From the NCBI GenBank assembly GCA_963674755.2, contig CAXXVS010000002.1, forward strand, positions 1,568,001 through 1,632,000: a DNA stretch of 64,000 nt, given 5' to 3'. The notes below the pieces were generated by a model that saw only the letters and a program-made list of their open reading frames with translations, was not told where the DNA came from and made no database searches. The position numbers were made by a program, and so were the translations under genes. Source of the stretch: Desulfobacterales bacterium. Its GTDB lineage: Bacteria; Desulfobacterota; Desulfobacteria; Desulfobacterales; UBA5852. Of this stretch, positions 1-64,000 are shown piece by piece (the stretch's first letter is position 1; each line of letters opens with the position of its first letter).

Positions 1-1
1 G

Positions 2-583
2 CTTGCTTCTTCAGAAATGGTTCTCTGTGATATTTCGTCTCTAAATTCAAATGTTTTTTTCGAGCTTGGTGTCCGAACGGCCCTTAATAAGCCCGTCTGT
101 CTTGTTAAAGATGATGTCACAACTAATATTCCTTTCGACACCATACCAATTCAATATGAAACATATAGAAGTGCTCTGACAGTTATGCATCACGAAAATG
201 ACCTTAAAAGAATCTCTGATCATTTAATAAGAACTCAAGATAAGAACTCAAATTACAACGCAATGTGGAAGGCGTTCGGGATTTCACAGACCGCATCTCC
301 GCCAGAACCAAGCTCGATTGAGGAAAAACTTGACTTCTTAATTCAACGATCAGATCCTAATTTTGCATTATCTCTCACATGGCTTCGGGAGTTTTCTCCC
401 AAAGTTGCGACGGTTTTGATAAATGCAGACCTTTATTCACTACGTGAAGTTGCCAACATATCCGAAGAAATGTTTAAAAAGGTAAACGGTATTGGCAACA
501 TAGAAATCAGTGAGATAAAGCAAGTTCTTGCTAATCATGGACTATCACTAAAATGCCATAAGGCAATGAGGGTCATGTCTTAA
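2..583 (+). CDS. 5'-partial: nucleoside 2-deoxyribosyltransferase/TIR-like domain fused to a C-terminal RNA polymerase alpha-CTD-like domain
   Basis: Frame open from the window edge. Motif LCDISSLNSNVFFELGVRTALNKP. C-terminal GIGNIEISEIKQVLANHGLSL resembles RpoA CTD ([20 protein letters not shown]). AT-rich. Confidence 0.75.
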   Translation, partial: LASSEMVLCDISSLNSNVFFELGVRTALNKPVCLVKDDVTTNIPFDTIPIQYETYRSALTVMHHENDLKRISDHLIRTQDKNSNYNAMWKAFGISQTASPPEPSSIEEKLDFLIQRSDPNFALSLTWLREFSPKVATVLINADLYSLREVANISEEMFKKVNGIGNIEISEIKQVLANHGLSLKCHKAMRVMS

Positions 584-671
584 CACTTAACAAACCAATA
601 GTTTTCACAGCTAATTTGTCAAATTTTGAGTTCTAAACCCGGATTCTTTATAATTTATTTTTAATGAGACA

Positions 672-1670
672 ATGAGTACTATACATAACGGAAAAGACAA
701 ATTAACCTTTAGGCGCTTGTTGCTATCTAAAGAATTTTATTTACACGGACTGGAGCATTCACGGTTAAAATCACCTCTTAACAGGATGATTGCTATTCAT
801 AATTTTCATAATTCCCTTGAAATTGTTTTGAGATCAATATTCTTATATCACGAAATACGTCCGGAAAAGCAGCTAAATATCGACTTTGAATCTATGTTAA
901 ATGCGATTGATTCTTTTCAATCATTCAAAGAGAATAATGTCAAGCTCCCATACCGACAAGAATTAAGGAGTTTGAATCAAATACGAAATATGGTTCAACA
1001 TCAAGCAGTTGAGCCGGAAGAATCTACTCTTGATGATTGGAGAGTTTTTACTATTAGATTTTTAAGAGAAGCCTTCGATACTTACTTTAGTATCAATTTT
1101 GACGAAGTAACATCAATCCATTTTATACACAATAAAGATTTAAAGAACCTCTTATTAACTGGTAATAAACTTAATAATATAAATAAATATCTCGACTCGG
1201 TAGTTGCTGCTAAATTGGCTTTTATCTACGCATCTTATGCAATCAGTAATTTTTTACCATCTGATGGACTTAATTCTGATTTTTTTGTAATTTCTAGTAT
1301 CTCCTCTATTACGCGTAATATTGATACGATACTTTCACATAAAATAGAAAATGTAATACGTAAAATCTATGATAAAATTGGTGATACCAAACTTTATTCA
1401 TCAATAATATCAAGTGGTGTATCTTTAGCCGACTATAAGCAATATGAGATGCTTACACCATCTATCATCTTAACCTTAGATGGTGGTTACGTTGTACAAA
1501 CAATGAATATGCCAAATCCTGATTTCGAGTCTTCCTCATGGATTTTAAATTTCGTAGAACAATCAATAATTAAATGGCAACTCTCTGGTATCGATCTTAA
1601 TTTAAATGAACGATTAGCATACTCATGCAAAAAATCTAATGAAAATCTTTCTGCTAATATCCCTGTATAA
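672..1670 (+). CDS. hypothetical protein with N-terminal HEPN-like domain (putative RNase effector)
   Basis: 332 aa, very AT-rich; helical N-terminus with NSLE and an Rx4H motif (RNMVQH). Confidence 0.55.
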   Translation: MSTIHNGKDKLTFRRLLLSKEFYLHGLEHSRLKSPLNRMIAIHNFHNSLEIVLRSIFLYHEIRPEKQLNIDFESMLNAIDSFQSFKENNVKLPYRQELRSLNQIRNMVQHQAVEPEESTLDDWRVFTIRFLREAFDTYFSINFDEVTSIHFIHNKDLKNLLLTGNKLNNINKYLDSVVAAKLAFIYASYAISNFLPSDGLNSDFFVISSISSITRNIDTILSHKIENVIRKIYDKIGDTKLYSSIISSGVSLADYKQYEMLTPSIILTLDGGYVVQTMNMPNPDFESSSWILNFVEQSIIKWQLSGIDLNLNERLAYSCKKSNENLSANIPV

Positions 1671-1680
1671 TGCGGAATAC

Positions 1681-1730
1681 TATTGGGGTCGCATCTTAAT
1701 TATTTACTATTGACATCTATCCTATATCAG
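1681..1730 (+). repeat. GGGGTCGCATCTTAATTAT family repeat, L-type copy 1
   Basis: 1681-1712 is identical to 4424-4455, and 46 of 50 nt match out to 1730/4473. Contains TTGACA at 1710-1715. Confidence 0.95.
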
Positions 1731-1838
1731 CTCGCAATAACTATCTAATCCAGTAGATGAAAACCGATTTAGCACACCGGAAAAGAGTCACTTATGCAAC
1801 AAAACAACAGCGCATGTGGCGCCTTGTAGAGGGACCCC

Positions 1839-2180
1839 ATGCTCCGAACCGAAAGCATTACCACTAGAACCACGGATGGCACGGAAGTGGAAATCCGTGG
1901 GAAAATCGCATGGCCGAAGAATCAAGAGCGCCTGCCGCAAGGCTGTTATATCCGAGTCTATTTCAATGATGAAACTGGAAACCGCATCGAGACCACCCCG
2001 AGCTACTACGGAACTCTCCGTGGCAAAACCGGATTGGTTACCTCTGGGCTTATTGAACGGTATATCCTGGAAATCCCGAAAGCAGATTATGAAGATTTCG
2101 AAAAGCGTTGCCTTGATATCTTTTGGGAAGGCATGGGAAAAAACTTTGGAAGGCCAAGGCCCAAGTGGTTAGATAGCTGA
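1839..2180 (+). CDS. hypothetical protein (113 aa)
   Basis: ATG with GAGGGA upstream; natural-looking composition. Confidence 0.55.
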   Translation: MLRTESITTRTTDGTEVEIRGKIAWPKNQERLPQGCYIRVYFNDETGNRIETTPSYYGTLRGKTGLVTSGLIERYILEIPKADYEDFEKRCLDIFWEGMGKNFGRPRPKWLDS

Positions 2181-2228
2181 AAAGGGTCATATATACTTGG
2201 CATTTCCCCATATGGATAGTATTGACAT

Positions 2229-2435
2229 ATGAAAATAAAAGTAGCCCAGGCAAGCGATCGAATTGTAATCAAGCTGGAAAACGGCCGAAATATCGAATTC
2301 TCTTTTACCGCCGCGGAAGACCAGGACACGCCCAGCCTTTGTCGCATATCCACCGATGGCCGAGAAAATACAAGACACGAAACCCACCAATCCGGCAAGT
2401 TGGAGTTTTGGGAATTCAGTTTCCCTGAGAAATAA
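2229..2435 (+). CDS. hypothetical protein (68 aa)
   Basis: ATG ORF filling the gap between neighbours. Confidence 0.4.
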   Translation: MKIKVAQASDRIVIKLENGRNIEFSFTAAEDQDTPSLCRISTDGRENTRHETHQSGKLEFWEFSFPEK

Positions 2436-2465
2436 TAGAAAGAATTGATGAAGGGGCTCTGAGAG

Positions 2466-4442
2466 TTGGAAGAACAAAAATCAAAGCTGGAGAAAGTTGG
2501 TGATGCCTTTCTGGACCGTGAGACGTTTTTCCGCACTCTAATCGAGACCATACCGGACCTTGTTTGGTTGAAAGATCCAGATGGTGTTTTCCTTGCGTGC
2601 AATCGAAGATTTGAACGCTTTTATGGTGCAAAGGAAAAGGATATTTTCGGAAAAACGGACTATGATTTTGTGAGCAAGGAGCAAGCTGACTTTTTCCGTA
2701 AAAATGACTTGGATGCCATCACAAACGGAAAGCCAACGGTAAACGAAGAAGCCGTCACCTACATCAGTGACGGCCATGAGGAATTGCTCGAAACCATTAA
2801 AACACCAATGTACGATTCCCTAGGCAACCTAATTGGCGTGTTGGGTATTGCCCGGGATATAACGGAACGCAAGCGCATCGAAAGAGATCTTCGATTGAGC
2901 GAGGAGCGTCTAAGATTAACGCTGGAGGTCGCCAATATCGGAATCTGGGATTGGGACATTGCCAATGATACGTGGCACGCTTCCCCGATATATTACACCA
3001 TGCTCGGCTATGAACCCGTTTCCGGTCCCTCGGATAGGGAAATATGGCTAAAGCGGGTTCACCCTGAAGACAGGGAAGCCGTTCGAGCAAAAATAAGCAG
3101 TATTCTCAATTTTGAAACCAACGAATATCACTACGAGGCACGCATGAAGCACGCCGACGGCACCTACCGCTGGCATTATGTCATCGGATATGTGCTTGAA
3201 AGGGATAAGGATAACAGGCCGATTCATTTAATCGGGCTTCGGATTGACATCAACGACCGTATCAAAGCGCAAGCCGACAAAGAAAGGCTCCAGACCCAGT
3301 TGACACAGGCCCAGAAAATGGAAGCCATCGGCCGGCTGGCCGGCGGTGTTGCCCATGACTTCAATAACATGTTGGGCGTAATTCTGGGGCAGACAGAGTT
3401 GCAGCTGGATCAAATTGATCCAGCCCAGCCAGTCTTCACAGCCCTGCAGGACATCAGAAAAGCCGCAGAGAAATCAGCCAATCTGACTCGGCAACTGCTG
3501 GCTTTTGCTCGTAAGCAAGCCATTTCCCCAAAGGTGCTTAACTTGAATGACGTGGTTGAGAGCATGATCAAGATGTTGCACCGAATCATTGGCGAGGATA
3601 TCCATCTTGTCTGGTCTCCAGGGAAAACCACGTGGCCGGTCAAGATCGACTCCAGCCAAATTGATCAGATTTTAGCCAACCTATGCGTAAATGCCCGGGA
3701 CAGTATCTCGGGTGTCGGAAAAATCGTCATCGAAACAAGAAACCGCACTTTCGACACGGATTACTGTAACCGGCATCCGGAATTTATACCCGGAGACTAT
3801 GTGATGATGGCCATTAGCGATAGCGGTTGCGGCATGGATCAGGAAATTCTCAATAACATCTTCGAGCCTTTTTTTACGACGAAGGGAGAAGAGAAAGGGA
3901 CCGGCTTAGGTCTTGCCACGGTATATGGCATCATCAAACAAAACAATGGATTTATCAATGTATACAGCGAGCCGCAGCACGGATCGACATTCAAGATTTA
4001 TTTACCACGGCACAGGGACAAGGCCGATGAGCCTGTAAAAACAATTGAGGCATCACCGATAGCGCGCGGTTCCGAGACTGTTCTTGTGGTGGAGGACAAT
4101 GCTCAGCTTCTAACCCTAACCCAGTCAATTTTGGAAAGACAGGGATATACCGTGTTGACTGCAACCTCGCCTGCCGGGGCCTTGCGGTTGGTGGATGAGT
4201 TTGCCGGCCCCATCGATTTGCTTATTACCGATGTGATAATGCCGGAGATGAATGGTCGTGATCTGGCAAAAAAGATAAGATCGCAGCGTTCTGGCGTAAA
4301 ACTGCTCTATATGTCTGGTTACACGGCAGATGCCATTTCTATTAATGGCGTGGTAGACAAGGGCGTCAATTTCATTCAGAAGCCCTTTTCAATAGGGGAA
4401 CTGGCTCGTAAAGTAAGGGATAGTATTGGGGTCGCATCTTAA
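2466..4442 (+). CDS. PAS/PAC hybrid sensor histidine kinase-response regulator
   Basis: Two PAS/PAC domains, H-box GVAHDFNN, FEPFFTTK and GTGLGLA boxes, receiver LLITDVIMP. The stop codon lies inside the repeat. Confidence 0.93.
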   Translation: MEEQKSKLEKVGDAFLDRETFFRTLIETIPDLVWLKDPDGVFLACNRRFERFYGAKEKDIFGKTDYDFVSKEQADFFRKNDLDAITNGKPTVNEEAVTYISDGHEELLETIKTPMYDSLGNLIGVLGIARDITERKRIERDLRLSEERLRLTLEVANIGIWDWDIANDTWHASPIYYTMLGYEPVSGPSDREIWLKRVHPEDREAVRAKISSILNFETNEYHYEARMKHADGTYRWHYVIGYVLERDKDNRPIHLIGLRIDINDRIKAQADKERLQTQLTQAQKMEAIGRLAGGVAHDFNNMLGVILGQTELQLDQIDPAQPVFTALQDIRKAAEKSANLTRQLLAFARKQAISPKVLNLNDVVESMIKMLHRIIGEDIHLVWSPGKTTWPVKIDSSQIDQILANLCVNARDSISGVGKIVIETRNRTFDTDYCNRHPEFIPGDYVMMAISDSGCGMDQEILNNIFEPFFTTKGEEKGTGLGLATVYGIIKQNNGFINVYSEPQHGSTFKIYLPRHRDKADEPVKTIEASPIARGSETVLVVEDNAQLLTLTQSILERQGYTVLTATSPAGALRLVDEFAGPIDLLITDVIMPEMNGRDLAKKIRSQRSGVKLLYMSGYTADAISINGVVDKGVNFIQKPFSIGELARKVRDSIGVAS

Positions 4443-4551
4443 TTATTTACTATTGTAATCTGCCCTATATCAGTTCTCTATACCGACCGACGATTCCGAA
4501 ATAGCGTGAGGCAACTATAACATCGTATAATTAATAATTAAGATGCGACCC
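4429..4551. mobile_element. 123-bp MITE/REPIN-like unit with 19-bp perfect terminal inverted repeats
   Basis: GGGTCGCATCTTAATTATT (4429-4447) and AATAATTAAGATGCGACCC (4533-4551). Confidence 0.7.
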
Positions 4552-5056
4552 TTTTTGTCTCCCCAGCCTGACGCTTTAAAGCATTTGGGTTGCTATTAGT
4601 CGCATATTTTGTTAGGTCATCAGGCATACGTTCTCTATGAAGCCGGCCCCCCACCCTCTGGCCGCAATGGCTTAAAACATCTTGCTCCTGCTGTGCAACC
4701 CTGCTGCAAATCTGGACGTCTTTCCCGGGTCCTGAACTTATACTTCGAAAGCAAAAAGAACGCTTCACCTGCCGTTTAGCTTCCGGCACAAGTGCGACAC
4801 CTTCAAGTTCCCGTAGATAATTCCGGCTAAAACGCCCGACGAACTATCCATTCAGCGCTCGTTCTCCATGAAGCTAAAAGCGAGCGTTGGCACATAGCGA
4901 CAGGTTAGATCGTGTCCATCCCGAACGGGCACCTTTTGACCCGGTCCACAGCGCTCTCACTCTTTTGAAATTTTCGCCATAGCTCACCAGGCGACGCTTG
5001 TCAATGGGAATGAAAATTGTACCATTTTCGGGAAACGAAAAGTGTACCACTCCCGC

Positions 5057-5845
5057 TCAGTTAAGGGTTTCGGTTAATGCAGCCGGTGTAGCCGGCGCGG
5101 TGTTAAATTCGTTCTTTGACAAAGTGTGCTTTCTGAGCCGGTAGCTGTGGCCCTTGATGTTGACCACCCGACAGTGGTGGAGCAGCCGGTCGAGAATCGC
5201 GGTGGCGATGACCTGATCGCCGAACAGCTCCTGCCAGTCCCCGAAGCTCTTGTTGGAGGTGATGATGGTGGAGCTTCGTTCGTAGCGGTAGCTGATGAAC
5301 TGGAAGAACAGGTAGGCTTCCTTGCTGTCGATGGGCAGATAGCCCACCTCATCGACCACCACCAGACTGGAGGTCAGATAGGCCTTGTGCCGGGACTGGG
5401 ACTGCTCCTTAAGTTTTCGCATCAGGGCGTCCATGGTCATGAAATAGACCTTGAAGCCGTGATGACAGGCCTTGGTGGCCAATGCGATCGCCAGATGGGT
5501 TTTGCCCACCCCCGGAGGCCCCAGGAAGATCACGTTCTCGTGCTTGGGGATGAAGTCCAGATCGAAGAGCGCCATGACGTCTTTCTTATTGAGATCCGGG
5601 TGGAACGAGAAGTCGTAGGCATCGATGGTTTTGGCCGCCGGAAGGCCCGCGGTCTTCATGGCGGTCTCCACCCGCCGCTTTTCCTTGGCGCCGACTTCCT
5701 CCTCCAGCAGGTGATCCAGGAAAGCCATATATGAGCTCTTGTCGGTTTCGGCCTGCAAAAGGACAGTGTCGAGCACGGCGGCAGCCTGGGTGAGCTTTAG
5801 CCGCTGAAGATTGTCCCGAAGGCGGTCTGTAATCAGTTGGTCCAT
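5057..5845 (-). CDS. istB: IS21 helper ATPase
   Basis: Walker A GPPGVGKT, VVDEVGY, ITSNKSFGDW, AILDRLLHH. Confidence 0.96.
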   Translation of the reverse strand: MDQLITDRLRDNLQRLKLTQAAAVLDTVLLQAETDKSSYMAFLDHLLEEEVGAKEKRRVETAMKTAGLPAAKTIDAYDFSFHPDLNKKDVMALFDLDFIPKHENVIFLGPPGVGKTHLAIALATKACHHGFKVYFMTMDALMRKLKEQSQSRHKAYLTSSLVVVDEVGYLPIDSKEAYLFFQFISYRYERSSTIITSNKSFGDWQELFGDQVIATAILDRLLHHCRVVNIKGHSYRLRKHTLSKNEFNTAPATPAALTETLN

Positions 5846-7110
5846 ACCCCACCTCCTTTCTGGGCCGCCTGTTCGTAGACGGACAGCGGCCTGTAGAGCA
5901 CTTGGGGAAACAGGCTGCCGTTGACCAGACCCCGCGTGGCCTTGCCCTTGCGGCGGCCGTAGGGTGGTGTCTTCGGCGGCTGTTCGCGGCGCAGCTTGAG
6001 GATCTCCTCGATGATGGCCGGATCGGTGATCATCCGCCCCTTCTCCGGGCTCTCGGTGTGGGTGATCAGCAGCCGGTCGTCGTCGTAAATGCGGATGACG
6101 CCGTCCTTGATCCTCAGCAGCACTTTTTTGCCGACCGCTTCCGGCGGCACCTGGTAACGGCTGGCGTCGTAGGAGATCAGGCAGTCTTTGTAGACCTTCC
6201 GGTAGACCTTGATGGCGGTGTCGTAGTCTCTGGGCACCGGGCCAAGGCTGCGGACCTCCTGCTGCCAGCGCATGTCGACGAGCTGCCGGTGAGTACGGTG
6301 CTGGCGCCGGTTGGCGGTCTCCGAGATCCAGTGGAGCAGATCCGCATTGGCCTGGTCGATGCTCTCAAACACATAGCCGCGCCAGAAAGCTTCCCGGATG
6401 TAGTCGATGGGGCGTTCCACCTTGCCTTTGGTCCAGGGGCTATAGGGGGCGCACAGCACCGGCTTGAAGCCGCAGTGGTCGGCAAAATCGGTGAACTCGA
6501 CATTGATGCGCGCTCGCCCATCGGCGCGGCCGGCGAACACATGGCGCATGTTGTCATAGAGCAGTTCGAAAGGCACGCCCCCGAGATACTTGAAGGCCCG
6601 CAAGTGGGCGTCCATAAACGCCGCCAGAGTGCAGCGGGTGACGAACTCGGCGTACATGGCCCGGGAAAATCCGAGAACCAGCAGGAACAGATGCACGGTG
6701 ATGTCGGCGACACCGGCAGCGGCGATCTTAAAGTCGGCCCAGTCCACCTGGCCTTGCAGACCGGGAACCGTCTCGAATCGCAGGAAGGCCTGACGACGAT
6801 TGCGGGCTTTGACGGCCCGCACATAGGTTTTGACCGTGTCGTAGCCGCCGGAATAGCCGAGGTCTTTGATTTTCTGAAAGATCCATGTACCGCGGTAATT
6901 GTCCTGCTGGAGCCAGTCGTCGATCATCTGGTGGTAGGGGGAAAGGATCGATTCCTTGCGCTTGCGTTTACAGTATCGGGGCATGGTGGGATCTGCCAGG
7001 TACTTGGTGACGGTGTTGCGGTGAATGCCAAGCTTCCTGGCAATGGCGCGCATCGTGAAGCCTTGGCGGTGATAGGAATGAATGTCCATGAATGCCTCCC
7101 TGGTGATCAT
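5833..7110 (-). CDS. istA: IS21 DDE transposase
   Basis: N-terminal HTH, RFETVPGLQGQVDW, YDNM, TKGKVER. Confidence 0.96.
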   Translation of the reverse strand: MITREAFMDIHSYHRQGFTMRAIARKLGIHRNTVTKYLADPTMPRYCKRKRKESILSPYHQMIDDWLQQDNYRGTWIFQKIKDLGYSGGYDTVKTYVRAVKARNRRQAFLRFETVPGLQGQVDWADFKIAAAGVADITVHLFLLVLGFSRAMYAEFVTRCTLAAFMDAHLRAFKYLGGVPFELLYDNMRHVFAGRADGRARINVEFTDFADHCGFKPVLCAPYSPWTKGKVERPIDYIREAFWRGYVFESIDQANADLLHWISETANRRQHRTHRQLVDMRWQQEVRSLGPVPRDYDTAIKVYRKVYKDCLISYDASRYQVPPEAVGKKVLLRIKDGVIRIYDDDRLLITHTESPEKGRMITDPAIIEEILKLRREQPPKTPPYGRRKGKATRGLVNGSLFPQVLYRPLSVYEQAAQKGGGVWTN

Positions 7111-7379
7111 GGCGGCGCCCTCCTTTAGCAGAGGGTCTTACCACCAATTACACCACCGGGGTGGTACACTTTTCATTCCCATTTTTGGTACACTTTAGCA
7201 TTCCCGCCGACAACGCTGTCGCTCATAGCGCTGCACCGTCGATTTCAAAAACGTTGCGGCCTTGGCCTGAACCAAAGTCTGCAACAGCCGGATGGACACG
7301 AGATAAGGACGACCAACGTTTGGGACTTCGTATGGTCAGATACGAAGCGGATTTTTTTAACACCAGAGGGAGGATAATC

Positions 7380-8534
7380 ATGAGCAAAACTTTGATTTTC
7401 TGCGCTGACGGTACTTGGAACGGACCCGACCAGGATGACGACAACGATGGGGCCCCGGACTTCACCAACGTCTACAAGTTGTTTCTTGGCCTGGAGGGCG
7501 AGCTGAGCCCGGAGACGATTTGTAGTGCCGATGAACAGGAGAAATTTCTGAAGAAAGGGACCCCGTTGGTCCAGGTGGCGAAATACATCCATGGTGTTGG
7601 CGATTCCCGCAACCCCATCCGCAAACTTCTGGGTGGCGCTTTCGGCGCCGGAACCATTGCCCGAATTGTGCGGAGCTACACCTTCTTTTCCCGTCATTAC
7701 ACACCCGGGGATGCCATCGTACTGACCGGTTTCAGTCGAGGGGCATATACGGCACGGGCTTTGGCGGGGCTGATCGCCAGCGAAGGGCTGCTCGCCAAAG
7801 CACGAACCAGGGATAAGGAAGCCGCCTACCGCTGGGGCGCCAAGGCCTGGTATCGATATCGCAGCAAAGCCAGGGGCGCCAAAAAGCCGCGCTTTCTGAA
7901 ACGCTTTGCTGAGGCTATGGCGGACCTGCCGGCATTTGTTTCGGCCGATGATCTGAAGGACAGGGATCTGGTTCCCGTGCAAACCATCAAAGCCGTGGCG
8001 GTGTGGGACACGGTGGGTGCCCTCGGACTGCCCACCTATGAAAACGATGCCCGGGTGGATGCTTTCCGGTTTGCCGACAATCGTTTGAGCAGCAAGGTGG
8101 AATGGGGGTTTCATGCACTCTCTCTTGACGAGCAGCGGGTGGATTTCCTCCCTACGGTGTGGGCAAACCGGAGAAACGTGGTGCAGGTGCTGTTCCCGGG
8201 AGCACACGCCGATGTAGGAGGCGGCTATACCACCGGAGACGGTGAAAGCGGTCTGTCCAACGGGGCCCTGCTGTGGATGGTGGATCAGTTGAAAGGCGTT
8301 GAGGTGCAAACTGCGGATAGCATTGCCGCTTCAAACAAGGCCGACGCCGGGGGTGTCGCCCACCAGCCCTGGCGGCATAAGCCGTTTGATTTGCCAGGTA
8401 AAGCCCACCCCCGGAATTTTGCCGGTATGGCCGTTAAGGAACACACCTCCATTGCCCAGCGTATGGCCTTGCCAAGCGTCGTGGCGGAACCGGGAGATCC
8501 TCCCGGCAAGTACAGGCCGACGAACCGGCCCTGA
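7380..8534 (+). CDS. DUF2235 / Tle1-like alpha/beta hydrolase (putative phospholipase)
   Basis: CADGTWN, GFSRGA nucleophile elbow, VWDTVGALG, FPGAHADVGGG; RBS GGAGG before ATG 7380. Confidence 0.9.
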   Translation: MSKTLIFCADGTWNGPDQDDDNDGAPDFTNVYKLFLGLEGELSPETICSADEQEKFLKKGTPLVQVAKYIHGVGDSRNPIRKLLGGAFGAGTIARIVRSYTFFSRHYTPGDAIVLTGFSRGAYTARALAGLIASEGLLAKARTRDKEAAYRWGAKAWYRYRSKARGAKKPRFLKRFAEAMADLPAFVSADDLKDRDLVPVQTIKAVAVWDTVGALGLPTYENDARVDAFRFADNRLSSKVEWGFHALSLDEQRVDFLPTVWANRRNVVQVLFPGAHADVGGGYTTGDGESGLSNGALLWMVDQLKGVEVQTADSIAASNKADAGGVAHQPWRHKPFDLPGKAHPRNFAGMAVKEHTSIAQRMALPSVVAEPGDPPGKYRPTNRP

Positions 8535-8619
8535 ACCACTGACGCCCCATGTTTAGAACATAAACCAACCGGGGGTGAAGTCTGCCAAACCATAGCCGTA
8601 CGATTGGAGGACAAAGCAT

Positions 8620-8878
8620 ATGATAGCGGTCGATGGGGATTTTATTCCATCAGAAGGCCAGAACAGCGCTTGCCAAACGGGAAGGTCCCAGAGTCGCCCT
8701 CGATGAAGGCGGCCATACCATCGTGCTACGCCGGGGCTCCTTTGGGGAAGCCGTCGCGGAACTGCAGGAATTGCTGCGCGCCAAAGGTTTCGACCTGGCC
8801 ATCGACAGCGATTTCGGTCCTGCCACGGAACTGGCCGTCTTGCTGTTCCAGAAAAATAGCGGCCTTGTCGGGTGGTAG
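8620..8878 (+). pseudogene. peptidoglycan-binding-domain protein remnant
   Basis: LRRGSFGEAVAELQELL...IDSDFGPATELAVLLFQ. A second IAVDGDF piece sits in another frame. Cut off at the repeat at about 8876. Confidence 0.75.
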
Positions 8879-8881
8879 TAT

Positions 8882-8907
8882 GGGGTCGCATCTTAATTAT
8901 CAATTAT
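8882..8907 (+). repeat. GGGGTCGCATCTTAATTAT family repeat, R-type copy
   Basis: GGGGTCGCATCTTAATTATCAATTAT; its tail matches the reverse complement of 4527-4551 rather than the L-type tail. Confidence 0.9.
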
Positions 8908-9222
8908 TCACGAATCCAACATAGACAAATTGGCTATGAATTCGATAACAAAATGGCTGAAGTCTCCGGACGCCCAAGCTACTCTTTCGCCTTTCAGATT
9001 GGGGACCGTCTCAGATCATTCAGCCAAAAACATCTAGTGAACTATCCGGAACACAACCACGACATTATACAGCTGACAACGTACGCATTAATGGGATGAG
9101 CCATAAATTCATTAGGTTTTTTATATTTGGATAACTTCTGTATCAATCATTTCATCTTTTATTATTTTTTCGATTTGCGCACTTTCTTTTTATGTTGCAT
9201 TAAAAACAAACTACATTTGAAA

Positions 9223-9284
9223 ACTTCACCACCTACTGTTAGGAACGCGCAGAAATCCGCGCGCTTCAAAGGAGCATGATAGAC
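9223..9284 (+). other. degenerate integron attC-like site
   Basis: ACTTCAC (RYYYAAC with 1 mismatch), 5-nt spacer, imperfect hairpin with bulges around ACGCGC/GCGCG, then GATAGAC (GTTRRRY with 1 mismatch). Confidence 0.5.
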
Positions 9285-9303
9285 CTATCAGGAGGACTTA
9301 TAA

Positions 9304-9627
9304 ATGAGCAACATTATCATCATAACAATCTTCGTATCTGGCATTATTGGAATTAAAAGCCCTATTGTTGCAGGTATTGTCAGTGCATTATTGTTTCCGT
9401 TATATTTCTACTTATTTGATTCTGTTAGTCTTTACAAATTGATACTGTTTGGTCCTGTAGGGTTTATTTTAGGCTATATTTTAGGAAAAATATCCTCCTG
9501 GTTCTTTTCTGGTTTTAAAGGTGGTAAACATAGTGGGGGGCCATCTTACATTGGCGGTGGAGAAAGAGGCAGGCACACTGGTGGTATAGTATATTCTGAT
9601 GATGAAATTAAAAATATGAAAAAATAA
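9304..9627 (+). CDS. small membrane protein, integron-cassette-like
   Basis: Strong RBS, hydrophobic helices, AT-rich; GTCTAAC (9629-9635) right after the stop. Confidence 0.8.
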   Translation: MSNIIIITIFVSGIIGIKSPIVAGIVSALLFPLYFYLFDSVSLYKLILFGPVGFILGYILGKISSWFFSGFKGGKHSGGPSYIGGGERGRHTGGIVYSDDEIKNMKK

Positions 9628-9636
9628 AGTCTAACC

Positions 9637-9696
9637 ATTAAAAAGCATATTGATATTCCCGTTATTGTCGTCGGAGGAATTCGGTCACTTGAGGCA
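9637..9696 (+). pseudogene. fragment of a paralogous NADH:flavin oxidoreductase gene
   Basis: Reads IKKHIDIPVIVVGGIRSLEA, similar to LKKTMNCPIMLVGGLKSFDR in the next gene. Confidence 0.55.
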
Positions 9697-9728
9697 TATA
9701 ATTCTGACCAAGGAATAAGGAGCACACC

Positions 9729-10970
9729 ATGAAATCACCAAAAGTTTCTATTGTGTTCAGCAATTGCCTTATAGGGAATATTGAAATTAAAAACAGACTG
9801 ATAAGATCTGCCACCTATGAGAATGCCGCCACAAATGACGGCAAGGTAACCGAAAAACTGATCTCGATTTATCGTGAACTGGCAGAGGGAGGCGTCGGAC
9901 TCATCATTACAGGAACGATGGGGGTATCTGCAAAAGCAATGTCATATAGATTTGGCCTCGGCATTTATGATGACGCTCTTATCAAGGGCCTAAGAAAAAT
10001 ACCTCAGGCTGTTCGTGATGCCGACCGCACCTGCAAAATTATGGCACAGGTCTTTCACCCGGGCCGGCAGGTTATTCCCGATCAGCCAGGTCCGAAATTC
10101 ATCGCCAGCCTCCCAAGAGCGCTTATAACTTACATTCGGCGGCATCCTGAATCGTTGCAGTCCGGCGGACAGCACAAGACATCTGTCGAACCGACGGCGC
10201 CATCTCCCGTGTACGATGCTTTCTTCGAGCGCACCCCACGGGCATTAACGGTCGAGGAGATCGATGAGATCACCGACACGTTTGCGGAAGCAATCCGTCG
10301 GGCTCAGGAGGCTGAATTTGATGGGGTGCAGATTCATGCCGCTCACGGCTATTTACTCAGTTCGTTCCTGTCACCCTATACAAACAAGCGCGACGATCAG
10401 TATGGCGGTTCAACGGAGAACCGTGTTCGGATCTTTAGGGAAATTTACGAAAAAGCAACCAAGAAAGTCGGGGAGGACTTTCCGATCCTGATAAAGATAA
10501 ACACAACCGATTTTCTTCCCGGCGGAATGGATATTACGGAAGCCACGAAAGCCGCTGAAATACTGGAAAAGATCGGATTTGCCGCTATTGAGACAAGCGG
10601 TGGGATGTGGGAGGCTGTAACGCGGGGCCACGAAGAACTGGGTTGGCCTCCTGTTATTCTCCCGGAGGCTCGGACAGAGATAAGGTCCAAAGATCAGGAA
10701 GCCTACTTTCTGCCAGCCGCCAAGGCTCTGAAAAAGACAATGAATTGCCCCATTATGTTAGTCGGCGGCCTCAAGTCATTTGACCGGATAGAACAAATTC
10801 TTACGGCAGGAAGTGCGGATTTTGTATCGCTATCACGTCCTTTAATACGTCAGCCCGACCTGCCTGATTTATGGCTTTCAGGTGCTGGCCCGAATAGAGC
10901 GGAATGCATTTCCTGCAATGCTTGCCTGGCAATAGGCGCAGAACCGATAAGATGCAGAGCGAAAATATAG
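9729..10970 (+). CDS. NADH:flavin oxidoreductase (old yellow enzyme family)
   Basis: KNRLIRSAT, DGVQIHAAHGYLLSSFLSP, NKRDDQYGGSTENR, C-terminal CISCNAC. Confidence 0.93.
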   Translation: MKSPKVSIVFSNCLIGNIEIKNRLIRSATYENAATNDGKVTEKLISIYRELAEGGVGLIITGTMGVSAKAMSYRFGLGIYDDALIKGLRKIPQAVRDADRTCKIMAQVFHPGRQVIPDQPGPKFIASLPRALITYIRRHPESLQSGGQHKTSVEPTAPSPVYDAFFERTPRALTVEEIDEITDTFAEAIRRAQEAEFDGVQIHAAHGYLLSSFLSPYTNKRDDQYGGSTENRVRIFREIYEKATKKVGEDFPILIKINTTDFLPGGMDITEATKAAEILEKIGFAAIETSGGMWEAVTRGHEELGWPPVILPEARTEIRSKDQEAYFLPAAKALKKTMNCPIMLVGGLKSFDRIEQILTAGSADFVSLSRPLIRQPDLPDLWLSGAGPNRAECISCNACLAIGAEPIRCRAKI

Positions 10971-11079
10971 AACCCGAAATGAGATATCGTCTATTCAGGT
11001 TCGCCCTTGTATGATCTATCAAATCTGGCTTTGGGCAACAGCCCGTTAATTCTTAATAAAATCGCCCATTAATCCGATA

Positions 11080-11685
11080 TCAGGCAGTTGATTTTGTCAA
11101 TCGCCGCATCGAGTAGTTATAAGAGATGATCTGCCATGCGATTAACATCAAAATCACCGTTGCGGTGGACACAGGAAGACCGGTGTAAGAGAATATGTCC
11201 TTCTTTTCGATTGTCTCTCCTGGTTTATCATGTCCGGAGTGCGCCAAGATATTGAAACCAAGACCCAATGAAACGACGCCGGTTTTGCCATCAATGGCCT
11301 TTTCCGGTGGCAGTCGATAAATAGAGACTTGAAAACAGGAAAGGCAAAAAAGGAAAATCAGGACTGCCAGCGAGGTCAGGAATGTTGTCCTGGCGGCTTT
11401 TCCCGTTAATAGGGCTTCGCGTTCGTCACGCTCGCGTATGAAAGTGAGTTTCGTCAATACCTGGTCACGAAACGGCTCCGAAACCATCAAGCGGACACAC
11501 AAATAAAGGGCAAGCGCCATCCAAAGTGCAAAGACAAACCCCACGATACTATTCAGCAAGTTAAGGTAGGCATTGGCGTGGTTAACAACGCCCGAGCTGT
11601 AAACGTAAGAAAAGGCCGCCAAAACGATGAATGCCGGAAGCCCGTATAAAAAAACCTTCAATAGGATTGAGTCAAGCCTCTTCAT
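11080..11685 (-). CDS. membrane protein (DERE-motif family paired with XRE regulators)
   Basis: About four TM segments, ERDERE motif; translationally coupled to the XRE gene. Confidence 0.75.
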   Translation of the reverse strand: MKRLDSILLKVFLYGLPAFIVLAAFSYVYSSGVVNHANAYLNLLNSIVGFVFALWMALALYLCVRLMVSEPFRDQVLTKLTFIRERDEREALLTGKAARTTFLTSLAVLIFLFCLSCFQVSIYRLPPEKAIDGKTGVVSLGLGFNILAHSGHDKPGETIEKKDIFSYTGLPVSTATVILMLIAWQIISYNYSMRRLTKSTA

Positions 11686-11912
11686 TCTGTCTCCTCCTCG
11701 ATCGAGAAAATGGTATTTATGTCGGCTCCGAAATAACGCGCAATGCGAAACGCCAATTCAAGCGAAGGGTTGTAACCGCCCCCCTCGATTGCCACAATGG
11801 TGGCCCGTGTTACCCCGACTTCTTTCGCGAGTTGCTCCTGGGTCATCCGCCTTTCGGCGCGGAGAACATGCAAACGGCTCACGATCTTTAGCTGTGGAAG
11901 GGACTTAGACAT
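11682..11912 (-). CDS. XRE/Cro-C1 HTH transcriptional regulator
   Basis: MTQEQLAKEVGVTRATIVAIEGGGYNPSLELAFRIA. Confidence 0.93.
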   Translation of the reverse strand: MSKSLPQLKIVSRLHVLRAERRMTQEQLAKEVGVTRATIVAIEGGGYNPSLELAFRIARYFGADINTIFSIEEETE

Positions 11913-12050
11913 GCTTCGCCTCTGATGTCTTGTTAATTTTACATAGTGTCACACATTCTATACTTTTTGTCAAGTTTATTTTACTTTCAGGCCAGAATCA
12001 ATCTGCTATTTCAACGTTACGACCAATCATAACTCTGAAAGGAGGATGAC

Positions 12051-13541
12051 ATGCCTAAGATCACCCCGCCGTTTTTCCCGATCATTTATGTCCGCGGTTA
12101 TGCGATGACCAAAAGCGAGATCGAAGCCACGGTAGCCACGCCCTATATGGGTTTCAATCTGGGCGCGACAAAAGTCCGCCAGGACTGGAACGGCAAGGTG
12201 GTCAAATATATTTTCGAATCGCCGCTGGTGCGGTTGATGAAGGACTATGACTACCGGGATATCTACGCGGATGGCAAGGAGCGCGCCGGGCTTGTTTCCC
12301 CGCGCCGCATCGTCATCTATCGCTATTACGAACAGGGCGATGTAGATCTGGGCAGTGGCCAGGTGCCGTCGATTACCGAGGCGGCGGAAGGCTTGGGGGA
12401 ACTGATCCTCAAACTTCGTGGACAAGTCTGCGGTGAGGACCAGGAAGCTGCCAAGGCTTTTCGGGTTTATCTGGTGGCCCATTCCATGGGAGGGCTCGTT
12501 TGCCGCTGCTTCCTGCAGAATCCTGCTGTATCCCGGGAAGAAGTGAAGAAGCTGGTGGACAAGGTTTTCACCTATGCAACGCCGCATAACGGTATCGAGA
12601 TGGCCGGTATGAACGTCCCCGAATTCCTCAGTCTATGGGACATGAACAACTTCAATCGCGATAAGATGGCCGGATACCTTGCGCTTCCCGGCCAACCGGA
12701 GAGGGTGGACGACCTTAACGGCACCTTCGATCCGAAACGTTTTTTCTGTCTGGTCGGGACCAACCACAAGGATTACGCCGCTGCGGCAGGACTCTCCCGC
12801 GTCATGGCCGGCGAAATGAGTGACGGACTGGTCAAGATTGAGAATGCCACCGTGCGCAATGCCCCGCGTGCCTTTGTCTATCGCAGCCACAGCGGCCCTT
12901 ACGGAATTGTCAATTCCGAGGAAGGGTATCAGAACCTGACCCGTTTCCTGTTCGGCAACGTCCAGGTGGACGGCATGCTCGAGGTGGAAAACCTACCCCT
13001 CCCGCCTCCAGTGAAGAAGGCCTACGACAACAACAAGCAAGTCCGAAGCTCCTATTTTTTCGAAGCCACCGTCTCGCCCCGCGGCGCGATAGACTATAAA
13101 CTCACCGAGCGCCGCAAAGAGACGTATTCCGCAGTCTTTCGAACCTTCGACGAGATCTTCCGGGTCGCAAGGGTCGACAGCCTGTCCGCACCGCGCATGC
13201 CTGTACTGTTCTCGGTTTTTCTCGACACGAAGAAAATCACTGTCGGCCGAACCGTGGTTTTCGGGGTGGATCTTAGTGTTTCCAGCACCGAATACGAGAT
13301 CGATGGATTCCTGTTCTTTAACCGAAGCATCCCCGGTGAATATCTCTTTAGGAACACCATCGTGATCCGCGCCACTCCCGATGGGGACAGCTGGCGGGTG
13401 CGCTATAACCTGACCGATGATGCCTGGAGCGACACCAGGGGCAAGGAGGCGGTAAGCGATGACGAAGGGTTTGTCATTCCCCTGCAGTCCGCCAAAGGGT
13501 TCAAGGGAAAACTGAGGCTGGATACCAAGAGGTGGGGGTGA
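12051..13541 (+). CDS. lipase/esterase-like alpha/beta hydrolase (PGAP1-like)
   Basis: LVAHSMGGL, TYATPHNG, SDGLV; RBS AGGAGG. Confidence 0.85.
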   Translation: MPKITPPFFPIIYVRGYAMTKSEIEATVATPYMGFNLGATKVRQDWNGKVVKYIFESPLVRLMKDYDYRDIYADGKERAGLVSPRRIVIYRYYEQGDVDLGSGQVPSITEAAEGLGELILKLRGQVCGEDQEAAKAFRVYLVAHSMGGLVCRCFLQNPAVSREEVKKLVDKVFTYATPHNGIEMAGMNVPEFLSLWDMNNFNRDKMAGYLALPGQPERVDDLNGTFDPKRFFCLVGTNHKDYAAAAGLSRVMAGEMSDGLVKIENATVRNAPRAFVYRSHSGPYGIVNSEEGYQNLTRFLFGNVQVDGMLEVENLPLPPPVKKAYDNNKQVRSSYFFEATVSPRGAIDYKLTERRKETYSAVFRTFDEIFRVARVDSLSAPRMPVLFSVFLDTKKITVGRTVVFGVDLSVSSTEYEIDGFLFFNRSIPGEYLFRNTIVIRATPDGDSWRVRYNLTDDAWSDTRGKEAVSDDEGFVIPLQSAKGFKGKLRLDTKRWG

Positions 13542-13702
13542 AAAGGAATATGGGGGGGTGATCGCCCATATTTCCCGGGAAAGGTCGCGGGGTCGCCATT
13601 CACAAAGGACTCGCAGGGACGGGCTACCTTGGTTTTATCCAAGCTAAGTATTGAAATCTCATCTGCTAAATCTGTATTCCCTGCTCGCCTGTGATGGTGG
13701 GC

Positions 13703-13900
13703 GTTAGACCGATTAGGAGAACCTCTATATGAGCAACATCATCATCAGAACAATCTTCGTATCGGGCATCATTGGGATTTAAAGCCCTATGGTTGCCGGT
13801 ATTGTCAGTGCATTATTGTTTCCGTTATATTTCTACTTATTTGACTCCGTTAGTCTTTACAAATTGATACTGTTTGATCCTGTAGGGTTTATTTTAGGCT
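13703..13900 (+). pseudogene. truncated, nonsense-mutated second copy of the 9278-9627 cassette
   Basis: Near-identical to 9278 to about 9476. Starts at GTTAGAC, ATG at 13729, AAA>TAA at codon 18. Confidence 0.9.
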
Positions 13901-14017
13901 AAATAAATATTTCAAAACGCATTATTTCAAAGGGTGCAATGAAGGCATGGCATCAACGCCGATACTATCATTAGTTCATGCCGACATTGAGAATAGGGAT
14001 TCGCGGGATAAACAACC

Positions 14018-14497
14018 ATGAGAGATTTTCTGCTCGGTGGATTACTGAAAATTATACCCTATGAGGATGCATACAAAACGCCATTAAGACAACTCACCTT
14101 GGAGTGGCTGGAAAAATATGTTTCCGTGGAACCGGAAGACGCGCTTTTTCTGAACGACCCGGACAAATACGTTTCCAGCAGGGATGGGGCGATCTATCTG
14201 GCCCGATATGATGGCGATATTGTAGGAACCGTGGCCCTCTACAAGCTTTCCGAACGCAATTATGAGCTGGCGAAGCTGGCCGTAACGGAACGCTGCAAAG
14301 GAAAACGGATCGGTTGCGCCCTGATCGAGCACGGCATCGAGACATGCCGCCGTTGGGGGGCGGATACCATCACCCTATTCACCACCAAACGCCTTGAAGC
14401 TGCTTACCGGCTCTATCTCAAATATGGTTTTCGCGAAGTTCCGGATGGAAAACAAAAGTATATCGAGTCCGACACCCAAATGATTCTCAAGATATAG
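14018..14497 (+). CDS. GNAT family N-acetyltransferase
   Basis: YELAKLAVTERCKGKRIG, AYRLYLKYGF. Confidence 0.9.
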   Translation: MRDFLLGGLLKIIPYEDAYKTPLRQLTLEWLEKYVSVEPEDALFLNDPDKYVSSRDGAIYLARYDGDIVGTVALYKLSERNYELAKLAVTERCKGKRIGCALIEHGIETCRRWGADTITLFTTKRLEAAYRLYLKYGFREVPDGKQKYIESDTQMILKI

Positions 14498-14622
14498 TCT
14501 CAAGACCTTGATCGTTTCTCAAAGAGACAAGAGAGCATGGATGAAGGGGGGGCTGGATTCCTGATTCCCAAAAAGTTTATTTCTCTCTGATCAGATCTCC
14601 TGAATTGTTTTTTCAACCTTGT

Positions 14623-16515
14623 TTACGGCTTTGGATCCCCGGCGTCCGCCATGGGGCCTCCTGCGGCTCTGGCCATGGCTTGCGCCCGGTCCCGGAACTG
14701 GCTCATGTACAGGCGATGGTAGACGCCTCCCAAAGCCAGGAGTTCGGTGTGGCGGCCCCGTTCCACCACCCTGCCCTGCTCCATGACAATCAGCTGGTCG
14801 GCATGGGCGATGGTGGAAAGCCGGTGGGCGATGATGAAGCTGGTGCGGCCCTTCATCAATTGCTGGAGGGCGTTTTGAATATGCAGCTCGGTGCGGGTGT
14901 CGACGGAGCTGGTGGCCTCATCCAGGATGAGGATGGCCGGATCGGCCAGGATGGCCCGGGCAATGGTTAACAGTTGGCGCTGGCCTTCGGAGAGGTTGGC
15001 CCCCCGTTCCGCCAGCACCGTAGCGTAACCCCGGGGGAGCCGGCGGATAAACCCGTCCGCATGGGCCAGCCGGGCGGCCTCGCAAACCTCCTCGTCCGTG
15101 GCATCCAGCCGGCCGTAGCGAATGTTTTCCATCACCGACTCGCTGAAAAGAAACGACTGTTGCAGGACCACCCCCAGCTGCCGCCGCAGGCTGTCCCGGG
15201 TCACGGCACGGATGTCGACGCCGTCCAGGTAGATGTTTCCTTCATCGCTGTCATAAAAGCGCGAGAGCAGGTTGACCAGGGTCGTCTTCCCGGCGCCGGT
15301 GTGCCCGACAAGCGCGATCTGCTCGCCGGGGCGGGCATGGATGGAGACATCCTGCAGCACCGGGACGCCGGGCACATAGGCAAAGGTGACGTGTTCCAGC
15401 CGCACGTCACCGGCCAGCCGGGGAAGCGCGGGCGCCCCGGGCGCATCGGTTTGATCCGGCGCCGTATCCAGGATTTCAAAAATGCGTTCGGCCCCGGCCA
15501 GGGCGGCCTGGATCTGGTTGTACAGATTGCCCAGTTGGCGCAGCGGCTCGGCAAAGCGCCGCGAGTACGTGATAAACGCGGCAATCGTGCCGATCGTGAC
15601 CATCCCCCGCAGTGCCAGCCAGCCGCCAAATCCGCACAGCACGGCCACATTCAGATTGGACAGGATGCCCATCATGGGCATCACCAGAAGGGCCAGGGTC
15701 ATGGCCTTCACCCCCACCGCGCGGGCCGCCTCATTGGCCTGGTCGAAGCGGTGCAAAACGGTCTCTTCCTGCCCGAAGGCCAGGACGACCCGTTGCCCGC
15801 TGTAGGTCTCCTCTAACACGGCGTTCAGCGCACCCAACCGCATCTGGTAGCTGCGAAAGACCGCGCGTGTCCTGCGGCCGACCATGCCTACGAGGCCGAT
15901 CATCAGGGGGAAGGCAATCATCGAGGCCAGGGTCAGCCAGGGGCTGAGAACCGCCATGACCGCCAGAATACCGGCAATGGTCAGGATCCCGGTAAACAGT
16001 TGGGTGGCGTTGTAGGTCAGCACCTGGCTGATGGCATCCATGTCGTTGGTCAGCCGGCTCATCAGATCCCCCTGGGAGCGGGAATCGAAGAATCGCAGAG
16101 ACAGCGTCTGCAAATGACTGAAAAGCGCGGCCCGCAACGCGCGCATGACCTGCTGGGCGATGCCGGCGATCAGAACGCCCTGTCCGAGCTGGGCGGCTGC
16201 GGATAGCAGGTATACTCCCATCATGAGGAGGGTCAGCCGCAGGAGGGCGGCCAGGTTTCCGCCGACGAGTTGGTCAATGGCCCGTCCCATCAGGAAGGGG
16301 CCGGCAATGGCCAAAGCGGTGGCGCATGCGGCCAGCATAACCACCAGGACAAGGGCGCCGCGATGGGGGTGCAGATAGGGCATCAGGCGGCCCAAGGCCC
16401 CCTTGGCGTCCCGGGCCCGTTCCGCGGTCGGCCCCTGGCCGCCAACTTTGCCGCCCGGCCCCGGCAACCCGGAAATGCCCGGCGACGCCTGTTTGGGCGT
16501 GGGGTCAGCCGTCAT
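14623..16515 (-). CDS. ABC exporter permease/ATP-binding subunit
   Basis: TM domain, GHTGAGKT, LSEGQRQ, ILDEATS. Confidence 0.93.
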   Translation of the reverse strand: MTADPTPKQASPGISGLPGPGGKVGGQGPTAERARDAKGALGRLMPYLHPHRGALVLVVMLAACATALAIAGPFLMGRAIDQLVGGNLAALLRLTLLMMGVYLLSAAAQLGQGVLIAGIAQQVMRALRAALFSHLQTLSLRFFDSRSQGDLMSRLTNDMDAISQVLTYNATQLFTGILTIAGILAVMAVLSPWLTLASMIAFPLMIGLVGMVGRRTRAVFRSYQMRLGALNAVLEETYSGQRVVLAFGQEETVLHRFDQANEAARAVGVKAMTLALLVMPMMGILSNLNVAVLCGFGGWLALRGMVTIGTIAAFITYSRRFAEPLRQLGNLYNQIQAALAGAERIFEILDTAPDQTDAPGAPALPRLAGDVRLEHVTFAYVPGVPVLQDVSIHARPGEQIALVGHTGAGKTTLVNLLSRFYDSDEGNIYLDGVDIRAVTRDSLRRQLGVVLQQSFLFSESVMENIRYGRLDATDEEVCEAARLAHADGFIRRLPRGYATVLAERGANLSEGQRQLLTIARAILADPAILILDEATSSVDTRTELHIQNALQQLMKGRTSFIIAHRLSTIAHADQLIVMEQGRVVERGRHTELLALGGVYHRLYMSQFRDRAQAMARAAGGPMADAGDPKP

Positions 16516-18277
16516 GATGCCTCGCCTTTTCCGCTGTCGGCTGCCCGAGCTGGGAGCGATAGATGTCCTGATAGGCGGCACTCGTGGCGAGCAGTTGACG
16601 GTGGGTGCCCATGGCGCTGATCCGCCCCTGTTCGAGGACCACTATCTTGTCGGCCAGCAGCACCGTGCTGATGCGCTGGGCCACGATGAAACGGGTGGTG
16701 GCCCTTTGCGAATCGGCGATGAGCCGGTCGAGGGCGTCCTGCAGCCGGACTTCGGTCTCGATATCCAGCGCGCTGGTGGAATCGTCGAGGATCAGGACTT
16801 TGGGCTGGACCAGCAAAGCCCGCGCAATGGCGATCCGCTGGCGCTGTCCGCCGGAAAGCGTCACGCCCCGCTGGCCGATCACGGTGTCGTAGCCGTCGGC
16901 CAGCGCGGCAATGAACGGGTCGGCCTGGGCCGCCCGGGCCGCCGCCCGCACCTCCGCATCGCTGGCGGCCCTTCGGCCGTAACGGATATTGTCGCGGATG
17001 CTGCCGCTGAAAAGGACCGACTCCTGCAAAGCGATTCCGACCGCGCCTCGCAAAGCGGCGAGGTCCAGCTCCCGCACGTCCATGCCGTCGAAGGTAATCC
17101 GCCCGGCCGTTACGTCATAGAAGCGCGGAATGAGGTGGATCAGGGTCGACTTGCCCGCGCCGGTGGCCCCCACGATGGCCACCGTCTCCCCGGGCTCGGC
17201 CGTGAAACTGACGTCCGACAGAACGGGTTCGGCGCCGTTGCCGGCATAGCTGAAGCAGACGTTCTCAAAGACGATCCGTCCCCGGGGATTGACGAGCTGG
17301 GATGCCGATGCCGATTGCCGGACATGGGGCGCGGCGTCAAGGACCTCCAGAATCCGGGCGGCCGAGGCCTCCGCGGCGGAGATGGGCCCGAGCATCCCGG
17401 TCAGCAGGAGGATCGGGAAAAGGGCAAAGGAAAGATAATTGATGGCGGCCACCACCTGTCCGGAGGTCATCTGGCCCGCCAGGGCGCTGCGCCCACCGAT
17501 CCAGAGCGCGGCCGCGATCGCCAGGTTGACCATCAGCAACATCACGGGCGCAAAGACCGCCATGAGATGCGCAACCCGGATCGTCTGGTCCATCAGGGCC
17601 TGGTTGGCCGCATCGAAACGGGCTTCTTCATGGGCCGTGCGGCAGAGGGCCTTGACCACGCGCATCCCGGCCAGGTTTTCCTGGAGGACGACGTTCAGCC
17701 GGTCGAGCCGCTGCTGGACCCACCGGAACAGCGGCCGGGCCTGGCGGGAAAACAGCCACACCAGCACTACGATCAGGGGGACAAAGGCGGCCATGATCAC
17801 GGCAAAACGGCGGCTGGTGAGAACCAGCATCACCGTGGCCCCGCAGGTCCAGATGGGCGCCCGGGTTAAGATGCGCAGGGACAGCATCACGATGAGCTGG
17901 ACCATACGGACGTCGCTCGTGGAGCGCACGATGAGATTGCCGGTCTGGAGCCGGTCGAGGTTGCCGAAGGAAAAGGTCTGAACCTTGCGGATCATGGCGC
18001 TGCGCAGGTCGGCGCCGAACCCCATGGCGACCTTCACCGACAGGTAATTGTTGGCGATGGCCAGGCCGGCCGAGAACAGGGCGGCCCCCACCATCACAAG
18101 GGCCGTCGTCATGATGACGTGCAGGTCGCGGGGCACGATCCCCTGATCGATGATGCGCTGGGTCAGATGCGGTATGAGCAGGTCGGCCCCCACCATGGCC
18201 AGGAGCAGGATCAGCGCGACCGCGGCCGGACTGCGGTAAGGCCGCAAATAGGCGTAGAGGCGCAGGAGGGATTTCAC
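16505..18277 (-). CDS. ABC exporter permease/ATP-binding subunit (heterodimer partner with degenerate site)
   Basis: GATGAGKS, LSGGQRQ, Walker B ILDDSTS, Q in place of the switch His. Confidence 0.93.
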   Translation of the reverse strand: MKSLLRLYAYLRPYRSPAAVALILLLAMVGADLLIPHLTQRIIDQGIVPRDLHVIMTTALVMVGAALFSAGLAIANNYLSVKVAMGFGADLRSAMIRKVQTFSFGNLDRLQTGNLIVRSTSDVRMVQLIVMLSLRILTRAPIWTCGATVMLVLTSRRFAVIMAAFVPLIVVLVWLFSRQARPLFRWVQQRLDRLNVVLQENLAGMRVVKALCRTAHEEARFDAANQALMDQTIRVAHLMAVFAPVMLLMVNLAIAAALWIGGRSALAGQMTSGQVVAAINYLSFALFPILLLTGMLGPISAAEASAARILEVLDAAPHVRQSASASQLVNPRGRIVFENVCFSYAGNGAEPVLSDVSFTAEPGETVAIVGATGAGKSTLIHLIPRFYDVTAGRITFDGMDVRELDLAALRGAVGIALQESVLFSGSIRDNIRYGRRAASDAEVRAAARAAQADPFIAALADGYDTVIGQRGVTLSGGQRQRIAIARALLVQPKVLILDDSTSALDIETEVRLQDALDRLIADSQRATTRFIVAQRISTVLLADKIVVLEQGRISAMGTHRQLLATSAAYQDIYRSQLGQPTAEKARHHDG

Positions 18278-18786
18278 CGGTCCTTCTCCTCACGTTCCCG
18301 GGAAGCGGCCTGTTTCAGGCATGACCGATCTGACTCCGGGATGGCTGCGTCGGACAGATAGCGGTGAACCTTGCCAAGCGCCCTGGTGAGAATTTCGTAC
18401 TCCTGCGCGCTCAGCAGCGATGTCATTTCACGGTCCAATTCCCGGAAGGAGGCGCGAGCTTCCCGACGGAGCTTGCGGGCCTTCTCGGTCAGATAAACCC
18501 GCACCACGCGCCGGTCCGCTTCGCCCCGGCGGCGATCGACCCAGCCGTCGCGCTCCATGCGCCGCAAAGTGCTGGTGGCCGTGGGCGGCCTGATATGCAG
18601 GGCCTGGGCGAGCAGGCTCTGGGAAAGGCCGTCTTCCTGCCAGAGCTGAAAGAGAATCATCCCCTGGGCGTGGTGCAGGCCGATGTTTTCCAGCATCAAT
18701 CTTCGGCGTCGGCCCACCAGGCGGCAGACCTGCCCCAGCAGATGTCCGAGGGTAAACTTGCGTGGGTCTTCCTGCGTATCAACCAT
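18274..18786 (-). CDS. MarR family regulator
   Basis: Winged HTH with DRRVVRVYLT. Confidence 0.92.
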   Translation of the reverse strand: MVDTQEDPRKFTLGHLLGQVCRLVGRRRRLMLENIGLHHAQGMILFQLWQEDGLSQSLLAQALHIRPPTATSTLRRMERDGWVDRRRGEADRRVVRVYLTEKARKLRREARASFRELDREMTSLLSAQEYEILTRALGKVHRYLSDAAIPESDRSCLKQAASREREEKDR

Positions 18787-18800
18787 AAGGGCCGGTCCCT

Positions 18801-18861
18801 GTTAGTTAGATAGCTAATTATTAGTTAGCTAACTAATAGAGCATCCCTAACGATCTGTCAA
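18801..18861 (-). promoter_or_regulatory. sigma70 promoter overlapped by a probable MarR operator
   Basis: TTGACA-17-TATTAG on the minus strand; perfect 20-bp palindrome TATTAGTTAGCTAACTAATA at 18819-18838. Confidence 0.75.
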
Positions 18862-19172
18862 CCAAATCGGTGCCGGGGTATGGACACATTGCGTACCCGG
18901 TTGCCCGCCCTCTGACCATCGCGCAAGCCACGACGAGGCAAAAGACATCCCTAACGTCATCGCGCGGTATATGCCTGAAAAACGGCATAAGAAGGCACCT
19001 AATCGTTCAAGCAATCGATGATGTCGGCCGATATATATAGGATGAAAACTTAAAAACTGATTTATCGTGCGTCGACGGGCGATTTAAGACCGTGCCCACG
19101 CGGATGGTTGCCAAACTGAGAGCCCCAAAGAACAAGTTTTCATCTCCACCAGATCAATCAAAGGAAAACGTC

Positions 19173-21212
19173 GTGACTGACTTTGATTCGAAAAAAAGCA
19201 GCGTCATTACAGCAAGCGATAATTTGAACATGGTCCGCGGCGTTTCCCGTCGGGAATTTGTAAAATATTCCGCCGGTGCGATTGCCGGCCTTTGTATGGG
19301 CGGGCTGACGACGGCCTGTGGCATCGGCCGGAAGGCCCCGCCGATTCAGCCGATCCAGGGCTACCCGATCAGCGGAAATGTTGTTAAGACGACGGAACAG
19401 ATGCTGGCCTTTCCCATGCCGGCGACGCCGTCGGGACCCGACTCGGGGACAGGGCTTTATCCGACCGAGCTGCCGCTGATCTCGGAGTATGCACAATACG
19501 GATACGGCGCGTATGAGGTGATTGCCACAGGGCTTCCCGTCGTGCCGCGCTACGATCTCCTGCCGGACCCCGATCGTTACGCGAAGCCCGCCAGGCGCAA
19601 GCAGCTCGCCCACTTTTTTGCCATGACCGACATCCATATCACCGACAAGGAAGCCCCCAATCAGTTGATCTATATCCAGCAGGCGGATGCCCGTTTCGGC
19701 GCGCCCGTGACCTCGATCTATTCACCGGTCATGCTGTACACGCCCCATGTGCTCGATGCCGCCATCCAGACCATCAATGCCCTGCACCAAAAAACACCCT
19801 TTGATTTCGGCATTTCCCTGGGGGACACATGCAATAATACTCAGTATAACGAGCTGCGCTGGTATCTTGATATCATCGACGGCAAAGTCATCACCCCCAG
19901 TTCGGGCGCGCATCTCGGTGCCGACTGCATTGATTACCAAAAACCCTTCCAAGCCGCCGGCCTCGACAAGTCGATCCCGTGGTATCAGGTCCTCGGCAAC
20001 CACGATCATTTTTATATCGGCTCCATCGCCGTGGATGCCGATCCCACGCTTGGCATCCGCGAGGCGTACGTCGGCAACAAGGTCTGGGCGATCGGGGACC
20101 TCCTGCTGCCGAATCAGAATTACGTCGGACATCATTTCCCCTGCATGCTTGATTCGACATTCAACCTGACGGAATTGCCGCAGTCCTACATGGGGGTCAT
20201 TGACGGATCGACCCCAACCGGCACGATCAAATATGCCGGGCCCCGCGACGCCATCAGTCCTCCCCCGATGGTCACCGCCGATCTCCATCGTCGCTCGCTC
20301 TTGCGAACGGAATGGATCGCGGAGTTTTTCGAAACGCAAACCCTCCCCGTGGGCCACGGCTTCGGTCTCGTGGACCCCGCGATGGGCGAAGGCTTTGCCT
20401 GCTACAGTTTTGCGCCGAAAGCGGACATCCCGCTCAAAATAATCGTGCTTGACGATACGCAGTCTGAAACAGACGGATCACGTGACATTCACGGGCATGG
20501 GGTTTTGGATGAGGCCCGTTGGAATTGGCTCAAGGCGGAACTTGAGGCCGGACAGCGCGACCATCAGCTGATGATCATCGCCGCGCACGTGCCGATTGCC
20601 GTTTCCGGCTATGGCTCGGAGCTGGAGTGGTGGGACTCGGGCAGCGACCCCAATGCGACGGAACAAAATGCCGTAACCTTGACAGAGCTGGTTGCCACGC
20701 TCCAGAAGGCGCCTAATCTTCTCATGTGGATTGCAGGGCACCGCCACCTGAATACGATCAAGGGTTTTCCATCGCCCGACAGGATCAACGCTCCCGAAAA
20801 AGGGTTCTGGCAGGTCGAAACCTCCTCCCTCAGAGATTTCCCGCAGCAATTCCGGACCTTTGAGATCTACCTCAACAGCGATTATACGGTTTCGATCGTG
20901 GCCACCAATGTCGACCCGACCGTGGCTGACGGCACCCCGGCCGCGGCCTCGCGGACCTATGCGGTGGCAACGCAGCAGATTGTCAAAACGAAGTTGCAGG
21001 TCAATTCTGAAAATGTGCCGACAATATATGGCAAGCACGTCGACCCCATGGATCCCACGCGTCCCCAGGACGGCAGCCCAGACCCGACCATTGCGTACGG
21101 GGAGGTGCCGGGAGTCCCCTGCTGCGCCTCATACAATGCGGAGCTCTACAAGCAACTGAGTCCCTCGATGGTCCGCGTCCTGCAAGCGACGTTCCCCGCG
21201 GCTGTCAGTTAA
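19173..21212 (+). CDS. Tat-exported (lipo)metallophosphoesterase, TIGR03768-like
   Basis: SRREFVK, LTTAC lipobox, TDIH, LGD, GNHD, AGHRH; start codon uncertain. Confidence 0.8.
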   Translation: MTDFDSKKSSVITASDNLNMVRGVSRREFVKYSAGAIAGLCMGGLTTACGIGRKAPPIQPIQGYPISGNVVKTTEQMLAFPMPATPSGPDSGTGLYPTELPLISEYAQYGYGAYEVIATGLPVVPRYDLLPDPDRYAKPARRKQLAHFFAMTDIHITDKEAPNQLIYIQQADARFGAPVTSIYSPVMLYTPHVLDAAIQTINALHQKTPFDFGISLGDTCNNTQYNELRWYLDIIDGKVITPSSGAHLGADCIDYQKPFQAAGLDKSIPWYQVLGNHDHFYIGSIAVDADPTLGIREAYVGNKVWAIGDLLLPNQNYVGHHFPCMLDSTFNLTELPQSYMGVIDGSTPTGTIKYAGPRDAISPPPMVTADLHRRSLLRTEWIAEFFETQTLPVGHGFGLVDPAMGEGFACYSFAPKADIPLKIIVLDDTQSETDGSRDIHGHGVLDEARWNWLKAELEAGQRDHQLMIIAAHVPIAVSGYGSELEWWDSGSDPNATEQNAVTLTELVATLQKAPNLLMWIAGHRHLNTIKGFPSPDRINAPEKGFWQVETSSLRDFPQQFRTFEIYLNSDYTVSIVATNVDPTVADGTPAAASRTYAVATQQIVKTKLQVNSENVPTIYGKHVDPMDPTRPQDGSPDPTIAYGEVPGVPCCASYNAELYKQLSPSMVRVLQATFPAAVS

Positions 21213-21291
21213 ACGGCATCGCCATTTCTCACATGTCGCTCCCGTGCAGACCGCCGATGTTGGACGACGAGAGCTCTGGGCGACGACGACC

Positions 21292-21328
21292 AAAAAATTA
21301 GGCCGCCCGGATTTCCGAGGCGGCCTAA
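21292..21328 (-). terminator. intrinsic terminator of tRNA-Ala
   Basis: TTAGGCCGCC/GGCGGCCTAA stem followed by a T-run on the minus strand. Confidence 0.8.
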
Positions 21329-21343
21329 CTTATTGAGTTCATT

Positions 21344-21419
21344 TGGTGGAGATGAAGGGATTCGAACCCTCGACCTCAGCGTTGCGAACGCTGCGCTCTC
21401 CCAGCTGAGCTACATCCCC
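21344..21419 (-). tRNA. tRNA-Ala(CGC)
   Basis: GGGGATGTAGCTCAG...CAGCG-TTCGCAA-CGCTG...GGTTCGAATCC...CTCCACCA, 76 nt. Confidence 0.97.
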
Positions 21420-21654
21420 ATGGGAAACGGCAGATCTCTTAACAGATCCCACGGCAGGAATCAATTCAAAAAAACCTTGTCAGGACAAGGTTTTTGATTT
21501 ACACCCCCGCGCAACCCGAAAGCGGGCCGGACAACGGCCATTGGCGTCTGGGAATAGCGGCGTCGTGATAGTCTTGCTATCCCCCGGATGGCCATCCGGG
21601 GCCACAGACACCAAATCGCGATTGCGTTGATCATCGAAGGAGCGCTCGAACATC

Positions 21655-23400
21655 ATGAACCACGTCAAGATCACCCTGCAGGATGCCTACAAGACCTCCA
21701 CCTACGACCAGGACAAGATCATGTCGCCGGAGGAGACCGTGGCCGCTTTTAAAAGCCGGCTGCAGGGCGCGAAGCTCGATATCCTGGCTCATACCGAGCG
21801 GATCGACAACGGCCGTCTGGACATTCCCGTCTTTTTCAGCGTATGCGGCCAGGATGCCCAAGAAGTGATCGGCAATAAGAAGCAGATGGGCAAGGGTGCC
21901 AGTCCGGCCCAGGCCGAGGCCAGCGCCGTCATGGAACTGGCCGAGCGCTTCAGCTTTTTCAGCTTCTGCCAGAGCCCGGACCACTTTACCATCGACACCT
22001 ACGCCAACCTCAAAAAGGAGGCCCTGCCCTTCGATCTCATCGCCCGTTCGGTCCACGACACGTCCGGAGATCTGGAGGCCGCGGCGCGAATCTTCGAAAC
22101 CATTCCCATGCGCTGGACCCGGGCCTGGAACCTGACGGCCGGCGGCGAGGTCCTGGTGCCCTTCGACTGGTTTTACGCCATCAACGAGTTCAACGGCCCG
22201 TCGGCCGGCAATTGCCAGGAAGAAGCCCTGAGCCAGGGGATCTGCGAAATCGTGGAACGGCACGTCTCCTCCATCGTGAGCCGAACCAGGCGCCAGACCC
22301 CGGCCATCGACCCGGGCTCGGCCAACGATCCCATGGTCCGCGCCATGCTGCAGAAATACGCAAGCAACGGCATCAACCTCTATGTGCAGGACTTGAGCCT
22401 GGATACCGGCATCCCGACGGTGGGGGTGTTCGCCTATGACCCGGCCAACTTCCCGGGGTCCAGCGAGCTGGTCTGGACGGCCGGCACCACCCCCAGTCCG
22501 GAAAAAGCCTTCAGCCGGGCCCTGACCGAAGTGGCCCAACTGGCCGGCGACTTCAATTCCGGCGCCAACTATATGGCCAGCGGACTGCCCAAATACACCC
22601 GCCTGGAACAGGCCGCCTTTCTCATGCAACCCGAAAAGACGGTCCGCTTGGACGCCCTGCCGGACCTCTCCCACGACAATATCCGCATCGAAGTGGAAAA
22701 CCTGGTGGGCGCCCTGGCCCGCAACAACCTGGAGGTTTTGGTGATCGACACCATGCACCCCCAACTTGCCATACCGGCCTTTTACACCATCGTACCGGGC
22801 ACCCATTTCCGGGAACGGGCCCAAGGCACCAGCGTGGGGATGTTTTCCGCCAAACTGGTGGTGGAAAACCAGCCGCCGGAGATCGCCCTTTATGAGCTTG
22901 AGAAATTCGAGAGTCTGCTGCCGGGCCGCTACTACATCCAGTTTTACATGGGGTTATGCCAGTTGAACGCGGACCGTCCCGAGGCCGCCCTGGGCCATTT
23001 CCAGCAAGCCCTGGAGCGCGATCCCGTGGAGGAGGACATCCCCAGCATCTATTCCTACATGGGGGTCTGCCTGAAAGACAGCGGCCGCTATCGTGAGGCT
23101 TTGGAAGTCCTCCAGCGGGGGCTGGCTCTGGACGAGGAGCGCACCGATCTGCACAACCTGATGGGATTTTGCCATTTTCAGCTCAAGGAACACGAACAGG
23201 CCATCGGCTGCTTCGAAAAGGTAATCCGCTTAGATCCCGGCTCGGCCATCGACTACGCCAATATCGCCTCCAACTATCGGGATCTGAACCGGCCGGAGGA
23301 CGCCGTCCGCTATTACCGCATGGCCCTGGAAATCGACCCCACCATCGAATTCGCCCGGGACAACCTGGCCCGTCTGACCGGCGGCAAGCCTCTGGCATGA
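21655..23400 (+). CDS. YcaO-like protein with C-terminal TPR repeats
   Basis: QMGKGAS...ASAVMELAER, NGPSAGN...EIVERH, RALTEVAQ; TPR helices. Confidence 0.9.
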   Translation: MNHVKITLQDAYKTSTYDQDKIMSPEETVAAFKSRLQGAKLDILAHTERIDNGRLDIPVFFSVCGQDAQEVIGNKKQMGKGASPAQAEASAVMELAERFSFFSFCQSPDHFTIDTYANLKKEALPFDLIARSVHDTSGDLEAAARIFETIPMRWTRAWNLTAGGEVLVPFDWFYAINEFNGPSAGNCQEEALSQGICEIVERHVSSIVSRTRRQTPAIDPGSANDPMVRAMLQKYASNGINLYVQDLSLDTGIPTVGVFAYDPANFPGSSELVWTAGTTPSPEKAFSRALTEVAQLAGDFNSGANYMASGLPKYTRLEQAAFLMQPEKTVRLDALPDLSHDNIRIEVENLVGALARNNLEVLVIDTMHPQLAIPAFYTIVPGTHFRERAQGTSVGMFSAKLVVENQPPEIALYELEKFESLLPGRYYIQFYMGLCQLNADRPEAALGHFQQALERDPVEEDIPSIYSYMGVCLKDSGRYREALEVLQRGLALDEERTDLHNLMGFCHFQLKEHEQAIGCFEKVIRLDPGSAIDYANIASNYRDLNRPEDAVRYYRMALEIDPTIEFARDNLARLTGGKPLA

Positions 23401-23448
23401 TGGGGTCCGGTATCCGCCGATCCCCTCCTTTCACAATGCCGGCCCGCA

Positions 23449-23487
23449 GAAAAGGCCTTGCGGCGGCAAAGCCCGCAAGGCCTTTTC
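23449..23487. terminator. bidirectional terminator
   Basis: 15-bp perfect stem GAAAAGGCCTTGCGG/CCGCAAGGCCTTTTC between convergent genes. Confidence 0.8.
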
Positions 23488-23534
23488 AGTTAAGCATGTC
23501 CTCTTAAAGCAGGTCCGGGATCGTGCGGCCCCAC

Positions 23535-24314
23535 TTAGCCGGCCAATTCCTCGGCCAATCGCATGTAATCCCGGGCCCCATAGCTGCCCGGCCGATAGAA
23601 AACCACCGGCTTGCCCACATGGGCGCTTTCGGCCACGGTGATGTTGGACCGGATGACCGTCTCGAACAACAGCGGTCCGTAGCGTTTGTCCGACTTCAGG
23701 CGTTCCAGGGTGTGGTTGCTGACCCGGGTGCGCTGATCGTGAAAGGTGGCTACCACGCCGGTGGTCTTGAGCTTGGTGTTGATGCCCCGGCGAATGGCGC
23801 CGATGGTGTCGAACAGCTCGTTGAGGGCATTGAAGGCGTAAGGTTGGGTCTGGCAGGGCACCAGCACTTCGCCGGCGTAGGCGAAGACGTTGACCGTGAG
23901 CAGGGAAAGGCTGGGGGGCGTATCCAGCAGAATGTAGTCATAGCCGCCGTCGAGACCGGCCAGACCCTGCCGAAGGCGGTTTTCACGCCCTTCCACGTTC
24001 ACCAGCTCCACTTCCGCGCCGGCCAGATCGGGCACCGACGGCAGGCAGGCCAGGCCCTTCCAGCGGGTCGGCAGTACCGCATCGGCCGGGCTGAGCGCTT
24101 CCTCCCCATTGATGAGGTCATAAACCGAATGGGCGATATCATCCGCGCTGATCCCCAGCCCCTGGGTGGCATTGAACTGGGGATCCATGTCCACGATCAG
24201 AACCTGGTAGCCTTCCAGGGACAAGGCCGCGCCGAGGTTGACAATGGTCGCCGTTTTCCCCACCCCGCCCTTTTCGTTGGCCACCGCGATCTTCCGACTC
24301 TTTTTGGACGCCAT
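23535..24314 (-). CDS. ParA/Soj family ATPase (orphan)
   Basis: NEKGGVGKT, VDMDPQFN, DYILLDTPPSL. Confidence 0.92.
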   Translation of the reverse strand: MASKKSRKIAVANEKGGVGKTATIVNLGAALSLEGYQVLIVDMDPQFNATQGLGISADDIAHSVYDLINGEEALSPADAVLPTRWKGLACLPSVPDLAGAEVELVNVEGRENRLRQGLAGLDGGYDYILLDTPPSLSLLTVNVFAYAGEVLVPCQTQPYAFNALNELFDTIGAIRRGINTKLKTTGVVATFHDQRTRVSNHTLERLKSDKRYGPLLFETVIRSNITVAESAHVGKPVVFYRPGSYGARDYMRLAEELAG

Positions 24315-24393
24315 GCACACACCTCCCCTTGCGGTTGCAGCGGGTCAGGTCTGCCGTCGACATCCTCGTACGCACGCGGCGGCGGGTGGCGAA

Positions 24394-26649
24394 TCAGTCG
24401 GGAAGGGCCTCCTGGGGCACAACCGCGTCCCGCAGCCGTTGGGCCCGCTGGAAGAGAAGATCCGTACCGGCCGCAAACGCCCGCAGGGTATCGGCCCGTT
24501 TGCTCTTGTCCGCCTGGCTGGCACCGATCAACTCGGCCATCTGGGTGAGATCGTCCTCGTAGGTCTGAAAACGATCCAGAAGAACTTCCGCGATCTGATT
24601 GGCAGCTGACTCCACCATTGGAAAAATATATCTGAATTTGATGTTTTCGCGATAATCCTTGAAATGGAAGAGAATCGAACGCTCGGTTTCCTTCTTCATG
24701 CGTTCCACCCCGTCCCGGAGGGCCTGGATCTCTTCCTGGCGGCCGTCGGCCACCGGCTTGCGGATCAGTTTGCGAAAGCCCCGCAGAATTTTATAGGCCC
24801 CCAGACGCATGATGGCCTCGGTTTTGACCTTGGCCGAATAGCGCATGGCGGCACTGGCCGACGGCAGTTTGAGGTTGGATGCCTGACGGATGGTGTCCAG
24901 GCCCGGCAGGGCGGTGTGGTGGTTCGGGTGGCCGGTCGGGCCGTCGATGCCCAGCGTCCGGGCCGTGGCTTGGAAATCGCCGACCGCGTCCTGCACCATG
25001 CTGCCGTAAGGGCCGGCCACGTCATGCAGGTATGCCACGATGCGTTGCTCCCGGTCTCGCACGAAATGGAAAATATCCGGGTTGATGGACTCGGCAATGT
25101 AGCCGTCCAGGGCCTGTTTGAACTCCTGGTAGACATGGTAGAGCGTATTCGGAAAACCGGAGGAGGCCATGTTTTCCAGATGCTCCTGCCAGGAGGGCAC
25201 GCTGTAGGAGCGGATAAATTCCAAGAGCCCCTTCATGACATCGCCGGAATGGGGATCGAAGAAGCGGTCCACATCGCCGCGCAATTCTTTGCGGATCTTG
25301 CGGATGCTGCCCTCCAGGGTACTTTTGATCACCGAACGGATGCGCGCCATCTGGTCCTGGTTGCGCATGATCCGCGCGACGATTTCCGTGGCCTTGCTGT
25401 CGTCGGCCAGCAGCAACTCACGCTTCACGCTCACCATGCTGTTCAGGTCGGCCGTCATCACCAGCAGGCGTTCCACATGGTTGCGCAGCAGCAGGACCAT
25501 GGATTCATTGACGAGCTTGTCCTGCAGGGCCGCCAGGAACCGCTCTGTCTCCTGATCGGAGTAAGCCTTCAGAGCCTCATCCTTTTCCCACTGCTCCAGG
25601 CGATGGCGGTCTTTCTCCGACAATTGATCGGGTTGGGCGCGGAAGAGGTTCAACAGGGCCGACAGGGTGTAGATCTCGGGGTTCGGGCGCAGCAGGGCCA
25701 GCTCATCGCCAACGCGTTGCCGCAGCTGCTGCAAGTCTTCCAGGGCGTCGTGTTCGCTGAAATCGGCATTCAGGATGAAGAGCACATTGTCGATGATGCC
25801 CATCTTCTTGATGATGGAGAGAAAGCGGATATCCGCCCGGCGCAGTCCCGTGCGGCTGCTGATGACGTAGATCAACAGGTGGGTTTGCAGGAGATAATCC
25901 TGAATCATGGCCAGATGCAGGGGATTGGGCGAATCACTGCCCTGACAGTCGGCCAGTTCGACGTGGCGCTTGAGATGCGGGCTGCAGACTTCCAGCCGGA
26001 TGTCGCGCAAATAAACCGCGAGGGCATCGTCGCCGGCGAAATCGCGGTGTTCGGCAAACCGTTCGGCGGAATAGCAGATCGTTTCCGGCGTAGACGCAAT
26101 GATATCACGGACCCGTGCATAGCCCTTGAGATACGAGGAGAGCAGAACACTGTTGGCGTTACGGGTGTCGCGGGACAGCAGTTGTTCGGGATTCAGGTCT
26201 TCCAGGGCGCGCGTCAAGGCCTGGCGCTCATCTTCGCGGCGCATGTCGAAGCCGTCATCGACATGCCAGTCCATGGAGGGGAATAAAACAAGGGCCTGCT
26301 CAATGTCTTCGTTGATTTCATCCCATGTCTTGAACTGCAATTCCGCCTTGAGGGTTTGGCCGCGATGCACCCGGGTAACGAAAGACGTCACCACGCCGGC
26401 GCCGCGCTTGAGATAATCCCCTCCCAGAATGGCATTGGCAAAGGAACTTTTACCGGATTTGATCGGGCCCACGACCGCCACCCGAATGGTCTCTTCATTC
26501 AATTGCTGTTGAATAAGTCGGCAGGCCGCAAGGCTTTTGGTGAGGGACGCTTCGGCCATCCCGTTCGTGGCACCGGCGCGTTCGATGAGGTCGGCAAATT
26601 CCTGGGTAAGATCGATCAGTTGGTTTTTGATATCGTCGTAAGCTTGCAT
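24394..26649 (-). CDS. dynamin-family GTPase
   Basis: GPIKSGKS, GAGVVT, DCQG, long helical C-terminus. Confidence 0.8.
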   Translation of the reverse strand: MQAYDDIKNQLIDLTQEFADLIERAGATNGMAEASLTKSLAACRLIQQQLNEETIRVAVVGPIKSGKSSFANAILGGDYLKRGAGVVTSFVTRVHRGQTLKAELQFKTWDEINEDIEQALVLFPSMDWHVDDGFDMRREDERQALTRALEDLNPEQLLSRDTRNANSVLLSSYLKGYARVRDIIASTPETICYSAERFAEHRDFAGDDALAVYLRDIRLEVCSPHLKRHVELADCQGSDSPNPLHLAMIQDYLLQTHLLIYVISSRTGLRRADIRFLSIIKKMGIIDNVLFILNADFSEHDALEDLQQLRQRVGDELALLRPNPEIYTLSALLNLFRAQPDQLSEKDRHRLEQWEKDEALKAYSDQETERFLAALQDKLVNESMVLLLRNHVERLLVMTADLNSMVSVKRELLLADDSKATEIVARIMRNQDQMARIRSVIKSTLEGSIRKIRKELRGDVDRFFDPHSGDVMKGLLEFIRSYSVPSWQEHLENMASSGFPNTLYHVYQEFKQALDGYIAESINPDIFHFVRDREQRIVAYLHDVAGPYGSMVQDAVGDFQATARTLGIDGPTGHPNHHTALPGLDTIRQASNLKLPSASAAMRYSAKVKTEAIMRLGAYKILRGFRKLIRKPVADGRQEEIQALRDGVERMKKETERSILFHFKDYRENIKFRYIFPMVESAANQIAEVLLDRFQTYEDDLTQMAELIGASQADKSKRADTLRAFAAGTDLLFQRAQRLRDAVVPQEALPD

Positions 26650-26955
26650 GCCGCCTTTAGTGCGATGGGGCCTCGGGCATTGACCGTCAGCAGTAAGAAA
26701 GTTGTTGGTAACCACAAAAATCCGTTGGCCGGCATTCGCCGGAGTCCTCCTGTAAAGCGTCGGGCGGCCTTCCGGACGGCATCCGTGCGGCTAATGATTA
26801 CAATGTCTTACGGAGATTGTCAAAACGAATTGCATCATGGATAATAAGCGGGCCATACTGAATGAAAAACATAAGCTGTTGTAAAATCAATGATTTTATG
26901 TTATTTTGATTGTTCTGAAGCATATCGAACCCGAAGCGCAAAGGGAATAGCCTCC

Positions 26956-27108
26956 ATGTCTGACAAGCACCCGGAATGCCCTCTCTATAACCCCCTCAAC
27001 TGCAAGGAATACTACAATCCCAAGCTCTGCGCATTTGTCCGCAAGGATAAAATCTGTCTCAAGAAGAAAAAACCCAAAGCCAAAAAAAAGAACACTGCAG
27101 ACGCATAA
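26956..27108 (+). CDS. small Cys-rich basic protein (50 aa)
   Basis: MSDKHPECPLYNPLNCKEYYNPKLCAFVRKDKICLKKKK; four Cys and a Lys-rich tail. Confidence 0.65.
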   Translation: MSDKHPECPLYNPLNCKEYYNPKLCAFVRKDKICLKKKKPKAKKKNTADA

Positions 27109-27138
27109 TCTTCCCGTACTCCCGCCGGGGAAGGGCCT

Positions 27139-27705
27139 TCAGGCATGCCCGGCCGCATTCGTCAAAAGGGATGGATCGATCCCCAATTTCCGTATGGCCG
27201 ATTCCCAGCGCTGACCGACCGGAACCTCAAACAGGAGGCTCTCGTCGCAGTCACAGGTCAACCAGGCATTCTGTTGAATTTCCGCTTCCAGTTGGCCGGG
27301 TCCCCAGCCGGCACATCCCAGGCTGATCATAAAGGGGCGGGGGCCCTCCCCGCGGGCAATCCGTTCGAGAATCTCCCGTGTGGTGCTCATCGCCAGCCGC
27401 GGCGTGATCTGCAGACTGGTAAGCGCATCGAAAGGATGTCCGTGCAGGATAAAGACCTCGCTGATATGCACGGGGCCGCCCAGGAAAATCGGGACTTGGC
27501 CGGCGTCGGCTTGATGCGGCATGCCCAGCTCATCGAAAATATTCTCCGCTTTGAGGGTCGGGTGGGTGCGGTTGATGACGATCCCCACCGCGCCCTCGCG
27601 GGTATGTTCGGACAGGCAGACCACCGTCTGATAGAAATTGGGATCCAGCAGACCCGGCATGGCCATCAGAAACTGACCCTTCAAGGATTCGGGATAATCC
27701 GTCAC
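27139..27705 (-). CDS. YqgE/AlgH family protein
   Basis: FLGGPV, GCAGWGPGQLEAEI, C-terminal AGHA. Confidence 0.93.
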   Translation of the reverse strand: MTDYPESLKGQFLMAMPGLLDPNFYQTVVCLSEHTREGAVGIVINRTHPTLKAENIFDELGMPHQADAGQVPIFLGGPVHISEVFILHGHPFDALTSLQITPRLAMSTTREILERIARGEGPRPFMISLGCAGWGPGQLEAEIQQNAWLTCDCDESLLFEVPVGQRWESAIRKLGIDPSLLTNAAGHA

Positions 27706-27939
27706 ACGTCACCCCATCTTTTTTGCGAAAATATCGTGATGCATCAGCCCATACGTGGAACCGGAAAAGTTGTCAAGCATCAGCCCCCCAATACCTGCTC
27801 GTCGGCGCGCTGTGCCATCTCGCGCAGGAAGTCACATGGTCATTGACGACGACCAGGACACGGCATTGCCAAGTCAGGTTTCCATTGATACGGTGAAAGC
27901 AACGCCACGCTGTTGATGACGCATAGGAGACGCCCAACC

Positions 27940-29283
27940 ATGCCCCCCAAATCATTGCAGGAGATGCGGCAGGACGCCCAGGCTATTTTCAGGGCCGGCG
28001 TGGATGCCGTGGCCCCGGAAGCGGCGATCAGGGCCCACTGCCGCCGGGACGGCCAGTGCTTGCAGGTCGGAACGCAGATCTACGATTTGGCCCGCTATAA
28101 AAAGGTCTGGATCATCGGCACCGGCAAAGCCGCGGCGGCTATGGCCCGCACCCTGGAAGACATGCTGGGCGACCGCATCGCCGGCGGCCTGATCACCGTG
28201 AAATATGGCCACCTGGCGCCTCTGCACACGGTCCGCGTGATCGAAGCGGGCCATCCCCTGCCGGATGCCAACGGCTGTCAGGGGGCCCGCGAAATTCTGG
28301 CCCTTGCCGCGGCGGCCGGACCGCAGGATCTGGTCCTCTGCCTGATTTCCGGGGGCGGCTCCGCTTTGCTGCCGCTGCCGGGCAAGGGGCTGACCCTGGA
28401 AGACAAACAGGCGGCCAACCGGGTGCTGTTGTCCTGCGGCGCCGCCATCCATGAAATGAATACGATCCGCAAACACCTTTCCGCCATCAAGGGGGGGCGT
28501 CTGGCCGCGGCCGTTCATCCGGCCACCCTCGTCACCCTGGTGCTCTCGGACGTGGTGGGGGATGACCTGGATGTGATCGCCTCCGGACCGACCGTTCCGG
28601 ACCCCAGCACCTTTACGGACGCCCTGGCCATTGTGGACCGCTACCATATTGCCGCCGAGCTGCCGGATGCCGTGGTCCGTTATTTGAAAAAGGGGGTGAC
28701 CGGTGAGCTCGACGAATCACCGAAGCCCGGGGATAAATGCTTCGCCCAGGCCCATCACCTGATCGTGGGCAGCAACCGGCAATGCGTGCAGGCCGCACGC
28801 GCGGAGGCGCTCAAGCGCGGCTATCACACGTTGGTGTTGTCCACGCTGATGGAGGGTGAAACCCGTGACGTGGCCCGGGTGCACGGCGCCATGGGACGTG
28901 AAATTCTGGCCAGCGGCCATCCGGTCCCTCCCCCGGCCTGCCTCATTTCCGGCGGTGAAACGACCGTCACCCTGAGGGGCCGGGGACGCGGGGGGCGCAA
29001 TCAGGAATTTGCCCTGGCGGCGGCCTTGGATATCGAAGGCGTCCGGGACGTGGTGGTACTGAGCGGAGGGACCGACGGTACGGACGGCCCCACCGACGCC
29101 GCCGGGGCTATCGTCGATGGCCGGACCACGGCCCGTGCCCGTACCCAGGGCATGGATCCGCGGCGATATCTGGAAGACAACGACGCCTATCCGCTGTTCG
29201 ACCGGTTGGGCGACTTGCTGCGGACGGGCCCCACCAACACCAACGTCATGGACCTCCGACTGGTGTTGGCTTCAAGCCGCTGA
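27940..29283 (+). CDS. glycerate kinase (MOFRL family)
   Basis: GTGKAA, AGHPLPD, LISGGGSAL, GGRNQE, TGPTNTNVMD. Confidence 0.93.
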   Translation: MPPKSLQEMRQDAQAIFRAGVDAVAPEAAIRAHCRRDGQCLQVGTQIYDLARYKKVWIIGTGKAAAAMARTLEDMLGDRIAGGLITVKYGHLAPLHTVRVIEAGHPLPDANGCQGAREILALAAAAGPQDLVLCLISGGGSALLPLPGKGLTLEDKQAANRVLLSCGAAIHEMNTIRKHLSAIKGGRLAAAVHPATLVTLVLSDVVGDDLDVIASGPTVPDPSTFTDALAIVDRYHIAAELPDAVVRYLKKGVTGELDESPKPGDKCFAQAHHLIVGSNRQCVQAARAEALKRGYHTLVLSTLMEGETRDVARVHGAMGREILASGHPVPPPACLISGGETTVTLRGRGRGGRNQEFALAAALDIEGVRDVVVLSGGTDGTDGPTDAAGAIVDGRTTARARTQGMDPRRYLEDNDAYPLFDRLGDLLRTGPTNTNVMDLRLVLASSR

Positions 29284-29284
29284 A

Positions 29285-29427
29285 AGTGCCCAGCCCTAAT
29301 GGCATCTTTCGGCCCCTGGCGTCGTTCTCGCTTATTTTCAATCCTCGAAATAGCGGGCTATTCCTCCGGTTGAAAACGCGCTCGGGCCTTGCCAGGAACC
29401 GGAATCTACCCTTTATGGATGGGCACT
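29285..29427. repeat. intergenic MITE/REP-like element
   Basis: AGTGCCCAGCCCTAA / TTATGGATGGGCACT imperfect terminal inverted repeats; same ends as the element at 45525-45782. Confidence 0.7.
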
Positions 29428-29456
29428 GAAACTCAAATAGTTGCTTAAAATGGCGG

Positions 29457-32066
29457 TCAGGGCCGCCGGGGATGCGCCAACTCCACCAGTTTTCCGCGCG
29501 GCGTCTCATCTTGGGCTTCATCCAGCAGGGCGTACAGTTTGAGATCGCCAAGCATTTCGTCGATGGGCATCAGGTTGAAGGACGTCTGGCAGGCCCGGCG
29601 CGTGGTTTCACCAAGCAGGATCCCATTCGGATAGAAACGGGTCAGGTCCTGCAGCCGGAAGACCGCATTGACCGCATCGCCGATCACCGTATAGTCCATC
29701 TTCTTCTCAAATCCGATATTGCCCACCACCACCTCGCCGGTCAGGATGCTGGTACCGATTTTGATGGCCGTGCCGAAGGCTTTGCGGAAGGCCGGATTGG
29801 CCGTCTCCAGGGCCCGGCGCATCTCGAGGGCGGCGGTCAGCGCATTGTCGGCGTCCTGGGTGCTGGCCACAGGCGCCCCGAAAATGGCCAGAAAACCATC
29901 CCCGAGATATTTATCCACGATGCCGTTGTGCTTGAAAACGATGTCCCCCATGATGGTGAAAAAGCGGTTCAACAGCGAGACGGTTTTCTGGGGCCCGATA
30001 TCTTTCGACAGAAGCGAGAACCCGCGGATATCGAGATTGAGCAGCGTCAGGGTCCGCAGCTCTTCGAAGACGGTCTTGCCCGTCTCGGATCCATGGAGAA
30101 TACGATCCAGCACCTCCTTGGGGACGAATTTTTGGAACATGCGCCGCATACTGCGCTCGTGATCCGCCATGGAAACGGTTTCCCGGTATAAGCGGGCGTT
30201 CTCAATGGCGATGCTGACCGAAGAGGCGATGGACTGGAGCAGGTCTTCGTCACTGGCGGTGAAGTCGCCATTGATTTTATTGAGCACCTCGATCACGCCG
30301 ACCACCCGCCCCTTGGAAATCATGGGCACGCACAGGGCCGAACGGGTCAAAAACCCGGTGGAGCGATCGACTCCGGCGAAAAAATGGGGAGAACGGTTGG
30401 TGTCGTTGACGATGATGGCCTTGCCCTTGGCGGCCACGTATCCGGCAATCCCCTGCCCCAAGCGAATGGGATGGGTCATGTTGGATTTGACCTTGGTGTT
30501 GAAGGCCACGGCAAACTTCAATTCTTCTCCCTTGAGGAACAGGAGGGAGCCGGCTTCCACATTCATGATCACCCGGATCATGTCCATGGTGTATTTCAAC
30601 ACCTGCTTCATATCGAAGGTGGAGGACGCCAGGGCGCTGCCGATCTGTTTGATGCTGCCCAGTTCCCGGTCCCGCTTGTAGACTGCCGCCGAGAGGTTGC
30701 TGCGCTCCATGGCAAAGGCCAGCGTGTTGGCCATCCAACCCATCAACTCCCTGCGATTGCGGAAAAGGTCTTTACCCGGTCCGGTCATCGTCAACAGGCC
30801 CTTGACCGCGCCTTCCATTCGCAACGGGGCCACCAGGCCGCAACCGCTCCCCTTGGGCCCCAGAAGCCGACGTTCGGCAGGGTGCTTGAGCGACGCCAAG
30901 TCTTCCACCACCATCAACGTATCCTGCCGGATCACCCGATCGAAAAGGGTGTCTTGAAAAGGAAAGCTGTTCCCGCGATTGATGCGGCAGGGCCCCGCCG
31001 ACACGATATCGTAAATCACGAGATGACCGGCCCGGTTTTCACTGAGCGTCATGACGGTTGCCAGGCTAAAGGGAATGATGCTCTTGACTTCGGCCAGGAT
31101 GGCCGTCAGCAGCTCTGTATCCCGGAAGCTGGAATTGATGATTTGAAAAATCTTTTCGATGACGTTCAGCTGCTGGGCATGTTGCTTGTTCTGCTCCACC
31201 AGTTGAAGATTTTCATAGGAGAAGGCGGCATTGCTGAGCAACGGTGTGAGGGCCTCGACATCATCGTGGGTATATGTACGGGCGCCATCCCGGCGTGAAA
31301 TCGTGAGCACCCCCACAATGTCTTTCCTGGTTTTGATGGGCATACAGACAAAGGATTTCGTACTGTATTGCGCCAGATTGGCCCGCCCGAAGCGGCTGTC
31401 CCTCTCGACGTCTTCCACAACAAGCGGCGATTTGTTGACCACTGCATATTTGGCAATGCTGGTTTCAAACTCAATGCGGTCGCCGATCTGGATATGCTGT
31501 CCGGTGCCGATGCTGGCTTTGACCGTAAAATAACGGGCATTCGCGTTTTCCAACACCAGCACCGAACCGATATCGGACTTGGTCAGGGAAAGGGCGCGCT
31601 CCAGGGTGACATAGAGGATCTCCTCCGGGTCGAACGTGACATAACAAAGATCGGAGAGTTCCTTTAGAATGGCCATTTCCGAGGCCTTCATCTCCAGTTG
31701 GTGCAAGGTCCGGTCGAATTGACGTTCAATGGCATTGACCGACTGGATAATGTTTTGCAGCTGATTGGCGCCGGTTGCGAGCTGGTCGACATGGAACCCG
31801 GTTACCACCCTCTGGGTCACTTCCTGCGAAACGGCGTGGACTTGGTCAAACAGGCGCCGCAGCATAAAAAAGCCGATCAGCGAAAAGCACAATAAGCCCA
31901 GCAGGAAGTAAATGGTGTATGGATCCCGGAAGAGATCGTATTTATGGACAAGATAGGCGAAGCCCGCCAAGGGCGACAGGAATAACAAACCGAATGCCAG
32001 AATCATTCGGTAGTAAATGTCCTTGTGCTTGAGGGAAAATTTTTGGTACCACCGCAAATCAGGCAT
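29457..32066 (-). CDS. membrane-anchored multi-GAF class III adenylate cyclase
   Basis: Two TM helices, three GAF-like repeats, LDIRGFS, DKYLGDG, DYTVIGDAVN...R. Confidence 0.9.
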   Translation of the reverse strand: MPDLRWYQKFSLKHKDIYYRMILAFGLLFLSPLAGFAYLVHKYDLFRDPYTIYFLLGLLCFSLIGFFMLRRLFDQVHAVSQEVTQRVVTGFHVDQLATGANQLQNIIQSVNAIERQFDRTLHQLEMKASEMAILKELSDLCYVTFDPEEILYVTLERALSLTKSDIGSVLVLENANARYFTVKASIGTGQHIQIGDRIEFETSIAKYAVVNKSPLVVEDVERDSRFGRANLAQYSTKSFVCMPIKTRKDIVGVLTISRRDGARTYTHDDVEALTPLLSNAAFSYENLQLVEQNKQHAQQLNVIEKIFQIINSSFRDTELLTAILAEVKSIIPFSLATVMTLSENRAGHLVIYDIVSAGPCRINRGNSFPFQDTLFDRVIRQDTLMVVEDLASLKHPAERRLLGPKGSGCGLVAPLRMEGAVKGLLTMTGPGKDLFRNRRELMGWMANTLAFAMERSNLSAAVYKRDRELGSIKQIGSALASSTFDMKQVLKYTMDMIRVIMNVEAGSLLFLKGEELKFAVAFNTKVKSNMTHPIRLGQGIAGYVAAKGKAIIVNDTNRSPHFFAGVDRSTGFLTRSALCVPMISKGRVVGVIEVLNKINGDFTASDEDLLQSIASSVSIAIENARLYRETVSMADHERSMRRMFQKFVPKEVLDRILHGSETGKTVFEELRTLTLLNLDIRGFSLLSKDIGPQKTVSLLNRFFTIMGDIVFKHNGIVDKYLGDGFLAIFGAPVASTQDADNALTAALEMRRALETANPAFRKAFGTAIKIGTSILTGEVVVGNIGFEKKMDYTVIGDAVNAVFRLQDLTRFYPNGILLGETTRRACQTSFNLMPIDEMLGDLKLYALLDEAQDETPRGKLVELAHPRRP

Positions 32067-32203
32067 GTGGCCACCTCCCGTCAGAGGACTAAGATGGAGC
32101 GGCGCCGCTCATTCCCTTCGCCGCCTGATGCCCCGGTCAGGCACCCTGCTGTAAGGCCGCGAGCGGACCGAAACCGGGTGAAGCCTTGTCGCAGCCGTTT
32201 TTT

Positions 32204-33493
32204 TTAAGATGACAAGCCCGCCAACGCGGCATCCGCCGCGGCAATGGTTTGATCGATGGCGGCCTCGTCGTGCGCCAGGGAGACAAAGCCGGCTTCGAAC
32301 TGGGACGGCGCCAGGTACACCCCACCCTCCAGCATGGAACGGTAGTATCGGGCAAACGCCTCCAGGTCGCTTCGTTTGGCAGCGGCAAAATCCGTCACCT
32401 GTTGGGCGGTAAAGAACATGCCGAGCATGGACCCGACCCTGTTGAAGGACACCGGCACCCCATGCCGCCGGGCTGCCGCGGCAAGTCCTTCGGCCAGGCG
32501 GCGCGAACGGTCTTCCAGCGTTTCATAGACGCCCGGCTGCCTGAGCTGCTCAAGGGTGGCCAGCCCGGCGGCCATGGCCACCGGATTGCCGGAAAGGGTC
32601 CCCGCCTGGTAGACCGACCCCTCGGGCGCGATCTGGGACATGACGTCCTTCCGGCCCCCATAGGCCCCCACCGGCATGCCGCCCCCGATAATCTTGCCGA
32701 AGCAGGTCAAATCCGGACGAATGCCGTACAAACTCTGGGCGCCGCCGTAGGCCACGCGGAAACCGCACATGACCTCGTCAAAAATCAGGAGACTGCCGTA
32801 TTGCCGGGTAAGCTCGCGCAAGGTTTCCAGGAAACCGGGTCCGGGGGGCACCATGCCCATATTCCCCGCCACAGGTTCCACGATAATGGCCGCCACCGCC
32901 GCGCCCTTGTCCGCCATGACCGCTTTTACCGTCTCGATATCGTTGTAAGGCAGCGACAGAGTATGCTGCACGACCGAAGCGGGCACCCCCGGACTGCCGG
33001 GGATGTTCAGGGTCGCCACCCCCGAACCGGCATCCACCAGCAAGGTGTCGGCATGGCCATGATAGCAGCCATCGAATTTAATGATCAGATCCCGCCCTGT
33101 CACGCCCCGCGCAAGGCGAATGGCGCTCATGGTGGCCTCGGTGCCGGAGTTGACCATCCGCACCATTTCGACCGAGGCCACCGCCTCCACCACCCGGTTG
33201 GCAAGCGCCAGTTCCAGGTCGGTCGGCGCCCCGAAACTGATCCCCCGCGCCAGCACCTCCGTTATGGCCTGGATGACCGCCGGATGACGGTGCCCCAGGA
33301 TCATCGGCCCCCAGGAGCCCACGTAATCGATATAAGCGTTGCCGTCGGCATCAAACAGGCGGCAACCCTCGGCGCGCTGAATAAAACGCGGCTCAATACC
33401 AACGGCTTTGCAGGCCCTGACCGGGCTGTTGACCCCGCCGGGAATGACCTTTTTGGAATCCTGGAAAAGAGCCGCCGAACGATCTGTTTTCAT
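32204..33493 (-). CDS. hemL: glutamate-1-semialdehyde 2,1-aminomutase
   Basis: [44 protein letters not shown]. Confidence 0.97.
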
Positions 33494-33655
33494 AGTCACA
33501 AATCCTTGCTGGGTAAGGGCTGCCATGGGCCGGGAGCCCGGGGTCTTGCCGGAATGACGCGACCGGGCAACAGGCCGTGCGGGTCTGGCCATCGGATCGG
33601 CATTTTTCCTGAACGATCTCCGGCAACCCCTTGACAGTCGATGAAAATAACCGCA

Positions 33656-33684
33656 TTGACAGGTGTATCAGTGCCCGCTAGCAT
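33656..33684 (+). promoter_or_regulatory. sigma70 promoter
   Basis: TTGACA-17-TAGCAT. Confidence 0.55.
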
Positions 33685-33870
33685 GTGCCGATAATGATGC
33701 CGGCAACCTCAGGACGAGCGTGTGCGAAGAGAGCCACAATCGCAGACCGTTGCAGGACGGCTGCCGTGTTGGACTGGCCACAACGGCCGAAAAATAGCAA
33801 ATCCCATCTTCGGGGTCAAGCAAGCTCGCCCATTCATGGGCAAACGGCTCAAGGCCCTCGGGAACCCGTC

Positions 33871-34623
33871 ATGGACAGCAAAAAAATCGCGCAGTTGGCC
33901 CGCTTCCTTCAATACGTGATCGGAAGGCATCCCGACGAATTTGGCATGGTGACCGACGCCCAGGGCTTCATGCCGGTCAGCGACGTTTTGAAGGTCCTCC
34001 ACAGTGAAGGCTGGTCGCAGGTGCGCCGCCGCCATCTGGAAACCCTCGATTTTCATCTGGGGAAACCGACCCTCGAAATCCGGGATCATCTTCTGCGGGT
34101 CCGGGACCGATCGCGCCTGGTGCAACACCGGGAGGCGACCGATCTTCCCAAGCTGCTGCACGTTCCCGTCCGGCGCCGCGCTTATGAGAGCGTCCTTCAG
34201 CATGGGCTGCGCCCCCAGGGGCATACCGGACAGGTGGTGCTCTTTGCCGACCCGGTCCTGGCCCGAAGCGTGGGGCAACGACGCGATCTCCAGCCCATCA
34301 TCGTGACGGTGAACGTCCAGGCGGCCTGCGAGCAGGGCGCCGGGTTCCAACAATTCGGCGAGAGCATTTTTTTGGCGGACCGCCTGCCGTCGACCTGCTG
34401 CCGCCTGCCGCGCCCACCCAAAACCCCTCGTCCGCGTGAAGTCGAACAAGACTTGCCCGCACCGGTGCCCAAGACCCCCGGAAGCTTCATCCTCACTATG
34501 GATCCGTTCGGTGACCCGTCCCCTGGCCAAAAATCGGAGAAACGCCGACACGCTTCCAAGGACTGGAAAAAGGAGCGCCGCAGGGCGCGCCGCTGGAAGG
34601 AAAATCAAACCAAAACACAGTGA
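33871..34623 (+). CDS. RNA 2'-phosphotransferase (KptA/Tpt1)-like protein, degenerate
   Basis: GRHPDEFGMVTDAQGF N-terminal domain; KptA-like C-terminal domain layout. Confidence 0.75.
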   Translation: MDSKKIAQLARFLQYVIGRHPDEFGMVTDAQGFMPVSDVLKVLHSEGWSQVRRRHLETLDFHLGKPTLEIRDHLLRVRDRSRLVQHREATDLPKLLHVPVRRRAYESVLQHGLRPQGHTGQVVLFADPVLARSVGQRRDLQPIIVTVNVQAACEQGAGFQQFGESIFLADRLPSTCCRLPRPPKTPRPREVEQDLPAPVPKTPGSFILTMDPFGDPSPGQKSEKRRHASKDWKKERRRARRWKENQTKTQ

Positions 34624-34715
34624 CCCGATGCCGATGGAATTCCCCCAAAAAGCGTTTGACAAGCCCCGGCAAAGCTGGTACGAAGCACACCCGATTGTCG
34701 ACCGGCATTCGATCC

Positions 34716-34792
34716 GGGCCGTTAGCTCAACTAGGCAGAGCACCTGACTCTTAATCAGTAGGTTGAAGGTTCGATTCCTTCACGGCCCACCA
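34716..34792 (+). tRNA. tRNA-Lys(CTT)
   Basis: GGGCCGTTAGCTCAA...CTGA-CTCTTAA-TCAG...GGTTCGATTCC...CCCACCA; TTGACA promoter at 34656. Confidence 0.97.
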
Positions 34793-34803
34793 AGTAAAAA
34801 AAG

Positions 34804-34843
34804 AAGGGTTCTAGGGATAACGCCTTGGAACCCTTTAGTTTTT
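34804..34843 (+). terminator. intrinsic terminator of tRNA-Lys
   Basis: AAGGGTTC...GAACCCTT stem followed by a T-rich tail. Confidence 0.7.
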
Positions 34844-35176
34844 ATGGGGGCCTCCGCAGGCCACTCGCTTACAAATCAGGACATCCGGGTGGGTCTGACG
34901 GGATCCGGTGTGACCGATTCCCCCCGGATGTGGCTGTTGGAATTGGTCACCGGCTTTTTACCCCGGATCGGCATCCTTCAGGCGCAATAAATCCTCGCGG
35001 ATCGGCCCTAGGTGCTGATAGGCTGCAGATGGCTCGCCAGGATCCACCCGAAGGCCTTGGAAAAGATGCAAAAAGGGGTTGAATTCCCCTTCCCGGCCCT
35101 GCTAAATTCCATCCTGTGACGGTTACGAGTCTTATTACGGCAAATTGCAATCGGAAAACCATCATCAAACACAATC

Positions 35177-35491
35177 ATGCCTGTTTACGAATACCAACAT
35201 ATCCAACAGCCCTGCCGGCTGGGAGCGATTTTCGAAGTCCAGCAATCCATAAGCGAGCGCGCGCTGACATCCTGCCCGGAATGCGGCCAGCCGGTTAAAA
35301 AGCTGATCTCGCGTTCAAATATCAGCACACCCCGCTCCAATGCGGAGTTGAAAGATATGGGGTTCACCAAGCTCGTGAAACGTGATGACGGCGTCTATGA
35401 GAATGTCACCGCCCGGGGCGACGACAGCCGCTACGTCCTGCGGGACAAGCCCGAAACCCTCCCTAATCTGAAAAAAACCATTCGCGACTGA
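35177..35491 (+). CDS. FmdB family zinc-ribbon protein
   Basis: MPVYEY...CPECG...KKLIS. Confidence 0.88.
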   Translation: MPVYEYQHIQQPCRLGAIFEVQQSISERALTSCPECGQPVKKLISRSNISTPRSNAELKDMGFTKLVKRDDGVYENVTARGDDSRYVLRDKPETLPNLKKTIRD

Positions 35492-35613
35492 CGGTCAGTG
35501 ACGACCAGTCATGGCAAACCTCTCCAACCGGGTGCGTGCTATTAACAGCGCGCTTTTCCTCTCCTTTAGCGAGTGAGCATGGCAAGCCGCTTCACTTCCG
35601 GAGTCCAAATTCA

Positions 35614-36549
35614 ATGAAATTCAGGGATACGACAACCGTAAGGGCCAACTGGCGTGTTGTGGGCGGCGGCCTTGCGGTGTTGTTGTCGGCCATCTGTTTC
35701 TACCTCTCGACGGCCACGATCCGTTGGGCTCAAATCCGGGGAATTCACCCGGCCCCCTCCTTCTATGTTTTGACCCGACTGCTGCTCGGGTTTGTGATCG
35801 TCACCGCGCTGCTCGGCATTCGAAGGCGCTCACCGCGCCCTAAAAAATACGCCTTGCTGATTGGTCGGGCCGTGGCCAACAGTGTGGCGGTCTATTGCTT
35901 TTATCAGGCCGTGCAAACCACCACCGTGTCCCATGCCAACATCCTCAACATGACATACCCGATCTTCGTGGCGCTGATCACGTGGGGGTTTTTGCCGGAG
36001 CAGCGCGACAGACGCATGATGATCGCCCTTGGGGCGGCATTTGCGGGGATCGTCCTCATCCTCTATCCCGCGCAGATGACGTTCAACCACAATCACCTTT
36101 GGGGGATAGGCTCCGCCATCAGCGCCGCACTGGCGATCGTATGCCTCAATCTCAGCCGCAAGGTGCACGATTCGGAGACCGTTCTGTTTTACATGTTCGG
36201 CATCGGATCCCTGATCATCTATGCCGGATTCCATCAGCACATGGTCATTCATCAAGCGGGCGACGTGATCTATCTGCTCACTTGCGGCGCATTCGGCATT
36301 GCCGGTCAATACCTCATCACCCTGGGCTTCCGCTATGTCTCCGCTGTGGAGGGCAGCATCATATCCTCTACCCGAATTCTGATAGCGGCTTTTATCGGCC
36401 CCCTGATCGCCATCGATCCCGCCCTCACCACACGGGGCTGGTTGGGCGCCCTCCTAATTTTCATGGCCAATGTTTACCTGGCCGTCCACAAGACAAACCA
36501 AGGGAGGAATCAGGCGAAACGCCAATTGCGACAAGTGAAAGGGAGATGA
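35614..36549 (+). CDS. DMT/EamA family transporter
   Basis: About 10 TM segments in two EamA-like halves. Confidence 0.85.
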   Translation: MKFRDTTTVRANWRVVGGGLAVLLSAICFYLSTATIRWAQIRGIHPAPSFYVLTRLLLGFVIVTALLGIRRRSPRPKKYALLIGRAVANSVAVYCFYQAVQTTTVSHANILNMTYPIFVALITWGFLPEQRDRRMMIALGAAFAGIVLILYPAQMTFNHNHLWGIGSAISAALAIVCLNLSRKVHDSETVLFYMFGIGSLIIYAGFHQHMVIHQAGDVIYLLTCGAFGIAGQYLITLGFRYVSAVEGSIISSTRILIAAFIGPLIAIDPALTTRGWLGALLIFMANVYLAVHKTNQGRNQAKRQLRQVKGR

Positions 36550-36580
36550 CCGGATACCGTCGGATGGATTGCAGGGACTA

Positions 36581-37102
36581 TTATTTTCCCTTCGTTGGCA
36601 GCACGCGATAGTGAAGGCAAACCCGTTCGGCATCAAGCTGGATGGTCCGATAAAGCGCCAGGTCCGCGCTGATGCCGTCTTCGAACATGGCAATCCCACG
36701 GCCGAAAACCATGGGGGTGATGGTTACCAGAATTTCGTCGATCAAGCCGGCCTGGGCAAAAAGGGTGTTGATGCGCGCGCCGCCCGCCAGGATGACCCGC
36801 CCAAACCCCTCTTGTTCAAGATTGCTCAGGATATCCGCCGGGGCAAGGCTGGTGTAGACGAGATTTTCCCATTGCGAAACCCGCCTGGAATCACTCGTCA
36901 TCACGACATTGCGTCGTCCCGGCAGCGGCCGGCCGATGGTATCGAAGGTTTTGGACCCCATGATGACAACGCCGGCACGACGTGTTTCGCGCACAAAGAG
37001 CTGCTTATCGGCCCGGCCCGTCCAATCAGGAAAATGGTCGGCATGCCGTGCAATTTTCCCGTCCAACGTCTGGGCCATCAGCAAAATGGTTTTAATCGCC
37101 AT
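36581..37102 (-). CDS. dihydrofolate reductase family protein
   Basis: MAQTLDGKIA, IMGSKTF, RPLPGRRNVV, LAGGARIN. Confidence 0.9.
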   Translation of the reverse strand: MAIKTILLMAQTLDGKIARHADHFPDWTGRADKQLFVRETRRAGVVIMGSKTFDTIGRPLPGRRNVVMTSDSRRVSQWENLVYTSLAPADILSNLEQEGFGRVILAGGARINTLFAQAGLIDEILVTITPMVFGRGIAMFEDGISADLALYRTIQLDAERVCLHYRVLPTKGK

Positions 37103-37406
37103 CCCATCCTCCCCTATGTTTGCCATAATCATCTGATCCCGGCGATAGCCCCCTAGCCAGGGGCCTCCCCTCCTCAAAAGGCAGCGACATCTTCCTCGTA
37201 ATGATCGCGGGCGAAAAATAATGGCACGTCCATGAACGCCGGTCTTCCCGCCGTCTGCGTCTCCATAGCCAGAGCCCCCCAATCCCATGCACGCTTTTCG
37301 AAAACCGGCGGTATGGAGAAACGCCGTACTCACTGTGTAAAATATTTCCTATAATTCACTACCGAATGCCTTGGTTATCCTATCGTCAATCCCCGCAAAT
37401 ACGATA

Positions 37407-37465
37407 TAACCATTTGATATTTTTTCATTAATATAAAACTAACACATCATGGCATACAGTTTGCT
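37407..37465 (+). promoter_or_regulatory. sigma54 promoter with IHF site
   Basis: TGGCATACAGTTTGCT (GG-N10-GC) at 37450-37465; IHF consensus TATCAAATGGTTA on the minus strand at 37407-37419. Confidence 0.75.
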
Positions 37466-37560
37466 GTATAGAACCATAAATTTATAACAGATGGTATACC
37501 ACAGGCGTTTGGACAGTGAAATGATGACAAAGCCTGAGCCTTTTTGTGGGAGATTTGAAA

Positions 37561-37764
37561 ATGCGTAAATGCTTCCTTGTCATATGCATGCTGCTATTCA
37601 TGCTGATCCTGATGGGTTCGGCATCTGCCGATTGGTTCTCTGCGACATTGCCCACCAGATCGCTTCTCTCCGAACACACCGCCCTTATCGGGTTGGGTGC
37701 CGCCATGGTCGCTTTGGGCGCCTATGGACGGCGGGCCCTATCCAAAGACCGCTCCCAAAACTAA
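37561..37764 (+). CDS. tiny exported protein with a PEP-CTERM-like C-terminal anchor
   Basis: Signal peptide ending ASA, then LSEHTALIGLGAAMVALGAYGRR. Confidence 0.6.
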   Translation: MRKCFLVICMLLFMLILMGSASADWFSATLPTRSLLSEHTALIGLGAAMVALGAYGRRALSKDRSQN

Positions 37765-38972
37765 CCCCCCCGGCGGCCATCGCTCGTGATGGCCTGCCCG
37801 ATATGGTGCGCCGCCGTTTGGGCGCCATCCAGCCTTATCCCCGGATGCGGTTGGGATGCGGATTCAAGTTGCCGCCGCAACAGCGTCTCCAGGTTGTCCG
37901 GATTCGCCTCAGTCTCATTGATTGCCTGGAGTTGGTCCGCAAGTGAGGCTCTGAGGCGGCGGACATGGATTTGCTGCTCCTGATCCTGCATACCACGCAA
38001 CACAACCAGGCCGGGACGCCCCGCGTACAACAAGTCGGTCAAGCTATTGTACCCCCCATAGATAACCGCCATGCGGGATCGCATTAGCGCGTGCAGGTAA
38101 GCCTCTCCGGGCTCGAACACGCGACAATGGGGCAGTCGGCGGAGCTTCTCAAAAACGTTACGCATCGCAACGCCTTCACCGGAGCGCCCCAGGAAAAAAT
38201 ACCATTGGCCGACCGCGGATCCGATCCTTTCGATTGATCGAATCAGGGCCTCCAGAAAAACGGCGCTGTGTTCACCGATCCAGGGTATGGAAACCGTTCC
38301 CGCCAGTAAAGGGGCGCCGGCGGACCGCTCCGGAGGGCTCACATGGCGCCATTCCGCCAAACGGGAAACATAGCCGGTGGCCGTCGGTATGCGACCGAAT
38401 TGCTGCGCTAGTTGCTTTGGCATGGCGTCCCCCAGCACCGCCGGATCGCCATACCACAAGATATCCGTATAAAATTTTTGAAAGGTCTCGGTGGCCATTT
38501 CCGACCAGACCCCTTTCACATCGCCAATCACGCCCCGCAGTCCCAGCATCCAGCGGGTAGCCCCATCCGATGCCGAGGCGGTCAGGGCAGGCAGCAACTC
38601 GCGATGCTTGCCCTGGGGCATGTGGTCGCTTAGGGCGCAACGGGGACGCAGGCGGGCCACCAAATCCTGCAAGATGCCGGCACGAAGCGTCCCCAGTTCC
38701 TGATCGGAAAGATTGCTGGTGCCGCGGCACCCCCGGGAGACACCGTCGGCAACGCGGGTTTCATAGGACGGCAGCTTGATCCAGTCCAAGCGACCCTCCC
38801 CGATGAGATCGGCCGTCTTCTTCAGGCCTGTTACGAACAGCACCCGCAGATCGGGAAACAGCCGCCGGACCGCCAGACCGATGGCCACACTGCGGCTGGC
38901 ATGGCCCAGGCCACGGCCATCATGGGCATAAATAAGGAGATCCAGGCATTGCATTTCGGGTTTGGGGGGCAT
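37761..38972 (-). CDS. predicted glycosyltransferase (COG4671-like)
   Basis: IYAHDGRGLGHASR, IKLPSY, YGGYNS, EQ motif. Confidence 0.85.
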   Translation of the reverse strand: MPPKPEMQCLDLLIYAHDGRGLGHASRSVAIGLAVRRLFPDLRVLFVTGLKKTADLIGEGRLDWIKLPSYETRVADGVSRGCRGTSNLSDQELGTLRAGILQDLVARLRPRCALSDHMPQGKHRELLPALTASASDGATRWMLGLRGVIGDVKGVWSEMATETFQKFYTDILWYGDPAVLGDAMPKQLAQQFGRIPTATGYVSRLAEWRHVSPPERSAGAPLLAGTVSIPWIGEHSAVFLEALIRSIERIGSAVGQWYFFLGRSGEGVAMRNVFEKLRRLPHCRVFEPGEAYLHALMRSRMAVIYGGYNSLTDLLYAGRPGLVVLRGMQDQEQQIHVRRLRASLADQLQAINETEANPDNLETLLRRQLESASQPHPGIRLDGAQTAAHHIGQAITSDGRRGG

Positions 38973-39262
38973 GATAAGGCAATTCGCATCAGGGGTTGAC
39001 CGGCAGTTTACTTTTAAATGGTGATGCCCTAAATAGCAATAGCATCCGTGGGCGCCTCCTTTAGCCGTCTGCCAGCGGTCCGGGTGAATCGATCCGGGAA
39101 AAGCGTGGCGCCACTGGATCTTGCCTGTGCGGGGCGCGGGGGACGGGGGCTTGCCCCACGCGGCGCCTGGACGCTGCAGGGCCGGCCATCCCAGCACATG
39201 TTTCAGGATGCCAGGCAGATCGGGACACCAGCTCAAACCTCATCAGGAAAACGAGATCAATC

Positions 39263-40399
39263 TTGCGGATCGCCTTCTACATGCCGTTTAAGCCGCTCGG
39301 CCACCCCCACCCTTCCGGCGACCTGATCATCGGCTCCGAACTGTTCCGGTTTCTGCGGCAACGCGGCCATGACGTGCGTCTTGTCAGCCGGCTGCGGACG
39401 CGCTGGATTTTCTGGAAACCGTGGCAGTGGGTTCGCATCCCCCTGGAAATCGCCCGTGCCCGACGGTTGATGCACCGCTTCCGCCCCCATGTTTGGCTGA
39501 CCTATCATTCCTATTACAAGGCGCCCGATGTGCTGGGGGCGGTCTGCGCCCCATTCGGCCGCGTACCCTATGCGATTTTCCAGGGGGTGTATGCCACCAA
39601 ACGGCGCCGCCAACTGAAAACCAAACCCGGGTTTTACATTAACCGCTATGGGTTGCAGCGCGCGGACGCGGTTTTTACCAACAAACGGCGTGACGAAATC
39701 AACCTGCGGCGTCTCCTGCCCGGGGATCGATTGCACTATATTGCCCCGGGCATTTTTCTGGGCCGTTTTCAGGCCGCACAGACCGAAGGCCTCACGCAAA
39801 AAAATGGGCCGGATAAAGACGGCACGCCCGTCATCCTCACGGTTGCCATGTTCCGACCCGGCGTAAAGGCCGACGGCATCGCACGCGTTATTCGCGCCTG
39901 CGGTGGAGCAGCCCGCAGGGGCTGCCGCTTTCGGCTGGTCGTCTGCGGCGACGGCCCCCTGCGACATTATCTGGAGCGGCTGACGGTCGAGGAACGACTG
40001 GAAGGCCGCGTTCAATTTACGGGCCAAACCCCACGGGATCGGATGCCCCATGTGTATCGCGGTGCCGATGTGTTTGCCTTTCCCGGCATTGAGGAGGGAT
40101 TGGGGATGGTCTATCTCGAGGCCCAGGCCATGGGGCTGCCGGTGGTGGCCTGCTCAGGCTGGGGCGCGTCCGAAGTGGTGCGCCACAATCAAACCGGCTT
40201 GTTGAGTACCCCGGAAGACGGGCAGCAGTTCGAGGATCATCTCGTGCATCTGATCACGGATGGTGACCTGCGACGCCAAATGGGGACCGCCGCAGCCCGC
40301 CATGTGGCCCGGCATCATGATCTGGAACGCAACTACCAGGATCTCGAGGCCCAGCTCGAACGACTGGCCGCGCACGCCCCAGGCGGACCGATCGGATAG
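39263..40399 (+). CDS. GT4 glycosyltransferase
   Basis: MRIAFYMPFKPLGHPHPSGD, EGLGMVYLEAQAMGLPVV. Confidence 0.92.
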   Translation: MRIAFYMPFKPLGHPHPSGDLIIGSELFRFLRQRGHDVRLVSRLRTRWIFWKPWQWVRIPLEIARARRLMHRFRPHVWLTYHSYYKAPDVLGAVCAPFGRVPYAIFQGVYATKRRRQLKTKPGFYINRYGLQRADAVFTNKRRDEINLRRLLPGDRLHYIAPGIFLGRFQAAQTEGLTQKNGPDKDGTPVILTVAMFRPGVKADGIARVIRACGGAARRGCRFRLVVCGDGPLRHYLERLTVEERLEGRVQFTGQTPRDRMPHVYRGADVFAFPGIEEGLGMVYLEAQAMGLPVVACSGWGASEVVRHNQTGLLSTPEDGQQFEDHLVHLITDGDLRRQMGTAAARHVARHHDLERNYQDLEAQLERLAAHAPGGPIG

Positions 40400-40473
40400 A
40401 CGGGCAATGATGCAAGCGGGACGCCACCCGGCGGCCGATCGTGGCGAAAGCATACGGAGGCCGGGACGCGGGG

Positions 40474-41073
40474 CTAGAAGCGCCATCTTTTGCCAATACC
40501 GATCCCTTTGGGGAGTCCATCATCAGGCGTTTCCAAGATGGTCCATTTATCTAAGCGGTCCAGCTGGTCCGGATCTCCCAAGAAAAGATAGGTTCCATCC
40601 CGATCGACGTTCATGTAATACCAGTCTTCGTCTCTGATGATGGTGTTCTGGTGGGAATCTTCAGGATTTTTACCGGTCGGAGGAGAAATCCCCTTCAGTG
40701 CCCGTTTATCGCGCTGGTGCGCATCCGCCACCTTTTTATCAGACGACGCATCGGTGAGGCCCTTGGGCCCCACCTGCACCAGCGGATTCGGCCGCGTTTG
40801 GGCCAGGAGCGCATCCACTTCGCGGGAAGCCTCACGCGATGCTTCCCGGGGAAAGTGATGGCCAGTTTCCGTCAATGGGAAATCGGCATCAAGGGCACAT
40901 CCGGTCAATATACGGTCTGCGTAACGGACCACATCCGAACAGACCAAGGGAACCGCTTTGGCCGAAGGAGCGCCCACGGCCAAAAGGATTGGTATGATCA
41001 CGGCCATCACTTTCAGACGACGCGTCAGGCCGATGCCGCCTGTGGGGGCCGATCGCCTATAGCATAAGGTCAT
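40474..41073 (-). CDS. hypothetical exported protein
   Basis: RBS CAGGAG, signal-peptide-like segment, C-terminal GIGIGKRWRF. Confidence 0.55.
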   Translation of the reverse strand: MTLCYRRSAPTGGIGLTRRLKVMAVIIPILLAVGAPSAKAVPLVCSDVVRYADRILTGCALDADFPLTETGHHFPREASREASREVDALLAQTRPNPLVQVGPKGLTDASSDKKVADAHQRDKRALKGISPPTGKNPEDSHQNTIIRDEDWYYMNVDRDGTYLFLGDPDQLDRLDKWTILETPDDGLPKGIGIGKRWRF

Positions 41074-41373
41074 ATCGTTATACTCCTGAAATTGCAGAAT
41101 ATTTTCTTTAGATGCGCTTTGTTTGAAGGCTTGCGTATATGAAGATGCATCCAATGAAGCCCCATTATATAACCATGATCAAGCGAATCGCAACTGGCGT
41201 CCCCCTTCAAGAAGGCCTATTCCCCGAGGATCTTGCCAACGACCGACAGGCATATCCTGGCCTGGCCCCCTTTAAATTTGAGCCGGTGCGCTCGAAGGCC
41301 TTTCCGGCGATTGCGCCGGTCCTGCAATTCCATTAAAGTTCGACGTGATCGACAGGCCATCTGGGAAATTCCT

Positions 41374-42564
41374 ATGACGATGATTCTTCATATTGATATG
41401 GATGCCTTTTTCGCCGCCGTGGAACAGCGCGACAACCCTGAACTGCGGGGCCAATGCGTCATTGTGGGCGGCCGGTCGGAACGGGGCGTCGTGACCACCG
41501 CCAGCTATGAGGCCCGCCGTTATGGGGTGCGCTCGGCCATGCCCATGTTCGAGGCCCGCCGCCGCTGCCCGCAGGCCATCATCGTTCCGGGACGTATGGC
41601 GTGCTATAAAGCCATTTCCCGACAGATCATGGGATTGCTGCAGGCCTTCACGCCCCTCGTGGAGCCGGTCTCCATCGACGAAGCCTATCTGGATATCAGC
41701 GGAAGCGAACGTCTCCTTGGTCCGCCCGAGGAAGTGGCCCGCCGCATCAAAAGCACCGTTCTGCAGGCCACCGGCCTGACCTGCTCCGTGGGCGGCGCAC
41801 CTCTGCGCTTTTTAGCCAAAATCACCTCCGACATGAACAAACCCGACGGCCTGACGCTTCTCAGGCCCCATGAGGTCGCCCCCTTCATCGAACACCTTCC
41901 GGTCCATAAAATCCCGGGTGTGGGGAAGGTCACCCGGGAGCAGCTGGCCCGGATGCAGCTTCAAACCCTCGGGGATGTTCGACGCTATCCGCCGGACATG
42001 CTGATCGCCCGTCTGGGAAAATTCGGCCATCGGCTCCTGGCGCTTTCCCGGGGGGAGGACCCCACCCCGGTCACCCCCCACACACCGGCCAAATCGGTGA
42101 GCTCCGAGAATACCCTGCCCCGGGATACCGGCGACCAATCTGTCCTGCATGGTCTGCTGCTGCACCATGCCGAAGATGTCGGCCGCCAGCTGCGACGGCT
42201 GGGGCTCAAAGCGCGCACCATTACCCTCAAAATCAAACACGCGGATTTTCAGCAGGCCACCCGCAGCCGCACCCTCAAGCAGCCCACCCAGTCTTCGGAA
42301 ACGATTTTGCAGGAAGCGGACACCCTGCTGCGACACTACCCCCTGACCCGCAAAGTGCGCCTGATCGGTGTGGGGGCATCCCATTTTGTCCCTGCGAAAG
42401 CCCCCGTTCAGGCCGATCTTTTTACAGAAAAGAACAAGCCGCCGGCCAACTGGGAGAAAGTCGACCACGCCGTGGACGCCATCAACGAACGCTTTGGCAA
42501 TGATGTTATCCGCAAAGCGAGCCTCGTGGCTTGCGGCAAGCAGAACACCGAACCGGAGAAATAA
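41374..42564 (+). CDS. dinB: DNA polymerase IV
   Basis: ILHIDMDAFFAAVE, SYEARRYGVRSAMP, SIDEAYLD. Confidence 0.96.
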   Translation: MTMILHIDMDAFFAAVEQRDNPELRGQCVIVGGRSERGVVTTASYEARRYGVRSAMPMFEARRRCPQAIIVPGRMACYKAISRQIMGLLQAFTPLVEPVSIDEAYLDISGSERLLGPPEEVARRIKSTVLQATGLTCSVGGAPLRFLAKITSDMNKPDGLTLLRPHEVAPFIEHLPVHKIPGVGKVTREQLARMQLQTLGDVRRYPPDMLIARLGKFGHRLLALSRGEDPTPVTPHTPAKSVSSENTLPRDTGDQSVLHGLLLHHAEDVGRQLRRLGLKARTITLKIKHADFQQATRSRTLKQPTQSSETILQEADTLLRHYPLTRKVRLIGVGASHFVPAKAPVQADLFTEKNKPPANWEKVDHAVDAINERFGNDVIRKASLVACGKQNTEPEK

Positions 42565-42644
42565 CCGCCCCCGCCGGATAGAAGGACCACACGCCCCCGC
42601 TCCCGTCCCGGGCCAGGCTCCTTTGGAAAACGCCGCAAACAGGC

Positions 42645-45296
42645 TTAAAGATGACGGATCAGCCCTTCCAGCAGGTCGCGGATATCCTTGGCGGGGAAGC
42701 AGAAGTGCATCTCCCGGAACCGTTTCCGCAAGGCGGCCACCTCGTCCTTGACCCGGCGCTGATCAGCCACCACATCATGGATCAACTGGGCCAGGGTCTG
42801 CATGTCGGCCTCCTGCATGCCGAAGCGGGTCATCTCGGCCACGCCCATGCGCAGGGCCCCCGAAGCGGTAAAGCCTTCCTCGGTGGGGCCGGCCTGGTAG
42901 TTGACGATGAGGTTGTTGTCCTCCAGACGCCGGGCGACTTCAGGGCCCCGGCCGTAGCCCACCTGCACGATCACCTGGTGGGTTTCCGTATAGCCCATGG
43001 CCGCATCGCCGGCCACGTCCAACCCGGTATCCTTGAGGGCCGCCGCCAGCGCTTTGGCATTGGCGAGGACCTGGCGCTGGTAGGGATCCTTGAAGGCGTT
43101 CATCTCATAGGCCGCCATCAGCAGCCCCAGGAGGGTGCCCAGGTGGTGATTGCTGACGCTGCCCGGAAAGGCGCGCCGCTGGATGGCCTGCCACAGGGCC
43201 CAGGTTTCATCTTCCAGCCGGACATCCGCGCCCACGATCCCGCGCTGGGTGCCGAAAAAAGTCTTGTGGGTGGATCCCGTGACCAGATCGGCCCCCTCCT
43301 TGAACGGCTCCTGAAAGTGGGGACCGGCCAATCCCAGGACATGGGCCATGTCGTACATGAGGACGGTTTTAAGGCCCATCTCATCCACCAGGGCGCGGAT
43401 TTCTTTCACCGGTTCCTTGTGAAGGGTCATGCTCCGGCCGAAAATAACCAGTTCCGGGCGATAGGTCTCAAGCAGTTCCCGGCAGGCGGCCACATCCACC
43501 TGAAAGGGATTGTCGGCCAGGACCGGGAAGTTCACCACGGCCGGCTTTTCGGTACGGGGGTCCCGGGCCACGAAGTCCCGCAGGGCGCCCATGGGCTGGG
43601 CGCTGAGATGCCCCCCTTTGATAATGTGATGATTCATGACGGGGCGTATGCGGCGTGGTTCCCGCCGGCGATCCGTGCGGTTCAGGTAATCGACCATGGC
43701 GCTGAAAACGGCCGTGTTGGCCATCTGTCCGGAAATCAGGCGGGTCTCCACCTCGCGGCAGCCCAGAAAGCTGCGCATCTCAGCGGCCAGCAGGGCCTCA
43801 GTTTGGGCGATGAATTCGGTTCCCTGGTAGTAGAACACGTCGCGGTCTTCCAGGGCGGCCACGGTCTTGTGTTCGGCATAGCGGCCCACCGGATCCATGA
43901 TGGAGAGCAGCCGCGTCAGCCGGGACATGGTCTGCTCCGAGGGGATCAGGTTGATGCAGTCCTCCTGCCGCCAGGCCGTGTTGGCGATTGCTTTTTCCAC
44001 CAGCAAACGGGCTTTCTGCAGCCCCTGGGCCTCATCATAGCGTGTTTTGATATCAGGATGCAGCTGCTCGTAAAGGATGGGGCGCGCCAGGGGCGGCGCC
44101 TCGGCCCTCAGGTGATAGGGCACCACCAGGGCGCCATGACGCTTGCCGCGGATGTCCACCTCCAGAGCATCCCCTTCCCGCAAGTCGCTGTCGAGCAGGG
44201 CCAGCCCGATGGCCCGGCGTCCTTTTTCTTCGGTCATCCGGGCCTCGATCCCTTCTCCCTGATAGCGCCAGTAAGGGACCATGGTACCGCTGGTGACATA
44301 GCCGGCCGGACCGCTGTTACGATAGACCAGCGCTCCGGCCCGGGCGATCCCTTTTCCGGAAATCGCGATCGGCATCACCAGCTGGGGCAGATCTTTGTTA
44401 CGCGTGTAATCCTGCCGTTGAATGCGCTTCCAGGCGGCAAACTGCCGGGCCAGGGCTTCCCGGCCGATATAATCGCCTTTCAGGGAGGCAAAGCTGACGG
44501 CGAAACGGGCCAGGCTGCAGGCGAAGATCGGAATCGGGCGGCCGTCCTTGTCCGGACCGAGTTCATGGCCATAAAGGGGCAAACCGGCTTCCAGGCGCAG
44601 AGTGTCGCGGGCTCCGAGCCCCACGGGTATGGCCCCCTGCGCCATGAGGGCCCGCCAGATGGTATCGGCATGCTCCGCCGGGAAAAACAATTCGAACCCC
44701 AGGGGCTCGCCGGTGTAGCCCGTGCGGGCCAGCCAGACTTCCGCCGCGCCGATGCGCGCCAGGCTGAGGGCATTTTTTTCCGGCTCCGGCACCCTGCCGG
44801 CGGTTAGCAGCGCTTGCAGGACGACTTTGGATTGGGGTCCCTGCAAACTGATCATGGCCAAGTCCGTCGAGCGATCCGTCATTTCCAGATCTTCGAAGGC
44901 GGCGCCGACCGTCTGCAAATGGGCCCAGTCCTTCGCGCGGTTGGCGGCATTGACCACCAACAAATAGTCTTTGGCATGAAAACGATAGAGATAGGCGTCA
45001 TCGACGGCGCCGCCGTCTTCATCCGGGATCATGGTGTACTGGCTTTGTCCCACATCGAGAGCGGCGGCATTGTTGGTCAGCACCTTCTGCAGAAAGGCCA
45101 GGGCCGACGCCCCGCCCACGGCAAAACGCCCCATGTGGGAAACATCGAAAATGCCGGCGGTCCGGCGGGTCATCAGGTGCTCGTGCAGGATGCCCTCAGG
45201 ATACTGCACCGGCATGTGCCAGCCGCCAAAATCCACCATGGTGGCACCCAGCTCCTCATGAAGGTCGTGCAATACGGTTTGCAGGAGTTCCGTCAT
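42645..45296 (-). CDS. gcvT: glycine cleavage T protein fused to a serine hydroxymethyltransferase-like domain
   Basis: N-half: FDVSHMG, ARTGYTGE, GLGARDTLRLEAG. C-half: INLIPSE, GGHLS, YDMAH, GSTHKT (PLP Lys). Confidence 0.9.
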   Translation of the reverse strand: MTELLQTVLHDLHEELGATMVDFGGWHMPVQYPEGILHEHLMTRRTAGIFDVSHMGRFAVGGASALAFLQKVLTNNAAALDVGQSQYTMIPDEDGGAVDDAYLYRFHAKDYLLVVNAANRAKDWAHLQTVGAAFEDLEMTDRSTDLAMISLQGPQSKVVLQALLTAGRVPEPEKNALSLARIGAAEVWLARTGYTGEPLGFELFFPAEHADTIWRALMAQGAIPVGLGARDTLRLEAGLPLYGHELGPDKDGRPIPIFACSLARFAVSFASLKGDYIGREALARQFAAWKRIQRQDYTRNKDLPQLVMPIAISGKGIARAGALVYRNSGPAGYVTSGTMVPYWRYQGEGIEARMTEEKGRRAIGLALLDSDLREGDALEVDIRGKRHGALVVPYHLRAEAPPLARPILYEQLHPDIKTRYDEAQGLQKARLLVEKAIANTAWRQEDCINLIPSEQTMSRLTRLLSIMDPVGRYAEHKTVAALEDRDVFYYQGTEFIAQTEALLAAEMRSFLGCREVETRLISGQMANTAVFSAMVDYLNRTDRRREPRRIRPVMNHHIIKGGHLSAQPMGALRDFVARDPRTEKPAVVNFPVLADNPFQVDVAACRELLETYRPELVIFGRSMTLHKEPVKEIRALVDEMGLKTVLMYDMAHVLGLAGPHFQEPFKEGADLVTGSTHKTFFGTQRGIVGADVRLEDETWALWQAIQRRAFPGSVSNHHLGTLLGLLMAAYEMNAFKDPYQRQVLANAKALAAALKDTGLDVAGDAAMGYTETHQVIVQVGYGRGPEVARRLEDNNLIVNYQAGPTEEGFTASGALRMGVAEMTRFGMQEADMQTLAQLIHDVVADQRRVKDEVAALRKRFREMHFCFPAKDIRDLLEGLIRHL

Positions 45297-45524
45297 GGGT
45301 TGTTCCTTTCCTTTGAATGGTGCGGTCCGCAGCGCGTGGCGCACGAGGGTGAAAAGTATGGCCCTTCACCATACAGCCAGGCCCATCATTCGAACCTTAC
45401 GGTCGTTGCATATGCTTGGACAGGAGATTTCGCAGCCGAACAGGTGCGTATGACTTTCCTCATATTACAGTGGGATCGAATTTACCAGAGGTGTTGGCTA
45501 AGGGGAAGAGGGACGGGGTCTGCT

Positions 45525-45782
45525 GTCAGTGCCCATCCAGCGGTGGTCGATTTTGGTTTCTGGCCCCGCCGCCCAGCGCGGGATATCCCGTCTGATCGTT
45601 GAACCCGCCGGTGCTCGACAAAACGCCGTCGACGGGCGCCCACAGGTGTAGCCCGACTACGCCGAGGACCGGCGGAAGGCGCGAACGCCGATTTGTCCGC
45701 CAAGGGGGGGGCTTATTCGGGGATCCGGTCCACCGGCGTCGGGCCGGGGGCCAAAAGATGCCATTAAGGGATGGGCACTGAC
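45525..45782. repeat. intergenic MITE/REP-like element
   Basis: Perfect 14-bp inverted repeat GTCAGTGCCCATCC/GGATGGGCACTGAC; right end matches 29285-29308 in reverse. Confidence 0.75.
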
Positions 45783-45858
45783 GGGTAATACCCTGCGGGC
45801 GATGATGCCGCGATGGCCAGGAGCGTCCCGGCGGCGGCCGGTCAATGGTTTGCCGATC

Positions 45859-46176
45859 TCACGTAATGATCACGATTTCAGGCAAATCGTGCAGTTTCTG
45901 CCACACGCGCCGCAGAATGATCATGGCAGGATCGGTATTTTCCCCGACGTCGGAAACCCGGGCCATACAGGATTCCAATAAATCCTCGTTGCCGGTCCAA
46001 ATTTTGAACTCATCCAGCACATATTGGGCAACCGAATCGTAAAGACGTAAAAAATCGTTTTCGGTCATGCTCGACAGGGTTACCATTTCTTTGGGCGGAA
46101 GATCGGCAATCAGCAGATCGGCTACTTCGTCGACCGTCCGCGGGAGGTCTGGTTTGAATGGCTTTTCGTACATCAT
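45859..46176 (-). CDS. hypothetical protein (DUF6794-like)
   Basis: PRTVDEVADLLI...IWTGNEDLL...ILRRVW; sigma54-like TTGGCACAGGTTTTGAA upstream (46241-46257, minus). Confidence 0.65.
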   Translation of the reverse strand: MMYEKPFKPDLPRTVDEVADLLIADLPPKEMVTLSSMTENDFLRLYDSVAQYVLDEFKIWTGNEDLLESCMARVSDVGENTDPAMIILRRVWQKLHDLPEIVIIT

Positions 46177-46593
46177 GGGTCTCAGAATTCCTTGGTTATG
46201 TGGACACTCACTACAGCCATCATAGGCTGTGGAGGTAGTTTTCAAAACCTGTGCCAAATTCCGCCGTTTTTCCATCGTAGTTCTTATACCTGTGTTTTCA
46301 AAGCGTTAGGGCCTAACATGCGATCTTGGCGTCAGGTACTGAACGCGGCTTGATGTTGCCGACCCCACAATTTTGTGCTGTTGACGTCATGTTTTTGACG
46401 AAATTGCGTGATCGATGAGTGGTTTCGCATCCTGATCCCCCCTATGGCGATGCTACCCCGCCGGGGCCAAAACTCGGCCTTTAATGAAAAAACTATGGCG
46501 GAAAACAACGGTCGCAAGCGTTAGACCGGTAAAATAAGGTTATCCACCCACGATAAAAGCCGACCATTGACAAGGATGTCGGCAATTATTATG

Positions 46594-46608
46594 AATGGGT
46601 CACCCATT
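46594..46608. promoter_or_regulatory. probable GntR/FadR operator
   Basis: AATGGGT-C-ACCCATT palindrome just downstream of TTGACA (46567). Confidence 0.55.
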
Positions 46609-46690
46609 AACATAGATCCGGTTTAGGGGTTCATCGCCCCGCTAATTGTGGGATGTAAAGGCCGAACCGGCACTTCTCCGAGAAGAGACC

Positions 46691-47449
46691 ATGTTCCGTA
46701 AAACCCCTCACAACCGCATTTTCCAGGATTTGGTCGGACAAATCCAGGAAGCGATTCTGGACGGCCGTTTGCAGCCCGGCGACAAACTGCCGTCACAAAG
46801 GGAGCTGGTTGCGATGTTTCAGACCAGTCGTGCATCCATTCGGGAAGCCCTGCGCGTACTGGAACAAAAGGGGCTGATCGAGGTCAAGCTGGGCGTCAGC
46901 GGCGGGGCGGTCGTCAAGAACGCCGGCACCGAACCCATTACGGAATCGTTGAAACTGCTGCTCCATCAAAACCAGGTCTCCAGGGAACATCTGGCGGCGT
47001 TCAGGGAAAGTATTGAAGGCGATGTAGCCGCCAGCGCTGCGCGTCGGGCGGGACCTGATGAAATCCAGCGGCTGGAGTCTATTCTGTCTGAGGCCGGAGC
47101 TTGCCTCGAAGATGCGAAGGCCCTGCCCCAGGATTTTCTTCGCACGGACATCCGTCTGCACATCGCCCTGGCCGAGATTTCCGGCAATCCGATCTTTGTT
47201 GCGGTGACCCGAATGGTGCATGAGACCATCCTCGGCTTGTACGACCGCTTCACCTTGCGTCGTCGTGATGTGCTGGAAGAAAATTATCGCGATCTCTGCG
47301 ACCTGGTCGACGCCGTCAAAAAAGGCCAACCCGAACAGGCCCGCCGCCTCGCCTTGCAGCATGTGCAGCGCTTTAACCGGCATCTCCAAACAGCAGCAAA
47401 GACTTCGCGCGAATCCGTATCCCCGGCCGATCGGCCTTTACAGGATTGA
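46691..47449 (+). CDS. GntR/FadR family regulator
   Basis: [11 protein letters not shown]...[18 protein letters not shown] plus FCD domain. Confidence 0.93.
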
Positions 47450-47525
47450 AGAGCCGCAAGCCGGCCGCCATGGCCCCGACCGGTTGCTTATAATGGATCG
47501 AAAATTATCAAAGGCAGGAGGAACC

Positions 47526-48728
47526 ATGAACTCGCAGGACTACATCGAGCTTGAGAATCGTTATGGCGCCCACAACTACAAACCTCTGGACGTCGTGCTG
47601 ACGCGGGGCCAGGGCATCTGGGTCTGGGATGTGGAAGGCAAACGCTATCTGGACTGCCTTTCGGCCTATTCGGCCGTCAATCAGGGGCACTGCCACCCGG
47701 CCATCATGCAGACCATGGCGGATCAGGCCCGGCTGTTGACCCTCACCTCACGGGCCTTCCGCAATGATCAACTGGGCCTCCTCTACAAAGACGTCTGCGA
47801 GCTGACCCACTCCCATAAAATGCTCCCCATGAACAGCGGGGCGGAAGCGGTCGAGACGGTGATCAAAGCGGTCCGCAAGTGGGGCTACAAGGTCAAGGGC
47901 GTGCCGGACGACCAGGCGGAAATCATCGTATGCCGCAACAATTTTCACGGTCGTACCATCACCATCGTGGGCTTCAGTTCGGACCCGGGCTCCCGGGACG
48001 GCTTCGGCCCGTTTACGCCCGGATTCAAAACCGTGCCCTTCGGCGATGCCGAGGCCCTGGCGAATGCCATCACACCCAACACCGTCGGTTTTCTGGTGGA
48101 GCCCATTCAGGGTGAAGCCGGGGTCATCATCCCCCCGGAGGGCTATCTGCGCCGGGCCAAACAGCTCTGCGAGCAGCACAATGTCGTTCTGATCCTGGAT
48201 GAAATCCAGACCGGTCTGGGCCGCACGGGCAAACTGCTGGCCGAGGAGCACGAGGGCGTCGAAGCGGATCTGACCCTGGTGGGCAAGGCGCTCTCCGGCG
48301 GCTACTATCCGGTATCGGCGGTCCTTTCCAATAAAGAAGTCATGGATGTCTTGCGCCCCGGCGAACACGGCAGCACCTTTGGGGGCAATCCCCTGGCCTG
48401 TGCCGTAGCCCGCACGGCCCTGCGGGTCCTGGTGGAGGAAGGCATGATCGAAAATGCCGCCCGAATGGGGGCCTACTTCCTGGAAGCCCTGCAGTCCCTT
48501 GGTTCACATAAGATAAAGGAAATCCGCGGCAAGGGGCTGATGATCGGCGTCGAATTGGTGCCGGATGCCGGAGGGGCCCGGCAGTACAGCGAAAAATTGA
48601 TGGCCGAAGGCATCCTTTGCAAGGAGACCCACGAGCATATCCTGCGCTTCGCCCCGCCCCTGGTGATCACCCGGGAGGACATCGACTGGGCCATGGAAAG
48701 GATTGCAAAAGTGCTGCGGGCCGATTAA
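47526..48728 (+). CDS. rocD: ornithine aminotransferase
   Basis: [53 protein letters not shown]. Confidence 0.95.
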
Positions 48729-49763
<1,035 letters not shown>

Positions 49764-49782
49764 AAAAAGGAGCACGCACGGG

Positions 49783-51102
49783 ATGATCGAAAACGTCATC
49801 ATCATGGGAGCGGCCGGCCGGGATTTCCACAATTTCAACATCTATTTCAAAAACAATCCGCGCTACCGGGTGGTGGCCTTCACGGCCGCCCAGATCCCCG
49901 ATATCGACGACCGCCTCTATCCGCCGGCCCTGGCCGGAGAGCTCTACCCGGAAGGCGTGCCCATCTACGATGAAAACGAACTGGCCGCCTTGATCCGCAA
50001 ACACAAGGTGGATCTGGTGGCCTTCTCCTACAGCGATGTCCCCCACGAGGCGGTCATGCACAAGGCCTCCCTGGCCATGGCCGAAGGCGCCGATTTCATC
50101 CTGATCGGGGCCACCTACACCATGCTGCGCTCCCGCAAACCCGTCGTGGCGGTCTGCGCCGTGCGCACCGGCTGCGGCAAATCCCAGACCACCCGCAAGG
50201 TCTGCCGCATCGCCCGAGACCGGGGCCAGCGCGTGGTGGCGGTCCGCCACCCCATGCCCTACGGCGATCTGACCCAGCAGGTGGTGCAGCGCTTTGCGAA
50301 TATCGAGGACTTCGACCGCCACCGGTGCACCATCGAGGAACGCGAGGAGTACGAGCCGTTGGTGGACCAGGGAATCGTGGTTTACGCCGGTATCGATTAC
50401 CAGGCCATCCTGGCGGAAGCTGAAAAGGAGGCCGATATCATCGTCTGGGACGGCGGCAACAACGACACCCCCTTCTATCGCCCCAACGTCCACATCGTGG
50501 TCTTCGATCCCCATCGCGCCGGCCATGAATGCCGCTACTACCCGGGCGAAACCAATATGATCATGGCCCATATCGCGGTCATCAACAAGGTGGACAGCGC
50601 CGATCCCCAGCAGGTGGCCATCGTGCGCCAAAACATTGTCGAACACGCACCCGAGGCCGATATCGTGCTGGCAGAATCCGCCATCCTGGTCGACGCGCCG
50701 GAACGGATCAAGGGCCAGCGGGTGCTGGTGGTGGAGGACGGCCCCACCCTGACCCACGGCGGGATGTCCTTCGGGGCCGGCACCATCGCGGCCCGGCGCT
50801 ACGGTGCGGCGGAAATTGTGGAAGCCGCCCGGTTTGCCGTGGGCCGCATCCGCGACACCTACGCCCAATATCCCCATATCCGTCAGGAACTCCCGGCCAT
50901 GGGCTATGGCCGGCAGCAGATCCGGGATCTCGAGGAGACCATCCGGCGGGCCGACTGCGATCTGGTCCTGTGCGCAACCCCCGTCAATCTGCCGCGGCTG
51001 CTCGACATCGACCGCCCCACCCTCCGGGTGCGCTATGAATACCAGGACGCCCCCCAGGGGCCCCGGCTGGAGGACGTCCTCACACGGCGTCTCGGAATCT
51101 GA
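49783..51102 (+). CDS. arginine synthetase ArcE-like P-loop protein (often annotated GTPase or cyclic 2,3-diphosphoglycerate synthase-like)
   Basis: GAAGRDFHNFN, AVRTGCGKSQT, RHPMPYG, TIEEREEYE, WDGGNND, VEDGPTLTHGGM; located between OTC and carbamate kinase. Confidence 0.8.
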   Translation: MIENVIIMGAAGRDFHNFNIYFKNNPRYRVVAFTAAQIPDIDDRLYPPALAGELYPEGVPIYDENELAALIRKHKVDLVAFSYSDVPHEAVMHKASLAMAEGADFILIGATYTMLRSRKPVVAVCAVRTGCGKSQTTRKVCRIARDRGQRVVAVRHPMPYGDLTQQVVQRFANIEDFDRHRCTIEEREEYEPLVDQGIVVYAGIDYQAILAEAEKEADIIVWDGGNNDTPFYRPNVHIVVFDPHRAGHECRYYPGETNMIMAHIAVINKVDSADPQQVAIVRQNIVEHAPEADIVLAESAILVDAPERIKGQRVLVVEDGPTLTHGGMSFGAGTIAARRYGAAEIVEAARFAVGRIRDTYAQYPHIRQELPAMGYGRQQIRDLEETIRRADCDLVLCATPVNLPRLLDIDRPTLRVRYEYQDAPQGPRLEDVLTRRLGI

Positions 51103-51126
51103 ACCCCCGCGAAAGGTCGTCATCCC

Positions 51127-52068
51127 ATGCCCCGCGCCCGGCCCTATGAAACGCTTTTGATTGCCCTGGGCGGCAATGCCCTCATTCGCAAGGGCCAGGC
51201 GGGCACCATCCGCGAGCAGTTCGACAATTTACACGACCCCATCCGCCAGATCGCCAAACTCTCACGCCGCTACCGGGTTATCATCACCCACGGCAACGGC
51301 CCCCAGGTGGGCAATCTTCTGTTGCAGCAGGAATGCTGCGATGCGGCCCCCCGCTTGCCCCTGGAAATCCTCGTGGCCCAGACCCAGGGGCAGATCGGCT
51401 ACATGATCGAATCCACCCTGGATACCGCACTCATGGAGCTGGGCGTGCATTTCAAACAACCGTTTATTACCCTCATCACTTATGTGGTGGTCAGTGAAAA
51501 AGATCCGGCTTTCAAGAATCCCACCAAACCCATCGGGCCCCTTCTGACCGAATCCCAGGCCACGGCCAGCCCGTTTCCGACGCGCCCAACCGCCAAGGGC
51601 TTCCGTCGGGTGGTGGCTTCGCCCCGGCCGGTCACGGTGGTGGAAAAACGGGAGATCCGCCAATTGACCGGCCTGGGGTTTATCGTGATCTGCTGCGGCG
51701 GGGGCGGGATTCCGGTCACCCGCGAAGGACGGTCTTTCAACGGGGTGGATGCGGTCATCGACAAGGATCTGGTGAGTGCCAAGCTGGCCGAAGAAATCGA
51801 GGCCGACCGCTTTGTCATCGCCACCGACGTCGAGGGGGCCGCGCTCCACTACGGTACACCGCAGGAGCAGTTTCTGCAGCGCATCACGGTTGGCGAGGCG
51901 GAGACCTACCTGCGGGAGGGTCATTTCCCACCCGGCTCCATGCAGCCTAAAATCGAGGCGGCCGCGGCCTTTGTCCGCCACGGCGGCCGGGAAGCGGTCA
52001 TTACCTCCCTGGCGCACATCGAAGCGGCGGTCCTGGGCTCGGCCGGCACCCGCATTAGCGCGGGTTAG
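51127..52068 (+). CDS. arcC: carbamate kinase
   Basis: ALGGNAL, THGNGPQVG, RRVVASP, AVIDKD, GSMQPK. Confidence 0.95.
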   Translation: MPRARPYETLLIALGGNALIRKGQAGTIREQFDNLHDPIRQIAKLSRRYRVIITHGNGPQVGNLLLQQECCDAAPRLPLEILVAQTQGQIGYMIESTLDTALMELGVHFKQPFITLITYVVVSEKDPAFKNPTKPIGPLLTESQATASPFPTRPTAKGFRRVVASPRPVTVVEKREIRQLTGLGFIVICCGGGGIPVTREGRSFNGVDAVIDKDLVSAKLAEEIEADRFVIATDVEGAALHYGTPQEQFLQRITVGEAETYLREGHFPPGSMQPKIEAAAAFVRHGGREAVITSLAHIEAAVLGSAGTRISAG

Positions 52069-52117
52069 ACGGCGCGCAGACCGTCCCTGGCGCCTGGTTT
52101 GCCGGCTGACGCAATGC

Positions 52118-53242
52118 CTATTTCGAAGAAGTATAGGGCGCGGTCCGGGGATAAGGTGCCGTGAGGGAGCCGCTGTCCCGCACGGCCATCGTCAAAATCG
52201 GCTGCCCCGGGTAATAATAGACCCCATGGGTGCGGCCCAGAACGATGCCTTCGTGGGAAGAGCGGATGACCCCGTTGCCCACCGGGCGGCCCCATACATC
52301 CCGCATTTCGGCCACCACATCCCCCTTGCCCACGCGCATGCCTGCATCCACGAGATGGTGGACGATGCAGGCTTCCTGCACCCGCGGGGTCCGCATACGG
52401 CACACCGGATAACCCGGCCGGATCACCCGGATGTCCTCGATGGCCTCGGGCTCGTCATCGAGCATGCCGGCCCAGCGCATGACATTGCGCGTCCCGGCGC
52501 AGGCCGCCTTAATGATCACGGGGTCCGGCACCAGGCCGGTGCCCAATTCGGCGGTAAAGGCGGGAATACGGCTTTTCTGCAGCACCGACCCGGAGGCGGT
52601 GCGATGGAGGTCTTCGCGGATGTAAGTATCCGCCGGGTATTCGTTCACCACGGTATGGCCATAAGCGTTCACCATCTGATCTAACTGATCGGCCAGTTCC
52701 AGGGCCCGCTGATGATCGGCCGGATCGTCTTCCCGGTAGAGAATGCGATCCCGTAGCGCAAAGGACAGGGAACCGATCCAGGCATTGTGGAAGTCGATAA
52801 AATAATCCGCTGAGGCCACAATCTCCTCGTAGAGGCGGGCATAGGCCTTTTCAAGAGAGGAAGGCGGATCGCGGTCGGGATCGCCGGCCGGAAGGGCTTT
52901 GATTTCCGGCCAGATCCGGTTGGGATCGTCGGCGGCATGGTAGGGTTTGCGCTGCATGGTGCGGAGCCCGCCCGGATTCATGGCCGGCATGGCCACGATG
53001 GTGCCCTGCAACCGCCGCAGCAGATCCTCGTTGATCAAACGGTAGATGGCCAGGGGCCCCGCCTGCTCGGATCCGTGCACGCCGGCGATCAGCCACAGGC
53101 ACGGACCGGGCGCTGATCCCCGGGCCAAAATAACGGGGAAAAATTCCATGTTCCCGGTCGGGTGGGCCAGTGCTTCCCAGCGGCCGTATTGAATCTTGCC
53201 CGCTACGGCGGTGACATCGCCAACCGTCAGCTTTTCTGCCAT
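52118..53242 (-). CDS. succinylglutamate desuccinylase/aspartoacylase (M14) family
   Basis: AGVHGSE, DPNR, IDFH, FTAELG, biotinyl-like C-terminal domain. Confidence 0.88.
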   Translation of the reverse strand: MAEKLTVGDVTAVAGKIQYGRWEALAHPTGNMEFFPVILARGSAPGPCLWLIAGVHGSEQAGPLAIYRLINEDLLRRLQGTIVAMPAMNPGGLRTMQRKPYHAADDPNRIWPEIKALPAGDPDRDPPSSLEKAYARLYEEIVASADYFIDFHNAWIGSLSFALRDRILYREDDPADHQRALELADQLDQMVNAYGHTVVNEYPADTYIREDLHRTASGSVLQKSRIPAFTAELGTGLVPDPVIIKAACAGTRNVMRWAGMLDDEPEAIEDIRVIRPGYPVCRMRTPRVQEACIVHHLVDAGMRVGKGDVVAEMRDVWGRPVGNGVIRSSHEGIVLGRTHGVYYYPGQPILTMAVRDSGSLTAPYPRTAPYTSSK

Positions 53243-53359
53243 GGTCTCCTCATCTCGTGATGCCGTGCCGCCAGGACCGGAAAAAACGTTTCCAGGAATT
53301 TTTTATCGACAGCCTCAATTTTAAGACGCGCTTGCGGCAACCGCAAGCAAGCGCCGCCT

Positions 53360-54919
<1,560 letters not shown>

Positions 54920-55123
54920 ATGCGTCCTCAGAAAAGCCGGTTTGAGTTGAGGGGGATGTAAATCATGTTTACAGCAAACCTTCCTCTGTATCAACAGCGT
55001 TTACACACCGTCACAGACTGTTTTGCCATTAAAAATTGCCCCCCTTACCATAACGTCCTGAAAAGAGTTGTTACAAAGCCGTTACAATCGCGGCCACCAC
55101 GATCCCCCGCCAGCCGGATTTAA

Positions 55124-55140
55124 CTGGCATCGATTATGCA
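55124..55140 (+). promoter_or_regulatory. sigma54 promoter 1
   Basis: CTGGCATCGATTATGCA (GG-N10-GC). Confidence 0.7.
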
Positions 55141-55150
55141 GACCCTTTCA

Positions 55151-55298
55151 CCAGCCAACATGAATTTAGGGCACGACCCCAAGTGCAAAAGGGATCGTTG
55201 TTTTAACCAGCCCTCCTGAAGGATACGCCCAAACCTCTCCGCGTATTCTTCTACCCCGCCTGTCATCTGCCGGCTTTGACAGGCGGGGTTACTTTTTT
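55151..55298 (+). ncRNA. candidate sigma54-dependent small RNA
   Basis: Lies between a sigma54 promoter and an orphan terminator; internal hairpin with a C-rich loop. Confidence 0.55.
55253..55298 (+). terminator. intrinsic terminator
   Basis: 13-bp perfect stem ACCCCGCCTGTCA/TGACAGGCGGGGT followed by TACTTTTTT. Confidence 0.85.
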
Positions 55299-55491
55299 GG
55301 GGATCCCCCACCGGCGGAGCACTGCCGAAGCCATTTCAAGAAAACACCTCGGATCGGCTGAACCGCCCGGGGGCCGCCTGTGAAACGTTTTACCCAATGA
55401 TGAGGTAACCAGACCCCGAATCCATTCTGCATATCATCACAAAATTTTATTTTTTTATATTATTTCAGCATGTTAAAAAATGAGATGAATA

Positions 55492-55507
55492 CGGCACAGG
55501 AATTGCT
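55492..55507 (+). promoter_or_regulatory. sigma54 promoter 2
   Basis: CGGCACAGGAATTGCT (GG-N10-GC), preceded by an AT-rich IHF-like tract. Confidence 0.7.
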
Positions 55508-55561
55508 TTGAACCATTCTCGATGTAAAATGAACAATGATCCAAAAGGAGGAGGTTATACA

Positions 55562-55642
55562 ATGCTGGGCGCTTTTGACAATTTCGATCTTGTTGGCCTG
55601 ACCATCGCCGTCATTTCCCTGATCAGGGTTGCCGTGGGATAA
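55562..55642 (+). CDS. 26-aa hydrophobic small protein
   Basis: MLGAFDNFDLVGLTIAVISLIRVAVG; very strong RBS AAGGAGGAGG. Confidence 0.55.
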   Translation: MLGAFDNFDLVGLTIAVISLIRVAVG

Positions 55643-55825
55643 TCGCATCAATCCGGGTTTATGATCGGGCAACAGCCTTCCCGGATGATGGCGGCCTTGA
55701 CCCCCTCGTGACACGGTCTTACCGTAACCGGCATATGGCAAAAACGGAAAGGTGGTTGCCGATATAGCCGGAAACCCCATCCCCCCAAACCTACCTTTAT
55801 TAGGAAACCATCAAAGGCGAATGGT

Positions 55826-56650
55826 GTGCCGGAACTGCCTGAAGTCCAAACGGTCGTCAACGATCTGATCGCCGCCGGTCTCGTTGGGGAGACCATTACA
55901 GGTGTCCGTGTCCGCTGGGCGGGCAGTATTGCCGATCTGGCGGCCGATGCGTTTCGGCAAGCGCTGTCCGGTCGCCGCATCACCCGCATCAGTCGACGCG
56001 CCAAATTCATTGTCTGGCAGCTGGACGACCGCCAGACCATGCTCACCCATCTGCGCATGACCGGGCGTTTCAGCCTGAACCGCCCGGGTGCGGTCTACGG
56101 CAAACACGACCACCTCGCCTTTACGCTCGCCTCGCGGCGGCAGCTCCGCTTTCAGGACACGCGTAAATTCGGCCGTTTCTATCTTGCGGATTGCGGGGCG
56201 ATCCTGGATCGCCTGGGACCGGAGCCGCTTGAGCGGCAGTTCAGTGCGCACCTTCTGGGTGCCCGCCTGGCCTCCCATCGGCGCCAGCTCAAGCCCCTGC
56301 TGCTGGACCAGCGCTTTTTAGCCGGGCTGGGCAATATCTATGTGGATGAAGCCCTGTGGGCGGCGGGTCTGCATCCCATGCGCTTGTCAGACTCCTTGGC
56401 CAAAACCGATATCCGGCGCCTGCATCGGTCCATCCGCCAGGTTCTGCGCCGTGGGCTGCGCAATATGGGCACCACCCTGGGGACCGGTGCAACCACCTTT
56501 TATTCCGTGGCGGGCAACCGCGGCCGCAACCGGGATGAACTCAAGGTTTTTCGGCAAACCGGGACGCCCTGCCCCCGCTGCCGCGCCACCATCGTCCGCA
56601 TGGTGGTGGGCCAACGCAGCACCCACATCTGCCCGGTTTGTCAAAAGTGA
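55826..56650 (+). CDS. mutM: formamidopyrimidine-DNA glycosylase
   Basis: MPELPEV, HLRMTG, DTRKFG, GLGNIY, C-terminal zinc finger. Confidence 0.97.
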   Translation: MPELPEVQTVVNDLIAAGLVGETITGVRVRWAGSIADLAADAFRQALSGRRITRISRRAKFIVWQLDDRQTMLTHLRMTGRFSLNRPGAVYGKHDHLAFTLASRRQLRFQDTRKFGRFYLADCGAILDRLGPEPLERQFSAHLLGARLASHRRQLKPLLLDQRFLAGLGNIYVDEALWAAGLHPMRLSDSLAKTDIRRLHRSIRQVLRRGLRNMGTTLGTGATTFYSVAGNRGRNRDELKVFRQTGTPCPRCRATIVRMVVGQRSTHICPVCQK

Positions 56651-56792
56651 AAAGGATGGGTTTTGTATGGCGGTGCGGATTTGAAGGGCGGCCCGCCGCC
56701 GTGGCGCGCGATAGCGCAAGCGCGGGGGCTGAAGGCTGCTAAACGTCGATCGTGGTCCGCTTCTGGTGGATCGGACTTTTTTTGCGACACCG

Positions 56793-57044
56793 TCATTTTT
56801 CTTCTTCGGCATCCCCGTTTTTGAAGACCTCCCGACGCTCGTCGTCCTCCCGGGAATTGAAGAAGGGCGAGCTGCGACGGTCCCCTCCGCCGCGCCGATG
56901 CCGCTGCCAGCGACGTTCGGGAAACATCTCAGCCGTCATCCGATGCCGCCGGTCCGCTTTTTTGCGCCGACCTCCCAGATCCCTTGTTTTCCGGCTGTCT
57001 GGTTCCGAACGGCTGTCCGATGCATCTTTTGGCGTATCGTTCAT
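56793..57044 (-). CDS. hypothetical protein with repeated (D/E)RR motifs
   Basis: RBS GGAGG; GGRRKKADRR...ERR...GGDRR...DERR. Confidence 0.55.
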   Translation of the reverse strand: MNDTPKDASDSRSEPDSRKTRDLGGRRKKADRRHRMTAEMFPERRWQRHRRGGGDRRSSPFFNSREDDERREVFKNGDAEEEK

Positions 57045-57375
57045 GGTCTCGTCCTCCGGCGACAGGTCATACGCACAGCTTTTCGCTCTGCAGGCCGCCT
57101 AGTCACGGGCGGCGCCTCCCGACAAGTCCCCCCCTGGCGTAAAGGCTCTCGTCGCACTCCTTCTTCTATAATAGCCAAATATAATATGAAATCAATCCGT
57201 TAGTTTTATTTTTGGGCAAGGCCAGTTCCGCGAGGTCTGATTCATCCCTCTTGACAGCGCGGGGCACGCGCGGTGTATAGGAAGACGCTCACCGCAAGTT
57301 TGCCCCGCGCCGCCTCACCCGCCCGACGGGTCCGGTGGAGGAAGCCCACAACTCTAACGTTGCAGGAGGTTTACC

Positions 57376-58959
57376 ATGAAAAAATGGTTTGCACTCGCTT
57401 TGGCCCTGGTGATTGCGGTCCCCATGGCCTCGGCCTTCGCCGCCACCCCCGCCGACACCCTGGTGATGGCCTGGCAGTTCGATGACATCATCACCCTGGA
57501 TCCGGCCGAAATCTTCGAATTTTCAGGGGCCGAGTATGCCGGCAATACCTATGACCGTCTGATCGGCTACGACGTGGATGATGTCAGCAAGATATACGGC
57601 GTGGCGGCGGAAAGCTGGACGGTCGCCCCGGACGGCAAGACCTTTACCTTCAAGATTCGTGACGGCATCAAATTCGCCTCGGGCAACCCCCTGACCGCCG
57701 AGGATGTGGCCTTCTCCCTTCAACGCACCGTTATCCTGGACAAGTCCCCGGCCTTCATCCTGGGGCAGTTCGGTTTCACGGCCGAGAATGTGCGCGACCG
57801 GATCAAGGCCGTGGATGCCCATACCGTGACGATCGAGACGGACCAGAAATACGCCCCGACCTTCGTGCTCTACTGCCTCACGGCCACGGTGGGCTCCGTG
57901 GTGGACAAAAAGGAAGTCATGGCCCATGAAAAAGACGGCGACCTCGGCCATGCCTGGCTGCGGACGAATTATGCCGGATCGGGCCCCTTCAAACTGAACC
58001 AGTGGAAAGCCAGCGAATTGCTGATGCTGGATGCCAACACGGCCTACTGGGACGGCGCACCGACCATGAAGCGCATCATCATCCGCCAGATTGCGGAACC
58101 GGCCACCCAGCGGCTGCTCCTGGAAAAGGGGGATATCGACATCGCCCGCAACCTCGGTCCCGACCAGATTCAGGGACTGGAGGGCAACCCCGCCGTTAAA
58201 ATTCACGCCTCCCCCAAGGGCGGCCTCTTCTACTTGGGCCTCAATCAGAAAAATGAAATCCTGAGCAAGCCCCAGGTACGCCAGGCCCTGAAGTACCTGG
58301 TGGATTACGACGGCATCGCCAACACGATCCTCAAGGGCAGCATGGTGCCCCACCAGGCGTTTCTGCCCAAAGGTTTCCTCGGTGCCCTCGAAGACAAGCC
58401 TTTCAAGCTCGATCCGGAAAAGGCCAAGCAGCTGCTGGCTGAAGCAGGCTATCCCGACGGCTTTTCCATCTCCATGGATACCCGCAACAATTTCCCCACC
58501 CTGGACATGGCCCAGGCCATCCAGTCCACCTTCGCCCTGGGGGGCGTCAAGCTGGAGATCATCCCCATGGACGGCAAGCAGGCCCTGACCAAATACCGGG
58601 CCCGCAACCACGAGATCTACATCGGCCGCTGGGGACCGGACTACCAGGACCCCCACACCAACGCCGACACCTTTGCCAAGAACCTGGACAACGCCGACGA
58701 TGCCAAGGCCAAACCCCTGGCCTGGCGCAACGCCTGGGACATCCCGGAGATGAGCCAAATAACCGACGCGGCCGTGCGGGAAAGCGATCCTCAGAAACGG
58801 GCCCAGATGTACCTGGAGCTGCAGCGCGAGCACCAGCAGAACTCGCCTTTCGTGATCATGTTCCAGGATATCGAGGTGGCCGCCGAGCGTGCCAACGTGC
58901 AGGGATTCGTGCTCGGCCCCAGCTTTGACAGCAACTTCTACCGCGACGTCACCAAATAG
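57376..58959 (+). CDS. peptide ABC transporter substrate-binding protein
   Basis: Signal peptide, TLDPA, AESWTVAPDGKTFTF, GSGPF. Confidence 0.93.
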   Translation: MKKWFALALALVIAVPMASAFAATPADTLVMAWQFDDIITLDPAEIFEFSGAEYAGNTYDRLIGYDVDDVSKIYGVAAESWTVAPDGKTFTFKIRDGIKFASGNPLTAEDVAFSLQRTVILDKSPAFILGQFGFTAENVRDRIKAVDAHTVTIETDQKYAPTFVLYCLTATVGSVVDKKEVMAHEKDGDLGHAWLRTNYAGSGPFKLNQWKASELLMLDANTAYWDGAPTMKRIIIRQIAEPATQRLLLEKGDIDIARNLGPDQIQGLEGNPAVKIHASPKGGLFYLGLNQKNEILSKPQVRQALKYLVDYDGIANTILKGSMVPHQAFLPKGFLGALEDKPFKLDPEKAKQLLAEAGYPDGFSISMDTRNNFPTLDMAQAIQSTFALGGVKLEIIPMDGKQALTKYRARNHEIYIGRWGPDYQDPHTNADTFAKNLDNADDAKAKPLAWRNAWDIPEMSQITDAAVRESDPQKRAQMYLELQREHQQNSPFVIMFQDIEVAAERANVQGFVLGPSFDSNFYRDVTK

Positions 58960-58962
58960 CCC

Positions 58963-60015
58963 ATGGGGGCAGTCTCCCAGGCATCCGGCCGGGGCCGTCG
59001 CCTGCGGCGTTACAGCCGCAAGGTGGCGGCCTTGGTGGCATCGGTCGCCCTGACCTTTCTGGGGCTGCTGCTCGTGACCTTCCTGATCGGCCGGGTGGTG
59101 CCCATTGATCCCGTTCTGGCCGCAGTGGGCGACCGAGCCCCGGCCGAAGTCTATGAACGGGTCCGCATCGAGCTGGGGCTGAACCTGCCCCTCTACCAGC
59201 AGTTTTTCATCTATCTCGGCAAAGTTCTCCAGGGCGATCTCGGCCGTTCGGTCCTGACCGCCCATCCTGTCATTTCCGACATCTTGCGGGTTTTTCCGGC
59301 TACCCTGGAACTGGCCACGGCCGCCACCCTGTTCGGCATCGTTCTGGGGATTCCCATGGGCGTCATGGCCGCCGTGCACCAGGGACGCTGGCCGGACCAG
59401 ATGCTCCGGGTGGTGGGGCTCTTCGGTTATTCCGTGCCGGTGTTCTGGCTGGGCCTGATGGGGCTGCTGCTCTTCTATGGCCGGCTGGATTGGGTGCCGG
59501 GCCCCGGACGGCTGGATGTCTTCTATGAAGGGCTGGTGCCGGCCAAGACGGGCGTCATCCTCATCGACAGCGCCCTGGCCGGCGATTGGACCATCTTCCG
59601 CAACGCCCTGGCCCATATCGTTTTGCCGGCCGCCATCCTGGGTTACTACAGCCTGGCCTATATCAGCCGCATGACCCGCAGTTTCATGCTGGAGCAGCTC
59701 AACCAGGAGTATATCACCACGGCCCGGGTCAAGGGTGTCAGCGAGCAGGCCGTCATCTGGCGCCACGCCCTGGGCAATGTCCGCATCCCTCTGATCACCG
59801 TGATCGCCCTGAGCTACGGCAATCTATTGGAGGGCTCGGTGCTCACGGAAACGGTTTTCGCCTGGCCGGGGCTGGGGTTCTATCTGACCCAGTCCCTGCT
59901 CAGTGCGGATATGAACGCCGTGCTGGGCGGCACCATCGTCGTCGGTTCGGTCTTCATCGGCATCAACCTGCTCTCGGACGCCCTCTACCGGCTCATGGAC
60001 CCCCGCGCACGATGA
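58963..60015 (+). CDS. peptide ABC transporter permease (DppB-like)
   Basis: FPATLEL, EYITTARVKG, ETVFAWPGLG. Confidence 0.93.
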   Translation: MGAVSQASGRGRRLRRYSRKVAALVASVALTFLGLLLVTFLIGRVVPIDPVLAAVGDRAPAEVYERVRIELGLNLPLYQQFFIYLGKVLQGDLGRSVLTAHPVISDILRVFPATLELATAATLFGIVLGIPMGVMAAVHQGRWPDQMLRVVGLFGYSVPVFWLGLMGLLLFYGRLDWVPGPGRLDVFYEGLVPAKTGVILIDSALAGDWTIFRNALAHIVLPAAILGYYSLAYISRMTRSFMLEQLNQEYITTARVKGVSEQAVIWRHALGNVRIPLITVIALSYGNLLEGSVLTETVFAWPGLGFYLTQSLLSADMNAVLGGTIVVGSVFIGINLLSDALYRLMDPRAR

Positions 60016-60959
60016 CGACCTCTCCCAGCGATAGCATGCCTATTCCCGAAGGCCGATGGTCCGGGCTTCGCCAGTGGCTCATGTCCACGGCCCCCCAATC
60101 GCGCCGCCAGGCCCGCCTGGGCCGCGCCTATCTGGCCTGGCTGAATTTCACGGAAAACCGTCTGGCCGTGGTCGGCCTGGCCATCATTCTGCTGCTGATC
60201 GCCACGGCCGCCCTGGCGCCCACCATCGCGCCCTATCCCCCCAATGCCCCGGATTTGGCGGCCCGCCTGGCCTCCCCGTCCGCCGCCCACTGGCTGGGCA
60301 CGGACGAACTGGGTCGCGACATTCTCTCCCGCATCATCTATGGATCAAGGCTGACCCTGTACGTCATCGTCCTGGTGGCCGTCATCGCGGCCCCCGTGGG
60401 CCTTCTGATCGGCACCGTGGCCGGCTATGCCGGCGGCTGGCTGGACACCGTCCTGATGCGCATCACGGACATTTTTCTGGCCTTCCCCAAACTCATCCTG
60501 GCCCTGGCCTTTGTCGCCGCCCTGGGGCCGGGCATCGAAAACGCCATCATCGCCATTGCCATCACCTCCTGGCCCCCCTATGCCCGCATTGCCCGGGCGG
60601 AGACCATCACCATCCGCAAGGCCGATTTCATCAAGGCCGCCCGGCTCCAGGGCGCCGGCCCGGCCCGGCTCGTCTGGGGCCATATCATGCCCCTGTGCCT
60701 CTCCTCCCTGATCGTTCGCGTAACCCTGGACATGGCCGGCATCATCCTCACGGCGGCCGGTCTGGGCTTTCTGGGGCTGGGGGCCCAGCCGCCCCTGCCC
60801 GAATGGGGGGCCATGATTTCCAGCGGGCGCAAATATATGCTGGATCAATGGTGGGTCGCCGCCATGCCCGGTATCGCCATCTTCGTGGTCAGCCTGGGGT
60901 TCAATCTGCTGGGCGACGGGCTGCGGGACGTCCTGGACCCCAAGCGGGAGGGCCGCTGA
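60012..60959 (+). CDS. peptide ABC transporter permease (DppC-like)
   Basis: HWLGTDELGRD, LGFLGLGAQPP, NLLGDGLRD. Confidence 0.93.
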   Translation: MTTSPSDSMPIPEGRWSGLRQWLMSTAPQSRRQARLGRAYLAWLNFTENRLAVVGLAIILLLIATAALAPTIAPYPPNAPDLAARLASPSAAHWLGTDELGRDILSRIIYGSRLTLYVIVLVAVIAAPVGLLIGTVAGYAGGWLDTVLMRITDIFLAFPKLILALAFVAALGPGIENAIIAIAITSWPPYARIARAETITIRKADFIKAARLQGAGPARLVWGHIMPLCLSSLIVRVTLDMAGIILTAAGLGFLGLGAQPPLPEWGAMISSGRKYMLDQWWVAAMPGIAIFVVSLGFNLLGDGLRDVLDPKREGR

Positions 60960-61802
60960 ATGGATGCCCTGCTGGATGTCCGCAATCTCAGGGTGACCTT
61001 CAAGACCCCCAAGGAAACCGTCCAGGCCGTCCGCGGGGTCAGTTTCACCATGGGCCGGGAGAAGCTCGGCATCGTGGGGGAATCGGGCTCCGGCAAGTCC
61101 GTGACCTGCCGCGCCCTCCTGGGTCTGATCCGACCGCCCGGACGAATCGCCGCGGATCATCTGCGCTTCGACGGATTGGATCTCCTCAAGATCGATTCCC
61201 GCCAGATGCGGCACATCCGGGGCCGGCGCATCGCCATGGTCATGCAGGATCCCAAGTATTCCCTGAACCCGGTCATGACGGTGGGCGCGCAGATCGCCGA
61301 AGCCTATCGCATCCACGCCCGCGCCTCTCGTTCGATTGCGCGCCGCAAGACCCTCGAGATGCTGGAGGCCGTGCGTATCCGCCATCCGGAACAGGTGTAC
61401 GATGCCTATCCCCACCAGGTTTCCGGCGGCATGGGACAGCGCATCATGATCGCCATGATGCTGATTCCCGACCCGGACCTGCTCATCGCCGACGAGCCCA
61501 CCTCCGCCCTGGATGTCACGGTCCAGTTGCAGCTCCTGGCCATCATGGACGATCTGGTGCAGGAGCGCGGCATGGGACTGGTCTTTATCAGCCACGACCT
61601 CAATCTGGTGGCCTCCTTCTGCGACCGCATCATCATCATGTATGCCGGGCGCATCATGGAAATCTGTAACGCTGCCGATCTCCAACAGGCCCGGCACCCT
61701 TACACCCGGGGGCTGCTCGATTGCCTGCCGCGCATGGACACCCCGCCCGGCAAACTTCCGGTGCTCCGGCGGGATCCGTCCTGGGAGGAAGGGGCTCCAT
61801 GA
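60960..61802 (+). CDS. peptide ABC transporter ATPase (DppD-like)
   Basis: GESGSGKS, SGGMGQR, ADEPTSALD. Confidence 0.93.
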   Translation: MDALLDVRNLRVTFKTPKETVQAVRGVSFTMGREKLGIVGESGSGKSVTCRALLGLIRPPGRIAADHLRFDGLDLLKIDSRQMRHIRGRRIAMVMQDPKYSLNPVMTVGAQIAEAYRIHARASRSIARRKTLEMLEAVRIRHPEQVYDAYPHQVSGGMGQRIMIAMMLIPDPDLLIADEPTSALDVTVQLQLLAIMDDLVQERGMGLVFISHDLNLVASFCDRIIIMYAGRIMEICNAADLQQARHPYTRGLLDCLPRMDTPPGKLPVLRRDPSWEEGAP

Positions 61803-62620
61803 TCCGGGTACGCGACCTGAATGTCACTTTCGGCCGGGGACGAGGCGCCATGCATGCCGTGCAGGGCGTCTCTTTCGACGTCGGCGCCGGTGAAATCTTC
61901 GGCATTGTGGGGGAATCGGGATCCGGCAAATCCACGGTATTAAATGCGCTCTGTGGCTTAAACCGCCGATGGAGCGGAACCGTGACCATCGACGGCGAAA
62001 CGCAATCCCCCCAGCGCAGCCGCGCCTTTCACAAGAAGGTCCAGATGGTGTTCCAGGATCCTTACGGCTCGCTCCATCCCCGCCATACGGTGGACCGCAT
62101 CCTGTCCGAACCGGTGGCCATCCACAGCCTGGGAAAGACCGAAGCCCGTGTACTGCAGGCCTTGGAAGAGGTCGGCCTGGGGCCGGCCTTCCGCTTCCGC
62201 TACCCGCACCAGCTCTCCGGCGGACAGCGCCAGCGGGTGGCCGTGGCCCGGGCCCTGATCCTGGAGCCGCGCATCCTTCTGCTGGACGAACCCACTTCAG
62301 CCCTGGATGTCTCGGTCCAGGCCGAGGTGCTCAATCTCCTGACCGGGCTGCAAGGGCGGCGCAACCTGACGTACATTTTGGTCAGCCACAACCTGGCCGT
62401 GGTGGCCCACATGTGCCGCCGGATTGCCGTCATGAATCGCGGTATTATCGTTGAGGAATTGAGCGTCGAAACCCTGCGCGAACAATCCCCCGAGCATCCC
62501 TATACCCGCCAACTGCTCAGCGCCAGCCGGGGATATGATCGTGCAGCGGCCGCCAATATCGAAGAGTTTGAAACGAACACTATGGAGAAAAAGGGGCATA
62601 CCCCGGAGGTGGATGCATGA
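61799..62620 (+). CDS. peptide ABC transporter ATPase (DppF-like)
   Basis: GESGSGKS, LSGGQRQR, LDEPTSALD. Confidence 0.93.
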   Translation: MIRVRDLNVTFGRGRGAMHAVQGVSFDVGAGEIFGIVGESGSGKSTVLNALCGLNRRWSGTVTIDGETQSPQRSRAFHKKVQMVFQDPYGSLHPRHTVDRILSEPVAIHSLGKTEARVLQALEEVGLGPAFRFRYPHQLSGGQRQRVAVARALILEPRILLLDEPTSALDVSVQAEVLNLLTGLQGRRNLTYILVSHNLAVVAHMCRRIAVMNRGIIVEELSVETLREQSPEHPYTRQLLSASRGYDRAAAANIEEFETNTMEKKGHTPEVDA

Positions 62621-63648
62621 ACACGAAGCTGGACCAACGCGTCGAAACCCTTCACCGGCAGGCATTCATCGTGGATGCCCATTTCGACCTCCCCTGGGAT
62701 GTGGCCAACCAGCGGGAGCGGGGGGCCAAACAGGTCATCGCTTCCCAGTATCAAGAACGCTTCCGGGAGGGCGGCTTCGGCCTGATCGTGTCGGCCATTT
62801 TCATTGAAAACTTCTTCCTGCCGGAAATGGGCCTGCGCCGCGCTTTGGGCCAGATCAGCCACCTGTCCGAAGAGCTGGACGAACTTTCCGACACCTTATC
62901 CCTGTGCCGCAGCCTGGAAGATATCCACGCGGCCCGGGCGGCCGGCCGCATCGGCCTGCTGCTCTCCCTGGAAGGGGCCGACCCCCTGCAGAACGATTTG
63001 AATCTGCTGCGCATCTTCTACGATCTGGGGGTCCGTGGCCTGGGACTTACCTGGAGCCGGCGCAACTACGCCGCCGACGGGTGCGCCTTCACCCCCGAGG
63101 CCGAAGTCCGCCCTTGCGGGCTGACGGATTTCGGGCGGGCCCTCGTTCAAAAGGCCGAAGCGTTGGGCATGCTGGTGGATGTGAGCCACTTGAACGAGGC
63201 CGGGTTCTGGGATGTTCTCAAAACCGCCACCAAGCCGATCATCGCCTCCCACTCCAACTGCCGGGCCCTGGTCGATACCCCCCGCAACCTGACCGACGAC
63301 CAGATCAAGGCCCTGGCCGCGGCCGGCGGGGTCATGGGGATGAACGCCATCAGCGCCTTCGTGGGGGACACCTCCCGCAAACGCAACGCGGACGACCTGC
63401 TCGATCACGTGGACCACATCGTAAGGCTCGTGGGCGTTGACCACATCGGCCTCGGCCTTGATTTCTGCAGCGGCTTCAAGGACTACCTCTCCCTGCCCCA
63501 TGCCCTGAACACCTACGACGTCCTCCCCGGCCACCATCATTTGAAGGACTTCACCACCGGCATGGTTAAACGGGGTTACAGCGACGAGGACATCCTGAAG
63601 GTGCTGGGGGGAAATTTCCTGAGAATTTATGAACAGGTCCTGAAGTAA
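62617..63648 (+). CDS. membrane dipeptidase (M19) family
   Basis: VDAHFD, SLEG, VDVSH, ASHSN, RNLTDDQI, GLDF. Confidence 0.93.
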   Translation: MNTKLDQRVETLHRQAFIVDAHFDLPWDVANQRERGAKQVIASQYQERFREGGFGLIVSAIFIENFFLPEMGLRRALGQISHLSEELDELSDTLSLCRSLEDIHAARAAGRIGLLLSLEGADPLQNDLNLLRIFYDLGVRGLGLTWSRRNYAADGCAFTPEAEVRPCGLTDFGRALVQKAEALGMLVDVSHLNEAGFWDVLKTATKPIIASHSNCRALVDTPRNLTDDQIKALAAAGGVMGMNAISAFVGDTSRKRNADDLLDHVDHIVRLVGVDHIGLGLDFCSGFKDYLSLPHALNTYDVLPGHHHLKDFTTGMVKRGYSDEDILKVLGGNFLRIYEQVLK

Positions 63649-63788
63649 GGGTTCAGGGATCCGAGGGGTCAGGGATTCAAGGGTAAAAAGAAGAAGGGTG
63701 AAGCAACGGTTTGACTTGAAAAAGTGCGTCCTGTTACTGTTTTGTTGCTTTTCACGCGACCCCTTGGCCCCTTGAATCCTCGGACCCT
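63648..63788. repeat. inverted arrays of 8-bp repeats forming a long hairpin
   Basis: AGGGTTCA|GGGATCCG|AGGGGTCA|GGGATTCA versus CGACCCCT|TGGCCCCT|TGAATCCT|CGGACCCT. Confidence 0.75.
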
Positions 63789-63833
63789 GCCGTTTCTGCT
63801 CCTTTGACCCCTTCAATCGAAAGGAACATCGCC

Positions 63834-64000
63834 ATGGCCACCCGCTACTGGCTCATGAAATCCGAACCCGGAGAGTATTCCCTGGAGGATCTCAAAAGCG
63901 AACCCCACCAGACCGACCACTGGGACGGCGTGCGCAACTACCAGGCCCGCAACTTCATGCGCGACGAGATGCAGAAAGGCGACCGGGTGATCTTCTACCA
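63834..64000 (+). CDS. EVE domain protein (3'-partial)
   Basis: MATRYWLMKSEP...WDGVRNYQARNFMRDEMQKGD. Confidence 0.92.
   Translation, partial: MATRYWLMKSEPGEYSLEDLKSEPHQTDHWDGVRNYQARNFMRDEMQKGDRVIFY

Follow-up and report, generated by a model that had tools for sequence, protein, structure and literature searches.

NDT- and TIR-type domains are used in defence, as in the NDT effector of retron Ec86/Eco1 and in Thoeris ThsB, and Shedu is said to combine a common effector core with diverse sensor domains. In prokaryotic Schlafens, as far as the portion of PMC13056530 drawn on here describes them, a conserved enzyme core is joined to exchanged, faster-evolving sensor domains, and DrHyd domains act as NADase effectors in the cited part of PMC9503650. 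The design closest to that of the gene presented here is Swarozyc, a DUF4062 TIR-like NADase: in the cited part of its preprint (10.64898/2026.05.01.722283), a TIR-like core is followed by a helical stalk and a C-terminal HTH-fold domain that binds the phage portal, and defence requires both the Glu and the tail. A domain resembling the RpoA C-terminal domain (alpha-CTD) has been recruited into PglW of type 2 BREX, where the relevant passages of PMC12839542 read it as nucleic-acid binding. Integrated decoys, i.e. immune-type proteins into which a host domain targeted by pathogens has been copied, are exemplified by plant RRS1-WRKY and hypothesised for bNACHT11 (PMC11702601); for bacteria, the idea is a hypothesis only in the sections of PMC11702601 and PMC12409349 used here.

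The window, meaning the whole stretch of 64,000 nt that was analysed, is the forward strand of contig CAXXVS010000002.1 (positions 1,568,001-1,632,000) from the Desulfobacterales bacterium assembly GCA_963674755.2. Its first gene is truncated by the window edge, and an earlier note on this DNA, which had worked from the 3′ part, called for recovery of the 5′ end; in its own genome the complete ORF encodes 256 aa. The features are as follows.

2..583, + strand: 3′ part of the focal gene, 193 codons plus stop, covering residues 64-256; its start codon is found 188 nt before window position 1 (L001:14813)
2..247, + strand: second half of the NDT/TIR-like Rossmannoid domain (residues 64-145 of 1-145)
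29-31, + strand: invariant D73
62-64, + strand: invariant E84 (the predicted dimer helix is residues 77-91)
248..352, + strand: conserved connector and helical stalk (residues 146-180; W152 invariant), the joint between core and variable tail
353..559, + strand: tail derived from the RpoA alpha-CTD (residues 181-249)
401-403, + strand: K197, equivalent to E. coli R265
410-412, + strand: T200, equivalent to N268
494-496, + strand: G228, equivalent to G296
500-502, + strand: I230, equivalent to K298
503-505, + strand: E231, equivalent to S299
560..649, unstranded: degenerate copy of a ~92-nt imperfect palindrome, overlapping the final codons of the focal gene
672..1670, + strand: next gene of the AT-rich island (332 aa, GC 0.31), without a Pfam or PADLOC family
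1674..1739, + strand: copy of a second type of repeat (GGGTCGCATCTTAAT core), which follows AT-rich genes at several sites of the genome

The final nine codons (window 548-583) are unlike the LSLGMK end of the homologues and enter the palindrome. A sequencing artefact at this 3′ end was rejected, as short-read contigs of runs X1 and X2, possibly from the source sample itself, are identical to the assembly over the focal gene, with no other letters and no gaps.

The protein resembles Swarozyc, to the extent that the preprint excerpt describes it, in being encoded by a single gene, in combining a TIR/NDT-related core and one putative catalytic Glu with a stalk and a C-terminal auxiliary domain, and in its horizontal spread near defence genes. 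It differs, on the same partial description, in that its tail derives from alpha-CTD whereas the Swarozyc tail is an HTH/winged portal binder, and in that its predicted dimer forms via helix 77-91 rather than via an alphaA/alphaB interface. PF13271 (DUF4062) gave no match in the focal protein up to E 1, and the same model matches a neighbouring gene in locus L037. The gene probably encodes an anti-phage effector that acts without partners and travels on an integron-type cassette. Our best reading, by analogy, is that it would work like Swarozyc without belonging to DUF4062, and we tentatively favour an effector whose tail senses a protein as the trigger, at a little short of an even chance.

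The NDT/TIR-type domain is also shared with retron Ec86/Eco1 and Thoeris ThsB, and the PADLOC TIR effector model PDLC00733 matches the focal protein (E 3.9e-6). Membership in either system was rejected, given that no reverse transcriptase or ThsA-type gene was found among the scanned island genes and that the family has no conserved partner; a reverse transcriptase adjoins the gene in one of 49 family loci, and it is Drt8. Schlafens and Shedu share the plan of a conserved core with exchanged tails and differ in their enzyme, the sensor role of the tails being putative in the present family. The overall design of core plus sensor tail is already known. A literature search with thin coverage of subscription journals found no description of this fusion or family, which are undescribed in the literature searched; bioRxiv supplements (the architectures in Swarozyc Figure S1, integron tables) may list related proteins.

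The NDT/TIR-like core

PF05014 matched the N-terminal domain with E 8.5e-6 and 26.3 bits, below its cut-off of 28.8. An AF2 model of the protein from a deep alignment (mean pLDDT 88.7) returned NDT, MilB, DNPH1 and TIR folds for this domain (Foldseek E 1.6e-5), the best structural match being MilB (VIA Z 13.2, rmsd 3.4, 137 aligned). Both features of the NDT fold, a flavodoxin-like fold and a catalytic-type Glu after strand 3, are present, and E84, D73, N78, N80, H25, R88, D109, Y118 and W152 are invariant in all 150 aligned relatives. The earlier note had proposed an NDT/TIR-like domain with its typical Glu, with Foldseek as the check, and the assignment holds.

The column of the helix-2 Asp of DNPH1 and NDTs, which we take to be catalytic, holds Ile60 in the focal protein and Ile in 145 of 150 relatives, so that the site resembles those of Glu-only TIR-like enzymes; the missing Asp counts against the protein-sensing effector favoured here. 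With the N-glycosidases NDT, DNPH1 and MilB (PF05014), the protein shares its fold, the position of the Glu nucleophile and a dimer via the catalytic helix, and it differs from them in scoring below the Pfam cut-off, in the Ile at the DNPH1 Asp position, in its extra stalk and tail and in being accessory and mobile. The dimer was predicted by a two-copy model (helix 77-91; score 0.54 versus 0.00 for the best control), at a mark that 20/30 solved pairs and 1/23 single chains attained; the runs share at least 50% of contacts with pLDDT of at least 73, and the prediction may reflect memory of solved NDT dimers.

Exchanged tails and the alpha-CTD fusion

The first 180 residues of the protein match 557 clusters at E<=1e-30, and the tails behind this core are exchanged: 281 tails of at least 25 aa fall into 205 clusters (288 proteins, including a few duplicates), and some members have very short tails or none. 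Of 239 tails, 17 can be assigned by Pfam (alpha-CTD 5, Fis 5, XRE 3, LuxR 2, sigma-70 region 4 1 and Mrr 1), scattered weak matches such as CowN being ignored. The commonest unnamed type is alpha-beta-beta-alpha-beta by eye, with weak KH_TffA and DnaA_N-like matches (E 0.004) and otherwise matches to designed proteins only. The tails at L026:6622-6891 and L018:2586-2885 and that of P0104 are weakly like DnaA-N-like or KH domains, the L026 tail returning no fold match; such tails may have been copied from replication or transcription factors of the host. In the ESM Atlas all matches were under 0.8, with none for a typical tail, and a tail-only search returned three known fusions among 19 candidates. 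Two distant NDT/TIR-like genes also lie in the same genome (L058:2273-3391, encoding P0243, and L055:4706-5623), with the palindromic repeat treated below behind each.

The search for further examples of the architecture that the earlier note had proposed yielded five homologues (60-81% identity) with the same NDT-alpha-CTD fusion. The fusions form one clade (support 99) in a quick tree of 93 cores, in which the 70 unlabelled rows are a random subset. At L073:1501-1932 (G019), a core of this clade ends at 143 aa and reads into an unrelated small gene.

The tail alone falls below the PF03118 cut-off (E 0.016, 15.3 bits; cut-off 23.8), which two of the five fusion homologues exceed. A profile of the six fusions, however, matches the E. 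coli alpha-CTD without gaps over 261-317 (E 2.6e-7), RpoA accounts for 22 of the 25 PDB sequence matches of the tail, and its five top structural matches are all alpha-CTDs (best Z 8.3); a separate structure comparison gave Z 9.1 and rmsd 1.9 over 61 aligned residues. A shallow-alignment AF2 model was used for the tail alone; in the deep-alignment model, pLDDT exceeds 90 over residues 191-250. The homology proposed in the earlier note therefore stands, on the profile and the folds rather than on PF03118. Its alignment to the whole RpoA CTD is too generous, since the acidic D258/D259 patch ahead of E261 is not preserved and the match covers residues 261-316.

The residues equivalent to R265, N268, K298 and S299 had been read as K, T, I and E, which is exact at the numbering offset of +68 from tail to E. 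coli RpoA. The DNA-binding determinant of alpha-CTD, which we take to be R265, N268, C269, G296, K298 and S299, is represented in the focal tail by G296 alone. In the RpoA of relatives these six residues and N294 are each present in 20/20, whereas the six fusions keep R265 in 1/6, N268 in 1/6, C269 in 0/6, N294 in 0/6, G296 in 5/6, K298 in 4/6 and S299 in 0/6, which bears out the proposed erosion of the DNA face. At these DNA-face positions similarity is retained in 29%, versus 72% at 31 other invariant positions; summed over seven DNA-face positions chosen by hand, the net charge amounts to +4 in 20/20 RpoA versus 0 to +2 in the fusions. The tail is ~40% identical to RpoA and diverges faster than the core (48% versus 76% identity among the six fusions). 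R265 is described as a DNA-binding residue of alpha-CTD in the parts of PMC1874639 and PMC2988021 cited here, and the loss of DNA-face residues makes it very likely, from the residues present, that promoter-type DNA binding by the tail is gone.

Recruitment of alpha-CTD is not confined to this clade. Matches outside RpoA in 120 related genomes comprise two PglW-like proteins, an IS110 transposase, a sigma region 4 protein and a DUF4145 (HEPN) protein; the domain has thus entered defence-type proteins recurrently. The DUF4145 (HEPN)-alpha-CTD proteins form a second fusion family of 21 members (P0244-P0264; gene at L186:3291-3938 in G481), in which R265 is kept in 18/21, K or R stands at 298 in 18/21, G296 is mostly kept and N268 is not. 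A tyrosine recombinase and a transposase are encoded close to the L186 gene, no attC was found at that locus, and the fusion was not found in 401 sampled genomes. PglW is comparable in that an RpoA-CTD-like domain has entered a defence protein and differs in that, as far as PMC12839542 is used here, the domain is internal to a 1400-aa protein and keeps its DNA face, whereas the focal domain is the sole tail and has lost most DNA-face residues; one PglW alpha-CTD-like copy found here keeps R, N, G and K. Loss of the DNA face is the distinguishing mark of the NDT fusion among these recruitments. Behind an AAA_21 ATPase/DUF4276 pair we also noted a 381-aa protein (L191:2498-3643, G455) that combines alpha-CTD-like repeats with a sigma-70 region 4. 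C-terminal alpha-CTD-like domains were likewise noted in the IS110 transposase (L187:2160-3629, G455) and in an ORC-CDC6-like ATPase (L190:2-1438, G424).

A defence effector with a DNA-sensing tail is an unlikely but serious alternative, in which the alpha-CTD would have relaxed to a sequence-independent helix-hairpin-helix binder and clustering on phage or damaged DNA would activate the enzyme. Every one of the 17 Pfam-named tails has a DNA-binding or nuclease fold, a point in favour of sensing DNA rather than protein, and P0243, the distant paralogue, has a weak winged-helix match at its C-terminal end. In the fusions N294 has become the Gly of a typical helix-hairpin-helix loop (GIG), G296 is kept in five of six and K298 in four of six, all again counting against protein sensing, and position 268 has gained Lys or Arg in four of six; non-specific DNA binding may thus persist. 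The PglW domains read as nucleic-acid binding in the cited passages of PMC12839542 point the same way. Against this, S299 is Glu or Asp in 6/6 fusions, R265 is lost in 5/6 and the focal protein lacks K298 as well, whereas the HEPN-alpha-CTD family retains R265; an HTH-fold tail can also bind protein rather than DNA, as in Swarozyc according to the excerpt cited (10.64898/2026.05.01.722283).

We likewise hold it improbable that the protein is a constitutive or product-gated nucleotide hydrolase like MilB or DNPH1, destroying modified phage nucleotides (e.g. hydroxymethylated dNMPs) or cleaning the pool, with the tail as a dispensable passenger or oligomerisation aid. The best folds are MilB, NDTs and DNPH1 rather than TIRs, the dimer is predicted via the catalytic helix, and the extreme variability of the tails, some of them very short or absent, would suit a passenger, as would the weaker constraint on the tail (omega 0.53 versus 0.25 for the core in the best unsaturated pair). 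Yet the protein lacks the DNPH1 Asp, the stalk is conserved throughout the family, the tail is predicted to be folded, and its omega is below 1 wherever estimable; with most pairs saturated, these estimates gave no demonstration of positive selection on the tail.

Cassette context and defence-gene neighbours

The setting of the gene is a mobile one: attC-like sites adjoin the gene in all six metagenome loci of the alpha-CTD clade (four of them from one assembly), on both sides in L076 and on the available side in L077-L081, which identifies it as an integron-type cassette. Most of these sites trained our attC model (R1, of 6 base pairs only), the upstream site of L081 lying outside the training set (E 1.9e-6). 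FRG and DUF6602 domains are among the neighbouring cassettes, and the partial ORF L076:17-616, without a Pfam match, looks by eye like the start of an integron integrase. Chromosomal integron cassettes often encode anti-phage systems, as stated in the portion of 10.1101/2024.07.02.601686 drawn on here.

The focal copy lies in a run of AT-rich, co-oriented genes (GC 0.32-0.40 versus ~0.6 upstream) separated by five copies of the ~92-nt imperfect palindrome. Model R1 found no site beside it and none in the 64,000-nt window, and one attC (E 1.6e-5) 4.4 kb upstream in the same island. The immediate borders carry the palindromes rather than attC, and we therefore read the island as a probable decayed cassette array. 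An integron integrase above the TIGR02249 cut-off is encoded ~770 kb from the window (G000:C2:2339256-2340191; L177); attC-like sites and a cassette for an AAA ATPase adjoin it. At many places in the genome, AT-rich accessory genes are immediately followed by palindromic repeats of two related types.

Window 560-649, 1674-1739, 4429-4551 and 8883; L001:9646-16739: palindromic repeats
L055, L056, L057, L058 and L065: palindromic repeats at other loci

A similar palindrome immediately precedes an attC at L081:1015-1127 and 3307-3419, and eight longer matches to Y1 (IS200-like, RAYT-like) transposases occur in the genome; the palindromes may be small elements that target cassette junctions. Elsewhere in the window (5057-7110 and 7161-8534), an IS21-type pair recognised by eye is inserted before a gene for a Tle1-like phospholipase domain (PF09994, E 5e-64).

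Distribution is patchy. In 43 of 45 family loci the GC content of the gene is below that of its flanks (four of the 49 were dropped for want of an intact ORF call or for short flanks). A search of 16 further genomes from the host's family did not find the focal gene, and three of 400 other genomes of the phylum matched, in the core only. Distant relatives occur in 151 viral stretches as temperate-phage cargo, for example opposite to gene direction in Staphylococcus phage SA13 and just behind a Klebsiella prophage integrase.

Neighbours were surveyed at the 49 loci that represent the wider family in genomes; of 400 neighbours called, the 243 that stand no more than three genes away were scanned. 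Directly adjacent genes matched PADLOC in 11/90 cases versus 7/150 random host-genome genes (p 0.042), or in 8/90 versus 2/150 (p 0.007) after housekeeping cross-matches were removed by eye; the control is one genome, the filter was set after the matches had been seen and the loci cannot count as independent. At a distance of two or three genes there was no enrichment (12/153 raw, p 0.34). The enrichment near defence genes that the earlier note proposed to test is thus present next to the gene, and the association signal is modest. Adjacent matches include Drt8, Mrr, a CAP12-type TIR, a SIR2-like gene, PDC-S21 and PDC-S31. An Abi_alpha gene three genes upstream of the focal gene is in keeping with an anti-phage effector, whereas the many family members that stand alone between housekeeping genes count against it. 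The Abi_alpha gene (PADLOC PDC-S47) and a following 383-aa gene of no known family occupy L001:11218-13094, and a short MtlR/HEPN-like ORF with an early stop codon lies at L001:10401-10730. The 332-aa gene behind the focal gene is not a conserved partner.

Least likely of all is a non-defence nucleotide-binding regulator in which the NDT fold would be input and the tail output, so that HTH tails would bind promoters and the alpha-CTD copy would titrate host activators or sigma region 4: a ligand domain with an HTH is a standard one-component layout, the Mrr nuclease tail of one relative reads as output and the protein-contact residues E261, E286, G315 and K317 are largely retained in the fusions, but the catalytic-type Glu is invariant (150/150), no conserved partner or target operon was found in the 49 loci, the distribution is patchy and cassette-borne and D258/D259 are not kept.

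Proposed function and the bait question

For the anti-phage effector with a protein-sensing tail that we favour, the following mechanism can be proposed. The N-terminal domain would be an N-glycosidase of the NDT/TIR (DrHyd) group that dimerises via its catalytic helix, and the enzyme would be held off until the tail engages an infection-specific ligand. The stalk would couple the core to the swappable C-terminal sensor; Glu84 would then cleave NAD+ or a (modified) nucleotide, stalling the infected cell. The putative sensor of this clade, copied from RpoA with its promoter-DNA face lost, would most likely bind a protein made during infection. That trigger might be a protein that normally grabs host alpha-CTD, making the tail a true decoy, or an unrelated phage protein for which the alpha-CTD is a reused scaffold.

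Within this protein-sensing reading, we give the true RNAP decoy only a minor share. The earlier note had proposed the tail as bait for phage proteins that hijack RNA polymerase, citing T4 Alt and ModA. According to the part of PMC2988021 cited, these modify Arg265 of alpha-CTD; bait for them is unsupported, as this acceptor is Arg in one of six fusions and Lys in the focal protein, and we rejected it. Bait for other alpha-CTD-binding phage proteins is conceivable and rather doubtful. With ~40% identity to RpoA and faster divergence than the core, the tail has drifted further than would be needed of a faithful mimic. The focal protein is comparable to integrated decoys in being an immune-type protein with a copy of a pathogen-targeted host domain, and differs in having lost the acceptor Arg. 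On a broader decoy reading, which seems to us improbable, the whole family would consist of integrated decoys from the host transcription machinery, and the present alpha-CTD, its DNA binding lost, would switch the enzyme on upon capture of an RNAP inhibitor or activator from a phage. It is equally speculative that alpha-CTD, sigma region 4, Fis/LuxR-type activator domains and perhaps the KH-like and DnaA-N-like domains were all swapped in as such copies, alpha-CTD also onto HEPN.

One conserved core with hundreds of natural tails makes sensor specificity directly testable by tail swaps. If the alpha-CTD tail is bait, the fusion would be a clear bacterial case of a plant-type integrated decoy, and escape mutants would reveal which phage proteins attack RNA polymerase. 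If it is not, the family would still be an undescribed, cassette-borne candidate defence family related to Swarozyc in design.
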